Part shown: positions 1-64,000 of the stretch, piece by piece
Numbering within the stretch: position 1 is the stretch's first letter
Layout: each line of letters starts with the position of its first letter
Source: Candidatus Bilamarchaeaceae archaeon
GTDB lineage: Archaea; Micrarchaeota; Micrarchaeia; Anstonellales; Bilamarchaeaceae
Direction: 5' to 3'
DNA: 64,000 nt
NCBI GenBank assembly: GCA_038870635.1
Contig: JAVZJR010000001.1
Coordinates: forward strand, 116,740-180,739
The notes under the pieces: model-generated
The model's database searches: none
What the model was told of the DNA's origin: nothing
The model's input: the letters and a program-made list of their open reading frames with translations, nothing else
Translations under genes and position numbers: made by a program

Positions 1-424
1 TATCGGAGTTGCTTTGGGTAACGAGAAGTTTTTTGATGAGGCGCGAAAACTCTTACACCATCACAGAGTTATGCTTAAAAATGGTGTGGAACACGCGAAC
101 ACAAGTCTGCAAAATCTTGGGCCTTTTTATCTTATAGATGGACGAGAAATGATAGATGAAAGTATAATAGGAATAGTTTGCGGGATGGTTAATCGAAGTG
201 AGTGGGGGAAACCAGTTTTAGGAATAGCAAGAAGTGAAAAAGGTCAGTTAAAAGCATCTGTCCGTGGAAAAGGAAAAAATCTTGGACTCGCTATAAAAAA
301 AGCAGCAGAAAAATGCGGCGGTGTGGGAGGAGGTCACACGGTAGCAGCTGGTGCTTCCTTTCCAGAAAAAAATTTAGATGATTTCATTCTTTTCTTCGCA
401 GAAGAACTAAACAAACAAAATTAG
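1..424 (+). CDS. DHH-family phosphoesterase/RecJ-like protein, C-terminal DHHA1 domain (partial, runs off window start)
   Basis: Frame open from window start; DHHA1 motifs SVRG and GGGHTVAAGA. Confidence 0.85.
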   Translation, partial: IGVALGNEKFFDEARKLLHHHRVMLKNGVEHANTSLQNLGPFYLIDGREMIDESIIGIVCGMVNRSEWGKPVLGIARSEKGQLKASVRGKGKNLGLAIKKAAEKCGGVGGGHTVAAGASFPEKNLDDFILFFAEELNKQN

Positions 425-517
425 GCAAATGCCGAAAATTTAACAAAAAAATTTATAAATAAATTTGTTTTTTTGTGTTTTGCAAAAAAAAGATTAACAC
501 TAATGCTGGGGGTATTA

Positions 518-826
518 ATGAGAGGTCGTTTTATTGTTAAAGACTTAGAGAAAAAACTTGACTTAGAGAAAAAACTTCGACCAATAATTAATTGGCGTAA
601 TCCTGCATTAGGAAAATTTTATTATCCGAAAGGTTTGAGAAGGAAAAAATTTAAAAAATCACCCGACACCTTTAGAAAAATAAAAAAACCATTAATAGAA
701 GATAGCTCGATATTTAAACCATCGAAAGTGATAAGTGGTAAAGAACCAGAAAAAATTTTCTATCCTTCAAAAGTTATATCTAAAAAGATAAATACTGTCC
801 CTATTAAAAACAGCAAAACATTTTAA
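518..826 (+). CDS. Hypothetical basic protein
   Basis: ATG at 518 after GGGGT; Lys-rich; internal 18-bp tandem duplication (DLEKKL x2) at 542-577. Confidence 0.45.
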   Translation: MRGRFIVKDLEKKLDLEKKLRPIINWRNPALGKFYYPKGLRRKKFKKSPDTFRKIKKPLIEDSSIFKPSKVISGKEPEKIFYPSKVISKKINTVPIKNSKTF

Positions 827-858
827 CCATAACGTATTATAAGAATGGAAGGGAGAAG

Positions 859-2394
859 ATGGCGTATGCATTATTGAGCGTTTATCAGAAAGAAGGCATT
901 GTAGAATTTGCAAAAGAACTTTCAGAATTAGGTTATACTATAATTTCAAGTGGTGGAACAAGCAAAACACTACAAGAAAGCGGCATAAAAACTATAGAAA
1001 TATCAAAATTTACAGGTTCTCCGGAAATGATGGACGGAAGAGTAAAAACACTTCATCCAAAGATACATGCAGGAATATTAATGGATAGAAGTAACAAAAA
1101 ACACATTGAAGAAGCAAAGAAAAATGGAATAGAACCAATAGATATAGTTGTGGTTAACCTTTACCCTTTTGAGGAAACAGTACTAAAAAAACCATCACTC
1201 GAAGAAGCAATAGAAAACATCGATATAGGTGGACCAACTCTGTTAAGAGCTGCGGCAAAAAATTATAAAAACGTTATAGTAGTATGCAATCCAAAATATT
1301 ATAGAAGAGTAATCGATGAATTAAAAAAAGGAGAATTATCTGAAAAATTGCGAGAGGAGTTAGCAGCAGCGGTGTGGGAGCACGTCGCCCACTACGATAC
1401 AGTAATAGAAAATTACTTCAAAAAAAAATGGCAATTGACAGAAGCTTATCCTGATTATCTCAATTTAACATTTAGAAAAAAATGTGAACTGAGATACGGC
1501 GAAAATCCGCACCAAACAGGGGCGCTTTATTACGACCCTCATGATGGAAATATATCAATAGCTGATGCAAAACAATATGGCGGAAAAGAGCTTTCCTATA
1601 ACAATATATTAGATATGAACTCTGCTTACAGATTGATAAACCAATTTGAAGAACCAACGGCAGTGATAATAAAACATAATAATCCATGCGGTGTTGCGAC
1701 AAATACTAGCGTAGTTGAAGCGTATAGGATAGCGCGAGCAGTTGACCCAGAAGCAGCTTTTGGCGGAATTGTTGCAGTAAATCGAAAAGTAACAAAAGAA
1801 CTTGCAAATGAAATAATAACCCGTTTTGTCGAAATAGTTTTGGCGCCAGAATATGATAAAGAAGCGATTGAGATTCTCAACAAAAAACCAAACTTGCGTG
1901 TAATGGAACTTCCTTTTGTACCAATAAAAAACAAATTTAAGACATATCGATCCGTCCTCGGCGGTCTTCTGGTGCAGGATGCAGATATTGAACTATACAA
2001 TGAACTAAAAGTAGTCACTAAAAGAAAGCCAACGAAAGAAGAGATGGAAGCGATGCTCTACGCTTGGAAGATTGTAAAGTATGTACGCTCTAATGCGATA
2101 GTGTATGCACGAAAAAATAGGGCAGTAGGAATAGGTGCAGGCCAAATGAAAAGAATAGATGCTGCTAAAATCGGAGCCATGATAGCACAAGAATTTGGCG
2201 ATAATACAAAAGGATGTGCGATGGCGTCGGATGCATTCTTTCCGTTTCGTGATGGAATAGATTACGCGGCCAGTTTAGGTATAACTGCCATAATACAACC
2301 TGGCGGCTCAATCAAGGACAATGAAGTTATAGAAGCAGCAAACGAGCATAATATAGCTATGGTTTTCACTGGGATGAGGCACTTTAGACATTAG
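859..2394 (+). CDS. purH: Bifunctional AICAR transformylase/IMP cyclohydrolase
   Basis: GRVKTLHP, IDIGGPT, RYGENPHQ, KHNNPCG, SDAFFPF and C-terminal RHFRH motifs. Confidence 0.98.
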   Translation: MAYALLSVYQKEGIVEFAKELSELGYTIISSGGTSKTLQESGIKTIEISKFTGSPEMMDGRVKTLHPKIHAGILMDRSNKKHIEEAKKNGIEPIDIVVVNLYPFEETVLKKPSLEEAIENIDIGGPTLLRAAAKNYKNVIVVCNPKYYRRVIDELKKGELSEKLREELAAAVWEHVAHYDTVIENYFKKKWQLTEAYPDYLNLTFRKKCELRYGENPHQTGALYYDPHDGNISIADAKQYGGKELSYNNILDMNSAYRLINQFEEPTAVIIKHNNPCGVATNTSVVEAYRIARAVDPEAAFGGIVAVNRKVTKELANEIITRFVEIVLAPEYDKEAIEILNKKPNLRVMELPFVPIKNKFKTYRSVLGGLLVQDADIELYNELKVVTKRKPTKEEMEAMLYAWKIVKYVRSNAIVYARKNRAVGIGAGQMKRIDAAKIGAMIAQEFGDNTKGCAMASDAFFPFRDGIDYAASLGITAIIQPGGSIKDNEVIEAANEHNIAMVFTGMRHFRH

Positions 2395-3387
2395 AGATAT
2401 CTCTTAAATTTATCTACAATGGCCATACTGAGAACGCCATAACTTTTGTGTAGGCCGTGGGGGGCCGTTTCTTCTATTTTTTTTCTTGTTTCTTCATCAG
2501 ATATTTGTATCTCAGCACTTATGTCGTTGAGATTAAAATTTATGTTAAAACCACGATAACCACTTTGCTTTGGTTTTGAGTAGTAATCATCAACAGATGG
2601 TGATTTACCTTTGTTCTTTAGATTGGATATAATTTTTTTGGCAGTTTCTACGGCCTCCTTAACTTCATTAAACACCAATCGCGTACCAATAAGGTCGTTG
2701 ATGTACCCTTTTTCTTCAAGCTTTAATGTTGCGCTTTCAGGTGACTTTATTCGCATTTCGACTTCGCAACTCTCCACACCCAAAAGCACTTTAAGATTTT
2801 CAATTGTCTTTTCTAAATCATTCTTTCGTACTTCAAGTTCTCTCTTAATTTTTTTAAGTGTAAGACCAAAAGATTTTTCAACTGCTTTTTCTCTCAATTT
2901 TTTTACCAGTAGGCGGGTCTATGACCTCCGCAATCGCAGCGTAAACATAAAGAGTTTTTTTGGGGTCATCTACAATATTAGCCTCTGCCAGCACAATTCG
3001 GGATATAAGTGTCGCCACGCTTATCTCGTTTTTAAGAATTTTATCTTCATATATTTTAAGTTCCTCTTTTCTTAATTCTTTTTCTTCAAGTACCTCTACA
3101 ATCCTAACTTCACTCATTATTTTAGAAAGTTTTAAAACATCAATAGTAGTAAGGGAAGGTCCGTTTATGCATTTAATTAAAAGATTGAGTACTGCATTCT
3201 CTTTGCTTTTCGGTACTGCAGTTAGAAGTGTTGCCAAAAATGCAGCATCCTTGTCTTCTCCTTTTGCGAGAGAATAAGCACGTTCTGCTAAAGGGATTCT
3301 CTCATATAGTGTTTTTTTATCACAAACGACTGACAGAATGGAAATGTATGTTTCAAACCCCCCAAGCACTTTGTTTTTGTGTACCAT
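2391..3387 (-). pseudogene. RelA/SpoT-like protein (degenerate hydrolase-like N-domain + synthetase domain) split by +1 frameshift at A7 run 2898-2904
   Basis: 2391-2897 carries RIKSPES, DLIGTR, DDYYSKPKQSGY and EIQI motifs. 2878-3387 ends in KTLYVYAAIAEVI, resembling the RSH ETLEIYAPLAHRLG helix. Deleting one A fuses the two frames. Confidence 0.7.
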
Positions 3388-3484
3388 AATGTAATATTAT
3401 GTTAATACATTTTATAAACCTGACTACCACTTAAAAAACCAAAAGAATTTTAATCTAAAATGGCATAAAGAGGCAGGTGGGTTG

Positions 3485-5077
3485 ATGGAAGAATTCAGTG
3501 AAAAAGAAAAAGAAATACTTCTAAAATTTGTAAGCAATACTGACAGAGATATATTTGTGCTAAAAAATCTGCCAGAAGTGGTAAAAGGAGCTCTTTTTTC
3601 TAGGTATAGTAGAAGCAGTAAAAGTTTGAGACGGCTTTTACTTGATGAATTTATAGAAAACAAAGATCTTGATATAAGACAACTTGCCAGTGATACAAAA
3701 GATGACATAGTACTCACAAAAAAGGCCGAGGAGTTTTACGACCGTGTCTTGCTTGGTTTTGGTGATGATTCTGTTGCAGAACTCGCAGGAGCACACATAG
3801 CACTTGAAAATATATCTATCATAGCAACTAAAGTAGTAGAGGACAACCGCATAGGAATTTCTCCACTTGAAAAATCTACTCGCTATGTTTATTTTGACAA
3901 AAAAGTGGATGGAAAATGGTTATACTACCGCGAACCCACACTTATGGAGAATATGCCAGAAGAGTACACAGAAGTTTGCGAAAGATGTTTTGAAACTTAT
4001 GCTAGATTAATCTCTAATATATCAAAATATGTAAGTGAGAGACTCGAACGAGGAGAACTAAGTGAAAGAGCATATGAAGCAGTTGTAAGGGCAAAAACTT
4101 GTGATGTATTACGAGGACTTTTGCCTGCCAGTACACTAACAAACGTTGGGCTTTTTGGTAATGGCAGGGCTTTTGAATATCTTATAACAAAACTCTACGC
4201 GAGTAATTTAGTCGAAATAAGAAATCTGGCGGCGACGATGGAGAATGAACTTAAAACAGTCATACCTTCATTTGTAAAAAGAGCAAGCGAAAAACATGGA
4301 AAAGAAATGCGCGATTACATAAAAGCAACTACAGAGAGAACCAAAGCACTTGCACCGCATGAGCGTTCAGATGCAGCAGATATTGTAAGGATAATTGATT
4401 ACGAAAAAAATGCCTACCAAAAAGTTATTGCGGCGATTCTTTACCCGTATAGTGAACTATCACTTGAAGAATTAGAGAAAAGAGCAGAAATGCTGAGCGA
4501 AGAAGAGATAAGGAAAATAATCACTACCCATCTTGGAGAGAGAAAAAATAGAAGACACAAAGGAGGGAGAGGATTCGAAAGAATCTATTACACATTTGAA
4601 ATATGCACTAATTTTGGTGCGTATAGAGATTTGCATAGACATAGAATGCTAACACAGCAAAGGCAACTTCTCACTACGAACTTGGGTTATGATATCCCTC
4701 ACGAAATAGTAGATGCAGGATACGAAAAAGACTTTAAAGATGTAATGGAGGTTGCAAAAAACAACTATGAATTAATAGCAAATAAGTATAAAGAAGAAGC
4801 GCAATACGTAGTACCTTTAGCCTATCGCATCCGCTGGATGATAACAATGAATCTGCGAGAGGTATACCATCTTTGCGAAATAAGAAGTACACAACATGGA
4901 CACAGAGATTACAGAAAGGTTGCACAAGAAATATACAAAAAAATAAAAGAGACTCACCCATTACTGGCAGAGGGAATGATGGTTGACATGAATGAATATG
5001 AATTTGAAAGATTGGAAGCAGAGAAAAAAATTGACAAAAAAATAGAGAGCATAAAACAAAAGTATAATAAGGTATAA
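3485..5077 (+). CDS. thyX: FAD-dependent thymidylate synthase, tandem two-domain form
   Basis: Two ThyX-like halves: EKSTRY/RGLLP and DLHRHR/AQYVVP/NLRE. Confidence 0.9.
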   Translation: MEEFSEKEKEILLKFVSNTDRDIFVLKNLPEVVKGALFSRYSRSSKSLRRLLLDEFIENKDLDIRQLASDTKDDIVLTKKAEEFYDRVLLGFGDDSVAELAGAHIALENISIIATKVVEDNRIGISPLEKSTRYVYFDKKVDGKWLYYREPTLMENMPEEYTEVCERCFETYARLISNISKYVSERLERGELSERAYEAVVRAKTCDVLRGLLPASTLTNVGLFGNGRAFEYLITKLYASNLVEIRNLAATMENELKTVIPSFVKRASEKHGKEMRDYIKATTERTKALAPHERSDAADIVRIIDYEKNAYQKVIAAILYPYSELSLEELEKRAEMLSEEEIRKIITTHLGERKNRRHKGGRGFERIYYTFEICTNFGAYRDLHRHRMLTQQRQLLTTNLGYDIPHEIVDAGYEKDFKDVMEVAKNNYELIANKYKEEAQYVVPLAYRIRWMITMNLREVYHLCEIRSTQHGHRDYRKVAQEIYKKIKETHPLLAEGMMVDMNEYEFERLEAEKKIDKKIESIKQKYNKV

Positions 5078-5079
5078 AA

Positions 5080-6000
5080 ATGAAAAATAAAAAAATTTTC
5101 TTAATTGGCGCAAACGGAAGGTTAGGAAAAAAAATTTGCCAAAAATTATACGAAGAAGGTTTATCTTTTATTCCAATAGTTCGTAAACAAAGTGGACTAA
5201 AAAATGAGATAGTTTGCAACTTTAGCATAGAAGAACTTAGAGAAATACTCAAAAAAGCAGATGTAATAATAAACACGGCAGGCTCAACAAAAACATATGA
5301 TAAAAGGGAAATGGAAAGAGGAAATGTTGAGCTTGTAAAAAATATTGTAGAAGCTGCACCAAAAAATGCAAAGATAATACATGCTAGTTCAATATCTGTT
5401 TATGGAAAAATGTTAGCAAAAAAACCTGCTGATGAACAAACCCCGATAAGACCAGATAGTGAATATGCAAAAACAAAATATGAAGCAGAAAAAATATTAT
5501 CTCAAAATAAAAATGTAGTGGTATTAAGAATAGGCACAATATACGATGAAAGTGATGATTACGTATACATAGTAAAAAAAATAAAAGAAGGAAAGATGTA
5601 TATTATAGGAAATGGAAACAATCGTATACCATTTGTACACATCGATGACGTTGCTTCTGCTTTTTTGGCGGCCCTCAAAGCACCACCAGGGGTTTACAAC
5701 ATAGTCGGTGACCCAATAACACAAAAAGAAGCCTATCAAATAGTTTCAAATGTTTTGGGTGTAAAACCACCTCAAAAACACATACCATTTTGGCTCGCTA
5801 ATTTATACGCCTTCATCGAAGAAAAAGTATCAAGTATATGGGGGAAAAAACCAAAAATAACAAGAGAGCATGTAGCCATTCTTTTTTTTGATAGAGTATT
5901 TGACTGCAGCCTAGCAAAAGAAGTACTTGGTTTTAATCCACAAAAAAACGCAGATGGAATAAAAAAAGTTACTGAAACAATATTACAAAAAAATTTGTAG
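5080..6000 (+). CDS. NAD-dependent epimerase/dehydratase (extended SDR)
   Basis: GANGRLG, SSISVYG, YAKTK, FVHIDDVA. Confidence 0.9.
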   Translation: MKNKKIFLIGANGRLGKKICQKLYEEGLSFIPIVRKQSGLKNEIVCNFSIEELREILKKADVIINTAGSTKTYDKREMERGNVELVKNIVEAAPKNAKIIHASSISVYGKMLAKKPADEQTPIRPDSEYAKTKYEAEKILSQNKNVVVLRIGTIYDESDDYVYIVKKIKEGKMYIIGNGNNRIPFVHIDDVASAFLAALKAPPGVYNIVGDPITQKEAYQIVSNVLGVKPPQKHIPFWLANLYAFIEEKVSSIWGKKPKITREHVAILFFDRVFDCSLAKEVLGFNPQKNADGIKKVTETILQKNL

Positions 6001-6036
6001 ATACAAATAAATATGTATACGAATAACAATAGTTGT

Positions 6037-8213
<2,177 letters not shown>

Positions 8214-8237
<24 letters not shown>

Positions 8238-8603
8238 ACGAAATGCTTTTCTTGGTTTATCCACCCAAAGAGCAATAATACCTTTTTCACCATTACCCGC
8301 TATTAATCTCATATTTTTTATGAGAATCTTTTGCTCTGCTAAAACATTCTTTATATTCTCCATTTTACGAAGATAATCAGGAACTCTTAAAACCATCGTG
8401 TTTTTTTCAACAATTTCAAAACCATTTTTAGCAAGTGCTTCTTTTGCATTGTTAGCATCACGAACAAGTATAGATATTGCTGTCTTTCCACCTGCTGCCT
8501 CAATACTCATATTCTCTACTCTTACACCTTCCTTCCCAAGGATATAAAATAGCTCTGTCAAAAGATTTGGTCTTTCATCTGCTAGTACAACTACTGATTG
8601 CAT
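8214..8603 (-). CDS. Tandem ACT-domain protein
   Basis: DERPNLL...GVRVENM ACT pattern; resembles 45680-46075. Confidence 0.7.
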
Positions 8604-8613
8604 CTGAACCCCT

Positions 8614-8946
8614 TCATAAATACTTTCTTATATCTTCAGATATAGAATCAAGAATTTGGAATGTTCTATAACCTTCAGGGGTACCTAAAGCAGCTGATTT
8701 TATCTTAGCTTGATTTATTAAGCGGACTAAATCTATCTTTTCATTTGGCTCAAGCGCAACACCAGAAACAATGAAATCTCTTAATTTTATTATTGCTTCT
8801 ACGACTGCCTCTTGCTTTTGACTGAACTCGTTATAATTAAGCAAACTAACGGTTTCAAGTTGATTTCGCGCCTTTACAAAATCATCCTTAATCATATTGA
8901 TATTGAGTTTTTCTTTTGATGTAAACATACTCAACAAACAAACCAT
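8614..8946 (-). CDS. Hypothetical helical protein
   Basis: 110-aa ORF with GGGGTGG SD. Confidence 0.6.
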   Translation of the reverse strand: MVCLLSMFTSKEKLNINMIKDDFVKARNQLETVSLLNYNEFSQKQEAVVEAIIKLRDFIVSGVALEPNEKIDLVRLINQAKIKSAALGTPEGYRTFQILDSISEDIRKYL

Positions 8947-9218
8947 ACAACCACCCCATTTTTATTTTATGTATTGTGAAGTATTTATATATTTTGTAAA
9001 AAAATATGTGAAAAAATTAAATAAAAAAGCCTATTTATTGTGTTTTTTATAAAAAATTAAGCTAAAAAAACATAAAAAAATAATAATAACAACGCTTAAA
9101 ACACCATTTCAGAAGAGAAATTAAAAATGTGAAAAAACACTAAGAGAACTAATTAAAAATGTTTTTGAAGAAATACAGTCGCTGATATATAAAAATTATT
9201 AAAACAAGGGTCAATTTT

Positions 9219-10313
9219 ATGAACTTCCCAAATATATATAATATAAAAGGTTATAGAATTTTAGCAATCCCACCTTTGATTTTGCTTCTAGTTGCTATTC
9301 TATACATACCACATATAAAACTGGGTGTAGAATTCAATGGCGGCACTCTTCTCTCTCTTGATTTAGAGGAAAAAATGGTTGACACTTCTGTATTAAAGAA
9401 CACGCTTATTGCTAATGGTCTACAAGGAAACGTAAAGATGTATGACACACCCGTCGGACAAAGAGTAGAAATAGAATTGCCACAAAGTGATACTTTAATA
9501 AAAGCAGAAAAACTCCGAGCGGAATTTGATAAAAATTTAGCAAGCGCAAGCACTCTCGAAGTTGAAGCAGAACAAAATAGCACAAAAAAAGCAGAATATG
9601 AAAAAAAATACTCTGAATGCGAAGAAATAGTCAAAGATATGTATTCGCTTGCTGGTATGGAGTACCAGCCTTCAGAAAAAAAGAGCGTCAATGAATTAGA
9701 TAAAAAAATATCCTTAGCATATAAAGAAATATACTCTAATTATGAAAAGTCAATCGTAGGCCCAATAAATAAAGTAGTTAAGTACAAAAGCATGTCGATA
9801 AAAACAATTAGCCCAATTTTAAGCGCAAGTTTCATAGATACTGCGATAAAAGTAGCGCTAGTGGCCGCGGTACTTTCCTCAGTATTTATATTCGCTTATT
9901 TTAGGGCAGTAGTGCCCAGCATTGCGGTGTTAGTTGGCGCGACCTGTGATATAGTTATAGCATTAGGTGCAATGGGGTTCTTTGGCATACCATTAACATT
10001 AGCATCATTTGCTGCATTATTAATGCTTGTAGGTTTCTCCCTTGACACAGATATTCTTTTGACTATGAGAATGTTAAAACAAAAAGGAAGTCCACGAGAA
10101 CACGCCTATGATGCTATGAAAACAGGACTCACAATGAGTACAATGGCACTTGTTTCTTTTGGCATTCTTTTCATATTGGCTAATATAACACACATAAGCA
10201 CTTATTATGAAATCGCAGGTGTTGCTTTGGCAGGTTTGGTAGGAGACATGTTTGCTACGTGGGGCATAAATGCAGTAATGCTTCTTTATTACTTAGAACA
10301 AAGGAGGGGATAG
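9219..10313 (+). CDS. secF: Protein translocase subunit SecF
   Basis: LGVEFNGG, GFSLDTDILL, C-terminal TM bundle. Confidence 0.92.
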   Translation: MNFPNIYNIKGYRILAIPPLILLLVAILYIPHIKLGVEFNGGTLLSLDLEEKMVDTSVLKNTLIANGLQGNVKMYDTPVGQRVEIELPQSDTLIKAEKLRAEFDKNLASASTLEVEAEQNSTKKAEYEKKYSECEEIVKDMYSLAGMEYQPSEKKSVNELDKKISLAYKEIYSNYEKSIVGPINKVVKYKSMSIKTISPILSASFIDTAIKVALVAAVLSSVFIFAYFRAVVPSIAVLVGATCDIVIALGAMGFFGIPLTLASFAALLMLVGFSLDTDILLTMRMLKQKGSPREHAYDAMKTGLTMSTMALVSFGILFILANITHISTYYEIAGVALAGLVGDMFATWGINAVMLLYYLEQRRG

Positions 10314-10316
10314 ACT

Positions 10317-12044
10317 ATGGATAGTAAATTTTTGATCTTACTAGTACTTTTCCTTATAGTTGGAGCCAGTATAATAAATTGGGGGACTTATGCTGGCATA
10401 ATTCTAATATTTGCCATAATTGTTTTTGGCGGTCTGTCCCTATTCTGGAAGGAAAAAAACATAAAAATAGCAGGTTTGGTTTTTATACTTTTACTATCGC
10501 TTGTGAACATAGGTGTGAATGGGCTCAAATTTGGTATTGACTTTAAAGGTGGAACAAGGATTCCAGTAATTTTAGAAAGGTCAGTTGACGATCAAACGAT
10601 GACAAAGATGGTATCTATAATAAAAGAGAGAGCCGGTGCTTTTGGGCTATCTGAAGTAAAAGTAAGGGCAGTAGGAAACAACCAAATAGATGTAGAAATA
10701 CCCAGCAGCGACGAACAGAGAATAAAAACTATAGAAGATGTTCTATCTCACAAAGGCGTATACTGGGGCGTTATAGATGGAAGAATAGCGATAAGCGGTG
10801 ACCACATATTCTCTAAATCCATCGGTGCCATGGATCAACAATCCTTATTAAGAAGCGGCGCGGATTGGGGAATAAGTTTTATGGTTGACCGCGAAGGCGC
10901 AGAGATGTTTGCAAGAGCAGCAAAAGGCAAAGGAGATTATCCTGTTTATATGTTTTTAGATAGACCAAATGACGCAGATATATTTTACACTAGAGCGGAA
11001 ATACGCGCAGTGATGCTTGGCGACAGCGGAGAAAAAGAAACTATTACTTCTTTAAAGAATGCTCTAAAATTAAATGATGGTAGCACTATTGGAGTATATA
11101 TACTTGACGATGTTCTAAATTCTACCAACATTACAATTGGGCCTCGAACTAACAATACGATTGCCATTGTGAGTAAGAATGCATCGGTGGAATATAAACA
11201 AAAACTTGAAGAATTAGGTTATAAGGTGAAAGAAACAGAATGGGAAACAATGAAACCTGATTTCATAAGAACAACAACAGGGGTTCTTGTTGTAGAAAAA
11301 CTCGAAGCAGTTGGGCTTTTATCTGCTCCAATATTAAATCCTGATCTTGGTGCAGGCACACCTGCTTACAACTTTGCCATAACAGGAAGTCTCGGAAACG
11401 TAACAGGTGCTCAAAAAGCTCTTTTAGCAAGAGAAAAAATGCAGTACATGGAATCGATATTAAAGGGTGGTTCCCTCCCAGTAGGAATATCATTAGGTTC
11501 ACGCACTACTGTCCCACCAACGTTGGGTGAACAATTCTTAAACCTCAGTATGATAAGTATTGCTATATCGCTCATAGTAATATCTTTATTAATAGGTTTG
11601 CGTTATAGAAATATAAAAGCGACTCTCCCAATAGTAGCAATTAGCCTTACTGAATTTGCAATATTAATATCAGTGCTGGGTTCTTTCACAATAGATTTGG
11701 CTGCGATAGCAGGTATTCTCGCCGCAATCGGCGTAGGTGTAGATGCCCAAATAGTTATAACAGACGAACTGCTCAAGAAAGATAAAAGAGAAACAGAAGA
11801 GAAAATAGGCTATGCCTTTGAAATAATAAAAACAAACGTCATCGTAGCATCATTGTCAATGCTACCACTTTTATTCTCAAAAATAATATCTGGCGTAATT
11901 GTTGTCGAGATTATTGGATTTGCAATATCGACAATACTCGGCGCACTACTTGGTTATCTTCTTTCAAGACCTGCCTACGCTGTAATAGTGGAATACATAA
12001 TAGAAAGGAATGAGAAGGAAGAAAATAAAAGTTCAGCTAAATAA
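10317..12044 (+). CDS. secD: Protein translocase subunit SecD
   Basis: GIDFKGG, GSLP, PTLG, GVGVDAQIVI. Confidence 0.92.
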   Translation: MDSKFLILLVLFLIVGASIINWGTYAGIILIFAIIVFGGLSLFWKEKNIKIAGLVFILLLSLVNIGVNGLKFGIDFKGGTRIPVILERSVDDQTMTKMVSIIKERAGAFGLSEVKVRAVGNNQIDVEIPSSDEQRIKTIEDVLSHKGVYWGVIDGRIAISGDHIFSKSIGAMDQQSLLRSGADWGISFMVDREGAEMFARAAKGKGDYPVYMFLDRPNDADIFYTRAEIRAVMLGDSGEKETITSLKNALKLNDGSTIGVYILDDVLNSTNITIGPRTNNTIAIVSKNASVEYKQKLEELGYKVKETEWETMKPDFIRTTTGVLVVEKLEAVGLLSAPILNPDLGAGTPAYNFAITGSLGNVTGAQKALLAREKMQYMESILKGGSLPVGISLGSRTTVPPTLGEQFLNLSMISIAISLIVISLLIGLRYRNIKATLPIVAISLTEFAILISVLGSFTIDLAAIAGILAAIGVGVDAQIVITDELLKKDKRETEEKIGYAFEIIKTNVIVASLSMLPLLFSKIISGVIVVEIIGFAISTILGALLGYLLSRPAYAVIVEYIIERNEKEENKSSAK

Positions 12045-12048
12045 AAAA

Positions 12049-12780
12049 TTAACCATACATACTTCCACCAGCGCTCTCTTCTACAGTGGCACCGCGCTTT
12101 GATACTTTTGACTTTATAAGTGCTTCCTTTGTTCCTTTTGCTTCTTTATCTAAACGAGCGGTGCTTATTTCGACGTTTAAGATTTTTGCCAAAGCTTTTA
12201 GAACGCGCGATGCTGCATCAGCATCAAGATATTCGTCAGAGGATTCAGCAAGGAGAGTGATAATTGGAAATTTTTCAAGAGCGCCTTTAGTCAATAACAA
12301 ACCAGTTACTCCTGTTGTTGCACCCTCTCTAATCGGTTTAGCAATGCGTTTCTCAGTTATATCTTTTGTCATCTCTTTATTGCTCGCGATAACATAAACT
12401 TCGGTTTTACCTTCTTTTAATGAAATGCCACCGATACTTATTATTTTATTGCATTTTAAAGATTTGGCAAAATCGAATATAGCATCAGCAAGGGGCGCAG
12501 CTAAAACAACAGGGACGGACATTTCAGAAAGAACAAGAATAAGATTATACTTCTCAGAATAGTGAATGCGGGCCGCAGGCATAGGTGTATAATCATGAAT
12601 GGCTGCAAGTGGCGCAAATTCTTCGCTCTCTATATAACCGCCAAAATCAAGTTTGAGCACGTCTATTAAATGAGAAGCAGCGACACTTCCTACAAGGCCA
12701 GTGCCTGGAAAACCTACAATTACAGTAGGGTTCTTAAGATTACTAAAGTTTGCCATTTTCTTAATCTCTACGATTGCCAT
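12049..12780 (-). CDS. PAC2 family (proteasome assembly chaperone-like) protein
   Basis: GFPGTGLVG, SIGG, TGVTGLL. Confidence 0.9.
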   Translation of the reverse strand: MAIVEIKKMANFSNLKNPTVIVGFPGTGLVGSVAASHLIDVLKLDFGGYIESEEFAPLAAIHDYTPMPAARIHYSEKYNLILVLSEMSVPVVLAAPLADAIFDFAKSLKCNKIISIGGISLKEGKTEVYVIASNKEMTKDITEKRIAKPIREGATTGVTGLLLTKGALEKFPIITLLAESSDEYLDADAASRVLKALAKILNVEISTARLDKEAKGTKEALIKSKVSKRGATVEESAGGSMYG

Positions 12781-12872
12781 AAGATAATTCCTTCACTTGC
12801 ATTTAAAACATTTTTGTTTTTTGTTAAAAGTAAATATTTAATATTTAACTTGGTAAATTGAGAGGCGAGGAA

Positions 12873-13787
12873 ATGAAACTAATTGAAAAGAATAACAAAT
12901 ATAGAATTTATGAGGTAAAAAAGAAAGGCTTACCAAAAAACACCTATATTGTATGTTCAAATGATACACGTTCGATACTATATAATCCACAAATTGCAGG
13001 AAAAAAATTACACGACAGGATGGAGAGGGTAAGCAAAATATTTATTGACTTAATAAGAAAAAAAGCATTAGACAAAAACGATAAAGAAAATGTTGTTGAA
13101 TTTGTGCTTTTGAGCGGTGGGTTATATTATAGGTTAGCTGACAGTTTTAGAAAGTTGTGTGGTTATGCACTACCTCAATGCTTTCTTGGAATAAAAAGAC
13201 AGAGAGTAGAGGGAACTGAGGGCTCATTTCAGGCAGTTTCAACATATGAGAATTTTGAAGCATTGCCTAAAAAGGCGGTGGTCATTGTAGGGGATACGAT
13301 AGCAACAGGAGCGACTATGATTAGGGCGCTACACGATCTTGAAAGAGCTGCAGAAGAAAACAAAGGAAAAATAAAAAAACTCATAGTGTGCTCGCTTGCC
13401 TGTTCAACAGATGGTGCAAGAAAACTAAAAGATGTTGAAGAAAAATTCAGGAAAAAAAATAAAGAGTTTAAGCTATACTTAATAGTTGCAGAGCAGTTAT
13501 ACCACCTTATGCCAGATGGCACTGATCTTCGATTTCTTTGGCCAGATAGTATAATGCCGGATGAAACAAAAGAGTATACACTAAAAAGATATGGCAAGAA
13601 ACTTGGAAAAGAAATGAAATGTGCTGTTTTTGATTGGGGTACACGTTGCAAAAATCCAAAAAAGCATTATGAAGAATTTTTAGAATTTGCAGAGTTTGCA
13701 TTAAAAAATTTAGATTTAGACAGCAAAGGCAAAAATGAAATAAAAAGAATGGTAGATGAAGTAAAAAAAGAAATTAAAAACTATTAG
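12873..13787 (+). CDS. Type I phosphoribosyltransferase-like protein
   Basis: PRPP-binding loop VVIVGDTIATGAT. Confidence 0.7.
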   Translation: MKLIEKNNKYRIYEVKKKGLPKNTYIVCSNDTRSILYNPQIAGKKLHDRMERVSKIFIDLIRKKALDKNDKENVVEFVLLSGGLYYRLADSFRKLCGYALPQCFLGIKRQRVEGTEGSFQAVSTYENFEALPKKAVVIVGDTIATGATMIRALHDLERAAEENKGKIKKLIVCSLACSTDGARKLKDVEEKFRKKNKEFKLYLIVAEQLYHLMPDGTDLRFLWPDSIMPDETKEYTLKRYGKKLGKEMKCAVFDWGTRCKNPKKHYEEFLEFAEFALKNLDLDSKGKNEIKRMVDEVKKEIKNY

Positions 13788-14884
13788 ACGGAAGAGTCAT
13801 CAAAGACATAGTCAAATGAAGAAAGAGCAATTCTTCCGAATACTTCTTTAGTTATCAAAAGTATTTTTTCTTCTGCTTCCTTCGCAGCTTTTTTCTCCTT
13901 TTCAGTCGTAGGGAATGATTTTCCAGGAATAGCGCCTATAACAGCAGATATTAAACCTGTTTTTATGCTTATCCCTTCGAGAGTAAACTTTTTTGCTAAA
14001 AAGTCTATGACTAATTGTTCCATTTCGGTACTAATGACACCGTATTTCTTATTTAATTCAACGAATTCTTTCTCGCCCATTTCAGCATAGAGAGAGTCTT
14101 TTGTAAAATTAGGCCCAATAGCAAAAGAAATGTTGCGCAATTTTACAACTTTTTTAAACTCACCAACCAATTCGTCAGAACATTTTGTAATCAAGTATTT
14201 TTTATCTTTAGTTAAAATAATATCTGAACTTTCAAAGTCGCCAGAAAGATCTGCTGCTTTTAAAAGCTCTTTTTTTGCATTCACCGCGCTTCTCCCAACA
14301 AAGTCAAGTATCCCAAGATAAGATTGAATTATTGCGCCAACAGCGCCAATATTAAAGTTCGCTATTGCGACGTCACCTATACTAACAGAAGGTATAAAAG
14401 GGTCATCACTATTTACTCCAGCACACGTTCCTGCACGTACAACATAGATGCTTTCTTTTCCATTTATAATTTTATTATTATAAGAGTACTGTCCTTGTCT
14501 TGTGAAATAAAGAAGCTCATGCATGTTTATTTGAGTGGCAGGACAGCCCATTTGTGTTTCCACTACAGAAATTGGAAAATCAATGCCCCCGGATTCTGCA
14601 ATTCCAACAAGTATGCTAACTCGTCCATAAGCAGAAGTGCCAAATTTCTTAAGCGCGTATTCATCTATAAAAACAGAATCGCGAAGTTTAAGTATTTCTT
14701 TTGCTTTCATAACACGAACACGACTGCCAACGCAGATCATAAAAGGAGGGAGCATGCAGTGGTTTTCTCTTAGATAAGGTACATCTTTCCATTTTCCTAA
14801 ATCGTAAAGATGACCGACTGCTGTATGCGTCCCTAGCGGTTTGAGTTTTTTCCTATCATAAAGAGTTTTTTTCTGCTTTAACAT
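13784..14884 (-). CDS. Nucleoside phosphorylase (PNP/UDP family)
   Basis: VGSRVR, MGCP, VRAGTCAG, DSLY, TEME. Confidence 0.8.
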   Translation of the reverse strand: MLKQKKTLYDRKKLKPLGTHTAVGHLYDLGKWKDVPYLRENHCMLPPFMICVGSRVRVMKAKEILKLRDSVFIDEYALKKFGTSAYGRVSILVGIAESGGIDFPISVVETQMGCPATQINMHELLYFTRQGQYSYNNKIINGKESIYVVRAGTCAGVNSDDPFIPSVSIGDVAIANFNIGAVGAIIQSYLGILDFVGRSAVNAKKELLKAADLSGDFESSDIILTKDKKYLITKCSDELVGEFKKVVKLRNISFAIGPNFTKDSLYAEMGEKEFVELNKKYGVISTEMEQLVIDFLAKKFTLEGISIKTGLISAVIGAIPGKSFPTTEKEKKAAKEAEEKILLITKEVFGRIALSSFDYVFDDSSV

Positions 14885-14938
14885 AAAAAACCCCCTAATA
14901 CAACGAAGATAATTATAATTACGAGTATTTAAAAACCA

Positions 14939-15709
14939 TTACATTTGGGATAAAACCTTTGGAAGTTGAAACACGGAATTTATAACAAAGTCTGCATTTG
15001 CTTTTTTTGCCTCGGCTTTTTTTACGAGACCGCTCAAAACAAGAGCACATTTTGTTCTGGCTTTTTTAGCAAGCGCAACGTCAGTAATTATAGAATCCCC
15101 AACTAGTAAAATATCATCTTTTCTCAATCCATTATCTTTAGTAAGCCAATCGAGCATAAGAGTAGATGGCTTACCTATAAGCAATGGTTTTTTACCAGCA
15201 GCCGCCTCAACAGAAGCTACTATCGCACCGGCACCAGGCATTGTTCCGCTCTCGACAGGATATTCTGCATCTTTATTTGTTGCGATAAACGTCGCACCTT
15301 TTTTTATGAGATGATACGCTTTAGCGATTTTATCGTAAGAAACACTTCGGTCTAAACTTACTATTACTGCTTTTGCTCGCTCGCTGTCAAAAATTAAGCC
15401 AAAAGATTCTATCTCCTCTATTGCGCTTTTTTCAGCAATAGCATAAAACCTTGTTCCTTTTCCGTAGTTCTCTAAAATATAACGCCCTGCGCCATAACAG
15501 CTGCTGTATATTTCGTTTATATTTGCTCTTATACCAAAAGATTGCAATTTTTTTAAGATATCTTCTCTTTTGTTAGTACCAGAATTTGATAGGAAAAAGA
15601 CAAGATAACCCATCTTTCTTATTTTTTCCACTGTCTCTTTAGCACCCTTAATTTCTCTTTCGCCTTTGTAGAGTGTGCCATCCAAGTCAAAAACAACTGC
15701 ACGCAACAT
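14939..15709 (-). CDS. HAD-IIA (NagD-like) phosphatase
   Basis: FDLDGTL, SNS, GKP, VGD. Confidence 0.93.
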   Translation of the reverse strand: MLRAVVFDLDGTLYKGEREIKGAKETVEKIRKMGYLVFFLSNSGTNKREDILKKLQSFGIRANINEIYSSCYGAGRYILENYGKGTRFYAIAEKSAIEEIESFGLIFDSERAKAVIVSLDRSVSYDKIAKAYHLIKKGATFIATNKDAEYPVESGTMPGAGAIVASVEAAAGKKPLLIGKPSTLMLDWLTKDNGLRKDDILLVGDSIITDVALAKKARTKCALVLSGLVKKAEAKKANADFVINSVFQLPKVLSQM

Positions 15710-15748
15710 ACTACTCCTTTTTAATATTTAGGAGGGAGAAATAAAAAC

Positions 15749-16384
15749 ATGCGTGTTGTGTGTTTATTTTCCGGTGGTAAAGATAGCACTTATGCTGCGC
15801 AATGGGCAATGAAAAATGGTTATGAGGTTATTCTACTCAACGTCAGACCAGAGCCATATTCTATGATGTTTCATCATCAAAATGTCAAATGGACAGAAAT
15901 GCAAGCAGAAGCTTTAGGGTTATCATATTCTTTTATCGAGGTAGATGAAAATAATTGGGAAAGAAAAATAAAAGAAAAAATAGAAAAACTAAAAATTGAT
16001 GGGATAGTTAGCGGCGCAGTTGCAAGCAATTACCAAAAAGATAGGATAGACAAAATTGCAGAAGAACTTTCTATAAAAAGTTATGCACCGCTTTGGCATG
16101 CTACCGCAGAAGTTTTTGAAGAAATGGTAAATACAATGGAAATATACATAACAGGAGTTGCCGCAGAAGGGATGGGAAAAGAACTTCTTGGAAAAAGATT
16201 AACAGGAGATTTCAAGCATCCAAAATACGTGCATACTTTTTTTGAGGGCGGAGAAGCGGAAACATTTGTTGCTAATGCGCCCCTATTCAAAAAAAGAATA
16301 GTCATAGATGAATGGGAAATTAAATGGGATGGTGTGAGAGGTTCGGCTGAAATAAAAAAAGCATATTTTGAAAATAAGCTTTAA
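15749..16384 (+). CDS. dph6: Diphthine-ammonia ligase
   Basis: SGGKDS, SMMFH, GAVASNYQ, EGGEAET. Confidence 0.9.
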   Translation: MRVVCLFSGGKDSTYAAQWAMKNGYEVILLNVRPEPYSMMFHHQNVKWTEMQAEALGLSYSFIEVDENNWERKIKEKIEKLKIDGIVSGAVASNYQKDRIDKIAEELSIKSYAPLWHATAEVFEEMVNTMEIYITGVAAEGMGKELLGKRLTGDFKHPKYVHTFFEGGEAETFVANAPLFKKRIVIDEWEIKWDGVRGSAEIKKAYFENKL

Positions 16385-17358
16385 GCGATTTTAGCTCGCT
16401 TCTCACCACAAGAGACAAAAACTCCTTTTTCATCTCTTACTTTGCCGACAACGCTTGCGTTTATATCATATTTTTTGGCAATGTTTATCACCGTATCTGC
16501 TCTATCCTCCGGCAGAATAATGCACATGCCAATACCCATATTAAATGTTTTAACCATATTCTCAAATTCAACGCTTTTTGATAATTCTTTAAATATACCT
16601 TCTGGCTTCGGCACTTCTATTTCATAACCAAACTCACTATTTAAGCGTGTTATCTTGGAGAACGCACCACCAGTTATGTGCGCTATTCCATGGATATCAC
16701 AGACATCTATCATCTCTAAAACAGCGTTAACGTATATTCTCGTGGGTTTAAGCATTTCCTCTAGCCATTCTTTACCTTTTAACAGCTTTCGCGCAAGGGT
16801 ATAGCCATTACTGTGTAGACCACTACTCTCTAAACCAACAATCACGTCACCACTAGAAATATCATTTCCATAAATCTGTTTTTTTATTCTTCCAACAACT
16901 GTAAAAGCAAGATCAAAAGGCCGGCTGCCACCTTTTATCACGTCTGGCATTATAGCAGTTTCACCACCAACTATCGCGCAATTGCTCTCTTCTGCACCAG
17001 CCACAAGACCTTTTGTTATTTCTTCTACTAGTTGTTCATCTTCTTTTGCAAGCGCAAGATAATCAACACCGACAAGAGGTTCCCCTCCAACGCAAAGTAT
17101 ATCGTTAACAGACATAGCAACTGCATCTATTCCCACAGTATCGTATTTTTCAAGTTCTTGCGCCACGAGTACTTTTGTGCCTACTCCATCTGTATGAATT
17201 ACAAGTGTTTCTGATCCACACTTAAACAAACCGCCATAGTGACCAAAAAGTGGAAGAGGTTCGCCGAATCCCTTTCGGAATGGAAATGTTTTTTTTATAC
17301 TCTCCCATATAGAACTCTGAATTTTCTTAACTTTTGGTATGTCGATTTGATATTCCAT
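16381..17358 (-). CDS. purM: Phosphoribosylformylglycinamidine cyclo-ligase (AIR synthetase)
   Basis: TDGVGTK, VGGETA, SSGLHSNG, HITGG, TFNMGIG; start trimmed to ATG 17358. Confidence 0.95.
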   Translation of the reverse strand: MEYQIDIPKVKKIQSSIWESIKKTFPFRKGFGEPLPLFGHYGGLFKCGSETLVIHTDGVGTKVLVAQELEKYDTVGIDAVAMSVNDILCVGGEPLVGVDYLALAKEDEQLVEEITKGLVAGAEESNCAIVGGETAIMPDVIKGGSRPFDLAFTVVGRIKKQIYGNDISSGDVIVGLESSGLHSNGYTLARKLLKGKEWLEEMLKPTRIYVNAVLEMIDVCDIHGIAHITGGAFSKITRLNSEFGYEIEVPKPEGIFKELSKSVEFENMVKTFNMGIGMCIILPEDRADTVINIAKKYDINASVVGKVRDEKGVFVSCGEKRAKIA

Positions 17359-17419
17359 GTCTTTTTTTGGAATACTAAAAATATTTAATAATGTTGTTTG
17401 TTTAATCATTTTGGTAATT

Positions 17420-17863
17420 ATGGTCTTTGGTTCGTTCGCAGAATTCGCAAAGAAAGTTATGGATGCTGCTAAAAAGGGCGGGCTGTCAGCAAGAGACTTA
17501 AAAAGATTGGAGAGACTTTTAGAAAAGGATGGAAAAAGAAATAAAATACTCGCAGCTGGACTAGTAGCCGCAATGAAAACGGGGGCTTCAGAAAAAGAGA
17601 TAGAAAAACTTGGAAAACTTTTTGAAAAAGCAAGTGAGAGAATAGCGAATGGAAAAGCTCCATTTACAGATGCAGATGCACAAATACTCCGTTCAATGCT
17701 TGAAGGCGCGGGCATATCAAAAAAGACTAGTAAATGGGTATCAAAAAATATTGATGAGATGCTTGCTGCAGAAATAAAAGAGTTTATCACTGGAAAAAAA
17801 ATAAGTAGAGTTGTTATACCAAAGAAAAGCGAAGAAGAAAAGAAAACGCTTGCAGTGAGGTGA
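17420..17863 (+). CDS. Hypothetical helical protein
   Basis: Divergent from purM; host-like composition from ATG 17420. Confidence 0.6.
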   Translation: MVFGSFAEFAKKVMDAAKKGGLSARDLKRLERLLEKDGKRNKILAAGLVAAMKTGASEKEIEKLGKLFEKASERIANGKAPFTDADAQILRSMLEGAGISKKTSKWVSKNIDEMLAAEIKEFITGKKISRVVIPKKSEEEKKTLAVR

Positions 17864-17867
17864 AAGC

Positions 17868-18374
17868 TTGAAAATTAAGCTTACACCTGAACTTGCGTAT
17901 CTCATAGGGCTTTGGAGAAAACGTCGTTCTTTTGAAGGGCTAGGAGTTCATGGTGATCAAAAAATTCTAGAAACGTTCTCGAAAGAAGCACTAGAACAAA
18001 AACTCACAACGCCAGATAAACTTCTCACAAATGGAAAAAAAGTTTATTTTTACCATACGGCGTATAAAAAATTTTTTAATCAAGTTGAAGAAGAACAACT
18101 CGAGAGGTTTAAATATCTAAATGAATACGCTGCCAATTATCTTGCTGGGCTTTTTGATGCAGTAGGAGAAATAGATGAAAATGGCGTTGTTTCTCTATCA
18201 AAGCTAACTAATGAAGATGAGTTAATGCTATTAAGGTTAGGATTTAAAACAAAGAGAAAAAAAGAGAAATGTATAATAGAGAAACCACTCGTCTTTCTCT
18301 CATTTATAAAAAACTATGTCAAGATATCAAAAGAGAACAAAATATTTGAAATCGTGGAAAAAATAAAAAAATAG
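17868..18374 (+). CDS. LAGLIDADG-fold protein
   Basis: PELAYLIGLW and YLAGLFDAVG helices; TTG start after GAGGTG. Confidence 0.65.
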   Translation: MKIKLTPELAYLIGLWRKRRSFEGLGVHGDQKILETFSKEALEQKLTTPDKLLTNGKKVYFYHTAYKKFFNQVEEEQLERFKYLNEYAANYLAGLFDAVGEIDENGVVSLSKLTNEDELMLLRLGFKTKRKKEKCIIEKPLVFLSFIKNYVKISKENKIFEIVEKIKK

Positions 18375-18376
18375 CG

Positions 18377-18490
18377 CTAAAGCTCTCCTACTCTTCTTTT
18401 CATTTTTCTCTTGAGTCTCTTTCTCTTCTTCTTTACCCACTTCCAGCGCATTCTGTTTTTTTTCTTCCACTTTCTTGGCTTTGCACCCAT
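18377..18490 (-). CDS. rpl41e: Ribosomal protein L41e, 37 aa (not in ORF track)
   Basis: Hand translation MGAKPRKWKKKNRMRWKWVKKKRKRLKRKMKRRVGEL; MRWKW core typical of archaeal L41e. Confidence 0.9.
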   Translation of the reverse strand: MGAKPRKWKKKNRMRWKWVKKKRKRLKRKMKRRVGEL

Positions 18491-18576
18491 CACTATCCCT
18501 CAAAGTAAATAAACTAAAGAACAACTATGATTAGTTAAGTAAGATTTTAAAATGCATTGAAGGCAGGTAATAATTA

Positions 18577-18765
18577 CTAACAACCAACGAAGCCTTCCAG
18601 GTTATCTACCATTGGCTGTTTTTTTGCGATTTCGTTTTTTTTGCTCAGAGATTTGCTAATCTCTTCTAATCTGCCGTTTTCGCTGGAGCCAAGACTCCTA
18701 GCTATCTCGTCTTTTTTTAAAATTTTTTTTAAATCAACCAAAAACACCACCTTAGTATTCTTCAA
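18577..18765 (-). CDS. Small hypothetical protein
   Basis: 62-aa TTG ORF only. Confidence 0.3.
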   Translation of the reverse strand: MKNTKVVFLVDLKKILKKDEIARSLGSSENGRLEEISKSLSKKNEIAKKQPMVDNLEGFVGC

Positions 18766-18844
18766 TGTATATTTTTATACATTATTGATTTATAATATAC
18801 GTTATAGTAGAAATATTTAAAAAGCTTGTGGAAGAAGAAAAATC

Positions 18845-19348
18845 ATGTGGGAGAAGATTAGTAAAAAGTTTAGTGATTACCCGGCAAGAGAAGCAGTAGC
18901 CAAAAAGATGATAGAATATGGATTAAGAATTGGAAACAAGGGAAAAATATTTTGTGGTGATATCGAAATAAAAGATAGCGCCCTTGCGAAAAGTGTTGGA
19001 GTTGATAGAAGAGCAGTTCGAACAACTATAGATGCAATAAGAAAAGATGATGAGCTAAAAATATTATTTGCAAACATATTGCCTGCAGGTGCATTGTTGA
19101 AAAATGTAGCAAAAGAATTAGGTTATGGTGCTGTTGAGATAGAAGCAGATGCTAAAAAACCTGGCATATTGGCGGCATGTGCAACTCTTTTAGCAAAAAG
19201 ACAAATAAGTATAAAACAAGCACATGCTGATGACCCTGCACTTGTTGAAAAACCAAAATTAACTATAATAACAGAGAAAAAAATACCTGGTGAAATAATA
19301 AATGAATTTTTAAAAATAGATGGAGTGAAAAAAGTTTCAATAATTTAA
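18845..19348 (+). CDS. HTH + ACT amino-acid-binding regulator (COG2150-like)
   Basis: ALAKSVGVDRRAV, KPGIL, KLTIITE. Confidence 0.85.
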   Translation: MWEKISKKFSDYPAREAVAKKMIEYGLRIGNKGKIFCGDIEIKDSALAKSVGVDRRAVRTTIDAIRKDDELKILFANILPAGALLKNVAKELGYGAVEIEADAKKPGILAACATLLAKRQISIKQAHADDPALVEKPKLTIITEKKIPGEIINEFLKIDGVKKVSII

Positions 19349-19582
19349 TTACTTTTTTTTCTCCGTGATGAGGATTCCGTCTATTATGCCATAGGCGTAA
19401 TTTGCCGCGCCAAAACTGCTAAAGTAATCCCCTTTTTGGTAAAAATGCATCGCATCGTGTAAATAATTTTTTGCCCAAGTGTAAGCATCAGCATATTTTT
19501 TATTAAGACCTAAATTCTCAAAGAGCAAAAGAATCTCTTTTAACTTTTCAACATCTTTCAGTGCGCGTTCCTTAAAATCCAT
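19349..19582 (-). CDS. DUF357 family protein
   Basis: YLHDAMHF...GD...ANYAYG-ID. Confidence 0.85.
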   Translation of the reverse strand: MDFKERALKDVEKLKEILLLFENLGLNKKYADAYTWAKNYLHDAMHFYQKGDYFSSFGAANYAYGIIDGILITEKKK

Positions 19583-19584
19583 AA

Positions 19585-22119
19585 TTACACCTTCCAATAT
19601 TTCTTTGTTTTAACAAATGTCTTTTGTGCTTCTATAAGATCAAGATAAAAAGAATTTTCATCCTTGTGAAGCCTTGCAAGTATTCTCTCTGCTGTAACAG
19701 GCCCTATCCCATAAACAGAAAGAGCGATAAGTGCTTTTTTTCCGTAAGTTTGTATTAATGCTGCGCTCAATTCCATATCATCTGCCGAACGACTCTTTAA
19801 AGCGAGGGCTTTTTTTCCGCATTTTGCGCATTTAAGTTCTTCTTCTGCACTTGCAAGATAAACAAAACGGGTTGCGCCACAGTTAAGACAAACCAACTCT
19901 TTTGTATAAGAAAGAATTTTTTCTTTAAGCGCAGCGATTATCCTATCTTTTGGCTCAAAAATTCCAATAGCTTCTCTTGCTGAAACGCGATTTAATCCAA
20001 TCTGCGCAAAAAAGCTCGGGGTTTTTCTCTCGTCGAGCACTACTTTTATTTTTCGTGATTTAATCCCTTTAAAAATCTCTTCTGCACCATCTAAATCAAA
20101 ATAACGAAAAAATATTGAGCGTATTGTTTCTTCGTAAACTACGGAATAGCGAAGGGCATCTATAAATTTTTGTCCTACTGTTGCGTCCTCTTCTATTAAA
20201 CCAAACATTCTCGCAACATGGCTAAATTTAAAACGAAGAAGGTTTGAATTTCTAAGACTTTCTTCTAATTTTTTTCTCGGGCTAATACCACAAGACATAA
20301 AAACATCATTTATTTTTTTTGGTTCGATAGGGTAAGGAAGTTTTATTATTATCCGATAAGCATCAGCAACTGCACGAACGCTTTCGCCGATAATTTCAGA
20401 AATGAGATAAGCGAAAATTCTTCCTATGGTTTCATTTATCTTATTCCCAAAACAGGAATGGACTACTATAACATCGCTTATAACTTCTATTACTATTGTT
20501 TTATCATCTGGTACAACTTGCTCCTTTATCTTTATTTTTCGCATCGCGCCAACCATCTCCGCGATTTCTTTTGCAACAGGAATATCTTCTCCAATCCAAG
20601 ATGGAATTGTGATTTCCGTGCTTGTGCCTGGTGAAACTACCACTGCATCTTCTGTTATGTCAAGTACTTCCCACACCTGTCCTTTTGAAAGAAAATTATC
20701 TCCAGTTGTGATATTACTAACAAACTCTTCATCCAAAGATGCTATCTGCCGATTAGATGAGGAATCAAAAAGAACAAATTTTTTTGTTTTAGGTATAGTA
20801 CTTAGATAGGTGTAGTAATAGTCTCTTGCTCTGTTTCTAACCTTTATCGTCCCATCTTGATTAAAAAATACAAGAGATTCTGCATGCAACTGTAAGAGCA
20901 ACGATTTAAGCTTATCTATTGTTATTCCATAAGCGCCAGACTCTTTGAATATTGAATGAATTTCATCAAAATGCATCTTATAGTTCTCAAGCAAAAGACC
21001 AATTATCTGATGAGCAATTACATCAAGCGCTCCTTTCTCGATTGTTTTTCTCTCCACCCAACCATTCTGGGCGAGAGAAACAATAGCCTCTGCTTCAAGA
21101 AAATCATCAAAATCAAGAGGGAATACTATACCTTTTGGTACCTTTCTTATGGAATGGCCAGAACGCCCAACTCTTTGAATTAGACGAAAAACTTGATGGG
21201 GGGAACCATACTGAACTATTAAATCAACATCGCCCACATCTATACCAAGCTCTAGAGAAGAAGTACAAACAAGTGATTTTATTTTGCCTGTCTTAAAATC
21301 ATCTTCAGCGCTTACCCTAACTTCTTTTGAAAGCGAACCGTGATGGACTTCAATTGGTGCTTTTTTTTCTTTTAACCACCCGCCTATTTCTTCAGCCGTG
21401 CTTCGCGTATTAACAAAAAGAAGGGATCGTTCCTTTTCAACTATTGATTTTATTTTTTCTAATCTTTTTTCTCGCTCTTCCTCGTAAAAAACAGAAAAAT
21501 CAAAAGTTCTTTTAGAGCCTGCTTCAATCACTTTATAATCTCGTTGTCCAAAAAGAAGAGCTGCAGCCTCAGTAGGATTCGGAAGTGTTGCACTTATACC
21601 TATCCTACTAAAAGAAGCAATTCTTGCCAAACGCTCAAGAGAAAGTGAAAGTTGTGCTCCTCTTTTGTTATCTAAAACATCATGGATTTCATCGACTATT
21701 ACATAACGGACGTTTTGCAGATGTTTACGCATTATAGGTGCAACTAAAAGTGCTTGAAGGGATTCAATAGTTGTTAATACGATTTGTGGCGGGTTTTTTC
21801 TTTGTTTTGCCCGCTCTGATATAGTCGTATCCCCATGTCGTATATCACTGGTTATGTTGTAAATAGTACACCATTCCTTAAACCTTCTCAAAAGATCACG
21901 GTTAAGACTTCTCAAAGGTGTTATGTAAAGCGCTGCTATACCTTGCTGGGATTTTATATTATCCAGGACAGGAAGTAGAGCTGCTTCTGTTTTACCATAA
22001 CCAGTGGGCGCGATTATTAGCACATTTGCTCCGCTCGCCACGACACTAATGGCTTTTTCTTGAATTTCAGTCAGCGAGCCGAAACGATTGCGGAGCAATT
22101 CCTCTGGACTTTTTTCCAT
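19585..22119 (-). CDS. lhr: Lhr-like DEAD/DEAH-box helicase
   Basis: APTGYGKT, VDEIH, SAT, HHGSLS, LELGID, QRVGRSGH; C-terminal Zn ribbon. Confidence 0.93.
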   Translation of the reverse strand: MEKSPEELLRNRFGSLTEIQEKAISVVASGANVLIIAPTGYGKTEAALLPVLDNIKSQQGIAALYITPLRSLNRDLLRRFKEWCTIYNITSDIRHGDTTISERAKQRKNPPQIVLTTIESLQALLVAPIMRKHLQNVRYVIVDEIHDVLDNKRGAQLSLSLERLARIASFSRIGISATLPNPTEAAALLFGQRDYKVIEAGSKRTFDFSVFYEEEREKRLEKIKSIVEKERSLLFVNTRSTAEEIGGWLKEKKAPIEVHHGSLSKEVRVSAEDDFKTGKIKSLVCTSSLELGIDVGDVDLIVQYGSPHQVFRLIQRVGRSGHSIRKVPKGIVFPLDFDDFLEAEAIVSLAQNGWVERKTIEKGALDVIAHQIIGLLLENYKMHFDEIHSIFKESGAYGITIDKLKSLLLQLHAESLVFFNQDGTIKVRNRARDYYYTYLSTIPKTKKFVLFDSSSNRQIASLDEEFVSNITTGDNFLSKGQVWEVLDITEDAVVVSPGTSTEITIPSWIGEDIPVAKEIAEMVGAMRKIKIKEQVVPDDKTIVIEVISDVIVVHSCFGNKINETIGRIFAYLISEIIGESVRAVADAYRIIIKLPYPIEPKKINDVFMSCGISPRKKLEESLRNSNLLRFKFSHVARMFGLIEEDATVGQKFIDALRYSVVYEETIRSIFFRYFDLDGAEEIFKGIKSRKIKVVLDERKTPSFFAQIGLNRVSAREAIGIFEPKDRIIAALKEKILSYTKELVCLNCGATRFVYLASAEEELKCAKCGKKALALKSRSADDMELSAALIQTYGKKALIALSVYGIGPVTAERILARLHKDENSFYLDLIEAQKTFVKTKKYWKV

Positions 22120-22121
22120 GT

Positions 22122-22376
22122 TTATTTTTTGTTAAAACTGCTTAATATTTCTTCCCATTCGCTCTCAGATACATCAATAAATATCTTTTTGCGTCGTGAT
22201 TTAGAACCAGAGATTATCTTTACCTCTTTTCCTGTTAAACTACGAAGTTCTTTTATAAGTTCTAGATTTGCCCGATTTCCTTCTGCTTTTTCGGTTAGAT
22301 AAACCTTAATGATATTTTCCTTTTTTTGTATTAAAAAAGATGGGGAAGAAGGTATAACACTAATCTCTATCAGCAT
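22122..22376 (-). CDS. DUF167 (YggU-like) protein
   Basis: EGNRANLELI, ISGSKSRRK. Confidence 0.85.
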   Translation of the reverse strand: MLIEISVIPSSPSFLIQKKENIIKVYLTEKAEGNRANLELIKELRSLTGKEVKIISGSKSRRKKIFIDVSESEWEEILSSFNKK

Positions 22377-23016
22377 CCTTCATCGCCTGTTTAAGTTCCT
22401 CTAAAGAAACAATACCTACATAAGAATAGTTGCCGATGATGGTCATAGGTATAGCGTTAACATTATACTCCTTCATTAAAGAGTGGACAACTGAGCTGTT
22501 TATACCTGTATCAAATGCGTATATTTTTATTTTATCTTTTGTAGAAAAGCTATCACGCGCTTTGAGAATAATTTCTCCTTGTCGTTTACAATCAGTGCAA
22601 TTTACATTGTCGTAAAAGAAGAGAACAAAACGATAATCTTCTCCACATAATTTTTGTACTTTTTTAGAAAAAAGAAGAGACTGTATCTGTAAGACCATAT
22701 ACTTTCTTTTAATTTCAGGAGAAGAATAACCTTTTTGGTCTTCCATTAACGATAACTCGTAACCAAGCTTTTCTCTTTCCCTATCAAAAGAGGTTAATTC
22801 TTCTTTATAAAATGAGCAAAAATTACTATTCTGATCCTCTAAAAAAAGTAGAACACCTATATTAGAAATCTTTGTATTTGCTTCCTCAATTTCACTTGCA
22901 AGCGAACTCATCACATTTTGATTTATTAAAGTACCAACATAAACACCAACTGCAAACAAAATCGATGCAAAAATAAATGCAATCACATATAGATATATTG
23001 AAATCTTTCTTTCCAT
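22360..23016 (-). CDS. Membrane-anchored thioredoxin-fold protein
   Basis: N-terminal TM; FFY..CTDC; AIP cis-Pro motif. Confidence 0.65.
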   Translation of the reverse strand: MERKISIYLYVIAFIFASILFAVGVYVGTLINQNVMSSLASEIEEANTKISNIGVLLFLEDQNSNFCSFYKEELTSFDREREKLGYELSLMEDQKGYSSPEIKRKYMVLQIQSLLFSKKVQKLCGEDYRFVLFFYDNVNCTDCKRQGEIILKARDSFSTKDKIKIYAFDTGINSSVVHSLMKEYNVNAIPMTIIGNYSYVGIVSLEELKQAMKDADRD

Positions 23017-23020
23017 CAAA

Positions 23021-24211
23021 TCACCACGAAAATTTCTCATGTTTTAATTCTTTATAAACGAGCAAGAGATTATAACATAGCATAAGATACCAATAAAAGA
23101 AATAATATAATATTATGGGGATTATACCAACTTTCTCATTTTTAAAGCTGCCAAGAACCAAAGCAAGCCAAGCAACAGAAGCAAGACCAGCAAAAAAAAG
23201 AGGAACAGAAATTGGGTTTATCCCCATACCTATACTCTCTATAAAAATGTAGGAAACATAGTAAGGTGTATTTACTATCGCATTTATCATAAGACCTAAA
23301 ACTATGAAAAAAGATGCTAATGTTATGAAGTTTAAAGGAACAAAAAATAGTCCAAAATCACCATATTCTGGTGTTATAAGATGCTTGTAGTTCCAATAGT
23401 TTCTTACACCTCCCCGCTGCCACCTTACTCTTTGTTTTATTAAATCCTGAATTGTTTCGGGGGGATTAGTATAAACTTCTGCCTTTACTGAACTTCTTAT
23501 TTTAAAGTGATGTTTTTGTATTCTCAATGCTATTTCTTGGTCTTCTACTAAATTATGCTCGTCAAAACCACCAACTTTTTTGAAAACAGATGCACGAAAT
23601 ATAGAGAAAGGGCCAGGAGTAACAGGTACCGCGTCTATAAAACTCAACAACTTTCTTGAGAAAATTATCATCAGATATTCTATTCTTTGCAACTCTACAA
23701 GCAACGAATTTGATGGTCTAATCTTTATGGCAGGAGTAACTGCCATCACTTCTGGGTCATCCTTAAAAAAGGCAAGAAGCTGCTTAAGAGTTTTTGGTAG
23801 AACATAGGAATCGGCGTCCATTGTTACTATGAATTCTCCTTTAGCGATTTTAAGTCCATGGTTAAGAGCTGCACCCTTACCTGCATTTTTTTGTGTTACA
23901 ACTCTAACACCATATTTTTCAAACTTTTTCGCTTCTTCTTCTGTCAAGTCAGTTGAGCCATCGTTTATAACAATAATATCTAATTTATCTTTAGGATAGT
24001 CAAGCTCTAATAAAGTTTGAAGGCACTTCCCTATATATTTTTCTTCATTGTATGCAGGCACTATTATGCTAACTAACGGTGTAAAATTTTCATCTATCGG
24101 GGGTTCTTCTTCATAATTTTTTTTGTATGTGAAAAGAAGAAGAAAGTAAAAAACCACCACATAAACAGAAAAAAAAGCAACAAAGTAATTGAGTGCGTGT
24201 ACTAAGTCCAT
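23021..24211 (-). CDS. Processive GT2 glycosyltransferase
   Basis: VPAYNEE, DGSTD, DADS, ED, QRVRW; multiple TMs. Confidence 0.93.
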   Translation of the reverse strand: MDLVHALNYFVAFFSVYVVVFYFLLLFTYKKNYEEEPPIDENFTPLVSIIVPAYNEEKYIGKCLQTLLELDYPKDKLDIIVINDGSTDLTEEEAKKFEKYGVRVVTQKNAGKGAALNHGLKIAKGEFIVTMDADSYVLPKTLKQLLAFFKDDPEVMAVTPAIKIRPSNSLLVELQRIEYLMIIFSRKLLSFIDAVPVTPGPFSIFRASVFKKVGGFDEHNLVEDQEIALRIQKHHFKIRSSVKAEVYTNPPETIQDLIKQRVRWQRGGVRNYWNYKHLITPEYGDFGLFFVPLNFITLASFFIVLGLMINAIVNTPYYVSYIFIESIGMGINPISVPLFFAGLASVAWLALVLGSFKNEKVGIIPIILYYFFYWYLMLCYNLLLVYKELKHEKFSW

Positions 24212-24224
24212 TAAAAATCAAGCC

Positions 24225-25100
24225 TCAGAAACCAAAAAGAAGATTCTTAGAAAAGAAAAGTGCAAGCACCATTCCAACTAACAAAAACGGAATAAACGGT
24301 GGAAGATCGGTGTACACCCAAATCGTTTGCAAACCTGCCTCCTTTAAACGCTGAATCTCGCTTACTGTTGCCAACCTCTTAATATTGTATTGTTTAATAA
24401 TTGCAGGTTCTATAAGTTCTAAGGCGAAAACATCTTCGGGTTCTACCTTTTCTAGTGGTAATTGCTCTGCGAGCATTAAAATGATGTCCTGCTTATAAAC
24501 CATAAAAAATATAGATGCCAAAAGTAAAACTGAAATTATAAATAGATAAGTTAAAGAAAAAACAGGGGAATTAATATAAACGTAAATAAAAAACAAAAAA
24601 GGCAAAAGAAGAAGAAGGTAGAGAAGATTGGGTGTGCCGCCTTGAGATATTATTTTCAAAGCAAACTTTATTGTAACATACACGGTCAATAAGAGACCGC
24701 CATATATCATAGCAGGGATTATAAAAGGTAAATTAAACGACAAACCAGCAAAAGAAGGAACAAAAGGTATGAGTAGCATGACAGAAGTTATGACAATAAC
24801 ATCTGCGCCACCTATTTGCCCAAACCTGTAAAAAATATAACCTATTACAGAAATAAATAACGCTGCGCCAAATGTAAACAAAAGAACATCAAAATCAGGT
24901 TGCATAAGGTAAAAAACAATGTTAAGCAAGATAGCAATACCTAAAAAAGAGTAAAGGATTTTATCAGGAACATTCTTTTTGTTAAAAAGATCGTAGTAAG
25001 AAGCAACAAGAACACCAATAAAAGCCACGATAACCCTCAAAACTTCTCCAGCAACAGGGACATTTGTGAATAACACCTTTTCTATCATTCCATCAAGCAT
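24225..25100 (-). CDS. Prepilin/preflagellin peptidase (A24 family)
   Basis: YYDL, IGGAD catalytic Asp motifs; C-terminal PFIPFL. Confidence 0.85.
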   Translation of the reverse strand: MLDGMIEKVLFTNVPVAGEVLRVIVAFIGVLVASYYDLFNKKNVPDKILYSFLGIAILLNIVFYLMQPDFDVLLFTFGAALFISVIGYIFYRFGQIGGADVIVITSVMLLIPFVPSFAGLSFNLPFIIPAMIYGGLLLTVYVTIKFALKIISQGGTPNLLYLLLLLPFLFFIYVYINSPVFSLTYLFIISVLLLASIFFMVYKQDIILMLAEQLPLEKVEPEDVFALELIEPAIIKQYNIKRLATVSEIQRLKEAGLQTIWVYTDLPPFIPFLLVGMVLALFFSKNLLFGF

Positions 25101-25151
25101 AAAATCACGAATTTAATTTAACGCGGAATGAATAAAAAAGTATAGTTTAGC

Positions 25152-25424
25152 CTATTCCATTAGGTTTTTTAGCGCCTCGCTGGTGAGGTCATTGGAAAGT
25201 GCTTGATCAAGACCAGGTATGCCACCACTAGCTGTGCCTTCTGTTGAGATAGTATGAGTAGAAACAGATGTTTTCTCAACTACTGCGAAGTCTATCTGCA
25301 ACATATTACCACAAACAGGGCATTTTCCGATAGCAGTCATTTGCTGAAGCTCGATATTACCGTTAAAAATAAAATTAAGCTCTGCCCCACACTTAAGACA
25401 TTTAACGTTTCTTTTCAAGTCCAT
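25152..25424 (-). CDS. Small zinc-ribbon protein
   Basis: CLKCG and CPVCG. Confidence 0.7.
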   Translation of the reverse strand: MDLKRNVKCLKCGAELNFIFNGNIELQQMTAIGKCPVCGNMLQIDFAVVEKTSVSTHTISTEGTASGGIPGLDQALSNDLTSEALKNLME

Positions 25425-25469
25425 AGAATCGCCAAAATTTAATCTAACGTTTATAATATAAACATTACT

Positions 25470-26609
25470 TTACATCACATCTAGTTTTGTCTTATTGGAT
25501 GAACTAAGAGGTAAGCTCCCTCCGCTTGAAGGCGATTTCACTTTATCGTTGAGCAAAATATCTTTTTTAGCGAATTCCATTCTTTGCTTTAGTAGTTCAA
25601 CCAAACTTTCAAGTTTTAATAAAACAGGATCTTTTATGCGGACATGTAAACCTAACTTGGAAGCGTTTGAGAGTAATTTTTTTGTTGTTTCTAATCGTTG
25701 CTCACGTGCTAACTCAATCTTCTCCATCATTTTTTTTATTAATTCTATAGAATTGGCATTAGAGACCAAATTCTCCATACATTCCGAGCAAACCTTTCTT
25801 GTTTCACTGCTCTGGGTGGTTGCAATGCTGTGAGGTAAATAACAAAATGAAGAAAGAACGTTCTGGCCATTTTTGCCTGCAAAAGCAATTACCTGCACGG
25901 CCAAATCTTTTATTTGTTGATTGCCTAAAGAAATACCAAGTCGATACATTAACTTAACACTTTCCAGAAAAGGCGGCGGGTCATTCTTGCTACGTGCAGG
26001 CAAGAGATAGCCATTTTTAAGAGGCAGAAGTATAATATTTAGCAGCGAAATCGTATGTGCTATAGTTTTTTCTTTTTCGCTCTCTTTCGCACCGTTTGAC
26101 AAAAATACAAAATTATCTACAAGAGCATGTGAAATAGAAAGGAAAAAGGCAGGCGGTAATTCGACGCCCTTAGCTACCGCATGTTTTATTGTTTCTTTTA
26201 TAACATAATGAGATTGATAACTAAAAGAATCACGATCAACTAGATAGTTTCCTAAAGCATTGAGAATAGAAGAACGGAGTGGGTTATCCTCTGAGTAATG
26301 TTTTAATGCAATTAAAAAAGCGCGGTGAGCAAGTTTGCCTGCTTCGCTCAGCTCCGTTTCTGAGATTATTTTTGCAACACTTTCAATATCAAGATAGCAC
26401 GATATTAAAGCAAGCTTGACCAACTCTATACGAGGATAACTTATTTTTTTAGCTGCATCATTAAAAGCAGCTTCTTCAAGCATCATAAGAACAGAGTAGT
26501 TAATTGTCTTATCTAAAGATAAAATTTCATTTTTTATTTTATCTATATTTTTTCTTTCTAAAGAGTTTAAGTCAGCACATATCCTCCTTATTTTTTCCAT
26601 ATCTCCCAT
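25470..26609 (-). CDS. Hypothetical alpha-helical protein
   Basis: 379-aa ORF with GGGGG SD; no motif recognised. Confidence 0.65.
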   Translation of the reverse strand: MGDMEKIRRICADLNSLERKNIDKIKNEILSLDKTINYSVLMMLEEAAFNDAAKKISYPRIELVKLALISCYLDIESVAKIISETELSEAGKLAHRAFLIALKHYSEDNPLRSSILNALGNYLVDRDSFSYQSHYVIKETIKHAVAKGVELPPAFFLSISHALVDNFVFLSNGAKESEKEKTIAHTISLLNIILLPLKNGYLLPARSKNDPPPFLESVKLMYRLGISLGNQQIKDLAVQVIAFAGKNGQNVLSSFCYLPHSIATTQSSETRKVCSECMENLVSNANSIELIKKMMEKIELAREQRLETTKKLLSNASKLGLHVRIKDPVLLKLESLVELLKQRMEFAKKDILLNDKVKSPSSGGSLPLSSSNKTKLDVM

Positions 26610-26758
26610 ACAACCCCCACAAATTATTTATTTAGTAAAGTTTATAAAGTTTTATTTTATGTTTTTTTATGTATAATGTCTGCTAATCTGGGAAGATAAA
26701 AATTTCTTGCAAAAATATTATAAGAAAATTTAAATATTTAATGAATTATTAAATAGTC

Positions 26759-27853
26759 ATGTCGAAAATAAGATGCGCAGTTGTAGGTGTTGGTAATTGC
26801 TTTGCAGGCTTAGTGCAAGGAATAGAATATTACAGACAAAACCCAAAAATGGAAATAATAGGAGTTATGCATCCCAAAATAGGTGGCTATTCAATATACG
26901 ATCTTGACTTTGTGGCTGCATTCGATGTTGATAAAAAAAAGGTTGGAAAACCTTTGAACGAAGCAGTATATGCTGAACCAAACAAAGTAAGATGGGTGCC
27001 TAAACTTAGCACAATGAATGATGTTGTTGTAAAGCAAGCTCCACGTTTGGATGGAGTTGGGCACTATGTTGAGAAAGTTGTTGAACCGGTTCCGGAAAGG
27101 CCGCTCGATGAACTAAGAAAAGAAATAATAGAAGAGTTAAAAGAAAAAAAAGTAGAGATTCTTGTTTCTTATCTACCAGTAGGGTCAGATAATGCGACCA
27201 AGTTTTGGGCGCAAGTATGTTTGGATACAAAAATAGCATTTGTAAATTGTATGCCAAGTTTTATAGCATCGGATCCACAATGGGCAAAAAAATTTTCCGA
27301 TGCAGGAGTACCGGTGATTGGAGATGATATAAAAGGGCAAGTAGGCGCCACCATAGTCCACCGAACACTTGCAAAACTCTGCGATGACCGTGGAACAAAA
27401 ATAGAACGCACTTATCAGATAAATGTCGGCGGCAATACTGATTTCCTATCTATGAAAGAGCAAGAGAGATTGCATTCAAAAAAAATATCAAAAACAGAAA
27501 GTGTGCAAAGCCAACTCAAACAGCGATTGCCAGACGATAGCATTTATGTTGGCCCTTCTGATTTCATCCCATTTTTAGGAAATACAAAACTTATGTTTAT
27601 GCGTATAGAAGGCAGGATGTGGGCGAACATACCATACAACATAGAGGTTAGATTAGAAGTAGATGATAAAGCCAACTCTGCCGGTATTGTAGTAGATGCA
27701 ATAAGACTTGCAAAAATTGCGTTAGACAGAAAAATGGGCGGGCCTATAATTGCGGCTTCAGCTTATCTTATGAAACATCCACCCTTACAAATGAGTGATG
27801 CGGACGCAAAAAAAGCATTAGAGGAATTTATAGAAAACAAAAGGAATATATAA
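26759..27853 (+). CDS. ino1: Myo-inositol-1-phosphate synthase
   Basis: GVGNC, YLPVGS, GDDIKGQVGAT, NVGGNTDF, NSAG. Confidence 0.96.
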   Translation: MSKIRCAVVGVGNCFAGLVQGIEYYRQNPKMEIIGVMHPKIGGYSIYDLDFVAAFDVDKKKVGKPLNEAVYAEPNKVRWVPKLSTMNDVVVKQAPRLDGVGHYVEKVVEPVPERPLDELRKEIIEELKEKKVEILVSYLPVGSDNATKFWAQVCLDTKIAFVNCMPSFIASDPQWAKKFSDAGVPVIGDDIKGQVGATIVHRTLAKLCDDRGTKIERTYQINVGGNTDFLSMKEQERLHSKKISKTESVQSQLKQRLPDDSIYVGPSDFIPFLGNTKLMFMRIEGRMWANIPYNIEVRLEVDDKANSAGIVVDAIRLAKIALDRKMGGPIIAASAYLMKHPPLQMSDADAKKALEEFIENKRNI

Positions 27854-27878
27854 AAAGAAAACAAAAATAATAAAAAAA

Positions 27879-28160
27879 TTAGAATTTTGGCATTATGTCT
27901 GGTTTCTCGTCAGTGAGTAAGAGTAAATATGGTAACCAGCTAATTGCATAACCAACATATGCCATAATTATCTTGTTTAATATTTCGAGCCTCTTACCAA
28001 AAATAAGTACATACAAGAATTGCAATGGCATGGCAATGTAAACCGAAATTACTGCAAGTACGCCCATGATTATACCCACTATTACAAAGTACACTAATCG
28101 AATAAACAATTCCACTCTATTTGCTTCTTCCTCAAAAGGAAGTTTTACGTCCACTCTCAT
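27879..28160 (-). CDS. DUF4389-like small membrane protein
   Basis: NRVELFIR...YLLLLTDEKP. Confidence 0.75.
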   Translation of the reverse strand: MRVDVKLPFEEEANRVELFIRLVYFVIVGIIMGVLAVISVYIAMPLQFLYVLIFGKRLEILNKIIMAYVGYAISWLPYLLLLTDEKPDIMPKF

Positions 28161-28181
28161 CAGTTCACCTCTAAAAATTTT

Positions 28182-29597
28182 CTAATATGATTTCTCCGAT
28201 AACTTAATAAAGGTTGTAGCTAAAAGCCTTACTCCCGCTCCACTGGCCCCTTTTTCAAGATAAGGATGGTTTGTATTGATGAGGTCAACGCCTGCTATAT
28301 CTAAATGCGCCCATTTAGTATCACCGACAAACTCCTTAAGAAAAACTGCACCTGTTATTGAACCAGCCTCGCCAGTATCACTTATATTCTTTATATCAGC
28401 GATGTCAGATTTCATCATTTCACTATATTCTTTCCAAATAGGTAAACGCCATACCCTTTCAAAAGTTTCCTTTCCCGCATCTTCAATTACTTTTGCTAAT
28501 TCATCATCGTTGCTGAATAAACCAACAGCGTGTCTTCCAAGTGCAATAATTATCGCACCAGTAAGTGTTGCGATATCTATTATATAATCAGGTTTCTTTT
28601 CTGCAATATAGGAAAGAGCATCTGCAAGTATAAGACGACCTTCAGCATCAGTATTCAATACTTCTATTGTTTTTCCATTATATGCTTTCCAGATATCTCC
28701 TGGTCTTTGTGCGGTAGCAGAAGGTAAATTTTCCGCAAGAGGCAAAACAGCAAGAAGACGAATTGGAAGTTTTAATTCTGCAACTGCCTTTATTGTAGCA
28801 AGGGCTGCCAACGCGCCAGACTTGTCATATTTCATTTCATGCATTTTCGCAGATGGTTTTATTGAGATACCGCCACTATCAAAAGTTATACCTTTGCCAA
28901 CAACTGCGCAATAAGGCCTTTTGGCGCCTTCATACTCTAAAATTACTAAGTATGGTGGGTTTTTACTTCCTGCACCTACAGCAAGCAATGCATTCATACC
29001 CATTTTTTTCAGTTTTTTCTCGTCAAAAACAGTAGCTTTAAGATTATATGTTTTAGCTAAATTAAGCGCCTCTTTAACAATAGCCGAGGGCGTTATTATG
29101 TTTGCTGGTTTTTCATCAAGGGAACGCATATAGTTTTGTGCAGATGCAAGCACCTCACCTAACCTCACTTCTTTTTTTATGTCTTTATCAGATATAAGTA
29201 TAAGCCGTTCAACAAAACTCTCCTCAACTTTACTTTTAAATTCGGTACATTTATAATTTGCAAGAATTGCGCCTTCTGTAATCAATTGCGCAGCTTTATT
29301 TAAATTTGGCACGACAATGCCAACTTCTTTATATTTAAAATAGCGTGCCATACGAATCGCAGCGCCCCCGCCTCTTCGTAGAAAATCATCTTCAAATTCC
29401 TCTTTTTTACCAAGCGAGTAAAAAGAGATTCTTTTGTAAGGTTTTCCTTTAACCGCAGTTGAATAAACAGAACCTGTCTTTCCCTCCAAATTTTTAAAAT
29501 CATCTTTAAAATCTTCAAAATCTTTTGGAAAATCTTTCTCAAAACCAAAGAAAAAAACAACATCTCCTGATAAGTTTCTCTTGATACAAATTTCCAT
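28182..29597 (-). CDS. pepA: Leucyl aminopeptidase (M17)
   Basis: GKGITFDSGG, NTDAEGRL, ATLTGA, HLDIAG. Confidence 0.96.
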   Translation of the reverse strand: MEICIKRNLSGDVVFFFGFEKDFPKDFEDFKDDFKNLEGKTGSVYSTAVKGKPYKRISFYSLGKKEEFEDDFLRRGGGAAIRMARYFKYKEVGIVVPNLNKAAQLITEGAILANYKCTEFKSKVEESFVERLILISDKDIKKEVRLGEVLASAQNYMRSLDEKPANIITPSAIVKEALNLAKTYNLKATVFDEKKLKKMGMNALLAVGAGSKNPPYLVILEYEGAKRPYCAVVGKGITFDSGGISIKPSAKMHEMKYDKSGALAALATIKAVAELKLPIRLLAVLPLAENLPSATAQRPGDIWKAYNGKTIEVLNTDAEGRLILADALSYIAEKKPDYIIDIATLTGAIIIALGRHAVGLFSNDDELAKVIEDAGKETFERVWRLPIWKEYSEMMKSDIADIKNISDTGEAGSITGAVFLKEFVGDTKWAHLDIAGVDLINTNHPYLEKGASGAGVRLLATTFIKLSEKSY

Positions 29598-29657
29598 ATC
29601 ACCACCTGATAGACCATTTCATCTTCTCTTTAAAAATTTAGCTGATAAATTTAAACT

Positions 29658-30509
29658 ATGGCTAAAAAAGAGGGCGTTAGATTTGGACCAGCTGGTATCC
29701 CCATTCAATGTGAAGGACGAAGCACATTAGATGGCGTTCGTTGTTGTTACGAACTTGGTCTAAAAGCCATGGAAATGGAATTTGTACAAGGCGTTCGATT
29801 AAATAAAAACGCGGCAGCAGAAGTTGGAAAGGTTGCAGAACAACTTGACATCTCTCTTTCTTCTCATGCACCCTACTTCATAAATTTTTGCTCTAAAGAG
29901 GAAACAAAAATAAAGAATAGTATAAGAAACTTAGTAGAAGCTGCAGTGGCAACGGCTTCGGCAAAAGGCAGTATAACTGTTTTTCATCCTGGTTTTTACC
30001 AAGGCCAAGGAAAAGAGGAGGCATATCAAAGGGCCAAGAAAAACATCATGGCAGCATATGAAAAAGTAAAAGAAGCAGGAGCGGAAAAAGTAATTCTTGG
30101 CGCAGAAACAGTAGGCAAAAAAAGTGCTTTTGGCGGATTCGAAGAAGTTGTAAGATTGGCATCGGAATTAGAGTATGTACAACCAGTACTTGATTTTGCA
30201 CACATGCACGCTCGAAGAGATTTCATTATAAAAGGAGTTGATGACTACAGAAAAATATTTGAAATTTTAGAGAAAAAATTAGGAGACTATGTACACCATT
30301 TCCACAGCCATTTCTCTGAAATAAGGTACAGTGAGAAAGGAGAGCTATCCCATCTTCCACTTGGCACAAATAATGAACCGCCAATAGAACCTTTGCTTAA
30401 AGTAATAGTAGAGAATGGCTATTCCGGAACAATAATATGTGAAACACCGCAATTAGATATCGATGCACAAAAAATGCAAAAAATTTACAGCAGGATGGTG
30501 AAAAAATGA
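29658..30509 (+). CDS. nfo: Endonuclease IV-like TIM-barrel protein
   Basis: HAPYFIN, FHPG, ETVGK, DFAH, ICETP. Confidence 0.85.
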   Translation: MAKKEGVRFGPAGIPIQCEGRSTLDGVRCCYELGLKAMEMEFVQGVRLNKNAAAEVGKVAEQLDISLSSHAPYFINFCSKEETKIKNSIRNLVEAAVATASAKGSITVFHPGFYQGQGKEEAYQRAKKNIMAAYEKVKEAGAEKVILGAETVGKKSAFGGFEEVVRLASELEYVQPVLDFAHMHARRDFIIKGVDDYRKIFEILEKKLGDYVHHFHSHFSEIRYSEKGELSHLPLGTNNEPPIEPLLKVIVENGYSGTIICETPQLDIDAQKMQKIYSRMVKK

Positions 30510-31396
30510 GCGAGTTATTAGTAGATTATCTTGAAGATGCTGCGGCTTTCATAAAGAAAAGAAAAGAACGCCTTAACGAACTTGAAAAATATTATAGAGA
30601 AACCTATTCAAAAGATATAAGAGAAGAGATGGAAATCATAAAAAAAGAGATAAGAAAAAAGAGAAAAGAGATAACAGACAAACTTTATGAAAACTCAGAA
30701 GAACTTAATTACATAAAAAAATACTTTCCAGATTTTTTTGAAGTGCTTCTTGAAGAGGACGAAATAGGAAAAATAATAAAAAAAGAAGATTTACTTTACG
30801 ACCGATTAAGATTTCCGGGAGCACGTCAACATTTACTTAGGTTAAAAGCTGCGCGTGCACAATTAAAAGACGCTATTGATTTTCTAGAGAAGTGGCCCGG
30901 CATTATAAAAGAAAAACAACTCATTGCAACCTATCCAATCCTCAAGGGCGAGATAGAAGGGGATAAGGAAAGCGGGGAGATAATAGAGAAAATAAAAGAA
31001 CTTGAAAAAAAATTAGTGCACGAAGGATGGAAAGTAATAATAAGTAATGAGGATATACTTCTTGAATTTCTCGATAAATATATAAAAAAACTAAATAAAG
31101 CAGAGATTAATCTAAAAAAAGCACAATTGAATTATGAGGATGCAAAAGGAAAAGGAACCGTGACAGAAAACAACGCCCTTCGAATGTTAAGAGCAGCAGA
31201 AAAAAATAAAAAAAACATTGAAGAGCGCATAAGAAAAATGCTTTTGGCTAATCCCTTAGTGCTTGCAAAACTAAAAAAGAAAAAATGGTTGGCAAGGGAT
31301 AAAAAAACACAACTGGAAAAAATTGCAGAAAAAATAACGCCAAAAAAAATAAAAGAAAAGGTTTGGTTAACTGAAATGAAAAAAAGATTAGGCTAG
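30506..31396 (+). CDS. Hypothetical coiled-coil protein
   Basis: ATGA overlap with upstream gene; K/E rich. Confidence 0.7.
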   Translation: MSELLVDYLEDAAAFIKKRKERLNELEKYYRETYSKDIREEMEIIKKEIRKKRKEITDKLYENSEELNYIKKYFPDFFEVLLEEDEIGKIIKKEDLLYDRLRFPGARQHLLRLKAARAQLKDAIDFLEKWPGIIKEKQLIATYPILKGEIEGDKESGEIIEKIKELEKKLVHEGWKVIISNEDILLEFLDKYIKKLNKAEINLKKAQLNYEDAKGKGTVTENNALRMLRAAEKNKKNIEERIRKMLLANPLVLAKLKKKKWLARDKKTQLEKIAEKITPKKIKEKVWLTEMKKRLG

Positions 31397-31915
31397 TTAT
31401 TTTCTTTTTAGCTCGTCTAACGCAGCTTTTGCTACTTCTTTATCGTTCTTACTGTAGAAAGGATTTTTCTCTATTACTTCGTTAAAGAAATTATACAATA
31501 AAGAGAGCGTTCTTTCTCTATTAGAACGAAAAGCCTTTTTTATGTAATTTGAACTCAGAGGATTACCCTCAAGCAGATAACATATTGCTAAATAAAAGTT
31601 AGCCTCGTGTCTGTCTGGATCAATTTCTATACAAGACAAAAATTTTCTTTTTGCAGCCTCAGTATCTAACATTTCTAAATAAGCAAGCCCATCAAAAAAA
31701 AGAGGGTCGTAGTCTTTCTTTAATAAAAATGAACGCTCAAAATACTCGTGGGCGCTTTCATAATTTTTCAAACGCATAGAGATAATACCAAGTAAATACC
31801 AAGCAGTGGGATCATCTTTCGTTTTTAATAGGTAATCATTTAGAAGCTTCGCAGCATCACGATATTTTGCTTTTAAAAGAAGGGACTTAACCCTTGCTTC
31901 TTCAACTTTGTCCAT
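31397..31915 (-). CDS. TPR-repeat protein
   Basis: AWYLLG, A..YFERS, ANFYLA repeats. Confidence 0.8.
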   Translation of the reverse strand: MDKVEEARVKSLLLKAKYRDAAKLLNDYLLKTKDDPTAWYLLGIISMRLKNYESAHEYFERSFLLKKDYDPLFFDGLAYLEMLDTEAAKRKFLSCIEIDPDRHEANFYLAICYLLEGNPLSSNYIKKAFRSNRERTLSLLYNFFNEVIEKNPFYSKNDKEVAKAALDELKRK

Positions 31916-32074
31916 ATTAAGACCTTCTCTGTATTCTTTAAAAAACATTTGCACCGAGCATTTTTTAAATGTTTATTTTTGTATATAAATATGTAAATAA
32001 AAAGAAAATTAAAGGTAAGCTTTAAAAATAGTTTTGTATATATATTTCGCTATAAGTGGAAAGATGTGGTTTTA

Positions 32075-32335
32075 ATGTTCAAAAAAGAAGAGAGAAAAGA
32101 ACAACGTCTTCAAAGAGTTCCTGAATTAGATATAAAGATTGCAGAAGGTAATAATACGAATAGAGTCATAGGTGGAGCGGTTAGAGTGTGCTGTCAGTCA
32201 CGAGAAGCAGAAAACAACATAAGAGAAGCTGAGAGAGCGCTACAAATTAAAAAAAATGAAGAAAAACTCGGACTTGATGTAGGGAAACTTGTTAAAAATT
32301 TCACAAACTTTTTAGGGATTAAAAAAATAGTATAA
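32075..32335 (+). CDS. Hypothetical protein
   Basis: Short ORF after TATA-like AT tract. Confidence 0.45.
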   Translation: MFKKEERKEQRLQRVPELDIKIAEGNNTNRVIGGAVRVCCQSREAENNIREAERALQIKKNEEKLGLDVGKLVKNFTNFLGIKKIV

Positions 32336-32392
32336 ATCTCATTTTGAGAGCAGAAAGAAAAGATTTTAATTCGCAACTTCTAATTACAAAAT

Positions 32393-32827
32393 ATGCGGGG
32401 AGTAACAATAGTAAAAACACGACCACAACCAATAAAAGCAATAGAAACAGCAGAAATAGCGTTGGAGCTTATAAAAGCAGCTGAAGAAAAAATAAAAAAC
32501 CAAAACACTGAAGAGACGTATACAACATCATTACAAGCAATAAGAATGGCTGCGGCATCGTTGATGTTTATGGATGGCTATATCGCTCCAACACTAGAAG
32601 GCGCTGTAGAATATATAAAAAATAATCACCCTCGTCTCAACGCAGAAGAATGGAAGATATATGAATACAATCATCCAAAAAATAGGAGTATAGTAGATGC
32701 GATACTTGAAATGTTAAATATAAAAAAGAAAATAAACGAAGAGGAGATGTCGGATAAAGTTTTTTCACTTGCGAAAGAGTTTGTAAATTATGCGGAGAGA
32801 GCGACAAAATATGGAAAAATTGAGTGA
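32393..32827 (+). CDS. HEPN-like protein
   Basis: Helix pattern LIKAAEE...SLQAIRMAAASL..DG and C-terminal AKEFV; no RxxxxH. Confidence 0.5.
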   Translation: MRGVTIVKTRPQPIKAIETAEIALELIKAAEEKIKNQNTEETYTTSLQAIRMAAASLMFMDGYIAPTLEGAVEYIKNNHPRLNAEEWKIYEYNHPKNRSIVDAILEMLNIKKKINEEEMSDKVFSLAKEFVNYAERATKYGKIE

Positions 32828-35561
32828 TATTATGGATGTTGATAAAAAAGAACTTAGAAAAAGATTTGCACAAGAGTGGGAAAAACATTACAAACTTGAA
32901 GCACTTATTTCGCGTGGTTTTAAAAGGCAAAAGTGTAAAAAATGCGGAAAAAATTTCTGGAGTGTAAAAGAGCGCGACCTTTGTGCTGACGCAAGCTGTA
33001 TAGGATTTCAATTTGTAGGCAACACACCAGTACAAGATAGATTAGGTTATATTGAAACATGGAAAAAGATAGAAAATTACTTCACGGAAAACAACCACAC
33101 TTACATAAAACCATACCCGACCGTGGCAAGATGGCGTGATGATCTTTATTTTACAATTGCAAGCATAAACGATTTTCAACCATATGTAGTAAATGGAGAA
33201 CTCGACCCGCCTGCAAACCCTCTTATTGTCCCACAACCCTGCATAAGGTTTCCAGACATACAAAATGTTGGTGTTACTGGCTCTCATTACACTAACTTTG
33301 TAATGATTGGCCAGCACGCTTTTAACAACGAAAGAACTGGTTTATTTTATTGGAAAGAGGAAGCAATCAATCATGATATAAACTATCTTAATCGTTTAGG
33401 AATACCACTTGAGGAAATAGTATTTCAAGAAGATGTGTGGGCAGGTGGCGGTAATTTCGGTCCAAGCATGGAATATTTTGTTCGTGGGTTAGAGCTTGGT
33501 AATTGTGTTTTCATGCAGTATGAGATTACACCAAGCGGAGCAAGAGAATTACGCACCAAAGTAATCGACATGGGCGCTGGTCTTAGCAGGCTTGCGTGGA
33601 TAACATCAGGAGATCCTACAAGTTATGAAGTGGTTTTTGGAGATGTTGTTGAGATTATGAAAAAAAATGCAGGAATAAAAACAGATAAACAGCTGTTAAC
33701 AAAATTTACTCGCCTTGCAGGTAGCTTAAACATAGATGAAGTAGAAGATATAGAAGCGGCAAAAGAAACTGTTGCAAAAGAGCTCGGAATGGAAAAAAAA
33801 GAACTTTTTGAAAAATTAGAACCATTACAAGCTATTTATGCGAGTGCAGACCATCTATTAACTATTTTATTTACAACAACAGATGGCATGTTGCCTAGCA
33901 ATGCGGGCGGCGGCTACAATTTAAGAATGATATTACGAAGAACTTTTGGTTTCAACGATCGCTACCATCTTAATTTTGATTATGAAAAAATAATAGAAGG
34001 ACATGCAGCTTACTTAGAGCCAATTTTCCCCCATCTAAAAGATGGTACAGAAACAACAATAGATGTTATAGAAGAAGAAAGAAAAAAATATGAAAGCACA
34101 AAGGAAAAGGCGCGGGTTATCGTAGCTAATATCATCCGAAAAGCAAAGGGAAATGATAAAACTGCTAAAAAAGAAAGTGCATACGAAGCAAAAAACAAAA
34201 TAAGTGTAAACGATTTAGTTTTACTCTATAAAAGTCATGGCGTGCCACCCGATTATGTTATTGAAATTGCAAAAGAGAATGATGTAGAAGCGCAAATGCC
34301 CGGTAATTTCTATGAACTAGTAAGAGAAGGAGAAGGCGGTTCTAAGGTTGAAGAAGAAAAGAAAAAAGTATTGGACTTAGATGTAATAGGCTACCCAAAA
34401 ACAGAGGTGCTTTACTATAGCGATATTAGTGAATTTGAAGCTGAAATTATAGATATCACAAAAAACGGCTATGCGGTACTTAATAAAACCGCATTTTATC
34501 CAGAAGGCGGCGGTCAAGTCGCAGACAAGGGATGGATTGAAGGAATAGAGGTCACAGACGTAATAAAAAAACATGGAGTAGTGCTACATAAAGTAGCAGA
34601 ACCAAATAGACTAAAAAAAGGAAAGGTTAGATGCAAAGTAGATACAGCCCGAAGAAAGAGGATAACTACACATCACACTTGCGCGCATCTTTTAAACGCT
34701 GCTGCAAGAGAGGTTCTTGGAGAACACATTTGGCAGGCCGGTTCTTACAAAGATGAAGAGAAAGGACATCTTGATATAACACATTACAAAAAGATAACTC
34801 AGGATGAATTGGATGAGATAGAGAAAAAAGTAAACGAATACATAAGACAAAATCTTCCAATAAAAGTAGAAGTGCTTCCCAGAAACGTTGCTGAGCAAAG
34901 GTATGGTTTTAGATTGTATCAAGGCGGGGCAGTGCCAGGCAAAGAGCTTCGCATAGTATCTATTGGAGATATCGATCACGAAGCGTGCGGCGGCACCCAC
35001 CATATGCTAAAATCCACAGGTGAAATTGGAGTATATAAGATAATAAAAAGAGAAAGCATACAAGACGGCGTAGAGCGAATAACTTATAAAGCAGGAGATG
35101 TAGCCATTAAATATATACAAGAAAGAGAAAAAATGATAAAAAGGACAGCCGCCATAGTAAGTGTAGGGGAAAACGAAATAGAATCCACGATGAAAAGATT
35201 TTTTGAAGAATGGAAGATGCAAAAAAACATTATAGAAAATCTTAGCACCAGATTGGCCGCTGTTGAAAGCCAACAGATAGCCGAAGAACATGCAAAAACC
35301 AAAAAACCAATTTTTAGATTGACTGATCTTGATGTAGAGGTTTTGAAAAAAATAGCGATAACGCTAAGTGCTGAAAACAAAGATATATCGTTTTGTATAC
35401 TCAACAAAAAAGGCGACATAGTATGCGCAAGCGGAGAAAATTCGCTTTATAGCGCTGAAGAGATAATGAAAAAAGTTATTGAGAAGTTAGGTGGAAAAGG
35501 CGGAGGAAGCCGAAGGATAGCGTTTGGTAAAGTTTCAAAGATAGGTATTGTTGAGTTTTAA
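32811..35561 (+). CDS. alaS: Alanine--tRNA ligase (archaeal type)
   Basis: VARWRDD, WAGGGN, IDMGAGL, FYPEGGGQ, HTCAH, CGGTH. Confidence 0.97.
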   Translation: MEKLSDIMDVDKKELRKRFAQEWEKHYKLEALISRGFKRQKCKKCGKNFWSVKERDLCADASCIGFQFVGNTPVQDRLGYIETWKKIENYFTENNHTYIKPYPTVARWRDDLYFTIASINDFQPYVVNGELDPPANPLIVPQPCIRFPDIQNVGVTGSHYTNFVMIGQHAFNNERTGLFYWKEEAINHDINYLNRLGIPLEEIVFQEDVWAGGGNFGPSMEYFVRGLELGNCVFMQYEITPSGARELRTKVIDMGAGLSRLAWITSGDPTSYEVVFGDVVEIMKKNAGIKTDKQLLTKFTRLAGSLNIDEVEDIEAAKETVAKELGMEKKELFEKLEPLQAIYASADHLLTILFTTTDGMLPSNAGGGYNLRMILRRTFGFNDRYHLNFDYEKIIEGHAAYLEPIFPHLKDGTETTIDVIEEERKKYESTKEKARVIVANIIRKAKGNDKTAKKESAYEAKNKISVNDLVLLYKSHGVPPDYVIEIAKENDVEAQMPGNFYELVREGEGGSKVEEEKKKVLDLDVIGYPKTEVLYYSDISEFEAEIIDITKNGYAVLNKTAFYPEGGGQVADKGWIEGIEVTDVIKKHGVVLHKVAEPNRLKKGKVRCKVDTARRKRITTHHTCAHLLNAAAREVLGEHIWQAGSYKDEEKGHLDITHYKKITQDELDEIEKKVNEYIRQNLPIKVEVLPRNVAEQRYGFRLYQGGAVPGKELRIVSIGDIDHEACGGTHHMLKSTGEIGVYKIIKRESIQDGVERITYKAGDVAIKYIQEREKMIKRTAAIVSVGENEIESTMKRFFEEWKMQKNIIENLSTRLAAVESQQIAEEHAKTKKPIFRLTDLDVEVLKKIAITLSAENKDISFCILNKKGDIVCASGENSLYSAEEIMKKVIEKLGGKGGGSRRIAFGKVSKIGIVEF

Positions 35562-36254
35562 CAAAGAAGGTTTTTTCAGAAATTCAAACTTTTGCGGATT
35601 AGCAACAAACTCTAAAAGAATGTCTTTACACTCAAATCCATATCTCTTGTTTATATCATTTGTTTTTACCCTTTCATTTTGTGATATTATATAATAAGGA
35701 TTATGTAAAAAGCCGCCATCAGGTGTAACGTAGTAGGCAGCGCCGTGATTTTTCTTAAACATCGAGTAATCTGATGTAAAATCATCAGCTACGATGTTCG
35801 AAAGAACAAGCATATCTTTACTACTATTAATTGTGGTATGACAAAAGTTAGGTGGTATCAGAAGGATATCACCTTTTTTGCCCTCTACAATAGAAACAAA
35901 AAAACCACCATTCGAAAGTTCTTTTTGCAAAATAAAGATAGCAGTGCCAGAAAGTATTTGGTAAACTTCAGGATAAGAAAGATTTTTTTCTGCAATAGGG
36001 TGGCAATGGCCATAAGTTTTTGACATTTCCTTTTCTTTTTCCCACACGGGTATAACAGTTATGTCGTAGCGAAGTCCATCTTTTTTTATAATTTCTCTAT
36101 ACATGTAATATGCATCACCTTCACTTACTGGCTCCTCATTCAAAACATCTTTAAGTTCTGAAAAAGTTCTTACAATAGGATGAATGGTTTTACTGTTAGC
36201 AATTAAAGTTGTACCCAACAACTCTATACGAAAAGGTTGAGAATAAAAAATCAT
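35535..36254 (-). CDS. Cupin-type glucose-6-phosphate isomerase
   Basis: KTYGHCH, YPEVY, IPP..H.TIN, HGAAYY. Confidence 0.85.
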   Translation of the reverse strand: MIFYSQPFRIELLGTTLIANSKTIHPIVRTFSELKDVLNEEPVSEGDAYYMYREIIKKDGLRYDITVIPVWEKEKEMSKTYGHCHPIAEKNLSYPEVYQILSGTAIFILQKELSNGGFFVSIVEGKKGDILLIPPNFCHTTINSSKDMLVLSNIVADDFTSDYSMFKKNHGAAYYVTPDGGFLHNPYYIISQNERVKTNDINKRYGFECKDILLEFVANPQKFEFLKKPSLLKLNNTYL

Positions 36255-36631
36255 AACTCTATTACTTCTTTCATCTTTTTAAATTCTAGTCTTTTTTCCA
36301 GCACTTTATTGGCTAAAAGACTTTGTCTTTCAAATTTTAGCACGAGAGACCTCATAAAAAAAATAAATTGTGGATTTTGTTCACCTAATTCTTTTTCCAA
36401 AGAAGCCAATGTCTTCAATGCACCCATAAGAAGAGAAGCATTTATAGTTCCATGGCCATTAAGCGTTTGCAAGTAGCTATCTATTATCCCTTTTATGAAA
36501 AAAACTCTATATCGTGTTCTCTTATTCTTTATGTTTGATAGATTTATTCTCTTCATTATAGCAGACAAAGTAAGCCAATCTTCACTAGCAAGAATAGTAG
36601 ATAAGCTACTAGTTTCTTTTTTTGGGTGCAT
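36251..36631 (-). CDS. Hypothetical protein
   Basis: ATGA overlap with downstream gene. Confidence 0.55.
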   Translation of the reverse strand: MHPKKETSSLSTILASEDWLTLSAIMKRINLSNIKNKRTRYRVFFIKGIIDSYLQTLNGHGTINASLLMGALKTLASLEKELGEQNPQFIFFMRSLVLKFERQSLLANKVLEKRLEFKKMKEVIEL

Positions 36632-36662
36632 GGAGAATTATTTTAGTGCAAGTTTAAAAATA

Positions 36663-37394
36663 TTATTCTTCGCAAATGCTAAAACCTATTAAAAACCACG
36701 AGGTGTAGGGAATTTTAAAAGACAATTCTGGAACAGATGCCTGCAGTTGCTCTATAAACAATTTTGTAGGTTGCTTTTTATCTTTTCTTAAAATTTCTAA
36801 ATTCAAAACTAATACATCTTCTGCTGTTAGAAAAGCACGTACAAACTTAAGAGTTACTTTATCATTTTTGCTAAGTGGGTCTCCACCTTCAACTTCTATT
36901 GTTTCACCTTCTTTTAACTCTATAAAATTTGTATTACGAGCTAAAAGAATGAGAGCAACCTTTTTACCAGTTAAACCAAATTGTACTCCACTTTTTCCTA
37001 TTGAAGAAACACATTCTAAATTATTATTTTCTTTATATTGTAAAGAAGAATTACCCTCAATATTATTAACAGAATATAGTACAGAACCCCGCTCTTCTAT
37101 TTTTTCTATTTTAAGAGAGGCACCACAAGAAAGATAAACCTTTTCTCCTTCTGCTAATATTTTAGTAGAGTATTCATTGTTATTTTCTATTTTTACTTTT
37201 ACATAAGAAGGTGGATCACAAGAGAAATTTTTCTGTGTTTGGTAAGGATTGCAAGAGCAAAGTCCAATTAAAAAAATAGAACTCATGAATTTAGAAAAGA
37301 CAGATGCTGGTTTTTTTTGCAACTTTTGGTTATTGTGTTCGTCTATTTTTTTATTATCTTTAATATCTTCGGCTTTTCTTCTTAAAAATTTCAT
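36663..37394 (-). CDS. Hypothetical exported protein/putative lipoprotein
   Basis: Basic N-terminus, hydrophobic stretch, LIGLCSC. Confidence 0.55.
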   Translation of the reverse strand: MKFLRRKAEDIKDNKKIDEHNNQKLQKKPASVFSKFMSSIFLIGLCSCNPYQTQKNFSCDPPSYVKVKIENNNEYSTKILAEGEKVYLSCGASLKIEKIEERGSVLYSVNNIEGNSSLQYKENNNLECVSSIGKSGVQFGLTGKKVALILLARNTNFIELKEGETIEVEGGDPLSKNDKVTLKFVRAFLTAEDVLVLNLEILRKDKKQPTKLFIEQLQASVPELSFKIPYTSWFLIGFSICEE

Positions 37395-37507
37395 ATTGTT
37401 ATTTTGTGTGGTTATTTTTAAAAAGTTATTTTAATTGTAATTAAATGTAAAAAAATCAAATAAAATAATAAAACTTCTTTGTTAAATAGGTTTCATATTT
37501 ATCTTAC

Positions 37508-37657
37508 GCCGAGGTCGCATAATCCGGTAGTGCGTCGGTCTCGAAAATTTTAAAGATGGACAATATCTACCAAGAAAACCGATCCCTTTGGGATTGCAGG
37601 TTCAAAAGCTTTCGCTGAAGCAAAGACTTCAGGAAGCTGAAGCTCCTGCCCTCGGCG
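37508..37657 (+). tRNA. tRNA-Ser(CGA) with introns at 37/38 (37546-37576) and 59/60 (37607-37643)
   Basis: Acceptor GCCGAGG/CCTCGGC; anticodon stem TCGGT/ACCGA; long variable arm; T stem GCAGG/CCTGC; T-loop intron forms perfect BHB (TTCA/TGAA, bulges AAA and GCT). Confidence 0.9.
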
Positions 37658-37659
37658 TT

Positions 37660-38757
37660 TTACAATTTTACCCAATCCAAAAAATCATCTAATATTTTTA
37701 CAACACAAAGAGAAACGCACTTTGCAGAGACTCCTGCCGCTGAAGAAAAACTAGGTGTTGTTCGTCCTTCATCACCACTCACAAGCTCTTTTATATAGGT
37801 ACCAGGTTCAGTTGTTATCAAAAACTCTGCCCGCTTATCTTTTAAAGAAATCAAAGAGATATCGAGAACTTTTCTCTCTCTTGTAAGAAAAGCGCGCCTA
37901 TGCTCAACTCGGATAGGTGTTTTTTGTTTTATAGTCTTACCACTCAATTTAAGTATTTCATTAATTTGCTCTTCTGTTGGTTTGCTCTCGAACTCAACCA
38001 CTGCTCTATAACATTTATCAAAATGAGATGTGGTTACAGTTTCAACTGAACCGCGCCTCACTATCTTCAATCCTTCGACCATAACATTTTTTTTGTTGTT
38101 TATCTCATTCGAAACGTGAAGCAAATTAGGAGTCCTCACTTGAGCACCTTTTAACTGTAGCACAAAAGGCCTGCCTGCCAAATTAGTAACATCGATATCC
38201 TCACGACCAGATGCGTGCATAATATAGGAATCAGCTTTACAAGCCTTCTTAAGAGTCTCGCCGATTTCTTCCTCTACAGAATGGTAGAATTTTCCAAGAT
38301 TTTTACATTTCTCACAGCCTTTTCCGTTGCAATTACTACACACCCACCTTGTTTGAGAAAGGCCGGCCTTTAGTTTTTTATATTTACCAAAAACAAATAG
38401 ATCATTCCAACATATGGAAACATCACCAGCTGGAAATTTAACGAGTAAGATTACGTCGCCATCGCTTTTTGGTTTCTTACCAGATAGAGCACTTATTCGC
38501 TCATTAAGAAACTGATTTATGAATGTCTTTATTGAAACCGTTCCTGTTAGCTTATAATCCCATACAATTTCTTCTCGTGCTAGCCACTCATTAGGTATGG
38601 TTGTCGATAAAGAAAAAAATTTTATATTTGAAGGTAAAAGAGCTGCTCCTTTTTGTGCAATATTTTCTAAAGACCCAATATGGTTTTGACAAATAAAGCA
38701 ATCTCCCTCTTCAAAAGCATTTTTTTTAGAAGAATTACAAACATTACAGAGTTTCAT
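37660..38757 (-). CDS. pus10: tRNA pseudouridine(54/55) synthase
   Basis: HASGREDID, QKTPIRV, GTYIKELVSGD.GRT.PS. Confidence 0.95.
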   Translation of the reverse strand: MKLCNVCNSSKKNAFEEGDCFICQNHIGSLENIAQKGAALLPSNIKFFSLSTTIPNEWLAREEIVWDYKLTGTVSIKTFINQFLNERISALSGKKPKSDGDVILLVKFPAGDVSICWNDLFVFGKYKKLKAGLSQTRWVCSNCNGKGCEKCKNLGKFYHSVEEEIGETLKKACKADSYIMHASGREDIDVTNLAGRPFVLQLKGAQVRTPNLLHVSNEINNKKNVMVEGLKIVRRGSVETVTTSHFDKCYRAVVEFESKPTEEQINEILKLSGKTIKQKTPIRVEHRRAFLTRERKVLDISLISLKDKRAEFLITTEPGTYIKELVSGDEGRTTPSFSSAAGVSAKCVSLCVVKILDDFLDWVKL

Positions 38758-39116
38758 ATAGTTATATCACGATGTGGTAATGATGGTAAATTATTTTTTA
38801 TCCTATAACCTTCCAAAATAAGCGAAGCACGCTTAACCTTTGCTTTTTTGTTTTCAGGTATTTTTTCTTTTAGAAGATCGTCAACATAAATACCAAAATC
38901 TGCAAGCGTAGTGCTACCGTTTCTTGCTAAAAAACTCAAAACATCTATGACCATTTTCCTACCTTCAAGATCATCCCCCCAAACACTTAGAGATAAAGCA
39001 ACTTGGTTTATGAAGTGCATCTTCTCTGTTTCATTCATGTTTTTCCAGCATTTCATTAGTTTTTCTTTTATTTCATCATCTATGCGGTCTAATATTTCTT
39101 TCATCCAATCACCCAT
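38754..39116 (-). CDS. Hypothetical protein
   Basis: Overlapping operon ORF. Confidence 0.7.
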   Translation of the reverse strand: MGDWMKEILDRIDDEIKEKLMKCWKNMNETEKMHFINQVALSLSVWGDDLEGRKMVIDVLSFLARNGSTTLADFGIYVDDLLKEKIPENKKAKVKRASLILEGYRIKNNLPSLPHRDITI

Positions 39117-39496
39117 TTGTTTAGATTAGACCCTAGCTCTTTTGCTGATTGACTTCTTTCAAAAAAATCATAAAGAGCCATTGCTTTTGCTATTGCATTT
39201 TCATCCAAAATGAAACGACCACCCTTAAATTTGGATAGACTCTCCATCACCCACTGCCTCATTTGATCATAAGGCACTTTAGTTATAACCACATTATCTA
39301 TTTCTCCTCTACGTTGACTACGTTGAGCTATAGCTATTTTTTCTAAATCAAGTAAACTTTGCTCAGTAATTATGCGATCACTTCCCTTCCCTTTCCTGTA
39401 GATTTCGCCTGCTTTCTCAAAAATATATGATAAAAATTCGTTAAAATCTCTTCTAAAATCGCTTTTCTTAATATTTCTTTCACCACTTGAAACCAT
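39101..39496 (-). CDS. Hypothetical protein (weak histone-fold resemblance)
   Basis: ORF with GGTG SD; amphipathic helices. Confidence 0.6.
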   Translation of the reverse strand: MVSSGERNIKKSDFRRDFNEFLSYIFEKAGEIYRKGKGSDRIITEQSLLDLEKIAIAQRSQRRGEIDNVVITKVPYDQMRQWVMESLSKFKGGRFILDENAIAKAMALYDFFERSQSAKELGSNLNKWVIG

Positions 39497-39554
39497 GTAT
39501 GCACCATTATTATTTTGCCAAAAATGTTTTATAACCTATCTGAGGATTTAAAAT

Positions 39555-40571
39555 ATGACAGTTCTTTTTATTGTGGAGTCAATTGGCCTCGGCCATGCCA
39601 CAAGAAGTTATGAAATAATAAAAGAATTTTTAAAAAAAGGACATCGTGTGGAAGCGATAGCACACAATAGTGCAGCTGATTTTTTTAAAAGTAAATCAAT
39701 AAACACACATGAAATACCATTATCCATTTTTCCGCAAAAAAATAAAGAAACGGTTGATTTTGGAAAAACATTATTGCAAGGAATAAAATTAAGGAATATT
39801 GTCGCCATAGGCGCGATAAGTGGAATAATAAAAAAGAAAAAACCAAGTGCAATAATCATTGATAGTAGTATAAGCGGGATGATAGCCGCCAATACTACAA
39901 AAGACAAGGCAACGCCTATTCTTTTCATAACAACAGATAACACTTACCAAAGTGGACTAAAAACAACAGAAAAACAAAAACAAAATTTCGGCATAATCAA
40001 TAATTTTATACAGGCAAGTGTAGACGCGTATATCGTCCCAGATTTTCCTCCGCCTTACACTATCAGTGAAAACAACTTGGTCTTAAACAAAAAAATTAAT
40101 TTTGTTGGGCCGCTTTCATGGGCGAAAGGATTTGACATACCAAAAAAAACAAAAGGGGTAATATTAACACAAGGTGGATCAAACATTGTATCGGAAAAAA
40201 TCACAACAATTTTAAAAAATAAAGTATATACTCCTACGCGTGAGGAATATGAAAAAAAATTTATAACAGCAGATGTCGTCATCCACCACGGCGGCCACAC
40301 AACCACAATGGATTGCATCGTTTTAGGGAAACCACAGATAACGATACCAATAGATGGTTATACTGAAAGGATAAACAATGGGAAAAAAATAGAAAAATTA
40401 GGCTTAGGAAAAAATCTCGATGAAAAATGGTTAGATAAGAACACATTAGATTACGCTATAGAAGAAGTAAAAGAATACAAAAAGAACATTATTAAATTCT
40501 CTAAATATGCTCGTTCTTATGATGCGCCAAAAAAAGTATACGAAATTTACGAAAGCTTAAAGAAAAAATAA
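39555..40571 (+). CDS. GT-B glycosyltransferase (family 28/MJ1255-like)
   Basis: GLGHATR, PDFPPPY, VGP, HHGGHTT. Confidence 0.88.
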   Translation: MTVLFIVESIGLGHATRSYEIIKEFLKKGHRVEAIAHNSAADFFKSKSINTHEIPLSIFPQKNKETVDFGKTLLQGIKLRNIVAIGAISGIIKKKKPSAIIIDSSISGMIAANTTKDKATPILFITTDNTYQSGLKTTEKQKQNFGIINNFIQASVDAYIVPDFPPPYTISENNLVLNKKINFVGPLSWAKGFDIPKKTKGVILTQGGSNIVSEKITTILKNKVYTPTREEYEKKFITADVVIHHGGHTTTMDCIVLGKPQITIPIDGYTERINNGKKIEKLGLGKNLDEKWLDKNTLDYAIEEVKEYKKNIIKFSKYARSYDAPKKVYEIYESLKKK

Positions 40572-40742
40572 TGCCAAGGGGGGAATTCGAATCCCCGACC
40601 TCTCGATTTTGATTCGAGAGGGCATCGAACGAAGTTCGATACAACCTCTCGATTTCTCAGTAAATTTCATCGGCTTTCGCCTCAACACTCATAGGAATTT
40701 CACCTATGAGTCGAGCACTCTAACCAACTGAGCTACCTTGGC
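40572..40742 (-). tRNA. Elongator tRNA-Met(CAT) with 51-nt 37/38 intron (40654-40704) plus a 46-nt second insert
   Basis: GCCAAGG/CCTTGGC acceptor; CTCGA-CTCATA...A-TCGAG anticodon arm; GGGGA TTCGAAT TCCCC T arm; G1-C72 and no GGG/CCC stem, so not initiator. Confidence 0.88.
40654..40704 (-). ncRNA. Intron-encoded box C/D sRNA predicted to guide Cm34 of the host pre-tRNA-Met
   Basis: Guide CCTATGAGT, D' TTGA, GGC-GAAA-GCC hairpin, C' GATGA, D CTGA; the D'+5 base pairs with C34. Confidence 0.75.
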
Positions 40743-40784
40743 AAAAGATAGCGAAGTGCAGTGACAGCAAATGCATGTCACTCA

Positions 40785-40801
40785 AACTGAGCTACCTTGG
40801 C
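40785..40801 (-). repeat. 17-bp duplicate of the tRNA-Met 5' end (copy of 40726-40742)
   Basis: aactgagctaccttggc occurs twice, 59 bp apart. Confidence 0.9.
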
Positions 40802-40853
40802 GATTATATATAAAAATAGATAGACAAAAATTTAAAAATTAGTATAAAAAAAG

Positions 40854-41474
40854 CTATTTTTCTTTATCTAAAATGAATAGAGGACCTCCGTCTTTACTAC
40901 AATTATAAAAAATTTTATAATTGGGTTTCCATTCGTAAAAATTACAGATAATCTCATTATCTTTATCAACAGTTAAATGATAAAGTTCATAATAATAAGT
41001 CCTATCATCCTTTTTCCATCGGCCTACAACAAAGATATGGTCGTCTCCTATAAATACTTTTTCTATATCAGCCTTTTTTCGTATAGAACATGTTGTAACA
41101 GTTTGCTGGGTGTATTCCTTTATTCCTGATTTATTATCAAAGTTTTTTTTCTCATCAATTGATATAAACCAAAATTTATCTGTAGGAGAAATTATTAACA
41201 AATAAAAGGGCGCTCTGTCTTTTTTATTAAATTCCTTTAAATAAAAAATTTTATTGAAGTCTTCTTTTTTAAAACCCGGAATTTGAATGTTCGCCTCTAA
41301 GAACTTTTCAATAGCATTAGATCTTTTCTCAATACTATCATTTCTTATTTCTTCAAGTGGCTCTTTGCAAGATTTAACTGTATCTAATTTTATATTATTT
41401 GCAAATGTATTAGTAGCAATGGCAGTAGCAAGAAGAAGAGCAGCAGCCTTCTTTTTAAATGCCATGTTTACCAT
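40854..41474 (-). CDS. Secreted hypothetical protein
   Basis: Signal peptide FKKKAAALLLATAIATNTFA. Confidence 0.7.
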   Translation of the reverse strand: MVNMAFKKKAAALLLATAIATNTFANNIKLDTVKSCKEPLEEIRNDSIEKRSNAIEKFLEANIQIPGFKKEDFNKIFYLKEFNKKDRAPFYLLIISPTDKFWFISIDEKKNFDNKSGIKEYTQQTVTTCSIRKKADIEKVFIGDDHIFVVGRWKKDDRTYYYELYHLTVDKDNEIICNFYEWKPNYKIFYNCSKDGGPLFILDKEK

Positions 41475-41826
41475 TTTCTTTTTTATTTTTCATATAGATC
41501 TCATATGACTTTACTACATATTCTACTCCAAAAGGCTTACTAAACATATCAACGAAAAGCTTCTGGCCCTTTTCATTGCTTAAATCAAGATCTTTATTTT
41601 GAAAAGAAGCTCCGATAATTTTACCTTCCTTTAACGCCTCGCTTAACTTCTTTTTACTATTAACAATTTTTTCTACGTCGTTTAAACGAACCTCACCATT
41701 AAAAGTGACTGTTATATCTCCACCAAATAAACCTAATTTAACAATAGTTATCTTATTTTCTTCTTTTTGCATAGGTTGGGGCACTTGACCTAATACATTA
41801 TTTTTTTCTTTTTGTGCAGAAACCAT
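41455..41826 (-). CDS. Hypothetical protein
   Basis: Start trimmed to MVSAQ (41838 also possible); own TATA-like element upstream. Confidence 0.55.
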   Translation of the reverse strand: MVSAQKEKNNVLGQVPQPMQKEENKITIVKLGLFGGDITVTFNGEVRLNDVEKIVNSKKKLSEALKEGKIIGASFQNKDLDLSNEKGQKLFVDMFSKPFGVEYVVKSYEIYMKNKKENGKHGI

Positions 41827-41906
41827 ATTCAACACCATAATAATTTTAGAATATAAACATTTAAAAATATATAGAAAACCATAATTTGACACAACTACAC
41901 AAAAAA

Positions 41907-42272
41907 TTATTTTGGTGTGCATATGGTAAACTGAATATTTTGTGGGGTGCCCATTTCAAACCATATTTTTTCTAAGGTTATCTTATTTTCACTGCACGCA
42001 GGGCCACCACGACAGGAAGAAACACGAATTCCTTCCATATAAATACAAAAACCAGTAAGCGATTCCACTTCATCCATTCTTTGCTCAAGATAAGGTTGGT
42101 TTAAAGGATAGTATTCTAACGCTTTTGTTAAATAAAGAACGCGCCATACATCATTAGCAAGTTGATATTCATAGAGACTATAAGATGGTTTGGTATAATC
42201 AAGTTGGAGAAGTACGTAAGTAGCAAAAAAGAAAAAGAAAAGAAAAGAAAACGCGGCTTCAAGAGTTTGCAT
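41907..42272 (-). CDS. Type IV pilin-like protein
   Basis: MQTLEA followed by hydrophobic helix. Confidence 0.65.
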   Translation of the reverse strand: MQTLEAAFSFLFFFFFATYVLLQLDYTKPSYSLYEYQLANDVWRVLYLTKALEYYPLNQPYLEQRMDEVESLTGFCIYMEGIRVSSCRGGPACSENKITLEKIWFEMGTPQNIQFTICTPK

Positions 42273-42702
42273 AACTACCACACACATACAGTTTTTTTAT
42301 TTGATTTCCGCCTAAAGAATCAACTACAACTAATCTGTAAATACACATCTGGCTAGAAGATGAAGGAGTATCCAGAGATATTTGGATTTTTCTTATATTA
42401 GAATTTGAATTTTCTAAACCATTGTTAATTTGTAAAACTAAAAAAGGAATTTTTGATTCATCGATTAGATTTGGCTGCAGATTATCATTCGCGTCTTTAG
42501 TTGCAAGACCAATCTTAACTGCATAATCCGAAATGGCCACCAACGTGTTGAAAAGCTCTCGTTTCTGCAATGTATAAATAGAATCGCTAGATATAAGAGA
42601 CATTAACTGAAAAACAAGAACAACTAAAAAAAGCAAAGGCATTATACTGAACATGGCATCATAAGAAAGAAATGCACGTTTACACGAAACTTTTTTTACC
42701 AT
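42259..42702 (-). CDS. Type IV pilin-like protein (class III signal)
   Basis: KRA/FLSYDA + hydrophobic helix. Confidence 0.7.
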   Translation of the reverse strand: MVKKVSCKRAFLSYDAMFSIMPLLFLVVLVFQLMSLISSDSIYTLQKRELFNTLVAISDYAVKIGLATKDANDNLQPNLIDESKIPFLVLQINNGLENSNSNIRKIQISLDTPSSSSQMCIYRLVVVDSLGGNQIKKLYVCGSYANS

Positions 42703-43033
42703 AAGGATAACACCCTAAAGTAATTGCTGAAAAATTACCAACTTCTGTGAGAGCACCGTACCGATCTTTAATTTTTATTCTAACTAACCAATTTTCTAAA
42801 CTAAAATAATAGTCGCTGCTTGTTTTTATTGCTGAAGAAGGGGGGTCAACATCCCCATTACACATAATAGAAAAAGTAAGAAGATCGTTTTCTAATGCTG
42901 CTCTAGAACGAAGCGCTTTGTTTTTTTCCTCAACTAAAGTATAAGAGTAAAGAAGAGACTGAGCAATTATCATTATTGCTATTATGGTAAATGAAAACAA
43001 CATCATCATTTCTAGGGTAGCCTGAGCTTTCAT
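42680..43033 (-). CDS. Type IV pilin-like protein (class III signal)
   Basis: MKA/QATLE + hydrophobic helix. Confidence 0.75.
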   Translation of the reverse strand: MKAQATLEMMMLFSFTIIAIMIIAQSLLYSYTLVEEKNKALRSRAALENDLLTFSIMCNGDVDPPSSAIKTSSDYYFSLENWLVRIKIKDRYGALTEVGNFSAITLGCYPYGKKSFV

Positions 43034-43683
43034 GTCATTTCCACCACTTTTTGAGGAATTTGAAAAACTAAATCCTCAAAACCTTGACGGCTTATTGTCA
43101 CGATTATAACACCATCTGTTAGATAAAAGCGTGGTACTATTCCTGCAATTTTCTCAAATTGATTGAGAGATGAAGAACTAGTTTTGTAAGAATTAATAAA
43201 ATCATCGAACTCATTAAGATCTATACCGTCTGCCAAAACAACATAATTATAGTTTATCAGGGTTTGAGATTGTGGGCAAGGTGTCATACACTTCTGTTGA
43301 ATAAGTGGTTCATAATCCGACCTTATTAAAACTTTGATAAGTGCTCCATCTAGTCTTTGATTATCTAGTGCCTTTATTTTATCTACTGCTTTTTCATTTA
43401 TCCTTATTTTTAAGCAATCAATGTTAGGTGGTGATGGTGCCTCTGGTCTTGAGGCAACACATGTTGTTACATATTCTGTAGCATAATTAATAATACCTTC
43501 AACAGCACCTTCGCGTGCAGCCTCAAAAATTGCTTCCTTAACATTCATTTCATGCTGGTAATAACTCTCCACCCATATAGAGCGTCCCATATTAGAATAC
43601 TTTGACGTTACATTAAATTGCGCAAGAGAAAGAATAAGCAAACATGCAGCAAAGACAATAACAAAGGTAAGATAACCTCGCAT
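43030..43683 (-). CDS. Type IV pilin-like protein (class III signal)
   Basis: MRG/YLTF + hydrophobic helix. Confidence 0.65.
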   Translation of the reverse strand: MRGYLTFVIVFAACLLILSLAQFNVTSKYSNMGRSIWVESYYQHEMNVKEAIFEAAREGAVEGIINYATEYVTTCVASRPEAPSPPNIDCLKIRINEKAVDKIKALDNQRLDGALIKVLIRSDYEPLIQQKCMTPCPQSQTLINYNYVVLADGIDLNEFDDFINSYKTSSSSLNQFEKIAGIVPRFYLTDGVIIVTISRQGFEDLVFQIPQKVVEMT

Positions 43684-43692
43684 AAGTATTAT

Positions 43693-43875
43693 TTATTTTA
43701 CTCTAATGGCGTATGCGCCTATGGTATTTATGGAAGCAATTTTAGCTATTTCAGAATGTTCTGGATCAAGAACAATTATCATACCCGCGAATTGTTCTGA
43801 AAGCTCGCCCCCACACTTTGGACAGTTTTTCTCTGTGCCCATAATTACCATGTGGCAATTTTTACATGCTTTCAT
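43693..43875 (-). CDS. spt4: Transcription elongation factor Spt4 (RpoE'')
   Basis: ACKNC..CPKCG, G.IIVLDPE.SEIA, YAIRV; follows rpoE1. Confidence 0.95.
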   Translation of the reverse strand: MKACKNCHMVIMGTEKNCPKCGGELSEQFAGMIIVLDPEHSEIAKIASINTIGAYAIRVK

Positions 43876-44462
43876 TTTTTCTCCTCCTTACTTTCTGTCT
43901 TTTTTGATTTCTCTTCTGTTTTCTTCTCCTCTTTTTCTACCCAGGATAGCAAACCAAGACCATCAGGCCTCATGGTTAAACCTATCTTAGTGTCTGCGCT
44001 TGTAGTTTTGAGGCTAACTGTAGAAACTTTTACTAACGCTAAATCACCTTTCTTTACTGTTTTCTTTGCAGCTTTTGCGCTCAATGTTTTTGCTTTTTTG
44101 TCATAGAAGAATTTATCTTTTCCAATTTGAGATATGTGTATAAGACCTTGGAATGGACCAAACGAAGCGAAAGCTCCAAATTCCACTATATCTTTTATCT
44201 CTGCTAAGAAAACTTCATTGACAAAGGGTATAAAAGAAAGTGATTTGAATTTAACTGAGTAATACGCACCGGCATCTCCAGGTATAACAACACCCTCACC
44301 AATTATTTCTGGTTCAAAAATAGATAGGACAATACCTACCTCTTTGAATATTCTTCCTTCATATCGCTCTCTAAGGATACGTAAAGCCGCATCTTCTATT
44401 TTGCTACCAAACATTGTTGGAGGTATTCTTACCTTATCTTCTATAAGATTTATATAATACAT
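43872..44462 (-). CDS. rpoE1: RNA polymerase subunit Rpo7 (E')
   Basis: VRIPP, PGDAG, FGAF, GLIHISQI, IGLTMR.DGLG. Confidence 0.96.
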   Translation of the reverse strand: MYYINLIEDKVRIPPTMFGSKIEDAALRILRERYEGRIFKEVGIVLSIFEPEIIGEGVVIPGDAGAYYSVKFKSLSFIPFVNEVFLAEIKDIVEFGAFASFGPFQGLIHISQIGKDKFFYDKKAKTLSAKAAKKTVKKGDLALVKVSTVSLKTTSADTKIGLTMRPDGLGLLSWVEKEEKKTEEKSKKTESKEEKK

Positions 44463-44515
44463 AAAACACCCCTTAGGAATAGCAATTATTGTTCTCTCAT
44501 TTCATTTTTAAACCT

Positions 44516-45667
44516 TCACTTATGCATTACCTCTGCAATTTTATCAAATGCTAAATTAAGTTCTTCAATTGAAGGAAGAAAAACTAATCTGAAATAAATC
44601 CCTTCCATAGGGCCAGAAGCACTCCCGGGCACTACTACAACACCCTTTCTCAACAACTCTCTTACAAACTCCCAATCATTTTTCCATTTTTTCTTTTGAA
44701 CTTTTATGAAAGCATAAAAAGCTCCACCTGGCCGAACAGCATAAAGACCTTCTATTTCACTTACCCTCTTCATCACTACATCAAGTCTCTTTTTTAACTC
44801 GTTGTTAAAGGATTCTATGTGGTTAAGCCCTCCACGTAATGCTGCAATATAGCCTTTTTGCATCTCCCAATTAACAGAGAGACGCTGATTACATAAGCGC
44901 TGCACTGCATTCTTAACATTATCCCATTCATCGCCATGAAAAGCGAGATAACCAACTCTTGCACCAGGATATAGATAATTTTTTGAAAGACTATTCCCAG
45001 AAACTAACGGTACGTCCTTATGAATTTTTCTTAGATTAACGTAGTCATCTCCAAAAACGATGTGCTCGTATGCATCATCAGAAATTATAGGCAAACCAAA
45101 CTCGCCAGCAATATTTACTATTCCTTCTAATGTTTTCCTTGAATAGACTTTTCCTGTCGGATTATTCGGGTTTATCACTAATATGGCGCGTGTGTATTTT
45201 GTTATCTTTTTTCGCATATCATCAAGATCAGGCTCATAGAATCCATCACAATTGTAAAATTCTAAAGGACCATATGCCAACCTTTGCTTTGTTAAATAAA
45301 GCGGATAGGATGGTAAAGGCAGGAGAATATTTCTTCCTGGATCAACCAATGCATTAAAAAGAAAATCAATACCTTCACTAAGACCAGATGTTACAAAAAC
45401 ATCTTGTGGAGAAACGCCTTCGTATTTTGCGATTTCTTCCCTAAGTTCAGGGTCTCCCTCACTTGGTGCATAACCGTGGTAGTTTTTTTGTAAAGCCTCA
45501 CTAACCGCATCTACAATGTGTTGCGGTGGCCTAAAACCATAAGGAGCCGGATCGCCGATATTAAGATAGAGCATCTTTGTGCCGGCTTTTTCAAGTTTCT
45601 TTGCTTCCACAACGATATCACGAATTGGATAAGTAACTAAATCGCTACGGCTGGAAGCCGAAATCAA
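44516..45667 (-). CDS. Class I/II PLP aminotransferase (alanine aminotransferase-like)
   Basis: LNIGDP, NPNNPTG, DDAY, SLSK, PGARVG. Confidence 0.92.
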   Translation of the reverse strand: MISASSRSDLVTYPIRDIVVEAKKLEKAGTKMLYLNIGDPAPYGFRPPQHIVDAVSEALQKNYHGYAPSEGDPELREEIAKYEGVSPQDVFVTSGLSEGIDFLFNALVDPGRNILLPLPSYPLYLTKQRLAYGPLEFYNCDGFYEPDLDDMRKKITKYTRAILVINPNNPTGKVYSRKTLEGIVNIAGEFGLPIISDDAYEHIVFGDDYVNLRKIHKDVPLVSGNSLSKNYLYPGARVGYLAFHGDEWDNVKNAVQRLCNQRLSVNWEMQKGYIAALRGGLNHIESFNNELKKRLDVVMKRVSEIEGLYAVRPGGAFYAFIKVQKKKWKNDWEFVRELLRKGVVVVPGSASGPMEGIYFRLVFLPSIEELNLAFDKIAEVMHK

Positions 45668-45679
45668 AAAACCACCAAT

Positions 45680-46075
45680 TCACTTAACACCAAGTATTTC
45701 TTTGGCAAGTTTGAAGTGTTCGTCAGAAGGCTTTATAGCCACCTCTGTAAAGTCTGCTTTTCTACTTACTATATAAAGGCTCTCCAAGTTAACGCCACGG
45801 TTGGCAAGCTTCCTTGTTATTTTACCGAGCTCGCCAGGCCGATTTATCATATTAACAACAATAACCTCTGCCTCTAATGTTTTTTTAACTGCTGGAACTT
45901 TGCTAACAACCTTTAAAGCAGTAGCAGGATCAGTTGTGATTATTCTAAAAACTGCATCACCATCTTTTCCATACGCAGAAATAGCTTCTATATTTACGCC
46001 CACAGAACCAAGCGCTTCTGCGACTTGTGCTAACGCACCAACCTCGTTTTTAGCTATTATAGTAACCTCTTTCAT
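45680..46075 (-). CDS. Tandem ACT-domain protein
   Basis: NEVGALA...GVNIE and NRPGEL...GVNLE. Confidence 0.85.
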   Translation of the reverse strand: MKEVTIIAKNEVGALAQVAEALGSVGVNIEAISAYGKDGDAVFRIITTDPATALKVVSKVPAVKKTLEAEVIVVNMINRPGELGKITRKLANRGVNLESLYIVSRKADFTEVAIKPSDEHFKLAKEILGVK

Positions 46076-46289
46076 AAGCCCACCTTACTTTAATTATTTT
46101 TATTATAGGTTTTTAAGTGTTTTCAAATAATCGCTCAAAAAACACAGAAAATCATAATCAAACAATATTTAAAAGCTTTTTGTTGCTAAATATATTCCGT
46201 TATGTTTTTTGGCGGGTTTCTTTTGATTTTTTACTTTCTGCTGCGTTCGATAGACCGAGTATTTATTAAATTAATATAAAGGTGAAAAA

Positions 46290-48062
46290 ATGAAAAGAAT
46301 GGAATATGAAAATATAAAAAATAGAGATGGAAAAGAAAATGATAAAGAAAAAGAGTTTAAGAAGGTAGATGAAAAGGTCAAAAAAGGCTTTTTAAAGAAA
46401 ATCGGGACGACTATTTTTGTTACTCTAGGAATTGTTACGGCAATAGCTCGATGTGGAGCTGAAGAAGAATCTCCGCCAGTGTATAATATCACTCCAAGAG
46501 ATGCAGTAGTAAGCGAAGTAGGCAGCGATAGTTATGTAGATGTAACAGATATCATCAAAGATGCAAAAATTGATGGAGGGGACGCAGGTTTAGAAGATAG
46601 TGTAGATGGTAATGATGAAGTTGGTGTAGACGAAGAAGCCAAACCGCAAATGTGTAATGCACTTAATGCAGAGAAGCAAATATCAAGAACAGAAGGCGAG
46701 CTATTTATAATAAAAACTGAAGGAGGAAGTAAGTATACTGTAGAAATAATTGCAATTAATCCAGAAAAAAAAGGAGAAGATGCTAACATAGAACAACCAG
46801 CTTTCATAACAGTATGGGTTTATGACAAGAATGGCAATAAGAAAATATTAGATGATATAAAAGAAATGGAATCAAAAGATGTGGTGCTTATAGAAAATAG
46901 CGAAGATGAAGAAACCAAAGAAGTAAAACTTAACATTACTGTCTGCAAAGTTAGAAAAGTTGGTGACAAATATTATGCGACACTTGAAACCAGCACTGGA
47001 AGCTTGGAAGTTCCTGAAAAAGTAGATGATGCCGGCGTGGAATTTGAAGATGACGCAGGCGTAAGGGACGATGGTTTTGCTGATGTAGTTAATGATGCCA
47101 ACTTTGTTGATTCTAATGAAAATACTAGCGATGTAATATCAGATGCTGAAGGTGAAGGCGAAGTTATTGTGGATGCTGAAGGAGATGCACTAAGCGATGC
47201 AGGAAATGATATAAGCGAAGATGCAGACAATAGCGATGCACAAGTGGAAGATACTAGCGATGTAATATTGGATGCTGAAGGAGATGCACTAAGCGATGCA
47301 GGAAATGATATAAGCGAAGATGCAGACAATAGCGATGCACAAGTGGAAGATACTAGCGATGTAATATTGGATGCTGGAGAAGATATAGCAAGCGATACAC
47401 AAGTAGGGGACACACAAGGACAGGATACTTGCGAATGGAAAGAATCATGTAGCTCTTCTCAACCAAAATCTTCAAAATTATTCTCCGTAAATGGTGAAGA
47501 AATAAAAGAAGAAGTAACTGGAGAGTATTGCGATATCACGAATGAAGATTGCAGCACAGCAACAGTATTAAAAACTCTTAATTTGAACTTTTCTAGACCC
47601 CTCACGCCAGATGAGCAAAATGTTTTTACAAACCAGTTAGTAGAAAGCAGCATAGGGGTAATAACAAACCTATCCCCAGCTAATATAACTTTTGGTGAAG
47701 AAGTAGCATACAATACAAAATTCAAAGCAGACGATGTTTTAGAAGGAGTAAGATGTTTAACAATCAATGAAAGCAACGGTGTAACGACGGTATGGGTCAG
47801 TTATAATGGCAGGTTATATCAAGCAAAAAGTAACGAGGATGTGGTTAAGCTCGGTGATTCTAACCTCTATTTAAAAGTCTATAGTGGTGGAAACCCTACT
47901 GAAGGCGTACCTGTCGCTCTTCTTAAAAATGTTCAACAACTATCAAATGACGATGTTGCTAAACTTAATAACATGGAATACACTGTAAAAATAAAAAATG
48001 ATGAAAAGAATGGTAAACCAAATGATATAACTGGAATAGAATTCACTCTAAAACAAAACTAA
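46290..48062 (+). CDS. Acidic membrane-anchored/lipoprotein-like surface protein with Asp-rich repeat stalk
   Basis: N-terminal TM ending TAIARC; D/E-rich DAG-type repeats. Confidence 0.75.
   Translation: MKRMEYENIKNRDGKENDKEKEFKKVDEKVKKGFLKKIGTTIFVTLGIVTAIARCGAEEESPPVYNITPRDAVVSEVGSDSYVDVTDIIKDAKIDGGDAGLEDSVDGNDEVGVDEEAKPQMCNALNAEKQISRTEGELFIIKTEGGSKYTVEIIAINPEKKGEDANIEQPAFITVWVYDKNGNKKILDDIKEMESKDVVLIENSEDEETKEVKLNITVCKVRKVGDKYYATLETSTGSLEVPEKVDDAGVEFEDDAGVRDDGFADVVNDANFVDSNENTSDVISDAEGEGEVIVDAEGDALSDAGNDISEDADNSDAQVEDTSDVILDAEGDALSDAGNDISEDADNSDAQVEDTSDVILDAGEDIASDTQVGDTQGQDTCEWKESCSSSQPKSSKLFSVNGEEIKEEVTGEYCDITNEDCSTATVLKTLNLNFSRPLTPDEQNVFTNQLVESSIGVITNLSPANITFGEEVAYNTKFKADDVLEGVRCLTINESNGVTTVWVSYNGRLYQAKSNEDVVKLGDSNLYLKVYSGGNPTEGVPVALLKNVQQLSNDDVAKLNNMEYTVKIKNDEKNGKPNDITGIEFTLKQN
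47170..47376 (+). repeat. 99-bp in-frame tandem repeat (about 2.1 copies)
   Basis: tggatgctgaaggagatgcac... starts at 47170 and 47269, with partial copy at 47368. Confidence 0.9.
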
Positions 48063-48206
48063 ATTTTTTCTTTTTTATAATTTTATTTTTAGATTCTTTA
48101 TTTCTTTTAAGTTGGTGCTGGTTAAAAACTAATTCAAATTTTTAGAATTCTTAAATACGATAAGGGGCTTTAAGTAACGACTTAAGTATTAAAAAATAGA
48201 AAAAAA

Positions 48207-50018
48207 TTAATGACAGTTAGCTGGCAGAGGTTGTGAAGGATCGCAATAGAGCAAAGTATGTGAAGTTGCTGCATTATTTGCTTTATCGTAAGTAGTAAAT
48301 CCATATATATAAACATCAGCTGGGTTGATTTCGTCAACAAATTGATAGAAAATACTCCCATTTTCAAGTATTACAGCATAGTTAGTTTTAATCTTTCCTT
48401 CGCTCATTGCCATTCTATCAATGTTGTAGCTGTAAACACCAGAAACAGAATCTGCTGTTGGTAACCAAACAATCATAACATAAGTGTGGGTTGTGCCATT
48501 TATCTCTTTGCTATATATCAACGTATTAGTTTCTGGATTAGAAGTATCAACAGGTTCAGGAGGAGTGCCATCATATATTATGCGTGCTTCGCTCGTAACA
48601 ATTTTACCTTGGTTATTTTTGCATTCGATCATTACCAACCTATCTCCATCTCCGCCCAATGGTCCAAGTAATTCTATTTCCTTAAGTGAAGTGTAAGCGC
48701 TCCAATCAGACCAAACTGGCTCTGGCACCCATGGAATAGTCATATAACGACATTGAGTAACGCCTTGCGCAACTAAATTTAAATTTAGCTTATAACTATT
48801 TGTGAAACCAGAAACTAAGTAAGAACCACGAGGTGGACTTAAAACAGCACTTTTTATTTGAGGAACAACATAGTTGCTTCCTCCACCAGATGAGCCGCCA
48901 CTGCTATCATCTATTTTTTTCTTAACATACTCTATACTATCTTCAGCTTGTCCTATCAAAACATCGTCTTTGTCTTTACATTCATAATAAATTGTTATAG
49001 TTTGTGATTCTGAAACTTTTGAAGTCCAACTCTTATAGTTGGTATAGGGTTCGTATGAGGTCCATGGTTCCGCTCCCTCTTTATATCTACAAAGATAAGC
49101 ATCATCTGCGTAAAGAGTAAGTGTTAGATACCTGCTATTTGTTTCTGCAGCTCCATTATTTATCAATATAGATATCTTTCTATTTTTGTTAGTTATTTTT
49201 GTTTCTTCTTTTTTATTTTCTTTTGTTATTGTTATTTCCTTGTTTTCTGATGCAATGTTGCCGGCTGCATCAACACAAACAACATCAATTTTATGCGTAC
49301 CTTCTGTTAGAACAAAATAATTGGAATAAATACCTGAAAAACTATCCTTCTCTTCTCCATCAAGTAGTAACTTACAATTTAAGCCATAAGGATTTTTATC
49401 AGTAGCTTTTACATTAAGTGATACTTGTTCCTCGTTTTGTTTTAAAACTTCAATTGAAACAACAGGTGGGGTTTTATCTAAGAATATCTTTGCAAATACA
49501 GAATCAGATACGCCACCATTATTTTTACATTGATAGTAAACTGTTTTATCTCCATCTTCAGGAGAGAGTTTCCATTTAGCTTGAGGTGCATAAGACAACC
49601 ATTCACTCCACGACACACCGTCGTTTGACAGTCTGCATTTCTCAGCATTTTTTGCGTATAGATAAAGGGTAACCTCATCTTTATTTGTTGTAGTGAGACC
49701 ATTCTCTATGTTCAAGGAGAGCAAACTTGGTTTTTTTGGTAGAGGTGGAGCGGATGTAGTTTCTACTGATTTTGGTTTTTCTAATGATAAAGAGACTTCC
49801 TTAAAAATATCAAAATTAAGCAAGGCTGGTAAAACAAAAAAAGCCCCAACTAAACCAAGCACTATTAGTGCTACAATTGCAATAATAAAAAAGTTTTTTC
49901 CTCTCGCGGCTGCTTCTTCATCCGGTGCTGATGGGGCTGGTTCAGTAGAATCATCCCATTCTTTACCAACTATGATATCTTCTTCAATACTAACATCTTC
50001 AATCCGTTTCTTTTTCAT
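48207..50018 (-). CDS. Membrane-anchored surface protein with repeated Ig-like beta domains
   Basis: Single TM; three 'IxNG...L.LYA...CR...WS.W..Y...ECK' units; DKTPP/DGTPP linkers. Confidence 0.8.
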   Translation of the reverse strand: MKKKRIEDVSIEEDIIVGKEWDDSTEPAPSAPDEEAAARGKNFFIIAIVALIVLGLVGAFFVLPALLNFDIFKEVSLSLEKPKSVETTSAPPLPKKPSLLSLNIENGLTTTNKDEVTLYLYAKNAEKCRLSNDGVSWSEWLSYAPQAKWKLSPEDGDKTVYYQCKNNGGVSDSVFAKIFLDKTPPVVSIEVLKQNEEQVSLNVKATDKNPYGLNCKLLLDGEEKDSFSGIYSNYFVLTEGTHKIDVVCVDAAGNIASENKEITITKENKKEETKITNKNRKISILINNGAAETNSRYLTLTLYADDAYLCRYKEGAEPWTSYEPYTNYKSWTSKVSESQTITIYYECKDKDDVLIGQAEDSIEYVKKKIDDSSGGSSGGGSNYVVPQIKSAVLSPPRGSYLVSGFTNSYKLNLNLVAQGVTQCRYMTIPWVPEPVWSDWSAYTSLKEIELLGPLGGDGDRLVMIECKNNQGKIVTSEARIIYDGTPPEPVDTSNPETNTLIYSKEINGTTHTYVMIVWLPTADSVSGVYSYNIDRMAMSEGKIKTNYAVILENGSIFYQFVDEINPADVYIYGFTTYDKANNAATSHTLLYCDPSQPLPANCH

Positions 50019-50155
50019 TCTCCCACCAAAAAATAAATAGTTACGACATTATTAGTGTAGCAAAGTGTTTTTAAATATAAACGTTTTATACATAAAATAA
50101 ACACTTTTAAGAAGCAGATATTTAAATTATCACGTTTAAATAGAGTTGTGGTTTT

Positions 50156-50665
50156 ATGAATATTGGAAGAGGATTTAAGGTAGCGATGATGCCAATAGCA
50201 GGCATTTTACTTTTGGCTGTAATAAGCGGGCTTTCTTCCCTATTTATGCTTATCCCTGGGATAAATTTCTGTTTGGGTATTTTGCAATGCTTGTTCTTTC
50301 CATTAACATTATTGCTAAATATAGTGCTTTTCATCTATGCTGGCTATTTAATAGCAAAAAGCGGTATGGAAATGGTTGACGCTGCTGCGGTAGGTGGCGT
50401 AACCGGCGTGCTCGCAGTTATAATCAGCACTTTTTTCAGCGTAATCGCTAACCTCATAACTACTACTTTTGGTTTAGCTGTTACAACCGCTGCTACAACA
50501 TTAGGTAAAAACAACAATGTACTAACCACAATTTTCAATATAGGCGCAGCCGGTGCAAACATAGTAATGCAGTTAGCATGTTTCATAGGTTTTGTAATAG
50601 TGGCAGCGATTATAGGGGCAGCCCTTGCAGCGATAGGTGCATTAATAGCAGGAACAAAAAAATAA
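50156..50665 (+). CDS. Small multi-pass membrane protein
   Basis: About four Gly/Ala-rich hydrophobic helices. Confidence 0.75.
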   Translation: MNIGRGFKVAMMPIAGILLLAVISGLSSLFMLIPGINFCLGILQCLFFPLTLLLNIVLFIYAGYLIAKSGMEMVDAAAVGGVTGVLAVIISTFFSVIANLITTTFGLAVTTAATTLGKNNNVLTTIFNIGAAGANIVMQLACFIGFVIVAAIIGAALAAIGALIAGTKK

Positions 50666-50670
50666 TTTTT

Positions 50671-51711
50671 TTATATTTTTTCTAATATGAATATTTCTCC
50701 GTCAGTTAGATTATCTTTTTTTCTAAGTTGAGCAACTATCTCTTCTTTTGTTTTTTTAGAATTTTGAAGAAGAAACTCCAAAGCGTCTATTTTCTCGTAA
50801 AGATAAAATGAAACCTTATCGCTCTCTATTACTTTTGCGCTCTCAACTAATTTTATCTCTTTATCGAGTTCAGAAAATTTTTTATTTTCAAATAATTCCA
50901 TCCATCTTTTAGGAAGATTATCTGCGTCCACCCCGTCCAAAAAACCAAAAGTATTTAAAATAGACAAAAATTTAGATATTCTCTCTTTTTCCAATTTTTG
51001 CAAAGAAGGATTAAGCTGCGCCAAATTGATAACAGAACTAAACATATTATTTTTTGTTATCTTATAGATTTTTGTTTGTTCATCCTCAAAAAGAAAAGAG
51101 ATATTATTTTTTCTTCGAACTGATAATTCAGAAGTTTCTATTTTTATTGTTTCTTCTTTTTTGTTAAGATAATCTTGTGCGACATCTTCTAACAATGCTT
51201 GAGTAAAATTAAGTTCTTTACAATTGTGAGCTGCACAAAGTTCTGTTGCGGCCACGCCGTGAGGATTTATTTTACTTTGAGGTTTTAGTGTAAAATCAAC
51301 AGACCGATTGTTTTGAGATATAGAAACAGCAATCGCAAAATCTTCGAATACGACTTCAAAAAATTGACAGCCATTACAACTAAGTGTATGTTGGCCCAAC
51401 TTATTTATTTTGTCTTCATAACCTTTCTTTAAATCTTCAAAACACTTACTTGCAGTTCGCACTAAGATAAGAATACTATTCGCATCCCTTGCCCTATCGT
51501 TACTAAAACCACAATTGACACAAACCCCTGCGTTTTTTACTGCGCTTAATAATTTGTATTGTTCATTTGAGCTCGGAGGGGATTTTCTTAAATCCTCTAT
51601 GAGAAGGCTAAGATCTCTATTAAGTTTGCCGCTATTAGTACAATTATTAATACTGCAAAGACGATCGTACTTTTTTAACGCACGGTACGCAGCACGTTTC
51701 CAATCAACCAT
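50671..51711 (-). CDS. Hypothetical Cys-motif protein
   Basis: CVNC, CNGC, CAAHNC. Confidence 0.65.
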   Translation of the reverse strand: MVDWKRAAYRALKKYDRLCSINNCTNSGKLNRDLSLLIEDLRKSPPSSNEQYKLLSAVKNAGVCVNCGFSNDRARDANSILILVRTASKCFEDLKKGYEDKINKLGQHTLSCNGCQFFEVVFEDFAIAVSISQNNRSVDFTLKPQSKINPHGVAATELCAAHNCKELNFTQALLEDVAQDYLNKKEETIKIETSELSVRRKNNISFLFEDEQTKIYKITKNNMFSSVINLAQLNPSLQKLEKERISKFLSILNTFGFLDGVDADNLPKRWMELFENKKFSELDKEIKLVESAKVIESDKVSFYLYEKIDALEFLLQNSKKTKEEIVAQLRKKDNLTDGEIFILEKI

Positions 51712-51760
51712 ATTTATCTAAATGTGTAAAAAAGTTTAAAAATATGATTATAGCAAAAAA

Positions 51761-52630
51761 TCAAATGAAACGCTTAATTAATGGAGATATGTCGACATCC
51801 AAAGACTTCTCCACCAAAGTCTGATCTTTTAATTGCGGCAGTTGCTCTTCGTATGTAGGCCTTTCTTCTTTATAAAATAGACCAATGGGTATTTTTTTGT
51901 ATTCTGTTATCACTTCTTCCTCTGCTTTCTCTCGCGCCGCTTTTTTGTCAGTAGGATTATGACCGCTTTCTTCTAATTTATAAACTCTCTCCCTAAACCA
52001 CTCGTAAGTATTTAATTTATTGAAACTAACACATGGTTGAAAAACTTCAACTAAAGCAAATCCCTTATGAGCAATACCTCCTTTTATTAGTTCTTTTAAA
52101 TGCGGTATATCACCAGCAAAACCTCTTGCAACATAAGTTGCTCCATTATCTATAGCGGTCAGTATAGGATTGAATGGTCTTTCTATAACGCCATGAGGCG
52201 TAGTCTTTGTTTTCATTCCTAAAAGAGTGGTGGCAGAAGCTTGACCAGTTGTCAAACCATACAGCTGATTATCATGCACAATGTAAGTAATGTCATGATT
52301 TCTTCTCATGACATGAACGAAATGCTGAAGACCTTCCTGGTAGCCATCCCCATCACCACCCTCTGCTATAACTGTAAGTTTATGATTGGCAAGTTTTATA
52401 CCTTCTGCTACTGGCACCGGTCTTCCATGAAGACCTTCAAAACCATAAGCCATGACGTAATGTGGAATTTTGCTGCAGCAACCGACCCCAGAGGAAATAA
52501 CAACTTCATGAGGTTGCTTGTTTAATTCAGCTAAAGCCATTTTAAGTGCTGTTAGTACACCGAAGTTTCCACAACCAGGACACCACTGAATTGGTTCTTT
52601 TGCATTAAAATTATTTATGTTTACTGTCAT
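51761..52630 (-). CDS. korB: 2-oxoacid:ferredoxin oxidoreductase beta subunit
   Basis: WCPGCG, GVGC, LHGR, GGDGD, YGLTTGQ, QPC. Confidence 0.95.
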   Translation of the reverse strand: MTVNINNFNAKEPIQWCPGCGNFGVLTALKMALAELNKQPHEVVISSGVGCCSKIPHYVMAYGFEGLHGRPVPVAEGIKLANHKLTVIAEGGDGDGYQEGLQHFVHVMRRNHDITYIVHDNQLYGLTTGQASATTLLGMKTKTTPHGVIERPFNPILTAIDNGATYVARGFAGDIPHLKELIKGGIAHKGFALVEVFQPCVSFNKLNTYEWFRERVYKLEESGHNPTDKKAAREKAEEEVITEYKKIPIGLFYKEERPTYEEQLPQLKDQTLVEKSLDVDISPLIKRFI

Positions 52631-52640
52631 AAAATCACCA

Positions 52641-54434
52641 TCACAAAGAGTATTTTTTAGGATTATAATACTCTAAATCCTCAACATCTAATAGACGAAT
52701 TTCTTTATCTCCCTTATAACCTGCATTAATGAATTTCTTAACTTCTCTATAAAGTTCTTCAGCATATATCGGTCTGCCGGTGTACTTCAATATGGTAATA
52801 GTAGGTTTCCACCCACAACACTCCCTAAGCAAACCGCCAAAAAGAGATGTTGAATTATTTTCGAAAAGAACAGTATATTTTGCGTTCTTTAGCATTTTCT
52901 TTATTTTTTTGCCGTCAAGTGGATAAACAACACTAAAGTGCACCATATTTGCTTTTATCCCATCTTTCTTTAGCATTTCTATTGCCTTGATGCCAGGTAT
53001 TTTCATAGAACCCCAAGTAACAAAAGTTATTTCAGCATTCTCGTCGCCATAAACAGAAGGAAGAGGCAAATCTTTCAACATCTTTTTTATTTTTGCTGCT
53101 CTTTTATCCACTTGAGCTTTTCTCATAGAAAATAATTCAGTACTAAAACCTGTTTCATCATGCTCATATGAAGATGCAACATGTATTCCATTTGGCGTTC
53201 CAGGGAAAACACGAGGGGATATTCCATCCTTAGTTAATTCATAACGTTTAAATCTTCCATCTATTTTTTTTGGAGAATCTACTATTTTTCCCCTCTCTAT
53301 TTTAACTTCAGGAAGAGAATCAAGAGAGAAAACACTTTCAGATAAAAATTTATCTGAAAGCACAATAACAGGCACTTGATATTTCTCTGCATAATTAAAT
53401 GCTTGCGCGGAAAGTTCAAATGCTTCTTTGGCATCTCCTGGTGCAAGCAAAACTCTTAAGAATTCGCCTTGGCCAGCATGCAATGCTTGTCGTAAATCAC
53501 CTTGCTCTGTCCACGTTGGCATACATGTGCTCGGCCCTGGTCTGCTTGCTAAATAGATTACAATTGGGGTTTCGCTCAATGCGGCCAGTGCAACTGCTTC
53601 TGTTTTTAGGGCAAAACCACCACCAGATGTTCCTGTTGCTGCACGTACTCCTGCATAAGCCGCACCGATTGCTTCGTTTATTGCAGTTATCTCATCTTCT
53701 ACTTGTTTCACTACAATACCAACTTCGCGCTCAACTTCACAGAGATAGTGAAGAATAGAAGAAGATGGGGTCATTGGGTAAGCAGAATAAAATTTAAGAC
53801 CTCCTTTTAATGCACCAAGAGCTAAAAACTCATTACCAGTGGCAAATATTTTTTTGTTTTGACTAATTGGTTTTAGTGAAAAAACAGGTTTTATATTAAC
53901 TTTAACGTAATTATAACCCTCACGAGCAGCAGCGATATTTTTTAAAACAACCTCCTCTCCCTTTCTCGAGAACTCATCTCGTATTACACTTTCCAATATT
54001 TCTATGGGGTAATCAATAGTCGCCAAAGCCACCCCTATCTCCAAAGCGTTTGCCATTAATGGCGTTGCGCCAACTTTTTCAAGAAGTTCTTTTATTGGTA
54101 GAGCAACTAATTGCACATTTTCTTTTAGGTTAATATTAGTAATATCTATTTCCTTATCATATATTATTATACCTCCACTGACGATTGCTTCTTTATGATA
54201 AAATAGAGCATCTTTATTTAGAGCAAGCAAAACATTGCAAGAGTAAGAAGGCGAATAAGCGTTGTTATCACTCACTATTATTTGATAAACATTATGGCCA
54301 CCCCGTACAATTGAAGGATATTCTGGATAGCCTAAAACGTTATAACCGCCTCGAGTAAAACATTTACCAAGCATTCTGCCGGTTACCATTACCCCTTCCC
54401 CAGCCTTTGCACCTATTCTAAAAGCAAAAATCAT
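52641..54434 (-). CDS. korA: 2-oxoacid:ferredoxin oxidoreductase alpha subunit (gamma-alpha fusion)
   Basis: AGEGV, YPMTPSS, EDE, TSGGG, RPGPST. Confidence 0.95.
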   Translation of the reverse strand: MIFAFRIGAKAGEGVMVTGRMLGKCFTRGGYNVLGYPEYPSIVRGGHNVYQIIVSDNNAYSPSYSCNVLLALNKDALFYHKEAIVSGGIIIYDKEIDITNINLKENVQLVALPIKELLEKVGATPLMANALEIGVALATIDYPIEILESVIRDEFSRKGEEVVLKNIAAAREGYNYVKVNIKPVFSLKPISQNKKIFATGNEFLALGALKGGLKFYSAYPMTPSSSILHYLCEVEREVGIVVKQVEDEITAINEAIGAAYAGVRAATGTSGGGFALKTEAVALAALSETPIVIYLASRPGPSTCMPTWTEQGDLRQALHAGQGEFLRVLLAPGDAKEAFELSAQAFNYAEKYQVPVIVLSDKFLSESVFSLDSLPEVKIERGKIVDSPKKIDGRFKRYELTKDGISPRVFPGTPNGIHVASSYEHDETGFSTELFSMRKAQVDKRAAKIKKMLKDLPLPSVYGDENAEITFVTWGSMKIPGIKAIEMLKKDGIKANMVHFSVVYPLDGKKIKKMLKNAKYTVLFENNSTSLFGGLLRECCGWKPTITILKYTGRPIYAEELYREVKKFINAGYKGDKEIRLLDVEDLEYYNPKKYSL

Positions 54435-54515
54435 TCTTCCACCTTGTGAGGTATTCAAAACATAATACTTTTAAATTATTGCATTTGCCTACAAACTAAA
54501 CGACAAAAAGCGTAT

Positions 54516-55226
54516 TTATCTTATTGGAATGTATTTTTTATATTTTATTAATGTTTTAAGTGGGCTATTAGAAAAACGTGGGGCGACCGTTAGGTTTGCA
54601 TAATAAATAATCGATTTAAGTGTATTACCACGAGTAAATCTTCTAGCAGAAGTTATAACAATTGGTTCAGGTAAGTATACTACACGGCCGTGTTTTTGAA
54701 GCTCTATAGCAAAAGCACCATCTTCTAAAGGTGCATCAGGAAAACCACCAGCCTTCATAAAAATGCTTTTCGAAACTGCATTGTTAAAACCAAGTATTTC
54801 TCCTTTACCAATTGAGCCTTTAAAAAGAAGATATTTATTTGAAAGCTCTTCTATTAATCTCAAATACTTTGTATGCTTATCAAATTTAAAAGCACATGAA
54901 AGACCGCTTACTTTCTTATCTTTTAAAACAGAGTAGACCACATCAATATAATTTTTTGGTATTTGAGTATCTGCATCTACAAAAACAAAAACATCACCTT
55001 TTGCAACAGCTGCGCCTTTGTTCCTACCTATCCATATTCCAGTTTGACTTATTGATAAAAATTGATCGGCATATTTTTTTGCTATATCTAATGTGCAATC
55101 AGTACTTTTACTATCAACCACTATAAGTTCATAATCTAAATTCGTATCCTGCGCGCGAATAGACTTAAGACATTTTTTCAAGTATTTTCCCTCATTCAAA
55201 GTTGGCACTATGACTGAAACATCCAT
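54516..55226 (-). CDS. GT2 glycosyltransferase
   Basis: VPTLNE, DSKSTD, FVDAD, ED, TSARR. Confidence 0.9.
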   Translation of the reverse strand: MDVSVIVPTLNEGKYLKKCLKSIRAQDTNLDYELIVVDSKSTDCTLDIAKKYADQFLSISQTGIWIGRNKGAAVAKGDVFVFVDADTQIPKNYIDVVYSVLKDKKVSGLSCAFKFDKHTKYLRLIEELSNKYLLFKGSIGKGEILGFNNAVSKSIFMKAGGFPDAPLEDGAFAIELQKHGRVVYLPEPIVITSARRFTRGNTLKSIIYYANLTVAPRFSNSPLKTLIKYKKYIPIR

Positions 55227-55245
55227 CTTTTCACCAAATAAAAAA

Positions 55246-55318
55246 TGGGGGAACTGAGATTTGAACTCAGATAACCAGCTCCCAAAGCTGACAGCATACC
55301 AGGTTAGCTCATTCCCCC
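55246..55318 (-). tRNA. tRNA-Pro(TGG), no intron
   Basis: GGGGGAA/TTCCCCC acceptor; CAGC-TTTGGGA-GCTG; CTGAG TTCAAAT CTCAG. Confidence 0.92.
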
Positions 55319-55325
55319 AACACTA

Positions 55326-55466
55326 TGCAGGGAGCAGGATTTGAACCTGCGTAGACGCTGAGTCAACAGATTTCTCATCGCACAATCGCGAAGAGAACGA
55401 TCTTGAGTCTGTCGCGTTTGACCATTGCGGTTTGCTTTTCGATGGGCAAATCTCCGCCATCCCTGC
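55326..55466 (-). tRNA. tRNA-Leu(CAA) with introns at 15/16 (55425-55451) and 37/38 (55372-55401)
   Basis: GCAGGGA/TCCCTGC acceptor; BHB helices GCGG/CCGC and CTCA/TGAG with 3-nt bulges; long variable arm. Confidence 0.9.
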
Positions 55467-55575
55467 AAAAATACAGTATAGTATATTTAGCAAAATTTAT
55501 TAAATAGTTTTCAATTGGGAATTTGGTTAATATTGAACAAAGACATGCCAAGCCACCAGCCTTATTTGAAACACT

Positions 55576-55795
55576 TAATTAAGAAAATAGAAAGAAAAGA
55601 AAGCGAATGTAATGAAATGGAATGAGCGTACAGGAGATATAGATATGCTTAGAAAACAGAAAGGGAATTGTGCGAACGGAGTGAGCACTGCTGCAAACTT
55701 GCTAAAAACATCTAATTAAGAAAATAGAAAGAAAAGAAAGCGAATGTAATGAAATGGAATGAGCGTACAGGAGATATAGATATGCTTAGAAAACA
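55576..55795. repeat. 83-bp exact direct repeat (55576-55658, 55713-55795)
   Basis: taattaagaaaatag...gcttagaaaaca twice, period 137. Confidence 0.92.
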
Positions 55796-55800
55796 TAAGA

Positions 55801-55889
55801 TGGGCCCGCCCGGAATCGAACCGGGAATCTTTACCGTGTCAGGGTAACGTCTTAACCATTGTCGAGAAGAACTTTTCGACTACAGGCCC
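55801..55889 (-). tRNA. tRNA-Val(GAC) with 16-nt intron at 15/16 (55859-55874)
   Basis: GGGCCTG/CGGGCCC acceptor; TTACC-CTGACAC-GGTAA; BHB helix GTCG/CGAC with bulges AAA and AAT. Confidence 0.9.
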
Positions 55890-55943
55890 AAAACAAAGTA
55901 TGAGTTAGATAATAAATAATGTTTATAAAATAATTGGAGGTAT

Positions 55944-57128
55944 TTAACGTGATCTTACTAAAAAGATAAGTGTAAGAAATATAAGAGCAGATGCACAGCT
56001 TTTGTCTAATTTTGTCTTTTTTTCAATAACGATTTCTTTACTATACGTATTATCATTGAATTTAACTTCAATTGGAATGTGATAAACAAATCCATCAGCA
56101 AAATTACCGTTCAGCTCAACTTTTTCCTCATATGCAGAAAAAGGTGCTAATAAGATAACCTTCTTCTGCTCTCCGCCATAATTATCAGGAAGTAAAAGAC
56201 GGTAAGTACCAACAGCAAAATAACTTGTAGGATTTTCTAATTTAATCAAAATTACTTTATTTTGCTCATCAAATGAAAGAAAAATAGAAACATTATCATC
56301 TCGCATACTTTCATTAATGAGTTCAATAGATGCCCTTGTTTCTAGTTCTATCTTTTTACCACTCTGTATTTTATCGTATATTTCATCTGCATCTTTACCA
56401 TAAGAAACGGCCACGCGACTGCTAGTGAGCACCCCCCCTTCAGCAAAAGTTGGGTCAAAAGAAATCCATTTGTTACCAACTTTAACCTGCGCCCATGCAT
56501 GGGGTTGCCAAATATTCAAAGGCTTATCTGTAAGTGCATATCCACCTACATATCTTGTCTCAAGGCCAATTGAATTTGCTAACGAAATAAAAAGATGAGT
56601 ATACTCTGCGCACACTCCTTCTTTTCTCTTAAAGACAATTTTTGCAGGAATGTTTTTTCCAGAATAAGAAATATCATAGACCATATTTTTATGCACGAAG
56701 TTTGAGAGTGCAACAGCACTTGCAAGAGAAGAAGAATTAGTAAGAGAAATGGCAGTTTTTGCCATTTCGTCATCATAAGCAGTTAGGGGTGTTGATTGAG
56801 GGTTAAATGGAACGATTTGGGGGTCGTTCTCTATTCTCGGCTCGTAATAATTTATTACTTTTGCCCGCGCTCTAAAAATTTCATAACCGTCAAAATCGCC
56901 ATAATAATAAGCCAACAATCTATCTCCGTCAGAAATAATTTTAAGCGGAGGGTCTACTTCCACTTCAACAACCCTCTGTTCTGTTGTGTTAAGTAAAAAG
57001 ATACCTGTAAAATTTATTTTAGATGGCTCTCCACTAATAACCCACTCTTTTTCGAATTCAATTGTGCTTTGTCCATAATATGAAAAAAACAAAGATAAGA
57101 GTATTAATAAAAAAAATATTTTTTTCAT
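55944..57128 (-). CDS. Exported transglutaminase-like protein with C-terminal membrane anchor
   Basis: Signal peptide; GVCAEY, HAW and DPT triad; C-terminal C-ASALIFL...RSR. Confidence 0.88.
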   Translation of the reverse strand: MKKIFFLLILLSLFFSYYGQSTIEFEKEWVISGEPSKINFTGIFLLNTTEQRVVEVEVDPPLKIISDGDRLLAYYYGDFDGYEIFRARAKVINYYEPRIENDPQIVPFNPQSTPLTAYDDEMAKTAISLTNSSSLASAVALSNFVHKNMVYDISYSGKNIPAKIVFKRKEGVCAEYTHLFISLANSIGLETRYVGGYALTDKPLNIWQPHAWAQVKVGNKWISFDPTFAEGGVLTSSRVAVSYGKDADEIYDKIQSGKKIELETRASIELINESMRDDNVSIFLSFDEQNKVILIKLENPTSYFAVGTYRLLLPDNYGGEQKKVILLAPFSAYEEKVELNGNFADGFVYHIPIEVKFNDNTYSKEIVIEKKTKLDKSCASALIFLTLIFLVRSR

Positions 57129-57140
57129 AGTACCAACGAA

Positions 57141-58442
57141 TTAATTTTTTCTTCTTATTTTATTCATTCTATCTATTCTTTTTTGTATAAGACTTTTTGT
57201 GCCGATATCTTTTCTATGCCAGACAGGACCGCTTACAAAAGTGCATGCTTTTTCAGCTATTTGCTCTGCTTCTTCCATCTTCTGAGAGATACCGAGGATA
57301 CCAAATGCACGAGAGGAAGTTGTATAAATTCGCCCATCTTTTTCATAAACTGACGCATAATAGACCTTTGCGCCCTCTCTTTCTATTGCCTTCTCGTCTA
57401 TTTTTACTTCAGCATCTTTTTTAGGATTATCTGGATAGCCCTCTGGAACAAGATATTTTACAACTGTGCACTTTTTATCAAAATTAATTTTTCCTAATGA
57501 ACCATCGACAATACTCCCAAATACATTAGATAGAGAATCGCGGAGAAGGGCAAGAACATTCATCGCTTCAGGATCTCCGAATCTCGAGTTAAACTCTATA
57601 ACTTTTACACCATCAGCAGTTGCCATAAACTGACCGTACAACACTCCTTTGAACTCTGCGCCTTCATCTCTAAGGGCGATTATTGTTTTTTGCATTATAT
57701 CTTTTGCCTCTTCAATATCTTTATTTTCTAAAAATGGTAAAATATCTCCTGTTGAATAGCTGCCCATACCGCCAGTGTTCGGACCAATATCATTTTCAAA
57801 TGCGCGTTTATGGTCTTGAACAGGTGGCATAAACGAAAGATTTTTTCCATCGCTGAACGCTTGGAGGGTAAATTCTTCCCCTATAAGTTTTTCTTCTATA
57901 AGAACAACGCCATCTTTAGCAATTAACTCTTTAATATAAGGTGCGATTTCTGCATAGGTTGAAAAATGCTCACCACTTATTTTAACGCCTTTACCACCAG
58001 TTAAACCAAGCGGCTTTACTGCAATTTCGCCTAATTCATCCATGGCTTTTTTTGCTTCATCAAGGTTTTTAGCAAAAAATAATCTAGGCGAACCTGGAAT
58101 TTTATACTTTTCTAATAGCATTCTTGCAAAACCCTTATCCCATTCTATGCGAGCTGCATTTTTTGATGGAGATGCTACCTCTCCAAAATTTGATAGTACA
58201 TCTGATATTCCTGCTGCCAAAGTGGCATCCGGACTGGAAAAGCAAATATCAAAACTCTCACCAGCAAGTGCTTTTGAAACAGCTTCTGGTGAGTGTATAT
58301 CTGCCAACCAATATTTTTTTGAAAGACGGGCGATTGCTGGATTTTTTTTCGGCATCACTGAGTAAAGCTCTGCGTCGCGTGCTATACATTCTGCGATAGC
58401 GTGCTCTCTTGCCCCATTCCCAACTATTAAAATCTTGGTCAT
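57141..58442 (-). CDS. purD: Phosphoribosylamine--glycine ligase
   Basis: GNGAREHA, GGKGV, QDHKR, GPNTGGMG, EFNSRFGDPE. Confidence 0.97.
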   Translation of the reverse strand: MTKILIVGNGAREHAIAECIARDAELYSVMPKKNPAIARLSKKYWLADIHSPEAVSKALAGESFDICFSSPDATLAAGISDVLSNFGEVASPSKNAARIEWDKGFARMLLEKYKIPGSPRLFFAKNLDEAKKAMDELGEIAVKPLGLTGGKGVKISGEHFSTYAEIAPYIKELIAKDGVVLIEEKLIGEEFTLQAFSDGKNLSFMPPVQDHKRAFENDIGPNTGGMGSYSTGDILPFLENKDIEEAKDIMQKTIIALRDEGAEFKGVLYGQFMATADGVKVIEFNSRFGDPEAMNVLALLRDSLSNVFGSIVDGSLGKINFDKKCTVVKYLVPEGYPDNPKKDAEVKIDEKAIEREGAKVYYASVYEKDGRIYTTSSRAFGILGISQKMEEAEQIAEKACTFVSGPVWHRKDIGTKSLIQKRIDRMNKIRRKN

Positions 58443-58447
58443 AAAAA

Positions 58448-58576
58448 TCACTTTGTCTTTTTGAAAATTATTTCACGTAAGCGTTTGAGGAGTCCTTTTT
58501 CCAATGGTTTTAAAATTATGTACTTCCTTTCTGTTGGGTAGTGCTTGATTATTTCAAACTCGAAAGTTTCTTCCAT
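58448..58576 (-). CDS. 42-aa micro-ORF (not in ORF track)
   Basis: MEETFEFEIIKHYPTERKYIILKPLEKGLLKRLREIIFKKTK; TAATG coupling, GGAGG SD, fills the gap to purD exactly. Confidence 0.6.
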   Translation of the reverse strand: MEETFEFEIIKHYPTERKYIILKPLEKGLLKRLREIIFKKTK

Positions 58577-59277
58577 TACTCAAACCTCCTCTTTATGTAC
58601 CCTTCAGTAATGAGCATGTTTATTCCTTCCTCAACGCGTGGTACAGGAACGCGATTTATCTTTGAAAATTCCATAACGTTGAGTTTACCGCCGTGAAGCT
58701 TTATCCATTCATAAAGCATTTCTTTAAGGGTTTCATCATCGTAGGCCATAAGTCGCTCGACTTTTCTTCTTAGTTCATCTCTTTTATTCTCACACTCAAT
58801 GAGAACTCTTGCATTTGCCTCACTTGATTGAAGAAGGTCATCATACTTTGCCTTTAAAACACGGTATTTACTTTTCATCTCGCTCAGTTCTATCGATAGC
58901 TCTATCATGTCTTTGCCGACTAACTTTAATGCTTCAGCTAGTGCTTCATTTATCTCATAATATATAGTAGATGGCTTTATATCGTAGTAGTCTTCAACTA
59001 TTTGAAGAACATTTAAGAATACTGGCAAAACTGAAAGAAGCCGTGCTCGTTTGTTTTTTCCTTTAATGATTTCGTACTCCAACAATATCTCAGATGGAGC
59101 AAGCGTTATCCTATAATCGAGTTCTGGCTTTCCCTTCAAGTCATAACCAAAAACTTTTTCTACTACAAGAGTTTCGTTCAAATAAGAGATTTTAGTAAAA
59201 CCAAGATTTCCCATGAGAGAAGCAAGGGGCCGTATGCTCTTTTTTTGCTGTGCCTTAAATGATATTTTCTCCACCAT
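58576..59277 (-). CDS. Coiled-coil protein with C-terminal winged-helix-like domain
   Basis: Heptad region then HGGKLNVMEFSK..VPVPRVEEGINMLITEGYI. Confidence 0.7.
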   Translation of the reverse strand: MVEKISFKAQQKKSIRPLASLMGNLGFTKISYLNETLVVEKVFGYDLKGKPELDYRITLAPSEILLEYEIIKGKNKRARLLSVLPVFLNVLQIVEDYYDIKPSTIYYEINEALAEALKLVGKDMIELSIELSEMKSKYRVLKAKYDDLLQSSEANARVLIECENKRDELRRKVERLMAYDDETLKEMLYEWIKLHGGKLNVMEFSKINRVPVPRVEEGINMLITEGYIKRRFE

Positions 59278-59278
59278 A

Positions 59279-60712
59279 CTATTCCTCCATTATGACGCTA
59301 ACAACACCGCGAGCTGCTTTTCTCATTTTAGCAAGAGAGAATATTCTAACTATATTTTTCTCCTCAAAACCTAACTGCCTAAGAAAAGATATTATAGAAG
59401 AGCGAGAGTAACCAAATCTTTCCAACAATTCAACAAATACTTCGCCATCCAACATACCGTCTTTCTTTTCAAATTCTTTCTTAACAATGCTAAGCTGGCT
59501 TTCTGTAAGGCCAAGCTCATAAAGCATTTTAATGAATTGTTCTCTTTCTATTTCGATATCCATTCCACCACCATTTATTTTATAAATAAATAAAGGGTCT
59601 TCACCATCTATTTTTTCCATAAGGAAGGTCGTCACTCTATCTTGTCTTTCTGAGAATATCATGTTCACAGCAGCATCACCAACACCAAATTTCGCTACTT
59701 CTTGGTCTATAAAATCAGAGTAACCTATGGATTCCTTCACAAAATCACGATATTCTTTCAGTATTAATCTAAGGGTTATTATCGTACCCATATTGCTAAA
59801 TATAGTCTTATGAATATCTGTTGGATTTTGGGTTGCTATTATAAGAGAGAAATTATATTTTCTACCCTCGCGCACTATAGTAACAACATCACTTTTCTCA
59901 TCTTGCGCAATTTTCCAAGCTTCATCCAAAACTACGAAAAGACGGATTTTCTTTCCTTCTTGCATACCTTCTGTTCTCATAAGTTCCTTTACATATTGAA
60001 GTATAGTCAATCCAGCAAGGCTCCGCATTTCCTCAGTTGGAAGATTATGTAAATCAACGCATACAAGACCGCTGTTGGTGAGTTTCTTTATATCCAAAGT
60101 AGTGCCGCCTGCAAAAAAGTCACTTCCCTCAGTTGTAAAACGCTTAAGTAATCTCGCAGCTTTTTGGCGTTTCTTTCTTATCAAATAATTTATAACATCA
60201 AGAAGAATTGGCTTCCTCTTCTTATCATAAACTACTTCTAACGCTTCTTCTATTTCATCGCGCTCGTTAGGAAAAGAACGCAAATCTGCAAGAAGGTCGA
60301 ATGCGGCCATTATCTGTTTTATCCTGCTGCTCTTCGGAAGGCCTACTAAATCAAGAATATTTAATTTCTCTTTTGCAAGGTCTATAACCCTTCCGCCTGC
60401 TTGTCTTACCCATTTATCGTATTCCCCAACCCAATCAAGTATAAGTGCATTGCTATTCCAAATGAGTGAGGCGCGTGTTATGAATGTCTTCACAGTATAA
60501 GACTTACCAGAACCAGTGATACCAATTATCGCAATATGTGGATTTATCAGCTTATCCGGATTCCAAAAAACTGGGACGTGCATAAAGCGTGTTTTTCCTA
60601 TATAAACTCCTTCAAAGGGAGATGAAAGCAACATTTCTTTTCTTGGTTCTGGAGGGTGAGTAAACGGTAAGCGAGATGCAACATCTTTTGAGAGAAGGTA
60701 GGACAACCTCAA
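59279..60712 (-). CDS. VirB4/HerA-like (FtsK-HerA superfamily) ATPase
   Basis: PHIAIIGITGSGKS, ILDWVGEY, VVLDEAW, REGRKY, ATQ. Confidence 0.88.
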   Translation of the reverse strand: MRLSYLLSKDVASRLPFTHPPEPRKEMLLSSPFEGVYIGKTRFMHVPVFWNPDKLINPHIAIIGITGSGKSYTVKTFITRASLIWNSNALILDWVGEYDKWVRQAGGRVIDLAKEKLNILDLVGLPKSSRIKQIMAAFDLLADLRSFPNERDEIEEALEVVYDKKRKPILLDVINYLIRKKRQKAARLLKRFTTEGSDFFAGGTTLDIKKLTNSGLVCVDLHNLPTEEMRSLAGLTILQYVKELMRTEGMQEGKKIRLFVVLDEAWKIAQDEKSDVVTIVREGRKYNFSLIIATQNPTDIHKTIFSNMGTIITLRLILKEYRDFVKESIGYSDFIDQEVAKFGVGDAAVNMIFSERQDRVTTFLMEKIDGEDPLFIYKINGGGMDIEIEREQFIKMLYELGLTESQLSIVKKEFEKKDGMLDGEVFVELLERFGYSRSSIISFLRQLGFEEKNIVRIFSLAKMRKAARGVVSVIMEE

Positions 60713-61495
60713 TCAGAACACCTCATCTCTTAGCTCTTCCTCAGTGCTCGGGGCAAATAATTCCCATTCAAAACATTTAAGCATTTCAAGATCTCTGAGA
60801 TCCCGTGTGTCGCAAGAAAGCGAACTTGACAAAATCGTTTTTAGCTCTTTTGCCTGTCTGTTAACTTTTCCCACTGCTTCATCTCTCGTAATACCAAATG
60901 CAGTTGTTGAAGCAAAAGCTATCATTTCCACTGGCCTTTCACCTTTACTAAATCTATCTAAAAGACGATTAAGCATCGCGATTTCCCTATCATAACGGAT
61001 AATATCTGAACTATCAAGCTTCTCTTGAGAAAATCTTTTTGTTTCTATGTTGCTTCTCCTTGTCTTTAATTCTTCTATATGTTTTGAGACATCAATGGCT
61101 GAGATAAGCATAGAAAGCTTTACTACATATTTCAATGCACTTACTGCTTTTTCAAAAGATTCAAAGATAAACCTTTTTTCATTCTCGCCTTTATCCATCG
61201 CACTTTCGTAAAAACGTATTTCAAGAAACTTTGTGCAATAATACCCCTCTGGCCGTTTCTTTATTATGTAATCTCTGCTCGGAGGGATTTCATAGCTATC
61301 TCGTATTTCAACTATGTTTGTTGCTTTCGTTATTACTGGTATAAAAAGATAACCATACTTCCACAACGCCACAGCTAGGGCAAAGAATACTGCTGCAATA
61401 AGAGCAAACAGGGCATTACCAAAAACAACGCATAGAATAATGGAAATGAAACCGCCAAAAAGCGCAGCGATAGTTATAGTTCTATTTATGTACAT
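60713..61495 (-). CDS. Two-TM membrane protein with cytoplasmic coiled-coil domain
   Basis: Two N-terminal TMs; stop directly abuts the ATPase start. Confidence 0.75.
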   Translation of the reverse strand: MYINRTITIAALFGGFISIILCVVFGNALFALIAAVFFALAVALWKYGYLFIPVITKATNIVEIRDSYEIPPSRDYIIKKRPEGYYCTKFLEIRFYESAMDKGENEKRFIFESFEKAVSALKYVVKLSMLISAIDVSKHIEELKTRRSNIETKRFSQEKLDSSDIIRYDREIAMLNRLLDRFSKGERPVEMIAFASTTAFGITRDEAVGKVNRQAKELKTILSSSLSCDTRDLRDLEMLKCFEWELFAPSTEEELRDEVF

Positions 61496-61603
61496 CCCAC
61501 ACCTCTTCTGAATATTTAGTATAAAAGATAGATTAAAAAGTTATCTTTGCGGTCTGTTAAGTTTTTTTAATATGCCCTAACAAAATAATTACATGGTGAT
61601 GTT

Positions 61604-62572
61604 GTGGAATATGAAGTTAAAAGAATACTAAAAAATACATTTTTTTACGAATTAAATGATGAAACGAAAAAAAGATTGGAAGAATTGGCAAAGGATCTTG
61701 GTTACGAAAAGACAATAACACCAAAAACAAGGCTTTCTTTTCTTCTTAAAGTTTACCAAACTAAAAAAGCAAAAAAGAATGCTGCACATAGATTAAAGGA
61801 AGCAGAAAAGATGATAATGCAAATCGCCTCCCTCAAATATAACGAATTAAAATGGAAAGAAGAGAAAGAGAAAAAAGAGGATAAAAAAAATTTTCAAAGT
61901 ACAGCAATTTTTTCTGATATCTCTTTTTTAATAAATGAGAGAATGAAAAAAATTTTTGAAAGACTAGGTATAAAAGATAAAAAATCAATAGAAGAAGCAA
62001 TTTGGTCACTTGGTGAAAAAGAAGTGGAGAACAGAGCGGAGATAGTATTTTCCAGCAAGCTGGATGAAAAAACCATTCAAGGAATTTTTGACTTTAATCC
62101 CAGTTTAATAATGGAAAGTTTTGAAAAATTTGTGGCAACCATCGAGATGTTAGAAACAAAAAAAGACATAATAGATGCTTGGAAAAAAAGCCATGAAGAA
62201 AAACCACCTTTAGACTACGCTATTGAACCTGCAATTCTTTTTACAGACTATGCTGTTTTACAAAAAATACTTAGTGAAGCACCAAAAGAAAAGGACCAAG
62301 AAGTGACTGAAAAAGAAGAAGTAGAGTATAAGGCAAAACCAATGCGAGCAGAAGATTTGATAAAAATTCTCACAAAAGGATTTGGCTGCGAGGTCAGAGA
62401 GGGTAATCATTATATTGTATTAAATCCTACTAATGGAAAAACAACTACAATATCAAAATCTCATAAAGGCCAAATGGAACTCAACAAATCAGTAATTAAA
62501 AAAATAGTCCAACAACAGTTAGGCATAGATCTTAATACATTCCAGAAGAAAAGAGAGGGGATGGGGCTATGA
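61604..62572 (+). CDS. Helical protein with C-terminal HicA-like mRNA interferase domain
   Basis: Last ~75 aa: DLIKILTKGFGCEVREGNHYIV...TISKSH...ELNKSVIKKI...LGI. Confidence 0.7.
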   Translation: MEYEVKRILKNTFFYELNDETKKRLEELAKDLGYEKTITPKTRLSFLLKVYQTKKAKKNAAHRLKEAEKMIMQIASLKYNELKWKEEKEKKEDKKNFQSTAIFSDISFLINERMKKIFERLGIKDKKSIEEAIWSLGEKEVENRAEIVFSSKLDEKTIQGIFDFNPSLIMESFEKFVATIEMLETKKDIIDAWKKSHEEKPPLDYAIEPAILFTDYAVLQKILSEAPKEKDQEVTEKEEVEYKAKPMRAEDLIKILTKGFGCEVREGNHYIVLNPTNGKTTTISKSHKGQMELNKSVIKKIVQQQLGIDLNTFQKKREGMGL

Positions 62573-62844
62573 ATGATAAATTACTTATAGAAGGATATAA
62601 TGTTAAAATAGAGAAAAAGGGGAAGATTTACGAAGCGCTTATTGAAGACTTAAAACTTAAGGTAGAGGTGAAGAAGAAAGAGGACGTAGAGGCAGCTGTA
62701 ATAACTGCTCTAAATAAATATTTTCGAGAACTGTATTCTTTACCTGAGAAAAAATCGCGGCTCAAATTCTTCAAAATAAAAAGAATGATAGAAAAAAACA
62801 AGCAAAGGAATACATATGGAAAAAAAGGTAGTAATACATCTTGA
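62569..62844 (+). CDS. HicB-like antitoxin
   Basis: YNVKIEKKGKIYEALIEDL...EDVEAAVITAL; ATGA overlap with the HicA-like gene. Confidence 0.55.
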   Translation: MNDKLLIEGYNVKIEKKGKIYEALIEDLKLKVEVKKKEDVEAAVITALNKYFRELYSLPEKKSRLKFFKIKRMIEKNKQRNTYGKKGSNTS

Positions 62845-63895
62845 CCTTGACTATTTTTTTGCTCAAGTAGAAGAAAGAAAAAATCCATCAATATTTGGAA
62901 AACCAGTTGTAGTTTGCGTATACACCAATGAAAAAGAACAAAAAGGAGCGGTAACAACTGCGAATTATGTTGCAAGAAAATTCGGTGTGCATTCCGGCAT
63001 TCCAATAACACAAGCAAAAAAATTACTAAACGGCAAAGACGCTGTTTTTTTACCAGCAAACTACGAACTTTATGAAGAAATATCCTATGGTATAAGAAAT
63101 ACACTCTTTAATTATTCAGATAAAATAGAACAAGCATCAATAGATGAGTTTTATATTGAAGTCCCAGTTAAAGAAGGCATCCATGAAGCGGAGAAAATTG
63201 CTGTAATGATAAAAAATGAAATACTTAAAAAATTCAAACTCACTTGCTCTGTTGGTATAGGGCCAAATAAATTGATTGCAAAAATAGCTGCAGGCATAAA
63301 TAAACCGGACGGCTTAACTTTAGTAAAAGAAGAGCAAGTTCAGGATTTTTTGGACCCTTTAGAAGTTGACAGAATACCAGGCATAGGTAAAAAAACAAAA
63401 GAGTACTTGCAATCAAAAGGTATTTTTACAATAAAACAGCTTCGAATAGCAGATTTTGCAGAATTGGCCGAGGAATTGGGAAAAAAAGCAGCAGGAGCTC
63501 TTCGAGAAGCGGCAAATGGAATAGATAATTCACCAGTTGAAGAAGAAAAGCAAAAGCAGATAAGCAGAATGGTAACAATTAGTGACGGTGCGAAAGATGC
63601 TTTAGAATTAGAAAAAACAATTAACGAATTAAGCAGAGAAATTGCTGAAGAATTAAACAGAGTAGAATTTGTAGGTAAAGTAGTTGGAATCCAAGTAATA
63701 GATAAAGATATGAAGTTGTACAATCGTTCTACCACCCTTCAATCACCAACAAAAGATGCAGAAATTATAGCAAAAACAGCCAATGAACTTTGCAAAAAGT
63801 TTTTTTTAGAAAAACCAATAGAATTAAGAAGGATAGGCGTGCGCGTAGAAAAACTTGAAACTATAAAAGGACAAAAAAGCCTTGCTAATTTTTAA
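62816..63895 (+). CDS. dinB: DNA polymerase IV (Y family, Dpo4/DinB)
   Basis: HLDLDYFFAQVE, ANYVAR, SIDE, NKLIAK, KPDG, RRIGV. Confidence 0.96.
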   Translation: MEKKVVIHLDLDYFFAQVEERKNPSIFGKPVVVCVYTNEKEQKGAVTTANYVARKFGVHSGIPITQAKKLLNGKDAVFLPANYELYEEISYGIRNTLFNYSDKIEQASIDEFYIEVPVKEGIHEAEKIAVMIKNEILKKFKLTCSVGIGPNKLIAKIAAGINKPDGLTLVKEEQVQDFLDPLEVDRIPGIGKKTKEYLQSKGIFTIKQLRIADFAELAEELGKKAAGALREAANGIDNSPVEEEKQKQISRMVTISDGAKDALELEKTINELSREIAEELNRVEFVGKVVGIQVIDKDMKLYNRSTTLQSPTKDAEIIAKTANELCKKFFLEKPIELRRIGVRVEKLETIKGQKSLANF

Positions 63896-64000
63896 ACAAA
63901 AAGATAAACCACCCCAACGTTAGAAAACATAAAAACCCCCGCCGGCACCGATGAAAACCGGAGTAACGGCACATAGAAAACATTAGAAATACAGAGAAAA

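Follow-up and report, generated by a model that had tools for sequence, protein, structure and literature searches.

The question raised by the elongator tRNA-Met(CAU) gene found in the window analysed here (one stretch of DNA of 64,000 nucleotides) is how a tRNA could be produced from a gene which, after position 37, is interrupted by 97 nt, namely by a 51-nt intron with a canonical bulge-helix-bulge (BHB) motif and then by further 46 nt (hereafter the cassette). The arrival of introns in archaeal tRNA genes is an open question, and this locus offers a testable route, the intermediates of which are preserved in relatives: a short hairpin module would come together with a flank duplication recreating the splice site. 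From the arrangement of the sequence we consider the cassette to be probably a nested intron, located at the 3' junction of the 51-nt intron and cut out by the splicing endonuclease. The features of the locus are collected in Table 1.

Table 1. Features of the tRNA-Met(CAU) gene and its 5' leader (positions in the window; arrows mark cuts).
Feature	Position	Strand	Remark
5' leader cassette of tRNA-Met	40743..40801	-	17-nt repeat, spacing 59
Copy of tRNA bases 1-17 in leader cassette	40801-40785	-	
Type-B hairpin of leader cassette	40782-40760	-	AGTGACA-TGCATTTGC-TGTCACT
Leader-like GCACTTCGCTATCTTTT in leader cassette	40759-40743	-	
Elongator tRNA-Met(CAU) gene (171 nt, of which 97 nt lie between the exons)	40572..40742	-	Rfam RF00005
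5' exon, positions 1-37, 38 nt	40705..40742	-	
Anticodon-stem strand CTCGA of 5' exon	40715-40711	-	
CTCA (positions 32-35) of 5' exon	40710-40707	-	
Canonical intron at 37/38, 51 nt, perfect hBHBh'	40654..40704	-	BHB scan
Guide sequence CCTATGAGT in 51-nt intron	40695-40687	-	
D'-like box TTGA in 51-nt intron	40685-40682	-	
Hairpin GGCGAAAGCC in 51-nt intron	40681-40672	-	
C'-like box GATGA in 51-nt intron	40671-40667	-	
TGAG, last one in 51-nt intron	40656..40659	-	Partner: CTCA (32-35) for canonical BHB, ATCA (3 bp) for predicted nested BHB
46-nt hairpin cassette, predicted nested intron	40608..40653	-	A↓TCGAGAGGT (upstream exon copy) to ..ATCAA↓
Upstream copy of 12-mer AAATCGAGAGGT	40644..40655	-	Repeat search
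Shared bulge AAA in upstream 12-mer copy	40655-40653	-	3' cut of old intron = predicted 5' cut of cassette
Cassette hairpin, type A, GTATCGAAC-TTC-GTTCGATGC	40622..40642	-	9 bp, 3-nt loop
Anti-X CCTCTCGA	40614..40621	-	Complementary to TCGAGAGG of either 12-mer copy
ATCA, 3' strand of predicted nested central helix	40610..40613	-	
Downstream copy of 12-mer AAATCGAGAGGT	40598..40609	-	AA↓A at 40609-40607, predicted final 3' splice site
3' exon, positions 38-73	40572..40607	-	

With the Rfam tRNA model the gene scored 54.5 bits over the full length of the model (1-71), 99 bases being left unaligned in the anticodon loop. ARAGORN missed it at default settings and, with introns allowed, miscalled it as tRNA-Leu(caa) with a 97-nt intron, and the cassette-bearing tRNA-Met genes of two congeners (G004 and G005) were not listed by the Rfam search. 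Since standard finders miss or miscall such genes, tRNA-Met can look absent from these genomes. A match of the Rfam C/D sRNA sR17 on the opposite strand (40740-40792) reached 17.7 bits versus a gathering score of 36 and was taken as chance.

The 51-nt intron is of the strict hBHBh' type of archaeal tRNA introns. In a scan for BHB motifs it was found as CTCGA / CTCA / TA↓G ... TGAG / AA↓A / TCGAG, with a central helix of 4/4 pairs, outer and inner helices of 5 bp each and cuts at TA↓G and AA↓A, in agreement with its preliminary description as a perfect BHB (CTCA/TGAG). Within this intron, the motif ATGAGT-N-NTGA-GG..CC-GATGA is conserved across the genus and the metagenomic tRNA-Met homologues. 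As in box C/D intron guides, a kink motif is combined with a 9-nt guide and a target at the fifth pair, with only one box pair being present; as read from the sequence, C34 has its partner in the fifth base before the D'-like box, and the minimum free energy (MFE) fold retains a 9-bp duplex of ACTCATAGG with the guide CCTATGAGT. The element is predicted to be a half guide of the C'/D' type, which would direct Cm34 methylation before splicing; fibrillarin is encoded in the source genome (277 bits). Wobble 2'-O-methylation guides have been described in the pre-tRNA-Trp intron (sR50, a box C/D guide) and among the Pyrococcus C/D sRNAs, which target the first anticodon base of tRNA-Met (PMC7994747). 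The 51-nt intron shares with them the C'/D'-like kink motif, the 9-nt guide and the pairing of the fifth upstream base with C34, but its guide is of half size with one box pair, and the methylation is a prediction; the 46-nt element is not concerned.

The cassette duplicates tRNA bases 38-47 at the 3' junction of the 51-nt intron. The 12-nt duplication reported initially was recovered, both copies (ACCTCTCGATTT on the plus strand) being 100% identical at a spacing of 46 nt, and both the hairpin GTATCGAAC-TTC-GTTCGATGC and the segment CCTCTCGA-ATCAAAA-TCGAGAGG described between them are indeed present. Among 2000 mononucleotide shuffles of positions 40500-40900, five produced a direct repeat of at least 12 nt within 80 nt, and the whole window contains only seven repeats of this kind, two in the tRNA-Met gene. 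The hairpin (type A) displays compensatory changes relative to G004 and G005 (ATTGAAC/GTTCAAT) and to other units. Misassembly is excluded by Logan contigs assembled independently from four DNA runs of two studies, which span the insert with no joints reported: a single contig covers 40400-41000 in runs X2, X3 and X4 and 40400-40866 in X5 (X2 comes from the study that includes the possible source sample, and X3-X5 belong to another). Runs X4 and X5 represent a strain variant, which differs by three substitutions and an inserted base. One substitution, at 40622, converts the closing G:C pair of the cassette hairpin to G.U, the second is located in the upstream leader copy of the tRNA 5' end and the third outside the gene; the exons are unchanged.

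Thirteen cut pairs would restore the tRNA, and only one of them, after positions 159 and 205 in the BHB scan, has BHB-like geometry. This pair delimits the 46-nt cassette and belongs to the nested motif TGAG / AA↓A / TCGAGAGG ... CCTCTCGA / ATCA / AA↓A / TCGAG, which in the source genome (G000) has a central helix of 3/4 pairs (TGA:TCA), an inner helix of 8 bp and no contiguous outer helix. Its 5' cut falls on the same phosphodiester as the 3' cut of the canonical intron. The earlier idea of two excisions at one site thus holds in that the gene needs two, sharing one phosphodiester (..GAGAA↓A..), with splicing itself being predicted. In the primary transcript, the upstream copy TCGAGAGG would pair with the inverted segment CCTCTCGA (anti-X) over 8 bp capped by the cassette hairpin, TGA from the last TGAG of the old intron would pair with TCA of ATCA, and the true anticodon-stem strand CTCGA would pair with the downstream copy of the 12-mer. 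The resulting bulge-helix-bulge of the relaxed HBh' type would be cut at AA↓A in both AAA bulges, and the missing outer helix may come across a three-way junction, from pairing of positions 27-31 with the downstream copy. Joining of the ends by RtcB would give ..TGAG-AA↓A-TCGAG.., that is a perfect canonical BHB, which would be cut next with removal of the 51-nt intron. At the DNA level, insertion of the cassette would have duplicated its own 5' flank; because the old 3' splice site is included in the duplicate, an insertion at 47/48 that would otherwise be lethal could have turned into an intron extension.

The segment that follows the cassette hairpin had been regarded as a mimic of the spliced anticodon arm. 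The resemblance stands, and its derivation from spliced RNA does not: under the nested geometry, pairing with TGAG-AAA-TCGAGAGG requires of the cassette that it resemble the 5' exon strand CTCGA-CTCA, and since a CTCA-like tetramer is needed to pair with TGAG, the likeness would follow without reverse transcription. Origin from a reverse-transcribed spliced tRNA was rejected because anti-X complements 8 nt of the duplicated flank X, three of them beyond the anticodon stem, and because the complements in other cassettes are not natural tRNA partners. Speculatively, anti-X may arise by template switching on a quasi-palindrome, or it may instead be selected for masking the decoy copy, which would leave the right copy to the true partner strand.

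The order of the excisions is the point at which our reading departs from the preliminary description, according to which the 51-nt intron leaves first through its canonical BHB, whereupon the RNA refolds to CTCGA[CTCATAA/ATCAAAA]TCGAG with a TCGAGAGG/CCTCTCGA stem and four unpaired central bases, and is cut at TA↓A and AA↓A. In folding of the anticodon-arm region of G000 (MFE, -45.6 kcal/mol), the nested conformer (-44.3 kcal/mol) was favoured by 6.8 kcal/mol over the canonical BHB on the upstream copy (-37.5 kcal/mol), with which the reverse order would have to begin before any cut, so the 46 nt are more likely to be removed first; in G005 the nested conformer is itself the MFE structure of this region. 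In favour of the reverse order, a perfect canonical BHB is available on the upstream copy, and once the 51 nt are removed, the conformer with the 7x7 loop (-54.1 kcal/mol) is 1.5 kcal/mol less stable than the MFE structure and more stable than the conformer keeping the anticodon arm on the upstream copy (-52.0 kcal/mol); its central helix has 0/4 pairs in G000, which counts against it, and CTCA can make two pairs with the four bases preceding the downstream bulge in G004 and in the metagenomic loci L096, L080 and L043. It counts against the nested model that anti-X pairs with the downstream copy in the RNAfold structure of the full 171-nt precursor; full-length folds of the precursor and the intermediates are dominated by D-arm misfolds and do not settle the order of the cuts. 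Considering these data together with the comparative evidence below, both removal of the 51-nt intron first and the refolding that it implies appear unlikely.

A further point against the nested model is that, after removal of the cassette, competition from the guide duplex leaves the canonical BHB conformer 8.5 kcal/mol above the MFE. The same competition holds equally for the cassette-free relatives.

An exact-pattern scan for the cassette hairpin matched only the contigs of G004 and G005 among the genome contigs and nothing among the metagenome contigs. A broader 3'-exon pattern retrieved 86 loci from the metagenome contigs, 39 of them with the 5' exon motif of tRNA-Met (some contigs are near-duplicates): 25 of the 39 have a simple intron of 47-60 nt, five (L096, L083, L080, L095 and L043, the latter with three tandem units) have cassettes with exon duplication, six have a hairpin of ~31 nt at the junction with no exon copy, and three have other insertions. 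Cassette-bearing tRNA-Met homologues are thus found in two of the six congeners (G004 and G005, each with both exon copies) and on five metagenome contigs, the exons being intact in all. In G002, the junction is occupied by a hairpin of 27 nt; its central helix (TGAG:CTCA) is perfect, and the sequence aligned with the upstream copy (GCGGAAGGAT) is degenerate. In this genome and in similar reduced forms only the downstream copy can serve as an exon, so the nested element must go first and the reverse order is inapplicable.

Over the homologues, the nested central helix is unevenly supported, which counts against the nested model: it varies from 4/4 pairs in L095 (ACAG:CTGT), L080 (CTAG:CTAG) and G002 through 3/4 in G000 and G005 and two pairs plus one G.U in G004 to weak forms in L096 (one Watson-Crick pair and two G.U) and L043 (1-2/4), and it is poor in the reduced 88-nt class. 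In an alignment of nine of the ten units (one identical unit was left out), 85.7% of the cells of the nested-motif helices are paired and 9 of 21 pairs change on both sides, neither value being reached in 500 shuffles, and the central helix alone has 25/36 cells paired (8/500 shuffles as high; slid controls, 10-61%) with a covariation score of 0.424 against a shuffled mean of 0.245 (3/500), with the reservation that the nine aligned sequences are related and the shuffle controls therefore overstate significance. The bases preceding the two bulges covary with each other, which argues against removal of the 51-nt intron first; CTCA pairs with the same four bases in 17/36 cells. No motif was found in the extra piece located between intron and cassette in G005 (16 nt) and L095 (32 nt).

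Less probable than the reverse order is that the cassette has inactivated the gene and methionine is decoded with a copy in the unassembled 10% of the genome. The assembly of G000 (859 kb in 8 contigs, 35% G+C) is indeed 89.55% complete; the exons are nevertheless intact, the same arrangement with intact exons recurs in G004, G005 and the five metagenome contigs, and the changes of the strain variant spare the exons. A second elongator tRNA-Met gene, which had been named initially as the sign of a pseudogene, was not found in the 89.55%-complete assembly by any of three methods, namely ARAGORN with introns allowed, the Rfam tRNA model (30 hits) and a custom stem/loop/T-arm scan, in which two of eight candidates were real, the gene under study and the initiator. 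With exons scoring as above and no paralogue in this incomplete genome, the locus does not look like a pseudogene, and G004 and G005 likewise have one tRNA-Met locus apiece, with no second copy found. The other CAU tRNA of the source genome, at G000:C1:40567-40641, has A1-U72 and three G-C pairs in the anticodon stem, which we take to be initiator features, and it is read as the initiator. A tRNA with the anticodon UAU is present as well, so a CAU-bearing tRNA-Ile2 is not needed.

Scarcely different in probability, if anything a little lower, is the removal of the whole insert as one 97-nt intron cut at TA↓G and at the downstream AA↓A, an option which had also been raised initially and finds little room in G000, where CTCA (32-35) forms 0/4 pairs with ATCA and the 9-bp guide duplex of the MFE structure hides the 5' site. 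L083, in which TGAG precedes the downstream copy, is compatible with a single large intron having a canonical BHB, so the route may differ by lineage, and one such intron is possible in the tRNA-Arg(TCT) gene of G001, every unit of which repeats the 3' half of the BHB in full (GAAG-AAA-GCTGA). The least probable reading, very doubtful in our opinion, takes the duplications for attachment-site remnants of an integrated element and not for introns: directly repeated tRNA fragments are indeed what integrases leave behind, and intron gain has been linked to them in a proposal for Caldiarchaeum (PMC3293823), but the copies are separated by no more than 34-42 nt, the hairpins between them show compensatory changes, are conserved and are met with at many tRNAs, the repeats are of unequal length (12, 17 and 33 nt), the 89.55%-complete assembly of G000 has no match to Phage_integrase or Y1_Tnp, and an insert inside the tRNA body must still leave the RNA, whatever its origin.

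As for the enzymes on which nested splicing of the cassette would depend, G000 encodes RtcB (558.7 bits) and two homologues of the splicing endonuclease EndA, one of 175 aa and the other, an ORF of 389 aa, with two tRNA_int_endo matches (82.1 and 19.3 bits) and homologues 71-79% identical across 7/7 genomes of the genus. Judging by size and layout, the 389-aa protein is epsilon2-like, as expected of a three-unit enzyme. In vitro, the epsilon2 enzyme of ARMAN-2 cuts strict hBHBh' as well as relaxed hBH substrates, and relaxed HBh'/hBH (BHL) introns are described as cleaved by (alpha-beta)2 and epsilon2 EndA (PMC3239211); by analogy, we infer that EndA of G000 accepts relaxed motifs. The cassette resembles these introns in having a central helix, a bulge and one flanking helix, and in the broad-specificity enzyme that is presumably encoded alongside it; it differs in one central-helix mismatch and in that cleavage is a prediction. 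Removal of its 46 nt regenerates a canonical BHB.

By its layout, the 46-nt insert is a member of a genus-wide, undescribed family of small hairpin cassettes at tRNA genes. The unit of this family consists of a flank X, a hairpin of type A or B, anti-X, a linker and X again, the last X being continuous with the rest of the gene; X ends in ..GGT, ..GTT, ..TCA or ..GGA, and the hairpin comprises 21-29 nt. In the 46-nt element the parts are GAGAGGT, TGTATCGAAC-TTC-GTTCGATGC, CCTCTCGA, ATCA and AAATCGAGAGGT. A second unit, of 59 nt, precedes the same gene, and direct repeats as long as its own (at least 17 nt within 80 nt) arose in 0/2000 shuffles of positions 40500-40900. It was considered as a D-loop intron and rejected as such, none of 22 equal-offset cut pairs yielding a BHB; we read it as a leader cassette that would be removed by RNase P, the RNA of which is present in G000 (87.4 bits). 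The layout occurs twice more before tRNA-Asn of G000, where one hairpin is of type B with compensatory changes (GAGACA/TGTCTC) and the other (ATTGAACG..CGTTCAAT) is close to the hairpin of the 46-nt insert. Of the 30 tRNA genes of G000 detected with Rfam, five have copies of their own ends of at least 11 nt nearby, a sixth shares one 10-mer, and only tRNA-Met has a copy of its own sequence inside the gene.

Eight more loci with the same layout were found in G001, G005 and G006. Eight units precede one tRNA of G006, two or three precede tRNA-Ser genes, and two lie antisense at the 3' end of one tRNA. In tRNA-Arg(TCT) of G001 at least four units are located inside the gene after ..GCTGACGGT, at structural position 47/48 as in tRNA-Met. 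Type-B hairpins gave 13 matches in 4/7 genomes of the genus, none in 54 genomes representing 22 other genera of the family, and a reversed control pattern matched nowhere. All 13 cassette-bearing loci that were read adjoin or sit in tRNA genes.

Short palindromic intergenic DNA modules are known as REP/BIME/REPIN elements, which are accompanied by RAYT transposases, and as MITEs. The cassettes are likewise short conserved palindromic modules, found in either orientation to the neighbouring gene (as at locus L017). They cannot be assigned to REP/RAYT or MITE elements, having no cognate transposase match in the 89.55%-complete assembly of G000, in particular none to Y1, and flank duplications that are long and variable (12, 17 and 33 nt) rather than of fixed length; in addition, each has a locus-specific inverted copy (anti-X), and the loci read are all at tRNA genes. 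A CRISPR array was rejected as well, because the 'spacers' of one array do not differ from each other and repeat the sequence of the adjacent tRNA, and the two hairpin types alternate.

Within the seven genomes of the genus, the cassette with exon duplication at tRNA-Met is present in three (G000, G004, G005) and absent from three (G001, G003, G006), the seventh (G002) having the reduced hairpin intron, which agrees with the initial suggestion of intron gain and makes the insert look recent. On a tree of EndA (one gene, unrooted in effect), G000 groups with the cassette-free G001 and G003, while G004, G005 and G002 group with the cassette-free G006. The cassette-bearing genomes are therefore not one clade on this tree, which calls for several gains or losses; recombination between the 12-nt repeats could plausibly remove the cassette precisely. 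We tentatively propose, as a possibility somewhat short of even, that one source of new BHB introns in Micrarchaeota is the insertion of hairpin cassettes at tRNA genes with duplication of the 5' flank. An insertion would be spliceable, and would survive, if the duplicate spans an existing splice site or if the flank and its inverted copy form a BHB; later decay of the redundant exon copy and of the hairpin would leave an ordinary short intron. If this is true, the tRNA-Met lineage shows all stages, from no insert through one to three cassettes with verbatim copies to a hairpin intron of 27-31 nt.

Archaeal pre-tRNAs with multiple introns are reportedly spliced in order. In ARMAN-2, pre-tRNA-Pro(GGG) has two adjacent introns in the T-loop (PMC3239211); ARMAN-2 belongs to the same phylum and has the same enzyme type (epsilon2). 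As in these pre-tRNAs, the motifs in tRNA-Met cannot coexist, and one removal would create the motif of the other. In contrast to multiple-intron pre-tRNAs, the two introns of tRNA-Met would share one phosphodiester, the 3' cut of one being the 5' cut of the other, and the second contains a verbatim copy of the adjacent exon together with a decoy of the 5' exon strand and belongs to a repeat family found in tRNA leaders. Such a transcript, with a shared cut site and a decoy exon copy that needs masking by the antisense segment, would be a natural substrate for probing the tolerance of the epsilon2 endonuclease to imperfect motifs. In tRNA-Thr of Caldiarchaeum subterraneum, the gain of an intron together with a directly repeated tRNA fragment has been attributed to a mobile element (PMC3293823), and tRNA intron transposition is described in Thermoproteales (Fujishima 2010, as given in PMC4090602). 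Common to these cases and ours are a recent intron gain, at the level of population or genus, linked to duplication of tRNA sequence, and similar intervening sequences over several tRNA genes; tRNA-Met differs in having no 1.8-kb element or recombinase, the unit being of 46-60 nt, in the duplicated exon segment lying inside the intron, and in the presence of the same modules outside the tRNA body.

A related arrangement is seen in the D-loop of G002 and L095, where an intron of 44 nt with the central helix GCTC:GGGC contains a type-A-like hairpin followed by TTGCAC..GCT, as in the leader cassette of G000, which suggests that a like process took place here and that the upstream copy was the one kept as the exon.

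In addition to the cassette within the gene, the elongator tRNA-Met(CAU) carries a second one in its 5' leader, in which tRNA bases 1-17 recur as an extra copy 59 nt upstream, and the two 17-nt copies enclose a type-B hairpin together with the leader-like sequence GCACTTCGCTATCTTTT. A search of this leader cassette for a bulge-helix-bulge (BHB) splice motif found none. In a strain variant, C2 is replaced by T in the upstream copy, whereas the downstream copy shows no change.

In the congeners, cassettes were observed both as arrays within a gene and in antisense orientation. The tRNA-Arg(TCT) gene of G001 contains an array of at least four cassettes at position 47/48, interrupted by a gap in the assembly; each unit includes GAAG-AAA-GCTGACGGT, which is the complete 3' half of the canonical BHB. 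In G006, two cassettes duplicate the 3' end of one tRNA gene, and since these are antisense, the modules insert irrespective of which way the gene is transcribed, a sign of a process operating at the DNA level.

Features at and beyond the tRNA-Met gene (G000, genome holding the window; G001 and G006, congener genomes; C, contig; L, locus)
Feature	Location	Strand	Remark
Second tRNA-Met cassette	window 40743-40801	minus	duplicate of tRNA bases 1-17
Conserved C'/D'-type half guide	within canonical tRNA-Met intron, window 40654-40704	minus	
tRNA	window 55801-55889	minus	Rfam 56.7 bits
tRNA-Asn with two cassettes in front	G000:C1:77213-77350		type A + type B; outside window
Second tRNA_int_endo homologue	G000:C2:102401-102634		175 aa; 38.8 bits
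tRNA-Arg(TCT) with in-gene cassette array	G001:C1:45800-46750 (L019 + L021)		
Two antisense cassettes at 3' end of a tRNA gene	G006:C39:7200-7650 (L017)		

In G000 itself, the tRNA-Asn region holds three identical copies of a 33-nt stretch composed of the leader and tRNA bases 1-17. Partial copies also accompany other tRNA genes of this genome: the first 11 bases of tRNA-Glu (C2:97336-97480) are repeated in hairpin leader units, the 3' end of tRNA-Val(UAC) (C2:134058-134146) is copied 26 nt upstream, and the 3' part of a further tRNA (C6:8877-8973) is copied 249 and 318 nt downstream. A motif, (A)CTTCG(C/T)T, is common to the leaders of three G000 genes (tRNA-Met, -Asn and -Glu) and to those of several tRNAs from G001/G006. 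It lies some 10-16 nt ahead of the mature 5' end, and it was found in the first, non-duplicated leader copies as well.

As to splicing, G000 encodes a second, shorter homologue of the tRNA splicing endonuclease besides the 389-aa enzyme. In the half guide of the canonical tRNA-Met intron, the fifth base from the D'-like box pairs with wobble C34, and the canonical BHB and the guide duplex are in competition. Between TGAGAA of this intron and the cassette, an extra piece of 16 nt is present in the G005 homologue (L005) and of 32 nt in L095; no splice motif was found for either. Many tRNA-Met homologues (L002 of G004, L095, L096, L111, L080 and others) have an additional T-loop intron, bordered by ..GGGGATTCGA and TCCCC.., and/or a D-loop intron; the tRNA-Met genes of G004 and G005 were absent from the Rfam search list.

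The tRNA detected by Rfam at window 55801-55889 received no call from ARAGORN with default settings; we read it as tRNA-Val(GAC) interrupted by an intron around the D-loop.
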